A model generated the notes under the pieces. It was not told the DNA's origin, did no database searches, and saw only the letters and a list, made by a program, of their open reading frames with translations. Shown piece after piece: positions 1-18,556 of a DNA stretch of 18,556 nucleotides. How positions within the stretch are numbered: the stretch's first letter is position 1; every line of letters begins with the position of its first letter. The stretch is from Cyanophora paradoxa CCMP329 (lineage: Eukaryota > Plantae > Glaucophyta), in assembly GCA_004431415.1 (NCBI GenBank), contig QPMI01000635.1, positions 1 through 18,556 on the forward strand. Direction: 5' to 3'. A program made the position numbers and the translations under genes.

Positions 1-2271
1 TCCGAAAAAGCGATTCGCACTGCTGTACGATGTTTTCATCTCAAGCCAAATGGGTTGCCCAAGTGCGTCCCAAATGGCCTGAAGATATACCATAAAATTG
101 ATACGAATAAAAGGAGACGAGCATTGTGAATGAAGACTCGTGGATTCTTTTCGTCGCGCCTTCCGAGGAAAGAGAAACCTGAGCGTGGTTGGGCGTTTTG
201 CAATGGAAACTGAATGGAAATCTGAACTGAATGGTGAATGCAAATCCGAACCATGCGTGATGGCCACGCAATCAACGCCCACAGGAAGCGCAGTGTCGTA
301 GCTGTTTTCTCGGAGCTTCGCGAAGAGTGCAAGAAGAGCTTCACGCTGCCGACACGGATTTCATCAAAAAAAATGAATCCGGTCATAAGGACATGAAGAA
401 AGCGAACAGCCATCGCGGATGACTGGTGTCTGCGGCTCTGATATTCAACGGTCCCAATCAGAAGCGCACTGAAGCCCCAGCGTTGCCTTGAAGTCTACAG
501 GGACTTGTGGACGGCCGCCGAAGATCGTGTTCGAGACGTCTGATTGTTTTTTGTCATGCGCACGTATGTTGGTCATGTTTTGATCATGTGCGTGTGTAAT
601 TCGAAAAACGCACCAAAGACTCTCATGATATCGTCGACAAGAGTCTGTACTTGAAGAGGCCAAAGCTCCTCTGGATCGTTCGCAGGCTGCCTGAGAACCG
701 ATGCTGTTTGTGAGAGCGTAAGTTCTTCAACGTGCGATTGCAAACAGCAATCGAGTTCACCCCACGCATTGGCGTTACTGCGACCGCCCGAAAGGCGGTG
801 CGCAGCGAGACCGCGTATGAGTTCTCCTTCTCCGACCCCTCGCGGTCGGATCCATCGTTTTTGTTCTCATCGTTCTTCTGAAGGATTGCTGTCGTCGATC
901 TGCCGACTGTATTCACGCTCTGATTCTTCAGAATCTGCGCTTCCCATCAGTTTGCGATAGCAATACACAACAGCAGGACCACATTTCGAGCAAGGGAAGC
1001 AGCGTTCGCCAAAAGCGTCATCGGCTTCCACAAAATCAGAGGCGTAACCGGTGAAGAAGAAATTGCAGACACAAAGAAAGACAGCACCTTCAGAGGACCT
1101 CCTTTATCAGCAGTCTGAGGGCAAAGCACCGACCAGATTTTCAGGACCGGGCAGCATCGATATTCGAATGGTGAAACAACGGGAAATCACCTTCAACGAA
1201 GGAACTGCCGCTGGAATATTTTCGCCAGAGACGGTTGCTGCCTGAAAGCAACAGCAACGGCAAAGGTTTCAGCACTCGGGCATCAGCATTCGAACGCTCG
1301 AATTGCTGAAGAACACCGTTTTGAAGCGGCCGCCAGAGGAGTTTCCGGCCTGAACATGTGAGGAGAGCTCTTAGCATCGGCTGTCAAGTCCATAAAGCGC
1401 TGGGATGCATGCACACCGCTGGAACTGGAACGGGTTCTCCGCCTTTGCTTCGGTTTCCACAGTTCGGGACCTTTCCAATAGCTGCACATGTAGTGTAAGC
1501 TGTTATACTAGCGGGGACGAGTAAGACTGCGTACATTCAACGCAAGTATTTCTGGCCAGAGTGCATCTCCTCGCCGCTTCTTGATTTTCTGCCAGAAGAG
1601 CATCAAAATTTGAAGGATCAATATCAACATCGTCTGCCAGCAAGTCACAGGAGCTGTACAGGGAATCAACCTTTCGCAACACAGCTTCGTATTTGCAAAA
1701 TGAATGCGCACGTGATTGAGGCCAAGCGTAGATCGATGTCGCGAACCTCCTGAGCAGCAGCATGAAGCTCTCTTACGCTCTTCATCGCGTCTCCGAGAAC
1801 AGGCGGAATGACAATTTTGCTCGATATCGGTAACACTTCGTTGGCTTCTTCGACTGCAGCTAGAAAAGCTCGTTCGACGTTAAAAAACCTGATTGGAACC
1901 ACGCCCGTTGGTCTAATTGCGACGATTGCATAGAAGGGAACCTAACGTGGGCGCACGTTGTCGTATCATAGTTCATGTGCACGGCCGGAGGTTCTGCACG
2001 TCCACAATCTCTGTGGAGCTAATGAAACGATTGCAACAGCGGCATATCCACAGCGTACGCGTACACATAGACCTTGTGGAGCTCATTGAACAACGCAGTC
2101 CTCCACTTGAAGACATTTGCTTTTCGTGCTACGATTACTGCGCAGGCTTGGTACCGCGGAAAAGCGCACCATAGTACAAGCATGCGCACCATTTGCACCG
2201 CTAGCTTCCGCTGGGGTCGCCGGTAACGCATGCACGCCACTAGTGCTCACTGGCGGCCGCGGGCTGGCCAT
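1..2271 (-). CDS. Multi-exon hypothetical protein, 3'-truncated by the window edge
   Basis: ATG at 2271 (MASPRPPVSTSG...). Regularly spaced GT..AG introns on the minus strand join protein-like exons: VIVARKANVFKWRTALFNELHKVYV, FFNVERAFLAAVEEANEVLP..., SCDLLADDVDIDPSNFDALLAENQE, PANDPEELWPLQVQTLVDDIMRVF. No family recognised, and several frameshifts are needed. Confidence 0.6.
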
Positions 2272-2451
2272 TGGGGCAGTCAACTCTGCGAACAGCGCTA
2301 AGTGACATTCTGTTGCTGTCTCATTGCTGCCTAGGAGCGCATCTCATCGCCTAGGTGCGCATCTCATCGCGTCGCTGTACCGGGCTTCGGAAAACTCCGA
2401 TCGCACTACAGCAAGACTAAGCACACTCAGAAGAGCTCAAGATGCTTACGG
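2272..2451. promoter_or_regulatory. Putative bidirectional promoter containing a 20-bp tandem repeat
   Basis: A 180-bp gap between divergent ATGs (2271 minus, 2452 plus). CTAGGAGCGCATCTCATCGC (2331-2350) is followed by CTAGGTGCGCATCTCATCGC (2351-2370), 19/20 identical. Confidence 0.5.
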
Positions 2452-5400
2452 ATGGTCGAGATGCTCCACGCCGATGTTTTCAAACTGCGCCGTGTACCCC
2501 CCGGGGGGGGAAGAACCTGGAGCAGCGGTGCGAACCACGCCATGCAGCGGTCAGAGCGACTGCGGTGCGAATGTCAGAAGTGTCAAGGCAAGTTAGTGCG
2601 TCCTGAGGTTTTCAATGCACATCAACTGCTAGCGCACACCGGATTCAGTAGCAGCGATCGGCAAGTCGAGTGCCCTTGCTCGCGCTGCAATGGAAAGCGC
2701 GTCTCGTCTTGGGTGCAAAGGATACATTTGCACCTAGACAAATATGGATCCAGTCTAGTAGAGCAAGCTGCCCGGAGAGCTCCTGTAAGCGATTTCGTTC
2801 CTTTCGTAGCCGAAGTTCTTGACGTACCGATCCCGACAATTTCGGTTCGAGCGGCACTAAGAAGACGACGATTAGCAGCCCCGGCAGCACTTCAAGGCAA
2901 CGAGCGACAAACAGATTCCAATTCGAAGCGCAAACGTGTCAACAATAAAGCCGCTCGTATGCTGCGAAGGCTGGGTAGATATACTGATCGTATTGGTCCT
3001 CAAGAAAACGGCAATGAACCTGGACATGAATCCAATATCGTCGATGGCATCGATGGCGATGATCATGCTCATGAGGCTTTCGACGACCCAGCCGCAGAGG
3101 AAGGCCAAGCGGACGACATACGTGCAGACCCAGCTAGGGCGGATCAAGTGGATTATGGCCTAGAGTCGGATCAGGACGCAGCGCTCGACGGCTCAGATGA
3201 TGAATGCACTACCAACAGGCAGAATTTTTATTCTGAGCCTCTTTTTGAGGGCTGTAAAGTGTCGGTGCGTGCTGGAGCATTCAATACATTGCTTGATATT
3301 GGCTGTATTGGCTTTTTAACTGTTCTCTAGCGCATGGATTACATCACTTTTTGCCTCGCATTGAAGAAACGCTTTACACAAGCACCTGTTGAGATGTTTG
3401 CATCAATCAACGCGGCTGTGTCTCTCATCATTGAGGGCCAACAAACTGCAACGAGGCAGCTCGGGTCTTGGAAGAGAATGATTAGAGAAATCCAAGAATT
3501 CGTAGCGGTAAATAATCAACCACTTTCAATTTTCGTGTTCGAAACGTTAACATTTCCCTGCTCAGCCTTCCATCACTTTCAGGACATGTGGGTATAAAGA
3601 GACAAAGCACAAGGTGGCGATTTGCAAGACAGTCTGGATCGAAGACGGAACTGTTCCTCCAAATACAGTCTGCGAGTGTGGCCATTCAACCTATGCCGAT
3701 GGTGTGGTGGGCTTCTTTTTTGATCCGACCCGGAGTTTTCAGCAGCTACTGAACAGTCCTTCGTATTATCCCGGTTCCAGTGCGCTTGATTTCGATTCTG
3801 TCGGTGCGGCCACGGCTGATTCAAATTTACACAACGGCGTCCAGTTACGGCGTTCGAGCAATACAGATTGGGGGCGATCGTGTTCCAGATTACTATTTGC
3901 GGTCGCAAGAATCCGAAACCCAACATCTCACTGGCGACTTTGTTCAATCAAGACTTTTCTCTTCTCTTCACGAGGAGGGCTGTGTGCGAATTTCGGACGG
4001 TCTTGGAGTTGTGTGCGCATACTCTACAGATTCCGCAGTGACGCACAGCTGGTCATTTCCACACCTACAGCTTATTCTGAAAACTGGACTCTAATGTCGT
4101 GTTTCTAGGTCCCACGGCGGCTCTTTCACCCCTGTGTTTGTGATACCTATGTCTGCGCATCCTAATTGGCGGTGCGTGATCATTATCTCGCTTTCCGCTT
4201 TTTCGCCACTTGTCTCACCCCGTTTCGCTCAGAACAGCAATGCAACGCCTTGTTTTTCTCATGGATGGGAAGCCGAGAAACTTCGATGGAATGTTCCGCG
4301 TATTCCTTACACCGTGGCTTGTTGCCAACCAGCCGCCGCCCCAGGAGTCCCCGCTCCCGAAAGCCAAGGGTTTGCATGCCTTATAATCTGTCTCTTTCTT
4401 TCAATCATTCAATACCGTTGAGCAGAGTGGGGTTTTGCAATCCTCTCACCGGCAAAACTGACAAAGCATATTTCACAATGGCTCTCAATATCGATGACCT
4501 CCCCGGATGCGCAACGGCATTTATGATAAGTTCGCGTAACGCATCCTTGCGCGGCTTTGTATTCCGGGACAGAAACCTAAACTTTCTGCCAGCGTCGCAC
4601 AGTGGCGAGCACGGCCATCCGCTTCGGAAGGTGGATTTCTGGAAGCGCAGAGCAAAACCGCCGGGAAAAACATGTTTCAAGCACACGATCTCCCGCTCAA
4701 ACACTGGATGCGGGAGTTGTGCGTACTGACCAAGGATCATGATAGACCCCCATCTGCCCGAACGGACTACTGCATGGTGCTCGAGCCGACGGACTGAAAC
4801 GTTCCCACTGCAGCTGTTCTGACACCCTTCGGTACAGCGAGCCGACGGACATGCTGTAGAGATCCAACGCCAAAGATGGTTTCGGAAAGAGATTACGCAA
4901 CAGCTTTTGTTCAATTTGTGAAAACGAAAACCTTCGGTAAAACCTTTTAGAATGGATATAATGAACATCCTTCGAACGCGCCGTCCATTGAATTGTCTCT
5001 GACCAGGCGTTCAAGCTTGCCGACTTTAGCGGAATGGCCACACTTTCGGCTCGGCCCCCTATGCGACTTCAGCTGGAGAGCGACTGGGAGTTCCTGCGGC
5101 ATGGCGAGCTGAATTTCGACATGGGTGTTGAACCGTTCAGGGGCGGCATACTGACGAATTCCACCTCGTCAAAAACCGTCTGGCGGATGTCTTCAACTAT
5201 CTTCGCGGCAACGCGAATAATGGTGATAAGCTCAGTCCTACCTCGATTCAGTGTGTCGTTGCATCTTCCAACTTCCATTCGTGGTTGATTTGCAACGTAC
5301 AACACTAACTTAATTACTTTTCGTCAATGCGAAGGTTAAGCATCAACATGGATGTTCTTGTCCTTTACAGGGCGCCAAGCGAAGCGAAATACGCTGCGCA

Positions 5401-7538
5401 GAGCAAAAGATGGAAAAGGATCGGCGACTTTTCGAAGCAGCTCTCCGAAATGGCAAGCCTCCTCCACGCCAGCCAGTCGACCTTGTCGCGGAACTCGAAG
5501 ATAACGCGCCGTTTGCCTGGGAAGCCACTGAACGGCTGTACGATGCTATCGAGCGTGTTGCAAGGCGCGCACGATATCCGCACTTTTCAGGGAACAACGG
5601 TAAGAATTAAATTCGCCAGACCCAATTTAAGTGAAGTTCGCAATTACAATCGAGAAGAGCGAACTTTGATGTTTATAATTAGACTAGCAGAGTAACATGT
5701 GTGCAGATGGACGAACCGTCGTTTTTACGGACTGGACGAAACTTTCAAAAGTTCGCTATTGCAGACGTGGCAGGCGACATTCTTCGCATGTGTCTTGATG
5801 CGGATATGGATAAACAGAATTGCCTCTATCGATCCTCGTAATCAATCAACTGACGTCCTGCACGGCATTGGATCGAAGGTAACGTTGAGAAAGCAAAGGC
5901 TCCGACACGTCCGTGACGTTGTAACAGATTGTTTATCCGGACTTCTTGCTTGAACTCCGCAAACTAGCAGTTCTTACAAGGGGTGCCGAACGTCACTACG
6001 TACCCGTGCCGTTCTGGACAATGTATGCAGCTCTCGTTGTTGATGCGTGCGCGAACCATTGGCTGTAGCTTGCCTGCAATCGGCTTAAATGTGCGAAGAG
6101 TGGACGGATGCATCGAGCTGGGGCCGGCGCCAGCAGTTTCTTCCCGTGGAACGGAGCGGGGCGGTCACAATGTGAAAGTTACTGCAGGATCGGGGCACAA
6201 TATCTCTGATAACGAGTGCGGCCCGACGAACGCAGGCAAGTTGTGAAAATATCTATTGCAATGCATATTGAATTTCGGTATTGGAGACGTTTGAACGGAT
6301 TTTGTTTGCAGAAATGGGAGCCCTTGCCGTCCTGCAGCATGCAACAAGCGAGTTCTTGAACAAATTCCACACCTTTTGACACGGAAAAGCGGTGCCATTC
6401 GGAAGGCAAACGTGGCTACAGCTACGATATTCACACAGCTGGCGTCGAATACAGTAAGAAAACCAACCAGAGCTGGGGTTCATTCTTGAAGGAAGGTTCG
6501 AAATTCGAATTCGCAATTGCCGCGCCAGCTGCAGATCTAGGTCTAGATCTGCCACATTGATGACAAACTCGCATTAATTCTGCACAGTGATGACAATCAC
6601 GATGAAGAGTACGGTGGCTTAATCTCTTCGTTTGCGAGCGGAGGAGCTGTTCGGAAATCCCCCGTATCTGGCCGTTTTCTTCGACCTCTACGTTGACGAG
6701 CGAGAGCGATTCATAGAGACTAAAGGCACCTGGTTCGAACCATCCGGATATCGATCCGCCCCTTGTTTGTTTCTTCGTGATCATGATCAGCATGCGCACC
6801 AGGCCGAGCTGGGAATACACGATAGAACCTGTATTGCCGGAGGCTGGGCCTGGCGTCGATGGATCCGCACTTCTCCAGCATGCCTCGAGAATGGATTGGC
6901 GTCCCACTCGAAAGGGAACTATGTATCCTTGCTTTTACGCCAACCACCACCTGTTCATTCCAGCGAACTCTCAACCGACAAGCACGACAGCTCATTATGT
7001 CCTTTATCGCGATGGTTCCCCGACGGCAGCTCTGCGACGAGGGGGGCCATCCTACCCTATCATTCCCCTCGGGCGAATGGGTTACCTCAGCGCCGAGGAG
7101 ATCCAAGCGCATCCTGACCGGCGAGAGCCGGTCCGGCGCATGCTCGTGCCAGAGGCCTTTCGAGTTCGCCCACGCAAAGGCACCGGGGGTGCGTTTCGCA
7201 TCATTCGAGCTGCGGTCTACCCCTTCTCAGCTTGCTCGTTTATGCCCAACTTGAACTGCGACCGAATCGACATCACCAAAGAGGACCCTCTCTGTCGTTG
7301 GTGTGGCTGACACCATCGAGCCTTGGCGCCTGATGCCTCTCCCGACCACACATCGTCGCAATTCGAGCGTGTGCTCCCTAACCCAACAATCGATCACCTT
7401 ATCAGAGCTCAGCAGTGCTTCCCAGATAAGGGAGAGGTTAGGAACTTTCTTGGCGAGCGGCTGCCGTTCACGTCCCTGCGTAAACGTAGCCTACAGCTGC
7501 ATGCGCAAGACGTATTTATGCAAATAATTAGCTTGTAA
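2452..7538 (+). CDS. CACTA/EnSpm superfamily DDE transposase (Tnp2/TnpD-like), multi-exon
   Basis: Spliced motifs are colinear with CACTA TnpD. CPCSRCNG..HL..YG matches the transposase-associated Zn motif. PLFEGCKVS|RMDYITFCLALK spans intron 3265-3330. VCECGHSTY..FFDPTRSFQQLL follows intron 3508-3565. YSTDSA..SFTPVFVIPMSAHPNWR holds D1 at ~4029 (intron 4052-4108) and resembles LSTDG..SxWPV..NLPPxxR. YFTMALNIDDLPG holds D2 at ~4495 and resembles LLWTINDFPA. AHDLPLKHWMR resembles HRRFLPxxHPxR. RHTDEFHLVKN resembles RHxLDVMHIEKN. Also APFAW..RYPH and FKSSLLQTW. ELGPAPAVSSRGTERGGHNVK holds the catalytic E at ~6153 and resembles GP..FERxxGxLK. Several homopolymer indel corrections are needed. Structure beyond ~6500 and the stop codon are uncertain. 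Confidence 0.88.
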
Positions 7539-7566
7539 CAAATTTATTATTTCTTGTGGCTGCGGC

Positions 7567-7818
7567 ATGCAGCCGCAGAGCCTCGGAGGCCCGGGCCTTT
7601 CGGATCCGGTCCTGGTGATAAAGCACACAATCATGATTCTTCTGATCATGAGCCCTTCGAGCTCGTGATCATGAAGCCTCAGGCTCGGTACCAGGGCGAC
7701 TCGGCGAGCTCGACGCATGGCCAGTCATGATCAAAAAGCTCGTGTCTCGTAGCAAGCAACCCTCCGGGCCCAGCCTAGAAGACACACGGCGCTGATGATG
7801 GGAGCTCGAGCCTCGAGA
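7567..7818 (+). repeat. ~250-bp direct repeat, copy 1 (rich in palindromic hexamers)
   Basis: ATGCAGCCGCAGAGCCTCGG...GGGAGCTCGAGCCTCGAGA aligns end to end with 7992-8240, with one substitution and a few 1-bp indels. Confidence 0.95.
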
Positions 7819-7991
7819 AAGCCTCAGGCCTCTTTGAGGCCCAGGGGACATGCGCTGGTCATAGACTCTAGATCTGAGAGCCTCGGAGCTCGAGCTTGTG
7901 ATCATGTGCATCGGATCATGACGCCGCTGAGCCTCATGGGCTCAGGCCTCGGCAGCTCCCTTTGAGGCTCCGGATCCCTGATCATGACTTA

Positions 7992-8240
7992 ATGCAGCCG
8001 CAGAGCCTCGGAGGCCCGGGCCTTTCGGATCCGGTCCTGGTGATAAAGCACACAATCATGATTCTTCTGATCATGAGCCCATCGAGCTCGTGATCATGAA
8101 GCCTCAGGCCTCGGTACCAGGGCGACTCGGCGAGCTCGCGCATGGCAGTCATGATCAAAAGCTCGTGTCTCGTAGCAAGCAACCCTCCGGGCCAGCCTAG
8201 AAGACACACGGCGCTGATGATGGGAGCTCGAGCCTCGAGA
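7992..8240 (+). repeat. ~250-bp direct repeat, copy 2
   Basis: Near-identical to 7567-7818. The 7819-7991 spacer is built from the same short words (GAGCTC, GATCATGA, GAGCCTC). Confidence 0.95.
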
Positions 8241-8338
8241 TCCGCATGATGGGCCGGAGCCACTAGGACGATTAATATTTAATTATGCCTCTGTCCCCTC
8301 ATGATCAGCGAGGACGGCTTATGCACATGATGATCATG

Positions 8339-8365
8339 ACGTGCGTGCATGCGCGTGCACGTGTG
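8339..8365. other. 27-nt perfect purine-pyrimidine alternation (potential Z-DNA)
   Basis: ACGTGCGTGCATGCGCGTGCACGTGTG is strictly RY-alternating. Confidence 0.6.
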
Positions 8366-8438
8366 AATGCCTGCAGGCGCAGTTGCTTCCTCATCAATTC
8401 AAATCTATTACTTCCTAATTCCTCAAAAAGCTACTCTC

Positions 8439-11400
8439 CTAATTCCTAATAAAGCTACATTCTCCCCTACACATAGATGCGATTCGGCTTTTGCAATTGG
8501 GTCGGCGGCACTCGGGGCATTTGCATATTTGCTCTTGGCTGCTGTCGTCGAGGGGTTCCGACTGGAGGCCCGGAGGTCGTGAATTCGAAGAATGTGGGAA
8601 TGTGACTACGTCAAGCACGTACCGAATACTTCCACGTGAGGGGATCACCTGGCTCAATGTCTAACAAAGCATAAACCCAAACGATATCTGTCACCAACCA
8701 TCACTGGTCGAAGCTCGACGTTCGGTTTGCAGCTGTGATTCTGCAGCACTGGCCAGCCCCGGCTGCCATATCCAGCAACCTGCACGCGCAGGCCTGTTCA
8801 AGCAAGTAGGAAGGGTACTTGTAATTGGAAGAAAGAACGGAATAACCAGTGAGAAGATGTTTCAGTCGAACATGCGTTGTGAGCCGCGTAGCTTTCGACC
8901 GGGAACTTGCTCTGGACCTGTTGCATTGTTCCCCAGAAGCTCTCCCAAAACATGCCTGCTCGTATTCTGGGGGCCCACTTCGGGTTCCGGATGCCAACAC
9001 CACAGTCATTCTGCTCGTCGAAAACTTCCACGGAAATACTTGAAGACTGACCCACGATCTTGAAGTTCCGATTTCCGCAATCGGTAGTGCATAAGAGCAG
9101 TTGAAAGGAGTGCACTGGTATTCGGAAACAATGTTGTGGCAAGCAGGAGAATCGCGGCAAAGAAGCAGACGTGACCCCGTGGCCCGAAGCAGACGCAGCA
9201 ATCATGGCTCAGTTGTTCTCTCACTGCCGCGCGGAACAGCGCGGTCAAAAATCGAACAGCGCTAGAACAACGCTCACGAACCGGCTTTTGGAATATGTGG
9301 AAACTGGAAGTTAGAATTGTAAGCTTGATAACCTCATTCATCCGCTTTTTTGCCAGCTCCGATCCATCATGTGAAATTCGGGCTGTTTGGAGGGCGAGTA
9401 TGATAAAGTTTCTGAAACGTGTTCCAGGATGTGCGGAGAGGACTCAATTCTGGAGTTCTGAGCTCGGACTTCCGAGATGTACCTGCAAACGAGCACATGA
9501 AAAGGAAGAATACGAAGCTGAACCCTCCCGAACCTGAGTTCAAGTTCTTTGATGTGCTCTTCAGGGGAAGCCGTGATATCGTGATTGATGAAACGCGCCA
9601 TAAGGTGCAGAGTAAGTTTCTCCTTGAATTCTTCGAGAGAAATCGGATACGTGTACGAAGCCTGCTTCTCGTATTCTTCCTCATGCAGCTGCCCTGTTGG
9701 GTACCACATCTGCAACGTCGGAGGCCTACGGCGCCAGACGCGTCGAGAATGTCGTTCAGACATTCAGACAACTGGAGTAAGAAGTCGCCTGCATGGACTC
9801 GCACTGCGTTAAGCCTTCAGTACCGGTAAATTTCAGCAATGCGAGCAATTGAAATGCCGACCGACAATGTGAACGCGTCCTGAGCAGTTGACGTGGAGCA
9901 GGGAAATAAATCGATTCGACAGACACGGTCCTCAAGTCGTGTTTTCCGGCAACCAGCGGTCACATCTCGCATGCTCGAAAGCATTCACCAGCGATGACAG
10001 CCGAGTTTTGAAAGTAGGTCCAAGAGAATCGTAAAAAACCATTCCGGCCCATCCGAGAACTCAAAAGCACGTGAGCAGTCCTTTGCGATGAAAAAAATAA
10101 GCGAAACGATATTGTTATACGTTAAAAGAAATAGATTACCAGTGGAATGCCTCTTCCAATACGAAGGCGACCCCGGGCGCTGGTTTGCGGTGCCGTTCCA
10201 GAGATGCAATCTTGGAGACATGCTCTCAACGACATTTCCATGGAATTCTAGGGGTCGGATTCAAGTTGACGCATCAACTGTTCGCACCAACAATCTCCAA
10301 ACTGTTTATAATTATGCTCGAAATTAGGCAATGGAAGACTTTGAGATGATCATTACGCACAATTCTGCATGTGGATGTCATTGAAAGGGTCACCCAGCGT
10401 GTGCTCTGGAAGAAAAGCGAAGCCTCCCGTGAATTCCGCAACTCCGGCACGTCAGCAAGCGGACGCTCAAGTCGTTCTGGTTCGAGGCGAAACACGTGAA
10501 ATGCGTCCACGTTGTACGTTGAGTACAATCCTTGAGGGACAGTTCGTGCCGAAGCCTTGCCTGCCTTGAAACTGAATCTGAATTCCCGTCGATCACTTGT
10601 TGGCGCAGCTGAGAATTCCCAGGTAATGAAACGACCAAGAAGTCTGCAGTGATGCACATCGCGTTCCGACCATGGATGATGGGAAAGTATCTTTTGGAAA
10701 AACAGGATGTCAAAACAGCTTTGCTTAGAGTAAAAAAGACAGCAACTTGGACCCACCAGGAAGCCCGAGGCGCACTGAACCGCAAGACGGACGAAGATTG
10801 ATTCGCGAATATCGTGTTCCATCACTTGATCACTAATAACAGCGTGCGTAATTCTGCATTCATCACATTAAACAGAGAAGTAGGTGGAATCCATATGTAA
10901 GAAAAAAGGGAGCTCACCCCAGACTTCCGAAGTCGGCAAGCCCGGCTTCGCCGATAACCAGCTCTGTGCGTTGTGTATACGCCTCGAGCAACGCAATCAC
11001 TTCTGGGAATTCGCTGAACATAACGGATCGGCACTGCTGAAGAAAGGATATCTGAAGTTTTTTGAAGCTTGCGAGAAACATCTGCAAGATTTCGAATCCG
11101 ACGAGTTTCTTCAGACGAAATGGAAGCTGCCTCTCCATGAGAGCAAATATGAGGCTGAGCTGCCTCAGAACGCCACCTGAACCTGCTCCTATGTCCGCAA
11201 TCACAACCTCTGGCGAGTCCAGCTCCAAAGTCGAGTTCCCTTCCGGCAAGACCCCCCGGAAATGAACTCTGCTATCGTTTTGATGTCAACGAGGCCGAGC
11301 TCGCCATAATTCAAAGATCGAGAGAGCGATCCAATGGATGAGGCTTTCATGTTGTCTTGTTTCTTCAGAATGCTGGGCAGACTCTCCTTCCGGATATGAA

Positions 11401-14097
11401 AACGCATATCGTACACCGCTCCAGCTTCATCCGCATAGCGACCATTTGTGACAACCTCAGCCGCGAGTTGCCAGCGCCGTGGAAAGTTGTCACATCGACT
11501 GAATTCAATCATGCCACGGGAGCAAGAAACGACAAGCGGGGCGACTTCGTTTTCTCGCTTCTTGCGCTTCACTGGCTTGTCGCCTTCGAATCACTCAGAA
11601 TTAAAAAAACCAGAAACATTTAAGACGCTCGAACCGACATACGGAGCTGAAGCTAAAGATTGGAGGACTCTCGCTGCAGCCTGACGCCTGCCACCGCTGC
11701 TGGCCGTGGTGCGCGATGCACTAGCAACAGATGCGTCTGAGGAATTGGGATCGTCGTTCGCGCCGTATGGCTTCTGGCTGAAGTCTATTGCTGAGTCGTT
11801 TCCGGCTGAACGCGTTCTTTTAATTCCCTGGCCAGGCTCTGGTCCGAAATCAACGCCTGACACGCGGGGTATCAGTTCAGAGATGGAAACATGAGCCATG
11901 ATTCATGCATATGCTCACCGGGTATATTCTGAGTAAGGTAAGCCCAAATTTGATGCGTGTTCGGAAGTCGACCAGACGGTGTGCGAGCGGAAGGGTCCTT
12001 CGAATTCTTGATAGCGTACCGGTACCACGACACCCTCCAGTTGCTCAACTGTGGATGCGTTTTAGGCCGATCCGTACTGGGCTGCTGCGGTAGGTCGCTG
12101 CGCATGCTCTTCCGGCGCCGTTTGACGGTGACGGGCCGATGTGCAGCTAAAGGGCGTGGGAACTCATGATCATGATCACGATTCTCATGGCAGGTTGGCG
12201 AATTCCGTGCCGGAGAGCTGTTGGAAGAACTGCTTCCGCCTGGAAGCTGCAGCTGCTCTTCCGCCTGGAATAAGCGCTCGCTTTCGGACTCATCGCTCGC
12301 TGACTGTTCACCGTACGAAAAATCGGTCTTGGTACGATCAAGAGACCGCAAGTGAAGTTTACGAAGTTCCTCGGAATCGCCAGGGAGTCTGATCTTCAGA
12401 GCTAGAAGCCAGTCGCTGGCGACCGTCTCGGCATACTTCAATAGGGCACGCGAGCTCGATGTCGAAAGCTTCTTTACCCAATCCAGAAGTTCGGCGGGGT
12501 TTGCCGGATGGCCGACATTCACAGAAGGAAAATTCGCGTTTTCCAGCATATCGAGAACGACATTGGCGGCTTCAGCAGTGATGTCTGATATGACCTGCAA
12601 AGATGATGGGAATGACAACAGGTGTGCAGAGAAGGTTGAAGATTACCTTCCTGTGGAGGGCGTCGTCTGTTTTCACACCGAAGGATGCGAAGAAATCTGT
12701 TGGCAGCTGAGGAGCATCGTCGTCGCCGTCACTCGATGAGCTCGAGCTCGAGGAAGCGTACGGTGCTGCATTCGATTAAAAGCGCGGATGAAGCCCGAGC
12801 ACACGGGCAGATGCAGCTTTTCTTTCGCACATGAGAGCGGTGGAGAGAATGCCCTGTTTCCTCGAGCTGCTGCCCGAACCAAGACTGGCGGCGTCCTCGA
12901 GAACGCGGTGCGACGGAGGGCTGCGAGGATAAGAAGAAGCCCGCACAGTCAAGTTTTAGAATGGCCGCTCACTCTCAGATGGTCAGATTTCACGTGAAGG
13001 ACTTGGGGTCCCAATGCTGCGCGAAGCTCAGATCTAGATTGCTGGAGGACGCTCAAATCGCTGGTTTCTAAGAACGGACGGAGCTCGTGGCACCAACTGG
13101 GCCCGGAGGCAGAAAGGTGTGCGCGCGATCCTGGAGCCGGAGGCGGGGGGAGCCGGATAGCGGGGGGAGCCGGATATAAGAAGCAATAAGAGTAAGAAGT
13201 AAGAGTAAGAAGCTGTAAGCTAAGAAGCTGCGTAGAGAAGAAGCTCATTGAAGGGAAGAAGCTTTTGAAGTAAAAGCTCTAGACACAGCAATTGCAAGCA
13301 GGCAGCCAACCACGTGCACGGACCGAGCTCGTTACGGCACTGCGATGGAAGCTCAGATTTCAAAGCGAGGCTATGGCGTGAGGTTGCCTTGAGTAAGAAA
13401 GGCTTCCCGCTCTGGTTTCTGGTCCTGTACATGTGGCCACGCGTGTGTGAAGGGCGTGCATAGCGTATCCACATGTACATGCACGTACGCGGCCGGTACG
13501 CCGCGCCTGACTGGATTCTTGCAGCCTCCCATTGTTTGAGGACTTCTCGAAACCGCTCGGAGCACCTGGATCATCGGAGCCGGCCCGAGCAGTGCGCTTG
13601 GCGCTTCTTGTAGGTTTCGAGCGGAGCGTCCGGTGGGGCATTCATGTTCCTTTTGGGAAGCCGCAAGACCAGAGCGATCGGCTTCAGAGCTCGCACATGC
13701 GCTTCTGCGAACAAACCTCCTCATTCGAACTCTGGAAGGCGCCCAAGCGCGTTGGAGAGGTCAGAGATGTGGCATGCGCACACGCCGCAATCGCGCTACG
13801 CATGCTAGTTGCGATAGAAGCACGCCGGGAGAGCTGGCCGGCGCGAGAGGCACGGCCGGCGCCGAGAGAGCTGCGGGTGGTTGTGTAGGCAAGCTCTGTT
13901 CTTGTGTACGGACCTGTTTTGCTCTTAGCATTTGTTCTACCGTCTTGACGACGTCGACCGGCAGACGAACTCTGTACCCCCCTTGCGCGCCGTGCCTCGG
14001 CCGTGCCACCGTAGCGCGCAGCGGCTGCCTTTGGCGGCGCGATGAACAGCTTCAGAGAGCCTTTCTTTGACTCTGACTGCTGAGTCGTCACTGGCAT
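8439..14097 (-). CDS. Multidomain chromatin modifier: low-complexity N-terminus + DOT1-like methyltransferase + Ulp1/C48-like peptidase + AWS-SET-postSET methyltransferase
   Basis: ATG at 14097 (accATG; MPVTTQQSESKK...) and stop TAG at 8439-8441. A continuous chain of exons and short introns runs between them (e.g. 13131-13323, 10081-10139, 8562-8622), with no intergenic-sized gap between domains. The DOT1 C-terminus and the peptidase N-terminus lie in the same exon. The N-terminal exons and the single-gene status depend on indel correction. Confidence 0.72.
8480..9205 (-). other. AWS-like Cys cluster + SET + post-SET domain (architecture like the Set2/NSD/ASH1 family)
   Basis: DCCVC..CRDSPACHNIVSEYQCTPFNCSY..DCGNRNFK resembles AWS CxC..CxN..EC..C..CxNxxF. 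EVFDEQNDCGVGIR..IRAGMF supplies the GxG motif. LQNHSCKPNVE has NHSC at 8740-8729. GDRYRLG(fs)YALLDIEPGDPLTWKY resembles RI.FFA.RDI..GEELTYDY. CKCPECRRPNCKSRI is post-SET-like (8524-8480). Confidence 0.9.
9580..10400 (-). other. Ulp1/SENP-like (peptidase C48) domain
   Basis: Motifs occur in order. PFNDIHMQN|FWRLL resembles WLNDxIINFYMxLL (~10385). VAFVLEEAFHW|TAHVL has His at 10144-10142, with Trp split by intron 10081-10139. FYDSLG lies at 10033-10019. PAPRQ precedes C(G)VHAGDF (Cys 9803-9801, needs a +1 correction). LEEFKEKLTLHLM gives a terminal helix. Several frameshifts are needed. Confidence 0.62.
10490..11320 (-). other. DOT1-like class I SAM-dependent methyltransferase domain
   Basis: SLNYGEL (YGE at 11308-11300) precedes a frameshift at the C6 run 11252-11257. 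VIADIGAGSGGVLRQLS is motif I and resembles FVDLGSGVGQVVLQVA. LVGFEI is post-I. Then TELVIGE, G|ITHAVISDQVM, CASGFL|ILSHHPW (resembles GxRIVSSKPF) and STYNVDAFHVFRL (final strand). Confidence 0.82.
13143..13290. repeat. Intronic tandem/low-complexity repeats
   Basis: GCGGGGGGAGCCGGATA x2 (13143-13176, perfect 17-mer) followed by degenerate TAAGAAG/GAAGCT units, inside the predicted 193-nt minus-strand intron 13131-13323. Confidence 0.8.
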
Positions 14098-14154
14098 GGT
14101 ACTTCTTTAGCTTTCCCGGGAACCGCGATACCGCGAACTGCAAAGAGTGCGGGG

Positions 14155-17105
14155 ATGATTGCTGACGTTTTCGCGTGCCGCAGAGCCCCTGCCCCCAGAT
14201 ATGCGGCGACTGGATACGACGGTATGTAAACGCCACAGAAACGACGTGCCAAACAGTTCTAGACTGCCATACGCAGAACCCACATGCTGCCCTTCTTGAA
14301 TTACAGGCATCGAAGTCGACTATGGCAGCCTTGTCGGCAGCGTCAGCCGCCATCAATGCTACGCTTAGGAACAGGCGCAGCAGAGCTCGAGCAAGTGCAG
14401 TTTGGCGTTCTTACTCGTTTTACTCGCAGAGCAATCATCGCAACGGACCCCGTGAACTTCGCTGACCCAAACAAGCAAGTGTGCCTTCTTCTGATAGGCC
14501 TAGTTCAGCTTCACGGTCGTCCTCTAGCCTTGCGTGCTTTCCGGTGCGAATGCGCGGCGTTGCCTTCATCGCTGCCTGCCGGCTCTGTGTCTGAAGCTGT
14601 CGATCTTTCTGATCTGGCAGGGCGTGTGCCGACCTGCCAGACGGAGAAGTCGAGAGCTCGAATCTGATTTACGTGTACTGCATATGATTGCAATTCGCAC
14701 ATGCACGTCCCAGATGGCGCTGGCATCATTCAGTGGTGATCAAATCGAAAGAGCGCACGTATTCAACTGGTCTCTTCTTTTCAGTCAGATCTTCGCGTTC
14801 TTCGCCAAGGCCGGATGCTCTGGATTCACAATGGAGTCGGTTCATCGAAGCACGAGATAGCGATTGTGCTGGGGCTTGGGGATCTTCGTCATTGTCAGTG
14901 CTCTCGCAAGTTGAAGATGTTCTCCGTCCGAAATGTAAGTAGTAGTGTTTGCTTGGAGTGGAATGATTGATTCTTTTTCAGTTTATCTTCGTGCTCTTTC
15001 GGATCCTATGGGATAGGGTCGTCTTCTATGGTGCATGATAACTGGCCATCTTCAGAATTGCAAGAATCTCGCGATGTACCTTTCTCTATCGGTCTGTCAC
15101 ATTACAATGTAGTTCAATCTGTAGCATACAATCAGTTTGGCGCACAGTGGACATCAATTCTCACCGGAAGACATCGATGATAAACTGAGTCAGCTCTGCG
15201 ACGGTTTCAAGTTTGTGACGCTCTCGCATGCGGGAGCGCGTCTGATCTGGAGTCAGTCGTCAATGAGATAGCGTGCCTGGTACGCAGTCAATTCTCTTGT
15301 GCAATGTTGGATCCGTTTCTTCTGATTTCGTCACAGCTTGCACGCACTGCAAAGCTAAAATGCCCTTTGGGGCGTATGTGTGGACTAAAGGCTGCTGGGG
15401 AACGTCAAGGGGCGCTCTCGGGGCCGAATGTTCGAAATCGAAGCGGTCGCCAGCACCAGCAAATGCCATCAATGGACGGTAGACTGTGTTAACCTTTATT
15501 TTGTCCGTCGACTTCAACTCTTGACCGATCAGGAAACCCACCTTGTTATCCCGTGTGTGTACGATTAAACTTCCTCGCCGACCAGCAAATGCCCGGAAAC
15601 AATCAAGCACACTTCGCCATTCTCAAATCGGAAGGTATTCATTAACATGTGCGCCTGATTCCGCTGAAGTGGTCCCGACCTTCGACTTAGATAATAGAAG
15701 AACGCCGAACGAGCGCGAAATCCATCACTGTACAGGAGCTTGAGAGCTCGCATCCCTTGCAAAGCTTCCTATCAAGGTCAGTTGGAATCACGGTCCGAGC
15801 AGCATTCTGGTTCTGTTTGGAACCGAATCTTTTAGTTATCATCATGGAGGCAGTTCAAAGGATTCTTTTGACGGAATCCGGTTCATTTCGAAGGAATTTC
15901 TTATCGAGTTATCGAAGCTTAGCAAGGAATTCGGAATCGCACTGTTGGTCGACGAATCAATAACAGGTGAGCAGCTGTACATGTGTGCGCGCATAACAGG
16001 GAGAGTGACAATGTCCGCACTTCACGCGCAGCCATGTGTCGTACAGCGAAGTCTTTCTTCGCATTTGAACAGTTTGTGAGCACTGTGCAGAACTCGAATA
16101 CGAGACGAATTCTTGTGCACGGCGCTGCTACGGGAAAGACGATGCTTCCGTCGTGTATTCTCGTGCGGCGCTCAGCATTGTTCGCTCTCGCGAGGCATTG
16201 AGAGCATCAGGCGTGATGCAGGTAAAAGAAATGCCTGGTGGAGTAGATCCATGGAAGCGGACGTTCAAGCATTCCAGCGGAAGAATTTGCAAATGATGTT
16301 TTTGCCGGTACGATTTCACACTTGTAGTTTTCTGAGAAACACTTTATTGCTCTCTGCAGAGTATATAACTGTGCAGCCGTATCGTGACGCTTTGATCAGG
16401 ACATCTTGTGTTTTGGATAAAGTTCGTGTTTGTGTCCTAATCGTTACCACTCTCATGCATATCCTCTAGTTTGCAAAATGCGCACTCGATGTCCAGACTT
16501 CTTCCAAAGCCTTGCAGCTCTGTCGACCAAAATTTCCATCTCTTTGAGGACTTCGAATTTGGCCTGCGAGCTTCGCTTTGGAGGCGACGGAAATCTTCTA
16601 TCCGTCCGGCCGCTTGGCTAGCAGCTCGGAAGTCTCCCGCTACTCGGATTGCGATCTATCCTACAGTACATCCGTAAATGACATCAAATACGAGGCGGGG
16701 CAAGCAGTTTCGCATGCCGGTACGATTATAGTGTATTGCTTTCATAATTTTCTGCGAAAGCGCATTTGTTTGCTTTCATTAATTTTTGCGCCTGTGCAGA
16801 TTCCTGTTCGCAGTGCCGACTGTTGTCGCAGACAATTTGCCCCAGTTCATTACACGCGCATTGCCCAATGCGAAGTAGCATCTTATCATCGTACATTTTT
16901 CCAATCGATTGCAATTCCAGAGCTGGTGCAGCGATTTGCACGTGCCAAGCGTACAAAACTATCGCTTTAGATGGTAAAGTCTATTTTTTAAGAAGAACGA
17001 GCGCGCTTGGGCTTGACCGCACTTGGGCTTGCAACAGGGTCCTCGAATGCCCTACGGCGAAACCAGCGCGCGCTGTCAATGCATCGTCTGTCAAGAGTAA
17101 GCTAA
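14155..17105 (+). CDS. Multi-exon protein: unknown N-terminus + class III PLP aminotransferase-like domain + C-terminal PHD-like zinc finger
   Basis: Plus-strand introns throughout. Motifs occur in order: MITGHLQN; FVTLSHAGA(fs)SDLESVVNEIA (resembles SGSEAxExA); KGCWGTSRGALGA (15387-15425, resembles FHGRTxGALS); VIIMEAVQ (resembles VIVEPVQ); FLIELSKLSKEFGIALLVDESIT|AMCRTAKSFFAFEQF (intron 15967-16031, resembles FLxxLRxLCxxxGxLLIxDEVxTGFGRTGxxFAFE); ATGKTM (Lys at 16136); ITVQPYRDALIRTSCVLDK; TRIAIYPT. Start (14155 or 14201) and stop are tentative. Confidence 0.75.
16800..16950 (+). other. PHD-like Cys/His zinc finger
   Basis: With two indel corrections the exon reads DSCSQCRLL..HCPQCEVASYHRTFFPIDC..AICTC, i.e. 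CxxC..CxxC..YH..C..CxC. Spacing deviates from a canonical PHD. Confidence 0.4.
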
Positions 17106-17172
17106 TCTTCGAACCGTACGCGTGGAGTGTGTCGTGATTCCGAACATACACAGCCAACAAGATCCGATCTCA

Positions 17173-18213
17173 TCAATGACTCCAGGCCCCAGCGAGCGGC
17201 TCTCTCGCAAGGCTTAGCGATGCTGCTCTCGAAATCGTCCAAGTAATGCGAAAATCGTACATGGCCTGCGAATGGGTGTGTGGGATGTTAGTTAAAAGAT
17301 GGGGATCGAACAAAGATCGGGCAACATTACCCGAACAAGCATATTGTGATTGTTCATATACGCCTCGGCGGCGGGCATCCATTGTGTATCCTCGATTATT
17401 TGCATAGTTTTCTCCCACTGAAGATAGCGAAGCACTGTGAGTATAATGGCGCGCGCGGGTGCCCATGGCCAGCAAAATTGCGCACATCGTGCACAATGCC
17501 TGCCACGTTGAGGCAGCTTCCTAGAGAGCCCTCCCTTGTCTTCCGCATCAGGTAATCCATGGCATCGACACGGGCGCCACCTCGGGAACGAGGAGTAATA
17601 CGGCGCTAGTGTGTGTGCAGCTTGCTTCAGAAGTACCTCGGCCATTAGACGGTTTCGGTACAAATGCTGAACGAGATTCTGAGTAAATTAACAGGCCAGG
17701 CTCTGATATTGATCATCTTTGTCTTACCTTCAACATGCATTGGTCCTGCTTCGGAAGGCGGTTGCAAGAGCGAGCTTCAGTGTACGGATGACGTACATAT
17801 TCCTGAATCGTGTGCACAGAAGGCACAGGATCAAGCATCCAACTCTTGAGAATTCCGGTGTCATGATGAGGAAATAGTGTTCTGAAAGTGTCACCGAGGC
17901 GTTTGTGGTGACGATTGAATATGTGTCGATACGGATGCCCTGGGGCAACAATTGGCTCGAGGCGCATGTTTCCACGGAAACCGCCAACTTGGTAAGGAAC
18001 CCAGCCATCACGCGCATGCGACGCGTACGAGCCTTTCCAGTCTTTGCGTCGAGGAAGCAGTCAAGACTATTTTTGAGTTGTGTGCACGGACGCCGACAGC
18101 AGGAGCTGGGACGGGCAAGGTCGCCGGATAGTCTTGTGAAAAGAACGAAACTTGATGCCGGGCGTGTTCTTCCAAGTTGCCTTCCACTGGGAGCCAGAAA
18201 TTAAGTTTACCAT
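17173..18213 (-). CDS. Multi-exon hypothetical protein
   Basis: Minus-strand donors (GTACGT, GTAAGA, GTAATG) join exons PIVAPGHPYRHIFNRHHKRLGDTFRTLFPHHDTGILKSW.., LYRNRLMAEVLLKQAAH.., VLRYLQWEKTMQIIEDTQWMPAAEAYMNNHNMLVR and AMYDFRITW..WSH*. The start is either 17967 or the ATG at 18213. No family recognised. Confidence 0.55.
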
Positions 18214-18402
18214 ATGGTAAACTTAGGGTGTGGTAAAGTTGTGCTGTTTTGCGTTACACCACTGTAAAGTCACCAGGGTAAAGTCGCCGGGGTAAAGTCA
18301 GGGTGGTAAAGTTGTGAAAAGCGGGGTAAAGACGTCGGTGTAAACTCGCCGAGGTAAAGTTGGCGAGGTAAAGACGTCGGGGTAAACTCGCCGAGGTAAT
18401 GT
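18202..18402. repeat. Subterminal-type repeat array, core (G/T)GTAAA(G/C)T, led by a 24-bp perfect palindrome
   Basis: Palindrome TAAGTTTACCATATGGTAAACTTA (18202-18225). Direct copies at 18216, 18232, 18263, 18277, 18291, 18305, 18325, 18339, 18353, 18367, 18381 and 18395, mostly with a 14-bp period. A 42-bp higher-order duplication pairs 18325-18366 with 18367-18408. Confidence 0.92.
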
Positions 18403-18556
18403 TGGTTTCGGTGCAGCGGTTCACTTTTTTACGTTTTTTTTGCTTTTTTTATTTTTTCTGTAAAAGCTATCTATAGCAGCCCATCTTCAAGCGATACTGC
18501 GCGCGAGCTCTATCCTAGAGCTAGCTAATCGGTTTTGATGAATGCTTCGTATTCCT

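What the first reader, a model, noticed from the sequence alone, without database searches (positions are those of the whole stretch)
1..18413. Giant CACTA-like transposon carrying its own chromatin-modification toolkit
Seen: a CACTA DDE transposase, a DOT1-Ulp1-SET fusion, an aminotransferase with a PHD-like finger, two unknown genes and a subterminal-type array, all within 18 kb. Divergent gene pairs are only ~60-180 bp apart. Known: CACTA elements usually encode TnpD plus TnpA and sometimes a Ulp1 protease. Transposon-encoded anti-silencing exists (Spm TnpA, VANDAL VANC), and fungal KDZ elements carry TET/JBP. Inference: this is a >18-kb element family that rewrites its own chromatin to escape silencing. 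I know of no described CACTA with this cargo set.
Basis: partly seen in the sequence, partly recalled or inferred. Interest (0 to 1): 0.92.

Follow-up and report, generated by a model that had tools for sequence, protein, structure and literature searches.

The report
Large CACTA-like transposon with chromatin cargo
This stretch of a microbial eukaryote's genome holds a very divergent jumping-gene enzyme (CACTA type) next to a gene that seems to fuse two kinds of histone methyltransferase, probably inside one large transposon, but neither the element's boundaries nor any anti-silencing role could be shown.

Summary
The parts are mostly real; the single element and its function are unproven. 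The DNA comes from an intron-rich eukaryote (GT-AG introns of about 52-66 nt) and appears to carry long-read indel errors: two copies of a 250-bp repeat differ by 5 one-base indels and 1 substitution.

Supported: a CACTA/EnSpm-like transposase (Pfam Transpos_assoc, E=4.8e-5); a gene with a DOT1-like SAM-binding fold followed by an ASH1/NSD/Set2-type SET domain; a class-III-aminotransferase-like core whose PLP lysine may be lost; two orphan genes; and a 14-bp-period array next to a CAC-type end at 18413.

Not supported: the Ulp1 and PHD domains. The C(2)C and H(3-4)H zinc motifs typical of these transposases are missing at their usual positions.

No relative of any gene was found in any collection, and the left end and target-site duplication are outside the window, so co-mobility could not be tested. 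A palindrome-rich 0.8-kb block at 7540-8360 could be an internal boundary. Large multi-gene EnSpm elements and transposon-borne SET or TET genes are already described; I found no report of a DOT1-like plus SET fusion as cargo. One element is about 55% likely; self-protection by histone methylation about 30%.

The parts
1..2300 (-). Gene B, orphan, multi-exon, runs off the left edge; cysteine clusters near 1450-1540 and 980-1090; start codon uncertain
   Evidence: minus strand wins 68% of windows; no family hit
2452..7310 (+). Gene A, CACTA/EnSpm-like DDE transposase, about 10 or more exons, several frame breaks
2647..2748 (+). Transposase-associated domain (PF13963)
   Evidence: E=4.8e-5, 23.9 bits against a cut-off of 27.7
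4020..6159 (+). Putative catalytic core: first D 4020-4034, second D 4490-4507, DxxH 5150-5164, GP-x9-ER with the putative E at 6115-6159; C(2)C and H(3-4)H not at their usual register
   Evidence: register taken from my own knowledge of plant CACTA transposases
7540..8360 (.). Palindrome-rich non-coding block with a 250-bp direct duplication (7567-7818 and 7992-8240); possible nested insertion or internal boundary
   Evidence: DNA folding z=-4.2
8439..12790 (-). Gene C, multidomain: low-complexity N-terminus, DOT1-like methyltransferase, unassigned middle, AWS-like, SET, post-SET-like; a first exon may lie upstream of a candidate intron at 12921-12972
10829..11311 (-). Class I (Rossmann) methyltransferase, DOT1-like: YGE 11297-11311, DxGxGxG 11175-11195, GxE 11088-11102, strand-4 region 10829-10849 lacking the DOT1 NN pair and any NPPY-type motif
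   Evidence: DOT1 motif pattern from own knowledge
9685..9912 (-).
   Evidence: unconfirmed
8490..9200 (-). AWS-like (9068-9141), SET (NHSCxPN 8720-8740; GxxLTxxY-type motif 8626-8658) and post-SET-like cysteines (8508-8528)
13345..17137 (+). Gene D, multi-exon; cysteine clusters at 14139, 15339 and 16805-16867 (not a confirmed PHD); 5' extent uncertain
15744..16198 (+). Class-III aminotransferase-like core across intron 15967-16031; Asp of the DE motif kept, PLP lysine register holds Gly or Ala with a Lys 4-5 residues later
17102..18200 (-). Gene E, orphan, about 3 exons, 3' end meets that of gene D
   Evidence: no relative
18204..18402 (.). Subterminal-type array, 12 direct and 1 inverted GGTAAAGT-like units, mostly 14-bp period
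18404..18413 (-). Candidate right terminus reading CACCGAAACC inwards; no partner in the window
   Evidence: CAC..GTG termini of fungal EnSpm

Best explanation
The window is the right-hand 18.4 kb of one large CACTA/EnSpm-like cut-and-paste transposon in an intron-rich microbial eukaryote; its left end lies beyond position 1. Gene A would cut at the termini (shown: gene and motifs; inferred: activity). An element-encoded DNA-binding protein, possibly B or E, would bind the 14-bp array as TnpA does in Spm (inferred by analogy only). Gene C is captured chromatin cargo that joins a DOT1-like and an ASH1/NSD/Set2-like methyltransferase domain; the most likely role is to put transcription-linked marks (H3K36, H3K79) on the element's own nucleosomes so that it stays expressed (inferred; about half likely if the element is one unit and the domains are active). 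Gene D is a degenerate aminotransferase-fold protein with cysteine clusters, more likely a scaffold or binder than an enzyme. The frame breaks are mostly sequencing errors, so the copy may be intact.
For: Transposase domain and motif order. The only short-period terminal-type array in the window is at the far right, beyond all four other genes, and is followed by a CAC-type end. Every gene is highly diverged and has no detectable relative in 1.8 to 5.8 billion proteins, and SET, methyltransferase and aminotransferase pieces score far below family cut-offs, unlike conserved host enzymes. One codon model and one splice model fit genes A, C, D and E (16 of 19 pieces right in leave-one-out). Indel-dominated differences between the duplicated copies. 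Precedent for size and cargo.
Against: No left end, TSD, second copy or empty site. GTG occurs in 17% of random 15-nt windows, so the CAC end is weak alone. The 7540-8360 block could end a smaller B+A element. C(2)C and H(3-4)H are missing at their usual register. A short AAAAGCT motif is shared by inner spacers and the supposed outer flank. Shared codon and splice habits are expected of any genes of one genome. DOT1 identity rests on motifs recalled from memory and patterns written after seeing the sequence. No activity or expression data.
Confidence: 0.5

Rival explanations
1. Two adjacent or nested mobile elements: a smaller CACTA-like element (genes B and A) ends in or near the palindrome-rich block at 7540-8360, and genes C-E with the 18.2-18.4 kb array belong to a second, non-autonomous or different DNA transposon.
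For: The block is non-coding, carries two motifs repeated about 7 times each in both orientations and folds strongly, as subterminal regions do (PMC2613891). It sits exactly between the 3' ends of A and C.
Against: Its motifs do not resemble the right-hand array, and no left-type copy of the array or of CACCGAAACC occurs between 7300 and 8440, so a second element would need its left end deleted or elsewhere.
Confidence: 0.22
2. Genes C-E (and B) are fast-evolving host genes in a repeat-rich region; the transposase and the array are separate insertions or remnants beside them.
For: The organism is unknown and may be so distant from sampled genomes that ordinary genes look orphan. Lineage-specific DOT1 expansions with new domain partners occur in hosts (brown algae, PMC13076208). 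Intergenic motifs are shared with the outer flank.
Against: Host Set2/ASH1 and class III aminotransferases are conserved enough to score well against Pfam even in deep lineages (established knowledge); these score E=0.018 and 0.13, though on exon-sized pieces. The array abuts gene E within tens of bases.
Confidence: 0.15
3. One large element, but the cargo is not an anti-silencing toolkit: the methyltransferase domains are inactive readers or decoys, guide insertion to marked chromatin, or are decaying passengers.
For: The DOT1-type NN pair is not seen after strand 4, the aminotransferase lysine register is changed, and the protease motif is incomplete. Chromatin domains in transposons also serve target-site tethering (bioRxiv 10.1101/2021.11.30.470311). 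H3K79 methylation can be repressive.
Against: The SET domain keeps NHSCxPN, the C-terminal Tyr and post-SET cysteines; the breaks are frame slips rather than scattered stop codons, which argues against long decay.
Confidence: 0.25

Closest known systems
CACTA / En-Spm superfamily (CMC or CMCT clade), e.g. maize Spm, soybean Tgmt* (20.5 kb; PMC2613891)
   Same: PF13963 domain at the transposase N-terminus, D-D-DxxH-ER motif order, subterminal array in both orientations, size near 20 kb.
   Different: End reads CACCG, not CACTA; no TnpA/Ptta domain detected; C(2)C and H(3-4)H not found at the usual register; four further genes; very low similarity.
Enlarged En/Spm families of the red alga Chondrus crispus (16-20 kb, 4-5 ORFs; cited in PMC6431247)
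   Same: Same size class and ORF number in the same superfamily.
   Different: Their cargo is not described as chromatin enzymes in the passage read; no sequence comparison was possible.
TET/JBP-carrying fungal EnSpm, ESTA, Plavaka and KDZ elements (PMC12730594)
   Same: CMCT transposon with CAC..GTG ends carrying a chromatin or DNA-modifying enzyme proposed, not proven, to counter silencing.
   Different: Cargo here is histone-methyltransferase-like, with no TET/JBP.
HarbingerS and oomycete MuDR families encoding SET methyltransferases (cited in PMC12730594); SETMAR and other chromatin-TE fusions (10.1101/2021.11.30.470311)
   Same: A SET domain associated with a DNA transposon.
   Different: Other superfamilies; no DOT1-like plus SET fusion or aminotransferase-fold partner reported in what I could read.
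VANDAL/VANC anti-silencing in Arabidopsis
   Same: The proposed logic of self-protection.
   Different: MuDR element, sequence-specific non-enzymatic factor, shown by experiment; nothing VANC-like detected here.

Membership tests
CACTA/EnSpm (CMCT clade) | Tnp2/TnpD-type transposase recognised by family profiles | tested here: inconclusive
   PF13963 E=4.8e-5, below cut-off; no Transposase_21 or DUF4218 hit on exon-sized pieces
CACTA/EnSpm (CMCT clade) | D-D-E triad with a DxxH motif | tested here: inconclusive
   Candidate residues in the right order; assigned by recalled consensus, no reference alignment available; GP-x9-ER alone occurs in 20 of 150 simulations
CACTA/EnSpm (CMCT clade) | [quoted passage not shown] | tested here: not met
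   Neither at the usual register in the frames the codon model favours; CxxC at 4709 lies in a disfavoured frame and at 4908 is unresolved. Caveat: hand-made gene model on error-prone sequence
CACTA/EnSpm (CMCT clade) | 5'-CA..TG-3' termini forming a terminal inverted repeat | tested here: inconclusive
   One end (18404-18413) fits CAC; no partner in the window; weak alone
CACTA/EnSpm (CMCT clade) | Subterminal repeats in direct and inverted orientation | tested here: met
   13 units at 18204-18402, one inverted; 22 matches against 7.8 expected, 0 of 200 shuffles
CACTA/EnSpm (CMCT clade) | [quoted passage not shown] | not testable with these tools
   Left end outside the window; source genome not in any collection
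CACTA/EnSpm (CMCT clade) | Second ORF of TnpA type | tested here: inconclusive
   No Pfam hit for pieces of B, E or the 3' part of A; TnpA proteins diverge fast
DOT1 H3K79 methyltransferase | Class I SAM-binding fold with motif I | tested here: met
   PADLOC mad2 methyltransferase E=1.3e-4 on motif I; ordered motifs in 0 of 150 simulations (patterns written after seeing the sequence)
DOT1 H3K79 methyltransferase | Match to the DOT1 profile (PF08123) or structure, and the conserved Asn after strand 4 | tested here: not met
   No Pfam or PDB hit on pieces; single-sequence folds unusable; Asn pair not seen. Works-like claim rests on the YGE and motif spacing
ASH1/NSD/Set2 SET methyltransferase | AWS, SET (NHSCxPN, GEELxxxY-type motif) and post-SET cysteines in order | tested here: met
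   scores are weak and AWS and post-SET are motif-level only
Ulp1/C48 protease | His-Asp-Cys triad with Q-x5-C and a Peptidase_C48 profile match | tested here: not met
   a His pattern appears only with assumed frame slips
Class III aminotransferase | DE motif and the collinear segment that follows | tested here: met
   E=0.006 with a profile of six E. coli enzymes; next exon ranks 1 of 671
Class III aminotransferase | Schiff-base lysine | tested here: inconclusive
   Best ungapped registers put Gly or Ala there; a Lys lies 4-5 residues later
PHD finger | C4HC3 pattern or PHD profile match | tested here: not met
   No hit on the cysteine-rich pieces

The most novel reading that the evidence does not exclude
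An undescribed lineage of giant CACTA-like transposons whose transposase has lost both halves of the usual zinc site, and which carries an active two-headed H3K79/H3K36 methyltransferase fusion and an aminotransferase-fold pseudoenzyme to keep its own chromatin open.
Probability: 0.25. Interest if true: 0.82.

Novelty: new variant of a known kind. Interest (0 to 1): 0.58.

Why it matters
Transposon-encoded counter-silencing is proven in few systems, and the function of transposon-borne TET and SET genes is still untested (PMC12730594). An element carrying a natural DOT1-like plus SET fusion would give a direct test of whether a transposon can write histone marks on itself, and a CACTA transposase without the zinc site shared with RAG1/Transib would bear on what that site is for. 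If the genes are separate neighbours, what remains is an unusual methyltransferase fusion in a poorly sampled eukaryote.

Tried and rejected
Searches with no result: exact look-up of 20 ORFs and one contig look-up; three homolog searches; DNA patterns from the array, terminus and internal duplication in viral, metagenome and genome contigs; related-locus scans; phage blastn; Rfam and tRNA scans. The one hit of the all-representatives search, P0001, is a bacterial PPC-repeat protein whose score comes from summed repeats and was rejected. Single-sequence AlphaFold models had pLDDT 45 and 37 and their fold matches were meaningless. Caspase and RING hits in PDB were chance. N6-adenine DNA methyltransferase for gene C was considered because of the mad2 hit and rejected: no NPPY/DPPY-type motif follows. 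A sixth gene on the minus strand at 13.3-15.3 kb was considered and not supported: splice signals there are on +. Long decay as the cause of the frame breaks is disfavoured by the 5:1 indel-to-substitution ratio. Human origin is excluded by intron size and CpG observed/expected 1.09. One search's exon test used a wrong coordinate and was redone. Two papers were not held.
Full report
What the window is. The sequence is eukaryotic: GC about 51% with no CpG depletion, no RNA genes, short ORFs and GT-AG introns of mostly 52-66 nt that interrupt recognisable protein motifs. The organism could not be identified; no ORF is on record. It is not human. Five genes can be traced by hand: B (minus, 1 to about 2300, running off the edge), A (plus, about 2452-7310), C (minus, about 12790 to 8439), D (plus, about 13345-17137) and E (minus, about 18200-17102). 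A codon model built on 19 hand-chosen pieces picks the right frame in 16 of 19 leave-one-out tests and gives weak strand support for B and E.

Sequence quality. Many motifs change frame at short base runs (for example near 3868, 4668, 5142, 8950, 9084, 9152). The unbiased evidence is the internal duplication: copies at 7567-7818 and 7992-8240 differ by five single-base indels and one substitution over 253 columns, four of the indels in base runs, and runs of three or more C or G are under-represented. This is the pattern of long-read error, not of evolutionary decay (inference). It means the copy may be intact, and also that all searches had to use short pieces.

Gene A. Exon 1 matches Pfam Transpos_assoc, a domain of En/Spm transposases (E=4.8e-5, below cut-off). 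Downstream, candidate D (4020-4034), D (4490-4507), DxxH (5150-5164) and GP-x9-ER (6115-6159) lie in the order I recall for plant CACTA transposases; no profile confirms the core. Kojima lists C(2)C and H(3-4)H as shared by the whole CMCT clade (PMC12730594). Neither is at its usual register in the frames favoured by a codon model trained without those pieces. Either both halves of the zinc site were lost, which would be coherent, or the hand model is wrong. So A works like a CACTA transposase, but strict membership is not established.

Gene C. The C-terminal part is a SET domain: Pfam E=0.018 on a 47-residue exon, with the best 13 PDB matches all ASH1L, NSD or Set2-type H3K36 enzymes, preceded by an AWS-like cysteine stretch and followed by post-SET-like cysteines. 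The middle has a SAM-binding motif I (PADLOC mad2, E=1.3e-4) preceded by YGE and followed by GxE at DOT1-like spacing; this ordered set and the SET pair each occurred in 0 of 150 simulated sequences, but the patterns were written after seeing the sequence. No DOT1 profile or structure matched and the Asn pair I recall after strand 4 is absent, so 'DOT1-like' is the fair label. The Ulp1 call failed: no profile hit, no motif in one frame, and a loose pattern is common by chance. That both methyltransferase domains are one protein is inferred from contiguous same-strand coding signal, not shown.

Gene D. The exon at 15744-15966 matches class III aminotransferases weakly but consistently. A profile of six E. 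coli enzymes, not chosen by similarity to the window, ranks it first of 667 pieces (E=0.006), and the 13 residues after intron 15967-16031 rank first of 671 possible exon starts against the segment that follows the DE motif. The PLP lysine position holds Gly or Ala in the best registers, with a Lys 4-5 residues later, so catalytic status is open. The cysteine clusters gave no PHD hit. Nothing links this gene to chromatin.

Ends. The array at 18204-18402 is real: 12 direct and one inverted unit, 14-bp period; GGTAAAGT with up to one mismatch has 22 matches against 7.8 expected. It is followed by a sequence reading CACCGAAACC inwards from 18413, with no partner in the window. Fungal EnSpm ends are CAC..GTG, but a GTG falls in 17% of random 15-nt windows. 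Between the 3' ends of A and C lies a 0.8-kb non-coding block with the duplication, two motifs repeated in both orientations and strong folding (z=-4.2).

Relatives. None were found for any gene or terminal sequence. These blanks reflect an unsampled lineage, short queries and length limits; they do not refute anything, and the co-occurrence test remains undone.

How it most likely works. Shown: the genes, their domain resemblances and the array. Inferred: one element of more than 18.4 kb (about 0.55), excised by A, with the array bound by an element protein; gene C depositing H3K36 and H3K79 methylation on the element to keep it transcribed (about 0.3 overall). Rivals are two abutting elements, divergent host genes beside a transposase, and cargo that is inactive or serves targeting; these overlap in part, so the figures are not exclusive. 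H3K79 methylation is repressive in brown algae, where host DOT1 genes have expanded with new domain partners (PMC13076208), so the direction of any effect is not given by the domain name.

Comparison with what is known. En/Spm elements of 16-20 kb with 4-5 ORFs are reported from Chondrus (PMC6431247) and a 20.5-kb CACTA from soybean (PMC2613891). SET genes occur in HarbingerS and MuDR elements and TET genes in fungal EnSpm, with function unvalidated (PMC12730594); chromatin domains recur in transposons across eukaryotes (10.1101/2021.11.30.470311). Ten literature searches found no CACTA with a DOT1-like plus SET fusion or an aminotransferase-fold gene, within a library that lacks Repbase Reports and most subscription journals.

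Verdict. Observation partly confirmed, interpretation partly supported. A new variant of a known kind, with a cargo combination I could not find described. Interest 0.58, down from 0.92, because two domains failed, the boundaries are untested and chromatin cargo in DNA transposons has precedent.

Noticed in passing
window 7540-8360: Non-coding block rich in TCATGA, GAGCTC and GAGCCTC motifs, with a 250-bp direct duplication at 425-bp spacing; could be a nested non-autonomous element, a subterminal region or a local duplication.
   Followed up: partly
window 7567-7818 and 7992-8240: The two copies differ by 5 one-base indels and 1 substitution, which marks the assembly as error-prone; other windows from this contig will have false frameshifts.
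   Followed up: yes
window 4490-4590 and 6000-6046: Both halves of the CMCT zinc site (C(2)C and H(3-4)H) appear to be missing from the transposase at their usual register.
   Followed up: partly
window 16100-16145: The aminotransferase-like protein may lack its PLP lysine and be a pseudoenzyme.
   Followed up: partly
window 1450-1540 (minus): Gene B has a cysteine cluster ending in CGNR, the same tetrapeptide as the AWS-like stretch of gene C; no profile hit.
   Followed up: partly
window 8409-8458, 13133-13290, 18426-18470: Short tandem repeats (24, 17 and 6-13, 9 bp) and a shared AAAAGCT motif in the inner spacers and in the supposed outer flank.
   Followed up: partly
window 2329-2370: A 20-bp tandem pair in the short spacer between divergent genes B and A, a possible shared promoter element.
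   Followed up: no
window 18202-18225: The inner end of the array is a perfect 24-bp palindrome formed by one inverted and one direct unit.
   Followed up: partly

Follow-up and report, generated by a model that had tools for sequence, protein, structure and literature searches.

The window analysed here, an 18,556-nucleotide stretch of the genome of Cyanophora paradoxa CCMP329, raises the question of whether one gene can join two methyltransferase-like folds and a SUMO protease-like domain in a single protein and, if so, what kind of gene this would be. The initial annotation had described DOT1-like, Ulp1-like and AWS-SET-postSET domains fused in one polypeptide with no intergenic gap. A motif search of the window recovered all the named motifs of the three enzymes. 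Their order agrees with that description, yet they are read from the minus strand and are distributed over three reading frames. The positions were as follows.

Within 11261-11311, minus strand: YGE
11195-11175, minus strand: DIGAGSG
10033-10019, minus strand: YDSLG
8740-8720, minus strand: NHSCKPN
8640-8626, minus strand: LTWKY

Since three frames are involved and no stop-free stretch exceeding 256 codons was found on either strand between 8000 and 13000, where the window is devoid of a long ORF over the gene, a single polypeptide is unreadable from the window as it stands. That part of the claim was recovered only in the corrected predicted model described below, which is free of stops over 1,243 codons.

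The window was compared with read contigs from four independent sequencing runs of different samples (X3, X5, X6 and X12), each of which spanned 8300-12800 in one piece. Over this range all four contigs differed from the window identically, by 36 single-base gaps and no substitutions, and the same substitution-free, gap-only pattern was obtained in a second comparison of 9946-11900 with two runs. The letters that the read contigs placed are given below, after the totals.

8300..12800, strand not applicable: 36 single-base assembly errors, comprising 33 bases missing from the window and three extra bases
After 8487, 8672, 8678, 8756, 8849, 8925, 8946, 9089 and 9182: listed missing bases (nine)
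After 9965, 9984, 10019, 10043, 10057, 10219, 10261, 10280, 10298, 10437, 10547 and 10595: listed missing bases (twelve)
At 9415, 9942 and 12611: listed extra bases (three)

The other 12 of the 36 differing letters had no listed position, with six falling in 9183-9945, five in 10596-11900 and one in 11901-12800. All but one of the 21 listed insertions extended a run of the same letter, which is a homopolymer signature. Because the four runs agree, substitutions are absent and 20 of 21 insertions lie at homopolymers, the frame breaks of the window are assembly errors, and the suspicion already voiced that this sequence required polishing was borne out. The stretch was carried by 20 runs, none of those listed being an RNA run, and each contained a 0.78 share of the sampled words, which is close to the value predicted by our own arithmetic for 36 breaks in 4.5 kb. 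As single-base indel errors amount to approximately 0.8% here (36 in 4.5 kb), ORF-based readings of this assembly are unreliable until it is polished, and other windows of the same assembly are probably affected likewise. Signatures of RIP and of CpG depletion were looked for and were absent.

A gene model was subsequently built by coordinates on the read-corrected strand. The 24 listed corrections, together with five inferred bases and ten short GT..AG introns, yielded a stop-free reading in 11 exons.

8467..12771, minus strand: predicted 11-exon gene, with a coding sequence of 3,732 nt, 1,243 codons and no internal stops
12771-12647, 12594-11919, 11856-11639, 11575-10918, 10853-10361 and 10301-10140, minus strand: predicted exons 1-6, first to last base
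10080-9762, 9709-9483, 9411-8872, 8817-8623 and 8561-8467, minus strand: predicted exons 7-11, first to last base
11919..12771, extending through exons 2-3 as far as about residue 420, minus strand: low-complexity, Ser/Asp-rich N-terminal region

The placement of the five unlisted bases, the ten introns, the start codon and the first exon are all predictions, the introns having been chosen to bridge frame breaks. A further seven read-supported bases (three in 10596-11900 and four in 9183-9945) have no place in the model, so its frame holds only if these sit in introns or cancel out, and otherwise breaks. The gene reaches past the right edge of the initially annotated region, to about 12771, and its stop codon (8469-8467) lies near the start of that region. 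The description of a continuous sequence with no gap had thus overlooked ten predicted introns and some 36 assembly errors. Automatic exon chaining, scored on codon usage learned from approximately 450 codons, skipped known motifs and was abandoned in favour of manual reading, and a minimal-frame-switch path was rejected, as many of the frame changes proved to be predicted introns. In profile searches with Pfam and NCBIfam, for which partial pieces or read-through frames served as queries, none of the three domains reached a curated threshold; NCBIfam profiles returned nothing, and Pfam detected almost nothing on single stop-to-stop pieces and read-through frames. The N-terminal region matched no Pfam family and contains two basic clusters, at about residues 199-205 and 342-348, which appear to resemble nuclear localisation signals.

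The C-terminal part of the model comprises the SET module, which was delimited as follows.

9060..9200, minus strand: AWS cysteine cluster (about residues 1036-1082), broken in the window and made continuous by the read-supported insertions at 9182 and 9089
8623..9040, minus strand: SET domain (about residues 1088-1212) with G-x-G, NHSCKPN and the Tyr of LTWKY, and containing intron 8871-8818
8622-8562, minus strand: intron before the last exon, GTACGT..CAG
8467..8561, minus strand: last exon, carrying the stop codon and, at about 8525-8493, the post-SET Cys cluster C-x-C-x2-C-x4-C

NHSCKPN and LTWKY were already present in the window, and the G-x-G and the continuity between the SET motifs were restored by read-supported corrections. 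The AWS and post-SET Cys clusters, the patterns of which were judged by eye against the general consensus, read through after the corrections at 9182, 9089 and 8487 and the removal of intron 8622-8562. Chance alignment of the motifs is not a serious explanation, because the AWS cysteines, the SET motifs and the post-SET cysteines align only after read-supported corrections that were made without reference to them. The assignment of the three motif groups to one predicted coding unit is supported.

Pfam gave a partial SET match for a 47-residue piece at 8654-8797 (15.9 bits, E 0.018; cut-off 22.4) and 13.9 bits in a read-through frame. Among PDB sequences at E <= 10, all 13 matches were to ASH1L (eight), NSD3 (two), NSD2 (one) or other H3K36 methyltransferases (two), the best for the SET piece having an E value of 0.014 over 25 residues only. 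The PDB matches agree with the AWS-SET-postSET class originally put forward, and the assignment of the module to this class is supported at the level of sequence. As in enzymes of the ASH1L, NSD1-3 and SET2 type, an AWS Cys cluster lies right before the SET domain, which features G-x-G, NHSC-x-PN and a candidate catalytic Tyr in L-T-x-x-Y and is followed by a post-SET Cys cluster. Unlike these enzymes, the Cyanophora model has no recognised PHD, PWWP, bromo or SRI reader modules, contains an unusual SET-I insert and places the SET module behind two other enzyme-like domains.

The first of these two domains lies downstream of the low-complexity region.

10745..11320, minus strand: class-I SAM methyltransferase-like domain (about residues 425-596), with YGE, DIGAGSG, GFEI, ..DF.. 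and a strand ending in S-D-Q

Intron 10917-10854 interrupts this domain, and near 11253 a G6 run lacks one base. Its motif I, G-x-G-x-G, follows a hydrophobic strand, and an acidic residue closes the next strand. In a language-model atlas, the ten best named neighbours were all clusters of SAM methyltransferases, with Rsm22, Methyltransf_25/31 and cap N7 methyltransferases as neighbours, and their scores of 0.84-0.86 make them a lead only, as they fall below 0.9. Motifs and atlas neighbours together point to a class-I SAM methyltransferase fold. No relatives of the core were found in metagenome and viral contigs. An AlphaFold single-sequence model of the 112-residue core had a mean pLDDT of 50.2, which was too low for a fold search, and a match of the out-of-frame piece 10825-11271 (minus strand; E 5.6e-4 over 31 residues) was taken as noise.

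DOT1 enzymes are characterised by YGE, D-L/I-G-x-G-x-G, G-x-E, G-D-F and V-N-N-F. With DOT1/DOT1L (PF08123) the Cyanophora module shares the Rossmann type, a YGE upstream of D-x-G-x-G-x-G, a G-x-E beyond the following strand, a DF pair and then a strand with a polar pair, all in DOT1 order. To our knowledge, other class-I methyltransferases rarely have a YGE immediately before motif I, which favours DOT1, as does the link to a SET enzyme within the same predicted protein. It is conceivable, if unlikely, that the Rossmann module does belong to the DOT1 family and acts on H3K79, in which case one protein would write both H3K79 and H3K36 methylation, remove SUMO and act against silencing. However, in the model Asp-Gln replaces the Asn-Asn of DOT1 motif IV, and the loops and motif spacings are longer than in DOT1L. 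Pfam at E <= 10 produced no match to DOT1 or to any other methyltransferase for the pieces 10917-11252 (112 residues), 11261-11575 (105 residues) and 10697-10852 (52 residues), a test in which the domain was presented as three separate pieces and HMMER filters drop most matches above E ~0.1; at E <= 0.01 no DOT1 match was found with stop-to-stop pieces either. PDB sequences, with DOT1L and yeast Dot1 included, gave no match for the methyltransferase pieces, and DOT1 was not among the atlas neighbours. Given the missing Pfam and PDB matches, the lack of a DOT1 neighbour and the Asp-Gln of motif IV, the DOT1 assignment was not retained, and the domain is treated here as a class-I methyltransferase of uncertain family.

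Between the methyltransferase-like domain and the SET module, a region resembling Ulp1/C48 peptidases was located.

9800..10560, minus strand: Ulp1/C48-like peptidase region (about residues 660-880), within which introns 10360-10302 and 10139-10081 fall
9710..9990, minus strand: stretch with the candidate oxyanion Gln and nucleophile Cys, the Cys codon being at about 9866-9864 in one reading

The region presents, in order, an N-terminal helix motif containing ND, an HW His box, YDSLG and P-x-x-x-Q...C. The His box precedes the Asp of YDSLG by 19 residues, in a segment where all indels are listed by the reads and where the listed corrections restore the reading of both boxes. The candidate Cys follows 56 residues past this Asp. 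The spacing of His, Asp and Cys in Ulp1 is similar. Likeness to Ulp1/SENP (C48, PF02902) thus extends to the ND helix motif, HW, the Asp in Y-D-S-L, the Gln and Cys candidates and their order and approximate spacing, and the difference lies in the Gly after the catalytic Cys, which is absent or uncertain in the Cyanophora model. The stretch 9710-9990 contains at least two, possibly five, of the six unlisted missing bases of 9183-9945 and allows three alternative readings, one of which gives Ser instead of Cys. Searches of Pfam and PDB sequences with the C48-like pieces returned no match, the window-exact in-frame pieces being only 25-36 residues long. Of the Ulp1 assignment, the order and spacing of His and Asp held up, and the Cys remains a candidate; a C48-type cysteine protease domain is likely.

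The surroundings of the gene were next considered, and two features were found on the opposite strand or beside its 3' end.

2335..3327, plus strand: a stretch free of stops that contains a Transposase-associated domain (PF13963) and runs towards the gene from the opposite strand
7567..8240, plus strand: direct repeat of about 425 nt, with 98-100% identity between its two copies, a short way beyond the stop codon of the gene

The PF13963 match scored 23.5 bits (E 6.4e-5; cut-off 27.7) and had an E value of 0.0021 in a read-through frame. Pfam detected no catalytic transposase domain, as expected if indels break it, and the transposase-like piece had no relatives in metagenome or viral contigs. 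The depth of the contig carrying the gene was 142, 341, 1070 and 902 in four runs versus 11, 19, 56 and 54 for one unrelated 2.2-kb contig, that is, a ratio of 13-19x that differs between samples and rests on this one comparison. Ribosomal DNA or a plasmid was considered as the source of the high depth and dropped, and no Rfam family was found. Convergence on a transposase-like gene and the 13-19x greater depth of its contig suggest that the gene is probably carried by a large DNA transposon with many copies, for which CACTA/EnSpm-, Plavaka- and KDZ-like elements are the candidate types. The window contained no inverted repeats of 25 nt or longer and no terminal inverted repeats. The ends of the element may lie outside it, because the short-read contig (about 10.98 kb, with its left end at about 8211 inside the direct repeat) runs approximately 560 nt past its right end.

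An ordinary single-copy host chromatin gene beside a transposon remnant would also explain a real fusion, which would then not be mobile cargo. The lack of terminal inverted repeats in the window and a transposase-associated match below the Pfam threshold would suit such a gene; furthermore, the left end of the contig is explained by the local 425-nt repeat rather than by an element boundary, and the high depth could be genome-wide, as it was compared with one other contig. We nevertheless regard a host gene as unlikely in view of the depth ratio and its variation between samples, of the convergent transposase-like gene 1.2 kb from the fusion gene, and of the N-terminal 245 residues, for which no protein of 430-2000 residues gave a match, an unusual finding for a conserved host chromatin gene.

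Capture of chromatin modifiers by transposons has precedents. Ulp1 is captured by Kaonashi/VANDAL MULEs with VANC in plants, SET by HarbingerS/MuDR elements of the oomycete Phytophthora, and TET/JBP is carried by KDZ, Plavaka and EnSpm elements of fungi (PMC13317346, PMC12730594). The locus resembles these in that a chromatin-modifier gene stands beside a transposase-like gene in what is probably a multi-copy element. It differs in that a SET domain, an Ulp1-like domain and, as a third, a methyltransferase would be united in one predicted protein. No report of this combination was found in the literature searched, which included excerpts of PMC12730594, PMC13076208 and PMC13317346. We regard the fusion as probably real and as a variation on the chromatin modifiers that transposons are known to carry.

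Two or three adjacent genes, or one truly broken gene, might also have been joined by forced introns and inferred bases. Such wrong joining would be compatible with the seven read-supported letters left unplaced and the five placed by us, with the segment 9990-9710, which has alternative readings and whose composition is not coding-like in the assigned frame, and with the acceptor statistics, which are marginal (C at -3 in seven of ten introns vs a background of 0.40, p = 0.055). Moreover, the donor of intron 7, GTCTGA, is poor. Conversely, no in-frame stop occurs across the 1,243 codons, and the model contains long exons of 676, 659, 544 and 497 nt. The junction between methyltransferase and C48 domains lies inside one exon (10853-10361), which holds both the C-terminal part of the former and the N-terminal part of the latter. 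The ten predicted GT..AG introns, 51-70 nt in length, show enrichment of G at donor +5 (7/10; background 0.25) and are AT-richer than the exons (GC of 0.445 vs 0.522), and GC2 is the lowest of the codon positions in eight of the 11 exons. The identical sequence, with no substitutions, in four samples speaks against a decaying pseudogene. On these grounds, wrong joining or a broken gene is decidedly improbable.

Natural decay is expected to produce at least as many substitutions as indels. A truly frameshifted, dead paralogue in the window, with the short-read contig representing other intact copies, is extremely improbable, for even if a collapsed contig of a multi-copy element could hide one degenerate copy, the differences comprise zero substitutions and 36 indels, 33 of which are bases absent from the window, and all but one of the 21 listed insertions lie at homopolymers, which is the signature of errors.

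We consider it fairly probable that one 11-exon gene joins a class-I SAM methyltransferase domain of uncertain family, a likely Ulp1/C48 protease and an AWS-SET-postSET module, with frame breaks that are assembly errors. As predicted from the placed bases, introns and start codon, a single nuclear protein some 1,243 residues long would contain the three domains. Its SET module would methylate a lysine, which is most likely H3K36 to judge from the resemblance to ASH1L and NSD; the C48 module, provided that its Cys is intact, would cleave off SUMO or a related modifier; and the Rossmann module would methylate a second substrate. By analogy with the VANDAL/MULE, HarbingerS/MuDR and KDZ/Plavaka elements, the protein may act on chromatin at and around the element's own copies and oppose silencing.

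In its most far-reaching form, the proposal would be an active large DNA transposon in which a single gene encodes a DOT1-type enzyme, a SET2/ASH1-type enzyme and a SUMO protease, rewrites the chromatin of its own copies and escapes heterochromatic silencing. We hold this to be quite unlikely; if true, it would be the first protein in which two lysine methyltransferase folds of unrelated structure are fused, and no transposon would be known to encode a more elaborate factor against silencing. If the favoured 11-exon model is right, three catalytic modules directed at chromatin have been brought together in one protein by a mobile element, whereas the Ulp1, SET and TET/JBP genes known from transposons occur separately. 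An enzyme that combines them would offer a compact natural experiment on the contest between element and silencing, and chromatin biochemistry would gain new domain pairings from it. Its methyltransferase, lacking a recognisable family, may have a new substrate.

Twenty public runs, all of one organism and drawn from 16 or more studies, contained the stretch, each with 0.78 of the sampled 31-letter words. Region 8300–12800 was spanned by one contig in each of four short-read runs from different samples, with no substitutions and 36 gap letters, identical across the contigs of all four runs. In contig coordinates, 33 bases were missing from the window and three were extra. Re-comparison of 9946–11900 with the contigs of two of the four runs gave 17 gap letters. 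Individual positions were listed for 24 of the 36 indel sites, and 20 of the 21 listed insertions lengthened a same-letter run. Arithmetically, 36 breaks in 4.5 kb cost about a quarter of the 31-mers, in agreement with the 0.78 share. Such a pattern typifies a long-read assembly that is unpolished and not a decayed gene, as decay would have brought substitutions too. The error rate in the checked stretch was ~0.8% single-base indels, nearly all of them bases missing at homopolymers; the remainder of the window was equally split into short ORFs. Long-read sequence without polishing probably makes up the entire assembly, in which ORF-based readings cannot be relied on.

The initial annotation had proposed DOT1-like, Ulp1-like and AWS-SET-postSET domains in one polypeptide without a gap. 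This annotation is confirmed in part. The motifs it named were all present, on the minus strand.

Named motifs in the window as assembled
within 11261–11311, minus strand: YGE
11195–11175, minus strand: DIGAGSG
10033–10019, minus strand: YDSLG
8740–8720, minus strand: NHSCKPN
8640–8626, minus strand: LTWKY

These motifs were distributed over three different frames, the longest stop-free stretch on either strand of 8000–13000 was at most 256 codons, and at two sites (YGE/DIGAGSG and NHSCKPN/LTWKY) the frame shifted within a domain core, with no intron-sized space. The window as assembled thus encodes no single polypeptide; continuity was obtained only in the predicted model, after corrections and introns.

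For this model, the listed corrections were applied to the minus strand and the reading was rebuilt by coordinates. The SET end became continuous from the AWS Cys cluster through the N-terminal half of SET, which carries G-x-G, into its C-terminal half, which carries NHSCKPN plus the Tyr motif. A GTACGT donor follows, and then the final exon, holding the post-SET Cys cluster and the stop codon (8469–8467). Within 9946–10595, where every indel was listed, the leftover frame changes fell at short GT..AG introns, and splicing placed the His box directly onto the strand leading to YDSLG. Only five letters were unlisted in 10596–11900, where three introns (GTGAGC..CAG twice, GTCGGT..AAG), together with one inferred base at a G6 run close to 11253 and another at a T5 run close to 10698, gave a continuous reading that leads from the N-terminal region across the methyltransferase motifs to the Ulp1-like part. 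The full model, whose start codon we infer, comprises 11 exons and 10 introns (51–70 nt), with 3,732 coding bases (1,243 codons) free of internal stops; five inferred bases account for four X residues. Donor position +5 was G in seven of the 10 predicted introns (background 0.25) and acceptor position −3 was C in seven (background 0.40; p = 0.055, marginal). GC content was 0.445 in predicted introns versus 0.522 in exons, and the second codon position had the lowest GC in eight of 11 predicted exons. Seven read-supported letters had no place in the model and must fall in introns or cancel out; predicted introns contain T7 and T6 runs as possible sites. Region 9990–9710 admits more than one reading. 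It appears quite likely that the three domain parts belong to one gene, and the three-domain fusion is probably real.

The C-terminal assignment was borne out best. Pfam SET matched the only testable fragment with 15.9 bits (E 0.018), under the cut-off of 22.4, and a PDB sequence search with the SET piece returned 13 matches at E ≤ 10, all H3K36 methyltransferases (eight ASH1L, two NSD3, one NSD2 and two others; best E 0.014). Together with the AWS and post-SET Cys clusters, these matches support a predicted AWS-SET-postSET enzyme of the SET2/NSD/ASH1 class.

The middle region likely belongs to Ulp1/C48, judging from three features located where every indel is listed: an ND motif on its N-terminal side, an HW His box, and the Asp of YDSLG 19 residues beyond that box. 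Candidate Gln and Cys residues follow at a C48-like distance within the ambiguous 9990–9710, an alternative reading of which places Ser at the candidate Cys position. Pfam and PDB searches with in-frame, window-exact C48 pieces of only 25–36 aa each gave no match.

The methyltransferase domain presents a hydrophobic strand, D-I-G-A-G-S-G, a strand ending in G-F-E, a DF pair and another strand, the same strand and motif order as in class-I SAM methyltransferases. The DOT1 motif set used for comparison includes YGE upstream of motif I, and the gene's domain likewise has YGE, 37 residues upstream. Pfam searches at E ≤ 10 with three separate pieces (the 112-aa core, a 105-aa YGE piece and a 52-aa C-terminal piece) found neither DOT1 nor any methyltransferase family; NCBIfam returned no family and the PDB no sequence match for the methyltransferase pieces. 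Neighbours in a protein-language-model atlas, at 0.84–0.86, were Rsm22, Methyltransf_25/31 and cap N7 methyltransferases, with DOT1 absent among them. A single-sequence AlphaFold model (pLDDT 50) was too poor for use. The DOT1 identity originally proposed is rather unlikely; because the profile, PDB and atlas searches argue against it or are silent, the domain is better described as a putative class-I SAM methyltransferase with DOT1-like motif order. No relatives were found for the core in metagenome and viral contigs, or for the N-terminal 245 aa among proteins of 430–2000 aa.

The surroundings of the gene contain the following features.

Features flanking the predicted gene
2335–3327, plus strand: open piece of 331 codons with a Transposase-associated domain (PF13963; 23.5 bits, E 6.4e-5, under the cut-off of 27.7)
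7567–7818 and 7992–8240: direct repeat of ~425 nt, two copies 98–100% alike, between the 3' ends of the convergent genes
13133–13230: GC-rich tandem repeats with 17-nt and 13-nt units, lying ~400 nt 5' of the putative start codon
18259–18404: 14-nt tandem repeats close to the right end of the window, in ~6 copies (consensus unit 42 nt)

The transposase-like piece, on the other strand, is convergent with the gene. It probably forms the N-terminal end of a CACTA-, Plavaka- or KDZ-like transposase, the rest of which indels have disrupted. It has two C-x-C..C clusters and perhaps reaches ~7300; metagenome and viral contigs held no relatives. The gene-bearing contig, ~10.98 kb in all four runs, begins inside the direct repeat at ~8211 and reaches ~560 nt past the window's right end. 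Its word depth was 142, 341, 1070 and 902 versus 11, 19, 56 and 54 for one comparison contig; the ratio of 13–19, relative to this one other contig and not to a single-copy control, suggests a multi-copy element. The ratio was unequal among the four samples (12.7, 18.0, 19.2 and 16.8), as expected for copy number varying between strains.

According to PMC13317346, MULEs (Kaonashi/KIU) captured Ulp1 domains, also fused with the VANC anti-silencing factor. PMC12730594 describes captured SET genes in Phytophthora HarbingerS and MuDR elements and TET/JBP carried by fungal KDZ, Plavaka and EnSpm elements, and PMC13076208 describes brown-algal DOT1 subfamilies that have novel partner domains. No publication recovered by our literature search described SET together with Ulp1 in a single protein, or a fusion of one or the other to an additional methyltransferase. 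The gene fits among transposon-borne chromatin modifiers, a kind already known, and a large DNA transposon probably carries it as cargo. Its product would be a nuclear protein, given two basic clusters, with three predicted catalytic modules. We infer both its substrates and the direction of its effect on silencing. In some fungi, ASH1-type H3K36 methylation is found on poorly transcribed genes, so that the description as "active marks" cannot be taken for granted. On balance we lean towards the explanation as a whole, cargo role included; a true DOT1 fold in the polished protein and one transcript would raise its interest.

No inverted repeats of 25 nt or more were found within the window, neither an RIP signature nor CpG depletion was seen, and an Rfam search returned no family. 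The 18259–18404 repeats are reminiscent of CACTA-type subterminal repeat arrays. Segment 12737–12770 (34 nt, three mismatches) matched a separate low-depth contig of 1.6–2.2 kb in all four runs, which may represent a similar low-complexity sequence from another genomic location.

Follow-up and report, generated by a model that had tools for sequence, protein, structure and literature searches.

The window analysed here, the whole 18,556 nt of contig QPMI01000635.1 from Cyanophora paradoxa CCMP329, contains an open frame on the plus strand (2335–3327) with a transposase-associated domain, PF13963 (2647–2748; Pfam E 6.4e-5, with a score below the gathering score). Further along there is a minus-strand exon of a writer-like gene (8657–8797) with the SET-domain motif NHSCKPN (E 0.018), followed by two adjoining plus-strand exons (about 15873–16198) with similarity to class III aminotransferases. 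Beyond these lies an array of 14-nt (42-nt) repeats of the GGTAAAGT type (18259–18404, no strand assigned), which looks as the subterminal repeats of a transposon are expected to look. The PF13963 domain and the repeat array together support a CACTA/En-Spm-like element, and the two features that define the cargo of such elements, a transposase-related domain and subterminal repeats, are thus found in one and the same element. A pattern scan of the window for CACTA terminal inverted repeats with a 3-bp target duplication stayed at chance level, the left end of the element being situated outside the window. The class III-like exons sit in the final 3.5 kb of this transposon-like element, and the position of the repeat array would make theirs the last gene before the element end. 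The SET-like gene (−) and the class III-like gene (+) are divergent, with several kb between them, which is consistent with the head-to-head arrangement with a histone methyltransferase fusion described in the earlier note. The DNA of the window is of the intron-rich eukaryotic type, with ca. 50 % G+C, and is depleted in TA and not in CpG. An Rfam search of the window returned no match, and an exact look-up of ten of its ORFs in the protein collection found none of them (0/10).

For the protein searches all six frames were translated and the stop-free pieces were searched singly and by reference, exon by exon; the local class III HMM and its alignment, A1, were made from seven E. coli paralogues only (loci L001–L007) and constitute a small profile. 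Exon 1 spans about 15873–15966 (+, frame of 15744; peptide GIRFISKEFLIELSKLSKEFGIALLVDESIT), and on its 5′ side the frame is open from 15744, with a candidate acceptor at 15803. The piece containing this exon (15744–16076, +) was the top or the only class III aminotransferase match in every library. The Pfam Aminotran_3 profile matched it over positions 204–235 with an E of 0.13, and the best PF00202 score of the exon-by-exon search, 11.3 bits, did not reach the curated cut-off of 30.5. NCBIfam produced five matches, exclusively to class III families (bioA, hemL, two acetylornithine transaminases and a DABA transaminase; E 0.04–0.17), which share one profile position, reach 10–13 bits against cut-offs above 370 and reveal no preference for any subfamily. 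The best match in the PDB search was GSA aminomutase 2epj, and the best three clusters in the ESM Atlas were Aminotran_3 (0.85–0.87). Additionally, the local seven-paralogue HMM was run on all 667 six-frame segments of the window, and the exon-1 piece came first (E 0.005). The hhalign comparison with alignment A1 gave 85 % probability (P 7e-6) for this piece, which also ranked first window-wide (1 of 554 segments).

The exon-1 peptide GIRFISKEFLIELSKLSKEFGIALLVDESITG aligns with residues 200–231 of ArgD, with LLVDE falling on D226–E227. In consequence, the Asp codon at 15951–15953 (VDESIT), with a Glu next to it, sits on the PLP N1-binding Asp226; the hydrophobic strand that ends in this Asp and is followed by Glu (LLVDE) is the arrangement by which members of the family are recognised. 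Five methods agree in matching exon 1 to the class III core around the predicted PLP Asp (LLVDESIT), so that the PLP-binding residue proposed in the earlier note, in DESIT at 15951, is sustained.

Exon 1 is followed by a putative GT–AG intron of 65 nt and phase 1 (15967–16031, +; cag/GTGAGC ... CGCAG/CC), whose donor at 15966 (cag/GTGAGC) is the top-scoring donor of the region. The splice 15966/16032 provides the required change of frame and yields DESIT-A-MCRTAKSFFAFEQF (DESIT-A-MCRTAKSF...), restoring the canonical spacing D-E-x-x-T-x-x-x-R-T-x-K of the family motif DEVQTG-x-G-RTG-K-LFA-x-E-H-x. The resulting exon 2 (16032–16198, +) has the peptide (A)MCRTAKSFFAFEQFVSTVQNSNTRRILVHGAATGKTMLPSCILVRRSALFALARH and then a TGA stop at 16199. 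This exon was also examined without joining, by placing MCRTAKSF on the eight profile columns directly after the exon-1 alignment: it scored 12.6 bits, ranking first among the 28,166 8-mers in the six frames of the window (P 3.6e-5 per placement). Fifteen of the 18 downstream AG sites keep an open frame in phase, and the other 14 all scored 0.1 bits or less. The subsequent block, FFAFEQF, fell on LFAxxHY with a P of 2.8e-4. In hhalign, exon 2 occupied columns 246–286, right after exon 1 on columns 213–244, in an alignment that is not significant for exon 2 alone; searched on its own, this exon went unrecognised in both the PDB and the Atlas.

Together, the exon-1 matches and the placement of exon 2 indicate a homology of ca. 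80 residues and the presence of the 15966/16032 intron. On this sequence evidence we regard class III homology as secure for ca. 80 residues (columns 210–281 of the 421 of the local HMM) and the intron as real, and conclude that the two adjoining exons descend, with extreme divergence, from class III (fold-type I) PLP aminotransferases. The open spans are 111 codons for exon 1 and 76 for exon 2, and the recognisable part amounts to only 17–20 % of a class III domain. What the exons share with the members of PF00202 (BioA, HemL/GSA aminomutase, ArgD/AstC, GabT/PuuE and DABA transaminase) is the hydrophobic strand leading to Asp-Glu, the T-x-x-x-R-T-x-K motif, the F-A-x-E block and the next strand, all at family spacing and corresponding to ArgD from residue 200 to about 270. 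They differ from that family in being transposon-borne, in having Ala for the Gly residues of TGxGRTG, in lacking the GGG loop and in the Ala that most likely stands in the Schiff-base column. Furthermore, they differ in that the SG(S/T)EA, aromatic-HG, HG(S/T)T-GNP and C-terminal domain motifs are undetected, and in the lack of affinity to any subfamily.

The family reference has the Schiff-base Lys ca. 29 residues after the Asp. The earlier note had assigned this role to the Lys of TGKTM; its codon is indeed present, at 16136–16138, but the best alignment does not place it there. When ILVHGAATGKTMLPSCILVRRS was slid along the profile, one register was clearly the best (5.9 bits, P 5.7e-4): here the Ala at 16124–16126 occupies the Schiff-base column, and Lys 16136 follows four residues further on, over the GGG loop. 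The register that sets Lys on Lys scored −9.9 bits in this ungapped comparison of the loop region with the seven-paralogue profile, whereas the two Lys can be matched once gaps are allowed. The hhalign alignment picked the same register as the sliding, with Ala in the Lys column, both procedures using the same seven sequences. Most likely, then, the Schiff-base column is occupied by Ala, with a Lys one turn later. Among the columns invariant in the seven paralogues, D226, E227 and R234 (ArgD numbering) are kept here, whereas G231, P248, D249, G259, G260 and probably K255 are lost. The Gly-rich loops (TGxGRTG, K-x-x-GGG) are missing, with T-A-M-C-R-T-A-K and G-K-T-M-L-P in their place; Ala replaces both Gly231 and Gly236 (E. 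coli ArgD numbering), Ile replaces the Gln/His contacting O3′, and the GGG loop is lost. The caveat of the earlier note, that the glycine-rich motifs are eroded and the protein possibly inactive, is borne out by these changes.

That note had also described colinear class III motifs throughout 14980–16975. The description is correct for exons 1 and 2 (ca. 80 residues) and is not confirmed for the remainder. The upstream stretches taken there as exons (14980–15872, +) carry no significant class III signal, and no further class III match was found in 14700–17300 with Pfam, NCBIfam, HMMER or hhalign. No significant colinear match to the N-terminal phosphate-binding motif SG(S/T)EA, to aromatic-HG or to HG(S/T)T-GNP was detected upstream or downstream of the two exons. 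We used a colinear chaining score of the profile against the DNA, in which frame changes and introns were permitted. The whole region scored 84, compared with 50 ± 4 for the controls, and it is exons 1 and 2 that produce this excess. Without these two exons, the chain test gave p 0.115 for the upstream part against the N-terminal columns and p 0.30 for the downstream part against the C-terminal columns, with a combined p of 0.125 (400 dinucleotide shuffles), and controls with natural sequences concurred. Several look-alikes were considered and rejected. The peptide QSILLCNVGSVS at 15285–15320, read as NSG(S/T)EA, does not exceed chance when the full number of trials is taken into account, and the same is true of NVGSVS (15300), FGAYVW (15370), GNLLSVRP (16590), VSHAG (16710) and RQFAP (16840) over all placements. 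Likewise, an equivalence made by eye between VSHAG...RQFAP and VRGMG...RFAP of ArgD was not supported by hhalign or BLASTP and is at chance level over all trials. The open segment on the minus strand at 15263–15622 has no homologues.

The frame of exon 2 ends in the stop at 16199 at about the point where the HG(S/T)T motif should come. None of the GT sites ahead of this stop makes a good donor, and the strong one at 16222 lies in a different frame. Weak splicing signals, an indel in the assembly or damage to this copy could each explain the stop without a usable donor, and the gene may be broken here. On the 5′ side, three in-frame stops between 15267 and 15966 are removable by the frame-keeping GT–AG pairs 15479–15532 and 15635–15802, and such pairs are easily found.

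Downstream of exon 2 there is a Cys/His cluster (16787–16945, +, frame of 16748) with the pattern C-x-C-x3-C-x2-C-x7-C-x4-H-x2-C-x15-C-x8-C-x-C, which the earlier note had read as a PHD-like finger fused to the aminotransferase domain. The cluster shares with the PHD finger (PF00628) a Cys/His-rich stretch with C-x2-C and C-x4-H-x2-C; it differs from it in lacking the third Cys, in a last pair that is C-x-C and not C-x2-C, and in the absence of a Trp before that pair. Accordingly, the C4HC3 ligand spacing is absent, and the comparison with PHD profiles gave no Pfam match (E ≤ 1, both strands). More generally, no reading of the cluster DNA matched any Pfam or NCBIfam family (E ≤ 1–5), and no PHD, PWWP or other domain was found on either strand of 16100–18250. 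Two further readings of this DNA are free of stops, one in another plus-strand frame (16548–16967, closed by a stop at 16968) and one on the minus strand. A search for homologues of the two plus-strand 3′ readings found none, and in AlphaFold the cluster reached a pLDDT of 48 and the alternative frame 16548–16967 one of 36. With seven Cys in 50 residues, the cluster comes third among 239 six-frame segments, and counts of seven to eight occur in frames that are clearly non-coding. In our view the cluster most probably arose by chance in a single frame or else belongs to an unrelated tail, and neither a PHD-like finger nor a fusion to one is upheld.

A HMMER search with the exon-1 segment against 1.8e9 representative proteins detected no relative at E ≤ 0.001. 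Its single match, to a repeat protein (SWAHGPSGLIV versus SWNHGPSSILV), is spurious. Scans of metagenome and viral contigs yielded nothing, and no second copy of the class III-like sequence exists within the window, where a class III-like peptide at 924–1115 was at chance level. In its best motif the sequence has ca. 30 % identity to the family consensus. This low identity, the lack of a subfamily preference and the lack of strong matches lead us to consider that the divergence from the class III family is old. The suggestion of the earlier note that this may not be a housekeeping enzyme is supported, given the absence of subfamily affinity and of relatives among 1.8e9 proteins and the location inside a transposon-like element.

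The interpretation that we favour, and hold to be reasonably probable, is that a CACTA-like transposon carries here an old and very diverged cargo gene of class III descent, which would have lost catalysis and of which the window may contain a broken copy. Such a cargo gene would have evolved for long inside the element, away from catalysis. Its two exons encode a strand-helix-strand with the PLP Asp, followed by a loop of the type 'xxRTxK-FAFE' and a strand, and any protein made from the gene would not be a transaminase but a PLP-fold pseudoenzyme or ligand-binding scaffold. The gene resembles the accessory genes of CACTA/En-Spm and Mutator-like elements (for example those for Ulp1-like proteases) and the fragments carried by Pack-CACTA elements (PMC6379663) in being a non-transposase coding sequence of a large cut-and-paste element, with the transposase region on one side and the subterminal repeats on the other. 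It differs from all of them in that the cargo is derived from a PLP enzyme and is too diverged for a recent capture. A text search of the literature retrieved no paper tying Aminotran_3 to transposons.

Alternatively, the gene could be intact and code for a full-length, divergent protein of the class III fold that carries a Cys/His zinc finger at its C-terminus, perhaps acts on an unusual amine and cooperates with the neighbouring SET/DOT1-like writer. We consider this unlikely. In its favour, the Asp is there with a Lys close by, GT–AG pairs can remove the three in-frame stops of 15267–15966, weak look-alikes occur in colinear order (NVGS at 15300, VSHAG at 16710), the phase of a donor at 16720 suits the Cys-rich frame, and the SET-like gene is divergently oriented; a complete class III domain may also have diverged past recognition. 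Nevertheless, the chain test is non-significant beyond exons 1 and 2, the Lys column is occupied by Ala and exon 2 runs into a stop without a donor. The finger fares no better: 16100–18250 has no PHD or other family match in any frame of either strand, the 3′ readings combine a lack of homologues with low pLDDT (36 and 48), and their Cys density is equalled in non-coding frames.

The locus could also be a transduplicate of the Pack-CACTA type, in which a captured fragment of a host class III gene, comprising two exons and the intron between them, is decaying and functionless. The capture of host gene fragments by Pack-CACTA elements is documented in plants (PMC6379663). The element type known for such captures, the fact that only part of the domain is recognisable and the premature stop after exon 2 all suit this explanation, to which we nonetheless assign a low probability. 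Had a conserved host gene been captured recently, strong matches should have appeared, which argues against such an event: the consensus identity of ca. 30 % and the lack of any match in 1.8e9 proteins point to a very old divergence. Moreover, the exons have stop-free spans of 111 and 76 codons, and the splice sites of the intron between them still follow the consensus, in the correct phase. Such preservation is more easily reconciled with an old cargo gene than with a recent capture in decay.

Finally, chance mimicry of DE-x-x-TG-x-x-RTG-K by an unrelated sequence would accord with the weakness of every single database match (E 0.04–0.56) and with the failure to recognise exon 2 on its own, but is very improbable, since the top matches in three libraries are to one family at one profile position, exon 1 ranks first window-wide and exon 2 falls at the predicted column (P 3.6e-5).

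Going beyond the favoured reading of an old cargo gene, it is conceivable, as a long shot, that giant CACTA-like elements of this alga carry a conserved class III-fold protein, be it a pseudoenzyme or an enzyme whose Lys is displaced, which would bind an amine or a SAM-related ligand and, together with the SET/DOT1/Ulp1-like writer of the element, alter the chromatin of the element, thus constituting a PLP-fold module in chromatin control. The chemistry on histone lysine, SAM, polyamines or a DNA base put forward in the earlier note drew on the gene neighbourhood only, and we found nothing in its support. The main worth of the window is in providing one copy for a family-wide comparison and in the correction that it brings: neither a PHD finger nor a complete domain is recognisable, and histone chemistry has no support. 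If other copies confirm the finding, a PLP-enzyme fold kept for long beside histone-writer-like genes would represent a new kind of transposon accessory gene and a candidate pseudoenzyme. In C. paradoxa, young transposons are marked by DNA methylation (PMC12344493).

The 3′ part of the class III-like gene region contains two identical copies of the 12-mer GCCGGTACGATT (16304–16315 and 16716–16727), both including a donor-like G|GTACGA, and a pyrimidine-rich ...TGCAG acceptor is situated 50–80 nt 3′ of each copy (16359 and 16799, respectively). These donor and acceptor pairs may correspond to two small introns. Another duplication involves a T-rich motif of 21 nt (TTGCTTTCAT-AATTTT-GCG), whose copies are 34 nt apart (16736–16756 and 16770–16790), and directly 3′ of it lies the Cys-rich stretch (16787–16945, + strand) that the earlier note described as a PHD-like finger. 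The first exon proposed in that note (ATG at 15028) is flanked by the two arms of a 25-nt inverted repeat (14978–15002 and 15164–15188, 80% complementary).

The SET-like gene and the class III-like gene are divergently oriented, and the G+C-rich stretch separating them contains, at 13133–13230 and 13426–13490, tandem 17-mers, GCGGGGGGAGCCGGATA (n = 2), and overlapping TGTACATG palindromes. These sequences may be promoter elements common to both genes.

Near the start of the window, the FAKSVIGFHKIRGVTGEEEIADTKKDSTFRGPPLS peptide (924–1115, + strand) matches the Lys-to-GNP region of the class III profile (columns 263–301; E 0.15), with Lys aligned on Lys. Nevertheless, this resemblance is probably due to chance, because the surrounding 2.3 kb showed no colinear class III excess (p about 0.3).

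The G+C content of the whole window is about 50%, and its dinucleotide composition shows no sign of the deamination decay of a methylated element, since CpG reaches 1.09 of expectation despite a TA value of 0.55. Within the CACTA-like element, a sequence of about 250 nt is directly repeated (7567–7818 and 7992–8240); its two copies are 97.6% identical and 425 nt apart.
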